From the NCBI RefSeq assembly GCF_033153115.1, contig NW_026889750.1, forward strand, positions 36,580,001 to 36,644,000: a stretch of DNA of 64,000 bases. Direction: 5' to 3'. Of the stretch, positions 1-64,000 are shown in pieces (position 1 is the first letter of the stretch; each line of letters opens with the position of its first letter). Source of the DNA: Saccostrea echinata (Eukaryota). The position numbers and the translations under genes are program-made. The notes beneath the pieces are model-generated. The model did not search any database and had not been told where the DNA came from. It saw only the letters and a program-made list of their open reading frames with translations.

Positions 1-51200: not shown

Positions 51201-54200
51201 ATGATATCAAACTGTCCATCACAGATAGGGAAACAGCCCCAGCCCACCACACGGTCAGTCGCCACGACAGCACCTCTCAGCAGAAACAACTCAAACATCA
51301 GGATCATTCCGGGTCTCAGAGAGGCTTTGGCTGGTAGAACAGTAAACACACTCTGGTCCATCTATCAAGACAATTATAAATCTTTTTACCATGTCTAAAT
51401 TATCCAGTGCATTCAATATTTCTTCTGTTGAACTTATGATGAAAATATGGTTTATGTTCATTTTTACTACAAGTATTTTTTTTTACATTTATTAGAAGTT
51501 GTAAGTAAATTAGATAATGAATTTGCAAATTTTTTTCTAAGAATAGTTTAAAGAAAACTGACTTTCATTTCCACATTGTAATATCTGCCATCATGGTTTA
51601 CAGGCAATGTTGCTGCACCCCAAGTTTGACCTTTCAACTTTGACCACCTCATGTTGTGGCCTCCAAGACGATTGTACAGGGACACCATCATGACATATCT
51701 TCCCCCTGTATTAATAAGAAAACAATGAAATTAAATTCATTCCTTTGTTCCAAATTCCTTCTATGTGATTACCAAGAACCCTCCATGAAAAACGTTATCA
51801 GCAACATGTCTTGCTTCTATTCAACTTCTAGTTTGCCTTCCATCATTGTTTCAAACAGGTAGAGTAACAACTTGTTAAAATTGCTAAAATTAAAAAGATT
51901 CTTTTCAATAATTTAAATCTTCTTCATGTTTTTATATTTAAAATAACCACTAATCCATCGGTTGATTATGACCTGGAAGTTTGTCCCTGACCCCTCTCAG
52001 ACACATAAGCTTGATCTGGATTGGTTGTGGTGTTTTGTTCCAGTCGACCTTCCATCTCCGGCTCTGACTTCCTCCATACACCCCATCAGCCAACATCAGG
52101 TCCCCATAAAATGTCTGGACCTCCCCCTTCCTCCTCTCCAGGACGCTGATCAGCTGACTCTCAGCTCGTCTGTAGGCTCGATGGAGACGGTCCATTAGCA
52201 GTTTCTCTCTCTGTCTCAAGATCTCCTAAAAAAAAGATGTGTGTGGGAGAAAACCATAATATTTTGATTTACCTTTGAGAAACTTACTGCTCTAGGAAGT
52301 TTATGAAAATTTCATATCAATATCATCTGGTACTACAAGAAAACATAATGGAGTGTTTTGCTAACCTCTCTCTTGGCTATGTCTGTCCTGCTGTCCTTAG
52401 TCACTTTAGCCATCCTTTGTTTGGCTTCCTCCTCGCGTCTGAGAATCTCTTCCTGAAGTTTTCTCTTTCTTTCAGCTTCCTGATCTAAGTATCTAGACAA
52501 AGTAAGACAAAGTCAGTCATATTTCTCAGCTTCTTAGGCTTGGCATTTAGCCAGTCGGAGTGACATGACTTACTATGTGCTATGTCATATGAATCTCATG
52601 TGAATGTGAATCTCATAATAAGATAACTTATAGTATATGAATCAGAACAGTGAAATGACTTACTGTATTTGAATCTCATAATGAGATAACTTACTGTATG
52701 TGCTAGCTTATAGTGAGATAATTTACTGTTTGTGAACTTCTTAAAGTGAGTTGACTTACTGTATATGTTAACTTGTGTCACAGATAACTTACTGTACATG
52801 TTAACTTGTTGTGTCAGAGATAGCTTACTGTACATGTTAACTTGTTGTGTCAGAGATAACTTACTGTACATGTTAACTTGTTGTGTCAGAGATAACTTAT
52901 GTTAACTTGTTGTGTCACAGATAACTTACTGTACATGTTAACTTGTTGTGTCAGAGATAGCTTACTGTACATGTTAACTTGTGTCACAGATAATTTACTG
53001 TACATGTTAACTTGTAGTGTCAGAGATAGCTTACTGTACATGTTAACTTGTTGTGTCACAGATAACTTACTGTACATGTTAACTTGTTGTGTCAGAGATA
53101 ACTTACTGTACATGTTAACTTGTTGTGTCAGAGATAACTTACTGTACATGTTAACTTGTTGTGTCAGAGATAACTTATGTTAACTTGTTGTGTCACAGAT
53201 AACTTACTGTACATGTTAACTTGTTGTGTCAGAGATAGCTTACTGTACATGTTAACTTGTTGTGTCAGAGATAACTTACTGTACATGTTAACTTGTTGTG
53301 TCAGAGATAGCTTACTGTACATGTTAACTTGTTGTGTCAGAGATAACTTACTGTACATATTAACTTGTTGTGTCAGAGATAGCTTACTGTACATGTTAAC
53401 TTGTTGTGTCACAGATAACTTACTGTACATGTTAACTTGTTGTGTCAGAGATAACTTACTGTACATGTTAACTTGCAGTGTCACAGATAATTTACTGTAC
53501 ATGTTAACTTGTAGTGTCAGAGATAGCTTACTGTACATGTTAACTTGTAGTGTCACAGATAATTTACTGTACATGTTAACATGTAGACTTATAGTTGTAG
53601 TGTTAGAGATAACTTACTGAATGTGCTCATCTCGAAGTCTCTTTTCCTCCTCTTGAACCTCCTCCAGAGAGATTTGACCAAGCATGACCACATCATCCTT
53701 AACTCCTTCTTCAAAGTCATTCAGATAGGCTGGATACTCTTCCTTCTCCATTGCGAGCTTTAATTCTAGCATGAACAATTCATATCATAATATTCATATT
53801 TTGTATTAAAAAATTTCATGTCTGAGAAACATCCAAAATGTACCTCAAAATGTACCTCTTCTATCACAGTATGATGGATATCACATTTTTTTTTCATCAT
53901 TAATCATAAGATATCATTGCAAAAGAAAATCAAGGAAAATTTTTATTCATACTAACATATTTACCTGAGATCTTCTCATATTTGGGAACGTGTTCTTCCC
54001 TGGTGAATAGAGCTGGGGGATCCCTCTTGGTGACAAGGTCTGTCTCCCCCTCCTCTAGACTGTCTATGAGGCGATACAAGTCAGGAAGTGTATCATCTCT
54101 GGGTGGAGGTACTGAAGAAAAGCAAGAGTGACCTCCCTTATTAGCACATCAAAGCTCTACACTCAGTACACAGATTTATTACAAATTTCTATATCCAGAT

Positions 54201-57200
54201 AAAGAAATCACTCCACTGCTTACATTCAAATCACACATTTGAAAAGGAAAAATATTGTGCAGCACTTCAGTGCACTGCAAAATAAACTAGAAAAAGATTC
54301 TCTTTTTGCAATAGTGAATTATAAATCTCAAATTCAAAGTGTGTAAACTGTAGCTGCAAATGCTGTGCAACCATTTCTCAAGTATTTTCAACCATTTTAT
54401 AAGTATTTTTTTCATTGTTTTAAATCTAAGTAAATACAAAACATACAACCTATGGATTGCTCTGCATCATCTGAAAATTCATACATGTATATCTGTATTG
54501 TTTAAATCATTGTACAATAAAAATACTTCAGAATTAATCCATTGACATTAGGATTAATCTAATTTTTTTATAGACCAAGATATATATTAATCCTGCCTCC
54601 AATAAAAATCTTGAAATTTCATTGGTCAAGATTATGCATGTACTTTAAAACAATATCATGCCCCTCCGTGTGATCTACTGACCCGCTATCAAATTCCATA
54701 TACAGTTAAACTTCATTATCTCGAACACCAATATCTTGAGTACTATGGATAAGTCAAAGTAATTTTGCAGTCCCAACGACCTATTATAAAAGTATTTACA
54801 TACTACCCCACTATGTGTCCACATACGTAATATTATCCTGCTACAGATACATTTGTAGAATAATTATTGGCTAATCACAGATCACATTACAACCTGAATT
54901 TTTTTTATACACCAGGGGTGGATTAAATATCAGGCATAAGACTCAGTTCTGCCTCACCATTTTACACTCTGGATGACTCCATATTAGGTCCCAAACTAAC
55001 TGTGTAATGAATAGCAGATAAAACCTAACACAAAACTAAAATTCAAATCAAATACAATCCCAACAAAAAACAGAAAAATATGACATTGTATTAATGTGCA
55101 AAAATTGTCATACAGATTGATTTGAAAAATGAAACTAGAAGCAAAAATTAATTAACTATAGGAAGAAACTATGCATTAGCTGGTGAATTTTTAAAATCCA
55201 GTTGTTTACAAAAACTGCACTTTCATTAGCAATTGAGTAAAATATCTTACTCAACAATTAAACATTTCTTCTGCTTTCACTTTTACACTACAATGTTTTT
55301 TTTTAATTTGGGGGAAAGGGGGGGGGGGGGGCGTAAGTGTTTGCTTTTTGTCTGCCTGTTTGTTTATCTTTTAAAGGGGTGTTCACCTCCTCTGACTTCT
55401 TGTGTTGACTGCATTAATAACTGATGTACATGTATTAAGTCACATTTATGATCTCCTTGTGCTTACCATACTGAATTTCCTCCTCTTCTTCTGTGGTATC
55501 AAGTGTCATGAACTCCATAGTTTCCTTAGTTTTTACTGAGGTCTGAAAAGAAACAGTGAACACCTTAGTTATTTCTTCATATCATACAGACATATATTGT
55601 TCTTAGACAACTTTTATGATTGCAAATTTATCCTAACTATAAATAACACAAAGTAGACTACAACAAAATAGTACCTAGTCTGTCTAATCTAGTACATCTA
55701 ACAATGATGTGCATTGAAATGGTAAAATTTTCCTTTTGAATGAAATGTTTTGAGCTTTCTTTTGAATGTTGGTTGTTACATAATGAAAAGCCCATTTCTT
55801 CAGAAAGGAGAAAATGGTATATTGTAGGGAGAGTGGATGGGAAAATGTCAGTCTGTACTGAGAGAGAAAGAGCCCTCAATTGTTGTAAATTTTCTCACAT
55901 GCTTCATATAAATACAACAGCCAATCAGACTGGCAGTCTACATATTAAACACTGGGTAAACATGTGTTCAATCAATACCCATGTTGTTATAACTTCAATA
56001 AACATGACAAATACTTATATGTAATAATGTATATATTTGTTGCAATATATGTACTTGAGTTTTACAGAAACAGGGATCGAGTCTCTCACTCTCTCCCCCA
56101 ACTTCCTAAAATCCCCATTTCAGCAAAACTGACATTGCTAATCTCAGAGAGTGGGGTGTACATCTTAAAACACTGCGACGAATATTGGTTTCTCAATTCT
56201 AAAGAAATGGGTGTGTCATTAATAATATTATGTAACAACTGACATTCGATAAGAAAGACCCAAATGATCCATTCAAACAAAAAATTTTCTACTTCAATGT
56301 CCATCATATTGTACCAGGATTGATTACAAATACTGATATGATTACTTAAAGGTCAAGTTTGATGAAATGTAAAATTACATGTAAATGATTAACCAGTTCT
56401 AATTAATTACATTATATGAATAATAGTACCTGTACTGTAGATGTTTTTGTTGATACCTCTCCATTTTGCTCATCCTTCATAACATCTAAGGTGAAGGAAA
56501 AAAGTATGCATCATCAAAACAAATCATACTTAGTATGAATCCAATCCTATTATCAGATTTATATTTAATTACATGGAGAAATCTAATAATTGGTGAAAAT
56601 GTAAAATGTAACATCTAATAGGTATTCCATCTTTTTACAATTTTTCAAGTGCACATGAAAACAAAAACAAAACAAAGCTAATTGAAAAGAGAAAAATATT
56701 CAATGTCTGGCTACAGTATCATGAAATACTTAAGACTTCATCTTTTAAATTAAATTAAGATATAATTAATTTATCATAAACGATACACATGTATATACCT
56801 GTCTTTGAGTCTGATTTGTTATCTTCTGTTATCACTGTTTCTCTATTTTCTTCCTCCTCTGTGGGAATTTTTGTTCTTACTTTCTTTCCTATAAAATTTT
56901 GAATACACAAAAATATATAACAAAAAAACAAAATGAAATCAACTACGACTTTTGTGTGTTACTGTGGATGTAAATTTAGATTAGTCTGGAATTTTGCAAT
57001 GCTAGGTATCATCAAAGTGCAAAATAAAAGTATGAAACTTTTGCATAAATACCTTTTTTGTGGGGTAACTTGGGTTTTTCTGCCATATTGGGAACTTGAC
57101 TACATGAAAGCAAAAATATGCAGCTTAATTATTTTATCATATTCCAAATGACTTTTATTGTCCTTTATATAAACATGAAAAAAAAGAAAACAATATTTAC

Positions 57201-57283
57201 AAGTTATGAAAAGTGTTCTGTAAGTGCTTATTCGAAATATTCTATTTACCTTTAGTTGCTCGCACCTGTCAAGCGGTCGCCAT
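45221..57283 (-). CDS. OFCC1: OFCC1/ojoplano-like transmembrane protein, 22 exons (~1017-1060 aa depending on start)
   Basis: Exons: 57283-57250, 56888-56799, 56485-56430, 55542-55467, 54111-53965, 53765-53618, 52492-52366, 52225-51973, 51705-51563, 51361-51192, 50409-50278, 49904-49755, 49581-49470, 49367-49185, 48961-48822, 48583-48365, 47579-47327, 47025-46862, 46543-46348, 46173-46012, 45551-45441, 45337-45221. All GT-AG and phase-consistent (3183 nt). Motifs PQPIQIKLMCLRGVRDKLP, VSLYNRLGG, DRVVGWGCFP, DHWLCNMYF, a TM cluster and LYRHFLRLPDGA, recalled as OFCC1-family. In-frame TGA at codon 5; next ATG at 56480. Confidence 0.8.
52560..53617. repeat. 36-bp intronic minisatellite (gataacttactgtacatgttaacttgttgtgtcaga) ~23 clean units plus degenerate edge
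   Basis: Fills most of the intron between exons 53765-53618 and 52492-52366. Confidence 0.95.
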
Positions 57284-57320
57284 TTGTAAACAATATGGGG
57301 TGTAGGGTGACGTCATTTCT
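57278..57320 (-). promoter_or_regulatory. Promoter-proximal motifs of the OFCC1-like gene
   Basis: Perfect CRE palindrome TGACGTCA (57308-57315), forkhead-like TGTAAACA (57285-57292) and YY1-like AAATGGCG over the first ATG. Motif matches only. Confidence 0.5.
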
Positions 57321-57584
57321 ACGGTAGGTAACTCTGAAAGAACAAAGTCGGCAATTTTATTAATTATAGGAAATGGATACTTCGTTGATAACACTAATGT
57401 ATATAGTGAACACAGCACCGACCTCTCTTGCTCTTTGAATTAACATAAAAGGTATTTTTGTCTCATTTGAATTTTATCAATTATTGACAATTTAGTCTAG
57501 GCCTACCTGACCATAAAAAACTATTGGAGTGCTTTATCATACATTTACGGAAGCGTATTAGGGCCGCAGCAGTATTTTTTATTA

Positions 57585-57668
57585 ATTTGTTTACAAATTA
57601 TTTTTTTGTTATAACAAATTACTAATCTGTTGTAACAAATTACTAATTTGTTATAACAAATTACTAAT
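57585..57668. repeat. ~21-bp tandem repeat (ttgttataacaaattactaat) x4
   Basis: Directly visible. Resembles 41280-41445. Confidence 0.75.
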
Positions 57669-58200
57669 TATATAGGCGAAAAATCAGAACATTCCAAAAG
57701 AATATGGTGTATAGTTATTGCACAATCGCAAGATAGACATTCAGGTTGACGTTCTTTGTCTAGAAGATATGAATGAGTAAATCTTGAATGTCGAATTCGT
57801 ATTCTTGAAATAATGACTTCGTCCTGACGTTTCAGGCCGAAATCAGATGATTGATTAACTTTGTGTTGTATTGCATACAATTTATTATGATCACAAAAAT
57901 CCCAAATTATCTGCCAGAGAGAATTTACATAAAGTTTTACTAAATACTTTAGATCGGTGTAAGGAATTCGAAAAGAAACAATATCATATTGAAGAGCAGT
58001 ATTTGCAGAACTATCGGCATTGTTATTACCCGGAATACCAATATGACTCGGAATCTAACAAAATTCGACTTCTTTACCTTGTTGAGTCAGATGATAGAAC
58101 TTAGTTAATATATCCAAAATGTAAGGGTGATCTGTGTTCATATGTACTCTAAGCATGAGAGCGAGTCTGAAAATATTGTAAACGATTTTTCACTAGAAGT
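57668..58200 (-). mobile_element. I/Nimb-clade LINE ORF2 3' relic (RNase H + C-terminal zinc knuckle)
   Basis: FC*IPSHIGIPGNNNAD (RNase H WIPSH.GI.GNE.AD) followed by RQDEVIISRIRIRHSRFTHSYLL...PECLSC...TIHHILLEC. Confidence 0.82.
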
Positions 58201-58550
58201 TTTTACTGATATATTCAAAAGGTAGACCTAACGTCATAAATTAATATCACAATTTTAATTTGGAAGAGACACTCTTGGCCATCATTACCATGCACTTAAG
58301 TTTCTCTGCTTAATATCCAGGAGCAGAGAAGATTTTAAAAGAATGAATGTATGGGCTTCGGAACCGGGGGGGGGGGGGGGGGGGGCTTAGCCCCCAACTT
58401 TTTTGCAAAGATAGACATAATATAGGCATTGAAAATTGGGCTTACCTTTTTTTGTTGGTAGCCCCCCACTTTCAATTAGCCCCTACCCCCACTTTCAATG
58501 GTTTTTTTTTTTTTTTTTTTTTTTTTTTGGTTTTCGTTTTTTTTTTTAAG

Positions 58551-58866
58551 AACAAGATGTGTTTGTGAAACACTGATGCCCCCGTATGGCAATTTATATC
58601 AAAGGTTAAACTTTCTCAAATGCAAATCAAATATGTTGGTATCCAAAGTAAGGTTTTGTCTGGAGGAATATACCTGTGAAATATGAAAGCCCCAGCAGCA
58701 ACCATTAAATAGATATGGAAAAGGTTAACGTTTTTTCAAAAGTATGTCAAACATCAAGGTCAAGGTCAAATGGTCAAAATTAATGGTGCCCAAGGAAAAG
58801 CCTTCTCCCAAGAAATACACAGGTGAAATATGAAAGCCAAAGCACCAATCATTCAAAAGTTATGAT

Positions 58867-58897
<31 letters not shown>

Positions 58898-59390
58898 CTC
58901 CAAGGTCAAAGTGTCAAAGTTGTTGGTATTTAAAAGAAGGTCTTGTCACAAGGATTACACATGTGAAATATGAAAGCCCTAACACCAACCGTTCAAAAGT
59001 TATGGCCAAGGTTAAAGTTTTTCAAAAGTAGGTCAAACTCCTAGGTCAAGGTCAAAGGGTCAAAGTTGTTGGTATCCAAAGGAAGGTCTTGTCACAAGGA
59101 TCACACATGTGAAATATGAAAGCCCTAGCACTAACCGTTCAAAAGTTATGGCCAAGGTTAAAGTTTGGTAAAATTTTGCAAAACTGGGTCAAACTCCAAG
59201 GTCAAAAGGTCAAATATGGTGGTACCCAAAGAAAGGTCTTGTCACAAGGAATACACATGTGAAATGTGAAAGCCATAGCTCCAACCAATCAAAAGTTATG
59301 GGCAAGGTTAAAGTTTTTGCGGACAAACAAACAGACGGACGGACAGGGCAAAAACTATATACCCCGAATCTTCGATACGGGGGCATAAAA
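58551..59390 (-). mobile_element. Complete HINE/pearl-like element, second family
   Basis: On the minus strand: ttttatgcccccg head with stem-loop, (GTCC/GTCT)n, ~4-5 central units and tail cgggggcatcagtgtttcacaaacacatcttgtt. Confidence 0.85.
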
Positions 59391-61223
59391 AATAAACGAT
59401 CTTGTAGGTATATAGTATTGGATGGGATCGTTTCCCCAAGCACCAGAGTAGAATGAGTGAATATTAAATCCAAAGGAATCCAATTTTAAAAGGACGGTAA
59501 GTTCTCTAACTTGGTGGAGTGCACACAGGATTCGGAGTTATCTCTGACTGTATTCACCAAGCCTGTTCAAAATAACTAAGACAAATGTGCACAATTAAAG
59601 GATCGTTAAGCCACTACACTGACTCAGACATTCTAAAACCACTTCATCTGCGAATACGTACAAGAAAGAATTAAGATACTTATATCTATCATCTCCATCA
59701 TTCGTCATTAGTCAACGGTTTCTCAAAATCATGTGCAGACATAAAGGAAACGAGTATAAGGGGGTACTTCAAGTACTCTGGTAAACTTTCCCTGTACAAA
59801 ATTTCATGAATTAATTAAAGTATTTTAACTAATTGTGATACTTCCTGTCATAAAAGAAAAGGAAAAAAGTGTACATGTATTTCATCTAGAGGGATGGAAC
59901 CAAGATTTTTTTTTTCTAAAAGGAATTAAGGGAGTTCATTTCCATAGAAAGGAAAATCCACCCGAAAAAAAAAAATGTACAGGAAAAAAAACCCTAGGGT
60001 TCCTGTCAATCACCTGTCAGTGATCAAGTCTTATGATTTTTTAACTTAATTTCAATTTGACTTGTTTTAGCGTATATTTGAATGATCATAAGGAACACCA
60101 TCTAGTTTAATCAAATATGCTGTAGCAAATCACTTTCACACACATAATCACACTCTTTCATACACGCACTTAAACTTCACCCTAGACACTGTACAATATG
60201 GAACAATGATTTCGCTGTACGTGCAGAATTTTTAGTTCAAAGTAACCAAGAAAAGAAAGAAGATCTAGGTGTCAAATACAGACAAAGCATACTTCCAATT
60301 CAGGCGTTTTACCCTTTGGTTAGATATATCTGATGTAGGTAATGGTTTGTTCAAGCAAATTAAGGTTGAGAAGTCAGACACTTGAGCCACGTTTAACCTT
60401 AACAAAAAGACAAGCTTTTCCACTCGGCTTTTATGTAGAGTTTATATATACTTAAAGAAAATCTTGATAACATACGTGACATTTAAAGAGACCCAGATAA
60501 ATCTCCCTGTGGTTGGGCCCCACAAACAAAAATAATCTTTGGTCAAAAGCTGGAGTGTGTGTTTTTCTACTTCCTGGTTTCTTAACCATTAAATGCAGGT
60601 AGTTGTTCTTATGAGATGAAAAGGATAACGACGTGATATTGTCACCAGCCCGGCAGCTGATTGAAACAGAAAATAATAGCCGAATATCAAGGAAACGATG
60701 AGGAATTTTATCCATTTAGTGATTATAACGGTTGTGATTGTAATACAGGTAGGACATTACGGGCTATTTATAAAATATTACGTTGTTTCCTCCGAGTCAA
60801 CAGGTGTCTGTTTAAGAATTTGTTAGAATACATGCAAATCGGTGTTAAGAAATCAGTCAGTAAATATGAACTATATACATACACAAGTACATGTAATGAT
60901 AGTTTAAATGGAGCGTCACTGGGTTGTATTCAGTATTTTTGATACATGTAGTGGGTTGAGTTTGGGTTATTAACGACTTCACTCTCAGGAAAACGACTTA
61001 TCATATCATTTTAAACAAAATAGCACAAGATAAGTGAAGTGAATTCAAAATTTTGCCGGGCAAGGGAGTCTTATAGACTGTTTGACCTTCAACCTCAACC
61101 AGGCACAACTTTTTTGAAGCTTCTATAGGTGTTCATAACATTTTAAAGAAAAATATACTTAGTATATCTGTTTTGTTTTCATTGATGATGACAAGGATTT
61201 ACTAGTTGACACTCTATGGTAAG

Positions 61224-61296
61224 CTGGGGAAGAATCTCTGCCAATGTAACGTCATGTACCTGGGGAAGAACCTCTGCCAATGTAACGTCATGTACC
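61224..61296. repeat. 36-bp tandem duplication x2
   Basis: ctggggaagaa(t/c)ctctgccaatgtaacgtcatgtac twice. Confidence 0.85.
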
Positions 61297-64000
61297 TTTT
61301 TTATAGGTTTGAAAATGATAACGCGGAGGAGGGGGGGCATATCCCCATCTAAACCCGCCATTAAATTACAAATATTTACGTTGAAATCTTTTCATGCGTA
61401 CATTTAATTAAATGAATAAACAGTTGCTTGTTGGGGGAGGGGGGTATAATACATGTACCTCACCATAACTGTCTTCGTGTATATGTACGAAAGATGATAC
61501 TATATTTGGGTATGAGGTGCGACTAGAAAAACGCCCTGCCGTCTTTGGCAAGAAAATAAAATTCTCACCCATATAGTCACATTTTAATCCTCAGATTTTC
61601 TGACCTATTAAAAAATTTATAGATGGATTTTTTTATCTATGATCTATTCATATATAATATTAATGTCACACACAGAATTAAGCCACAAGCCCAAATGTTT
61701 CGTCACAGCCAACACCATTGTTTAAAAAAATATTTTGTTCAAGATGAGATGAAATTGAGTTATAGTAAAGATGTCGAAAGCTTGCAAAATTCCGTTGTCC
61801 CATTAAAAAAAATATAGTACAAAAATGGAAAGCATTGGATTTATACGACACACTCTGTTAATTCGACCCACTTCAGCATCTGTGTATTGACCTATACCTT
61901 GATGATGAAATAAAATTCCAATTGACTTCCTTGTCAAATTAACATTTTTGTTTCTTTGACCATGAGAATGTTCATCAAATTAATACATGTACATGTATAT
62001 GAGTTTTGTTTATTCTGTCTAAAACATCGAATCAAGTTTACTATACACGTACATGTACCAATGTGCACAGGTAAGTAAATTTCATTTATTCTGCCACGAT
62101 GGGACTGAAGCCACATTTCTTTGTTCAGTTACACAATGGACCAAGATTTCTTCATCACGTTTGTTTGTCCTTTGAGACATATCATTAGAACAACCCACTC
62201 GAAGAGACCCTCGGAATAGTCCAATTGGCATCCTGGATAAGATGTAATATAATACTGCCGTTAATAAGCTCGTACTTTTAAGTTTTCAAAGTTTATGTAA
62301 AGTGATGCTTGGATAATCTTTTCAAACATATTATATTTACAGTGGGTCTAATTTGTAGAGTAAAATCTACGTGCAAAATACTTAACACGATTCAAAGTCA
62401 TGCAGCATGTTTTAAACGTTTGAGGTTTTATTGAATTAGTTAAAAGTGCATATTTTGAAATGTTTATTGATATATGTAAAGAAATCTCATCTTCGAAATT
62501 TGTGGTAGTTTAGGTTAGATTTAGTTACTTGATAATGCTTGCATGGGGAATATACTTACAATACAAGTACAATGAATAAGTTTATAAAGTTGAACGATAC
62601 AGATGATACGTAGTATGTTATTTCACTCCAAACTTCCTTCCCCGCTCCCCTGTACTAAGTAGCTGCATGTGCTGTTTTTCTTATGTTAAGTTTGCCTTAA
62701 ATGATAATCCAGGAAGACCGATGACACAACATATTTATATATATAAATTCTGTACAGGATGACTTTAATTTAAGTTTTCCGGAATCTACTAGGAATTTCT
62801 TGAATGGGTTATTCCAGTGAGGTCGGAGACGAAAACCAGTATACTTTCTATCATGTCCAACGCATTTTTCATTACTAAACAATTACTTTTAAGTTTGTAC
62901 AATGGGGTTTTCCGCAACAGTGGCTCAAGGGCCACAGCCGACAAGCATGATGGATAGAATAATCATCGACAGGTACATTGGCGAGCAGCTAGGAGATCGG
63001 ATTGAACGTAGACTTGTATTTGGTCTTATTTTTCTCCATTTCTGGTACACCTTTGCATATATATTTCTTGACATAACTGAATATACCAAATAATAAATTA
63101 TAGCTATTCTTTTCCATTCAGAGCTGCCCCCTACACAATAAAACCCAAATTAAACTCTTTAGCAAAAAACCTACCAACAACAAGACAAAGCAAAATTTCC
63201 TCTTTCTTTTTAGCACGAATGCATTCTCTCCTACCTTAAGCACATTTATTTAAAAAAAAATCCCCTAAATAATACATAGATAAATTGCTTAGAACTTATC
63301 AGTAAAAAAATGTCAATTTATTGTTTGTCTTCGTCTACCTGTTACGACTAGATAAACACATTATCTCATGTCATACGATGTCATAAATTCGATAAACACA
63401 ATCCATTAGGACTGGAGTTAACTTCTATACACTTTCAGCAATATTTGATATCCGATATTTTTTATTCATCTTAATAATAAAATAGCATGTATAGACATAT
63501 TAAACAGATCCTATACATACTGATATTTTTTCTGTAATCACAGATCATACAATTTTTTTTCAATGCATGTAAATGCATTCCATTTTTAATGTTGTTGGAC
63601 TGTACGCCGTCGTTGTCTCTCTTATTACTGTTGTCCGTCTAGTTGTCCGTCTTTCCACTGTTATCAGTCTTGCTAATACTAGTATGTTGTTTGCCATGCC
63701 ACTGTTGTCCGTTTTGCTGTTTGTCTTTCATATGCTATTTGAAGTTATTACTTTTTTAATAACTCAAAATTAACCGAATGAAATCAAAGTATTTGCCACT
63801 GAGCTAAAGATTAAAGCTTGTATAAATATCTTAGGACAAAAATGTTGAAATTACAAAATATCTTTATTCTGGGTAAAAATATGTAAAAATATACATTTTT
63901 TGATTAACAAACACATAGCGTAAAGGCCCATTATACCTTAAAGATACACTTTTATGTCACAACATTTGTATCTTTCCGAGAAATATTTAAGTCCATTTAG

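What the first reader, a model, noticed from the sequence alone, without database searches (positions are those of the whole stretch)
52560..53620. Intronic minisatellite made of copies of the gene's own 5' splice site
The true donor on the minus strand reads ATTCA|GTAAGTTATCTCTAACACTACAAC. The repeat unit reads GTACA|GTAAGTTATCTCTGACACAACAAG (variants GTAAGC, GTAAAT). The real donor is therefore the terminal diverged copy, followed by >20 equally good U1-binding sites every 36 nt. Read-through of the first donor gives CAG TAA, so using any downstream copy adds a premature stop. Inference: copy number could tune productive splicing versus NMD, act as a U1 decoy array, or allow stepwise splicing.
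Basis: partly seen in the sequence, partly recalled or inferred. Interest (0 to 1): 0.7.

Follow-up and report, generated by a model that had tools for sequence, protein, structure and literature searches.

The report
Repeated splice donor in oyster intron
In a bivalve, likely an oyster, the end of one exon of an OFCC1-like gene and its splice signal are copied 26 more times into the next intron; the assembled transcripts splice only at the first signal, so the copies are likely harmless, and arrays of this known kind begin at many other exon ends in the same genome.

Summary
Intron 6 (1,125 nt, minus strand) of a 22-exon OFCC1-like gene is nearly filled by a 36-nt array plus older 31-33-nt units, giving 26 extra GT donor copies. 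An old unit matches the last 10 exon bases at 9 of 10, so the array likely arose by duplication across the junction. Contigs of likely RNA runs from two studies, and a relative's contig, splice at the first donor; no other donor was seen, but contigs drop rare forms. The regulatory ideas get no support: there is no AG|GT site, and donor hexamers in 19 such arrays are conserved like the rest of the unit (0.912 vs 0.900). The type is published: human F7 VNTR, lancelet 'mirages', chicken 'exon stuttering'. This scan also met it before on other DNA (145 notes, at least 42 genomes, two in this one). Added here is a genome-wide lean: GTAAGT-periodic matches number 2,476 against 498 for the reversed control, acceptor TTTCAG shows no excess (721 vs 785), and 13 of 19 such arrays start at an exon-like end against 68 of 581 ordinary GTAAGT sites. 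Verdict: new member of a known kind, likely neutral.

The parts
45221..57086 (-). OFCC1-like gene, 22 coding exons, 1,060 aa
   Evidence: exon chain open from ATG to stop, built on joints and pieces of likely RNA contigs; homologs across molluscs, one named OFCC1 candidate
53618..53765 (-). coding exon 6 (148 nt), ends in phase 2
   Evidence: joints 53965/53765 and 53618/52492
53612..53620 (-). working 5' splice site, first copy of the array
   Evidence: only donor seen in contigs; U1 duplex -5.6 vs gene median -6.2
53614..53616 (-). in-frame TAA reached on read-through (codon 185 of 1,060)
53568..53617 (-). first intronic unit, 50 nt, diverged edge unit
52760..53567 (-). young 36-nt array, 23 units: 11 GTAAGT, 7 GTAAGC, 3 GTAAAT, 2 without GT (starting 53177 and 52899)
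52560..52759 (-). older 31-33-nt units with GT at 52759, 52726, 52694, 52663 and 52573; the unit ending before 52694 matches the last 10 exon bases 9 of 10
   Evidence: background 3.6e-5 per site for 9 of 10
52493..52559 (-). unrepeated 3' end of intron 6 with the acceptor AG
52366..52492 (-). coding exon 7 (127 nt)

Best explanation
This is a minisatellite whose first unit spans the exon 6 splice donor of an OFCC1-like gene; transcripts splice at the first donor, and the 26 downstream copies are likely silent, neutral passengers. Shown: array anatomy, exon-end homology of an old unit, use of the first donor. Inferred: a stretch of about 32 nt (roughly 10 exon bases plus 20 intron bases) was duplicated head to tail by slippage or unequal exchange; one unit later became the 36-nt unit and expanded, leaving diverged units at both edges. 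Inferred from human F7: the spliceosome takes the most upstream donor of a series, and rare use of a later copy would hit the stop at codon 185 and be cleared by NMD, so the array costs little and persists. The locus is one of an estimated 2,200 (95% range 450-6,350) such arrays in this genome.
For: First-donor joint in 2 studies and in a relative, no other donor joint. Old unit matches the exon end 9 of 10. All 26 copies have A at -3 where the working donor has T, and the relative's contig has A there, a synonymous Ile change (table 5c), so the copies likely keep the older exon letter. A block with a GT-less unit occurs twice. In 19 GTAAGT arrays (this one included; L018 skipped) downstream hexamer identity is 0.912 vs 0.900 for other positions; 15 control arrays give 0.932 vs 0.916. 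Unit lengths are multiples of 3 in 7 of 19, as chance gives (p 0.81). An Arf-gene array has lost the GT in its later copies (L189). Published precedent: F7, where only the most upstream site is used and copy number has no effect; lancelet mirages do not disturb splicing.
Against: The runs are contigs, guessed to be RNA, and drop rare and NMD-sensitive forms. In human 6-16 and CBS two proximal copies are also used (PMC1557585 introduction). The first donor is slightly weaker than the gene's median and, by the gene-trained matrix, weaker than every copy. The three nearest copies are all weakened, which could reflect selection against leakage; across arrays copies 2-3 show hexamer 0.856 vs other 0.890 (22 copies), control 0.867 vs 0.877 (10 copies), too few to tell.
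Confidence: 0.8

Rival explanations
1. Copy number tunes expression: downstream donors are used at an appreciable rate, the products are destroyed by NMD, and longer alleles give less productive mRNA.
For: 15 of 26 copies pair with U1 as well as the working donor; every downstream product carries a stop at codon 185; proximal copies are used in 6-16 and CBS; NMD would hide the products from contigs.
Against: No downstream joint and no contig over 52844-53269 in 6 of 6 runs laid (weak, contigs). F7 copy-number constructs showed no effect. No excess conservation of donors. Polymorphism here is not shown.
Confidence: 0.12
2. The array is kept as a U1-loading or decoy platform that strengthens a weak exon end or protects the transcript from premature 3' cleavage.
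For: The first donor has no canonical exonic pairing and is below the gene's median; donor arrays are over-represented genome-wide.
Against: Donor hexamers decay like the rest of the unit; GT-less units spread; the intron has 0 AATAAA/ATTAAA signals to mask.
Confidence: 0.05
3. The copies serve stepwise (recursive) removal of the intron.
For: Each unit holds an AG and a GT, and a CTGAC about 23 nt before the AG in many units (sequence).
Against: AG and GT share one G, so splicing to the AG leaves no GT; AGGT count 0; internal AGs score below all 21 real acceptors; the intron is only 1.1 kb.
Confidence: 0.02

Closest known systems
Human F7 intron 7 37-bp VNTR, with 6-16, CBS intron 13, lamin B2 and PDGF intron 4 minisatellites (Borensztajn et al. 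2006, PMC1557585; seen: abstract, synopsis, introduction, results part 3 of 6, one term search)
   Same: First monomer spans the exon-intron boundary, donor reiterated downstream, unit of 37 vs 36 nt, most upstream site used.
   Different: 26 extra donors here against 4-8 in F7 (25 in 6-16, 15-20 repeats in CBS); copies here are mixed in strength and layered (old 32-nt, young 36-nt); invertebrate; length polymorphism not shown here.
Lancelet 'mirage' minisatellites: Adh3, globins, troponin C, PGBD5 (PMC3087553, 7 passages seen; PMC3902484, 1 passage seen)
   Same: [quoted passage not shown]
   Different: Mirages are reported at both 5' and 3' boundaries; in this genome only a donor-side excess was found with the motifs tested.
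Chicken dot-chromosome 'exon stuttering' (Hron et al. 2026, PMC12954441; seen: abstract, section 7 whole, passages)
   Same: Local expansion of a piece that includes an exon edge and splice site into the neighbouring intron; genome-wide screen (236 introns in 115 genes).
   Different: GC-rich avian microchromosomes against an AT-rich bivalve; the parts read give no donor-versus-acceptor split (supplements not read).

Membership tests
Boundary-spanning minisatellite (F7-type VNTR / mirage / exon stuttering) | Tandem array whose first unit spans an exon-intron boundary | tested here: met
   TRF array; donor at 53618 in contigs; exon-end match 9 of 10 in an old unit
Boundary-spanning minisatellite (F7-type VNTR / mirage / exon stuttering) | Splice donor reiterated in the intron | tested here: met
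   26 downstream GT copies, 15 with GTAAGT
Boundary-spanning minisatellite (F7-type VNTR / mirage / exon stuttering) | Normal mRNA made from the most upstream donor | tested here: met
   joint 53618/52492 in X1, X2 and X6
Boundary-spanning minisatellite (F7-type VNTR / mirage / exon stuttering) | Downstream copies silent or used only near the first | tested here: inconclusive
   no downstream joint in 6 runs, but contigs drop rare forms
Boundary-spanning minisatellite (F7-type VNTR / mirage / exon stuttering) | Copy number varies between individuals | not testable with these tools
   no DNA run listed; one assembly only
Recursive splice sites | Acceptor AG directly followed by donor GT, with a pyrimidine tract (definition from own knowledge) | tested here: not met
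   0 AGGT in the intron; internal AG scores -1.9 to 1.8 vs 2.5 to 10.6
Regulated unproductive splicing (AS-NMD) | Alternative product carries a premature stop upstream of later junctions | tested here: met
   stop at codon 185 of 1,060, exon 6 of 22; generic for a phase-2 GTAA intron
Regulated unproductive splicing (AS-NMD) | Alternative site is used and rises on NMD inhibition | not testable with these tools
   only contigs served
Regulated unproductive splicing (AS-NMD) | Alternative site under purifying selection | tested here: not met
   hexamer 0.912 vs 0.900 rest of unit, like controls; this array 0.91 vs 0.95

The most novel reading that the evidence does not exclude
Splice donors are hotspots of minisatellite birth in this genome: about 2,000 donors carry an array built from their own junction, a GTAAGT at an exon end is some 16 times likelier (odds) to head an array than chance gives, and acceptors show no such excess. 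That would point to a polarised, transcription- or splicing-linked mutational process at 5' splice sites and supply hundreds of natural tests of first-donor choice and of intron gain by duplication.
Probability: 0.45. Interest if true: 0.6.

Novelty: new member of a known kind. Interest (0 to 1): 0.3.

Why it matters
The locus alone matters little: it is a further, fairly long example of a published repeat type. The genome-wide lean toward donors is the useful part. If it holds with annotation, it would show where minisatellites are born and make two open questions testable at scale in an invertebrate: whether upstream-first donor choice is general, and whether such arrays seed new introns or splice variants.

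Tried and rejected
No RNA holder was listed on record; the six runs are guessed RNA contigs, and lack of cover over the array is not used as evidence of silence. Pfam did not name the gene (0 of 12 exon peptides over cut-off). Recursive splicing rejected. In-frame backup donors rejected: 7 of 19 unit lengths divisible by 3. A dispersed satellite or transposon origin of the unit was not supported: 6 exact matches, all local (exact search only). Acceptor-side arrays: 9 finder hits among 91 random arrays, about what the null gives (4.8 expected for the first 49); none was checked by Pfam and two are the antisense of donor-side exons. The second random sample (600 kb of contigs C2-C6 and C29) gave 0 donor arrays among 42, against 3 clear ones among 49 in 800 kb of C1; two further donor-side hits were not counted (L058 starts beside the donor, L093 doubtful). 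The random sample alone (3 of 91) does not show enrichment. MaxEntScan was not available; U1 duplex energy and a 21-site matrix stood in and disagree. Paper searches for oyster or Saccostrea cases (0 papers) and for a genome-wide donor bias (7 papers, none on this by title and abstract start) found nothing; the library lacks most subscription papers, and no supplements were read.

Full report
What is there. On the minus strand the window holds a 22-exon gene of 1,060 codons (57086 to 45221), assembled from joints and pieces of likely RNA contigs. The 84-residue exon 8 peptide finds 45 homologs among 103 candidates, 85-87% identical in mussel and scallop; one source names its protein 'Orofacial cleft 1 candidate', most others are uncharacterised. 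The organism is thus a bivalve; 'oyster' is taken from earlier scan notes on this genome and was not checked here. Intron 6 runs 53617 to 52493 (1,125 nt). TRF finds a 36-nt array of 23.6 copies and an older 32-nt array behind it. Parsed unit by unit the intron is one 50-nt edge unit, 23 units of about 36 nt, five older donor-bearing units, and about 70 unrepeated bases before the acceptor.

Which donor is used. Contigs of X1 and X2 (two studies) join 53618 to 52492 with GT..AG ends; X3 and X4 had no contig across the intron. At 80% likeness a relative, X6, shows the same joint. No joint from a downstream copy was listed in 6 of 6 runs. These are contigs of runs only guessed to be RNA and they drop rare forms, so this shows the main form and not exclusive use.

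Origin. The old unit ending before 52694 matches the last 10 exon bases at 9 of 10 and continues with 12 matching intron bases; 9 of 10 has a background rate of 3.6e-5 per site in 800 kb of random genome. The young units match 5-6 of 10. All 26 copies have A at position -3 where the working donor has T; the relative's contig reads A there (table 5c, read as plus-strand letters), a synonymous Ile change. By parsimony the array was seeded before the exon changed (inference). A block holding a GT-less unit is present twice, which fits blind turnover by slippage or unequal exchange.

Donor strength. With the U1 5' end taken from the genome the first donor pairs at -5.6 kcal/mol (median of the gene's 21 donors -6.2). 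Of 26 copies 15 equal it, 7 give -4.5 and 4 give -1.9; the first equal copy lies 158 nt downstream. A matrix trained on the gene's own 21 donors ranks all 26 at or above the first.

Premature stop: correct (codon 185) but generic for a phase-2 intron starting GTAA. Stepwise splicing: not met, since AG and GT share one G, AGGT occurs 0 times, and internal AGs score below all 21 real acceptors. Tuning or decoy: in 19 GTAAGT arrays (this one and 18 of the 19 fetched; first copy and three ascertainment copies left out) the hexamer matches its consensus at 0.912 against 0.900 for the rest of the unit; 15 control arrays ascertained the same way give 0.932 against 0.916. So there is no sign of selection for or against the extra donors. 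Copies 2-3 are slightly more decayed (0.856, 22 copies) but controls show 0.867 (10 copies).

Precedent. Borensztajn et al. 2006 (PMC1557585) describe the human F7 37-bp VNTR whose first unit spans the exon 7 donor: only the most upstream site is used, stronger downstream sites compete only when perfect, and 1 to 12 copies do not change splicing. Their introduction lists 6-16 (25 pseudo-sites) and CBS, where two proximal copies are also used, and lamin B2 and PDGF, where none is. Lancelet 'mirages' are the same structure in an invertebrate (PMC3087553; PMC3902484). Chicken 'exon stuttering' is a genome-wide version (PMC12954441). PMC10078293 (passages) added nothing on this type. This scan has 145 earlier notes with these words in at least 42 genomes and two of this kind among 8 shown for this genome; these are unchecked AI notes.

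The class in this genome. A pattern of three GTAAGT spaced 30-38 nt matches 2,476 times; the reversed control TGAATG 498, ATAAGT 816 and TGAATA 554, acceptor-like TTTCAG 721 and GACTTT 785. GTAAGT is the rarest of the six in 1.4 Mb of random genome (643 against 1,120-1,849), so per background site its excess is about 5- to 13-fold. Matches are inflated by long arrays; at locus level contig C1 has 20 GTAAGT loci in its first 51.6 Mb against 7 TGAATG loci. All 19 other GTAAGT loci were fetched; each has its own unit. A simple exon finder trained on this window scored an exon ending at the array's 5' edge (p at most 0.05) in 13 of 19, against 3 of 20 control loci (20 of the 23 listed were fetched) and 68 of 581 non-array GTAAGT sites (odds ratio 16, p 3e-8; 31 of 217 in the array-rich parts of C1, odds ratio 13). 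Pfam confirmed 5 of the 14 upstream peptides tested from this set (Ras, MENTAL, cadherin, RFX, collagen); 2 more tested later had no hit. Four of 17 ATAAGT arrays also start at exon-like ends, and in an Arf gene the later copies have lost the GT. In evenly spaced random stretches, 3 of 91 arrays (period 10-100, at least 3 copies) clearly span a donor, all three with Pfam hits (TMEM117, SBF2, GDA1_CD39) and all in C1; the second sample had 0 of 42. This gives about 2,200 genome-wide (450-6,350). The arrays are regional: 0 of 20 lie in C1 11.1-32.5 Mb (p 2e-5, interval chosen after seeing the data). Survival explains why donor arrays outlast exon or acceptor arrays (inference: a later donor is ignored, while an earlier duplicate acceptor would be used). 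Survival alone does not explain an excess over non-donor sites, which needs a local mutational bias or a higher birth rate inside genes. Limits: no annotation, one acceptor motif, one period range, only C1 loci inspected for the GTAAGT set, and a small training set. Searches found no paper on this bias or on oyster cases; supplements of the chicken and lancelet papers were not read and may hold a donor-acceptor split.

Verdict. Real, correctly located, and a new member of a known kind; likely neutral (0.8). Interest 0.3 for the locus; the donor-hotspot reading has probability 0.45 and would merit 0.6.

Noticed in passing
G000:C1 loci L007-L025, L046:5960-6656, L104:2881-3572, L115:5348-5486: Many unrelated genes (Ras, MENTAL, cadherin, RFX, collagen, TMEM117, SBF2 and GDA1_CD39 families by Pfam) carry arrays built from their own exon end and donor; one reaches 76 copies (L025).
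   Followed up: partly
L189:2031-2108 (minus) and the array behind it: Arf-family exon followed by a 15-nt array whose first copies keep the GT and later copies read AT instead.
   Followed up: partly
L058:4308-4470, L013, L021, L201: Arrays that start at or just behind a donor rather than across it, suggesting intron 5' ends in general are prone to duplication.
   Followed up: no
G000:C1 11.1-32.5 Mb: No GTAAGT- or TGAATG-periodic array beyond 11.5 Mb and before 32.5 Mb; such arrays cluster toward the contig ends.
   Followed up: partly
window 43608-44674: Very young 53-nt array (20 copies, 99% matches) about 550 nt behind the gene's stop codon; a second 53-nt array with another unit at 42825-43141.
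   Followed up: no
window 20857-24981, 27552-28088, 29270-29532: 46-nt satellite in three blocks (89.5, 11.7 and 5.7 copies), with 21-nt arrays beside two of them.
   Followed up: no
window 14222-15295 (+): Open frame of about 350 codons without intron; its translation looks like a seven-transmembrane receptor (by eye, not searched).
   Followed up: no
window 33011-33400: Two identical 160-nt copies followed by a 37-nt T run; recent duplication or assembly artefact.
   Followed up: no
G000:C29:39.33 Mb, C159, C313: U1 snRNA genes in tandem arrays with a period of about 2.15 kb (42 scored copies, same score).
   Followed up: no
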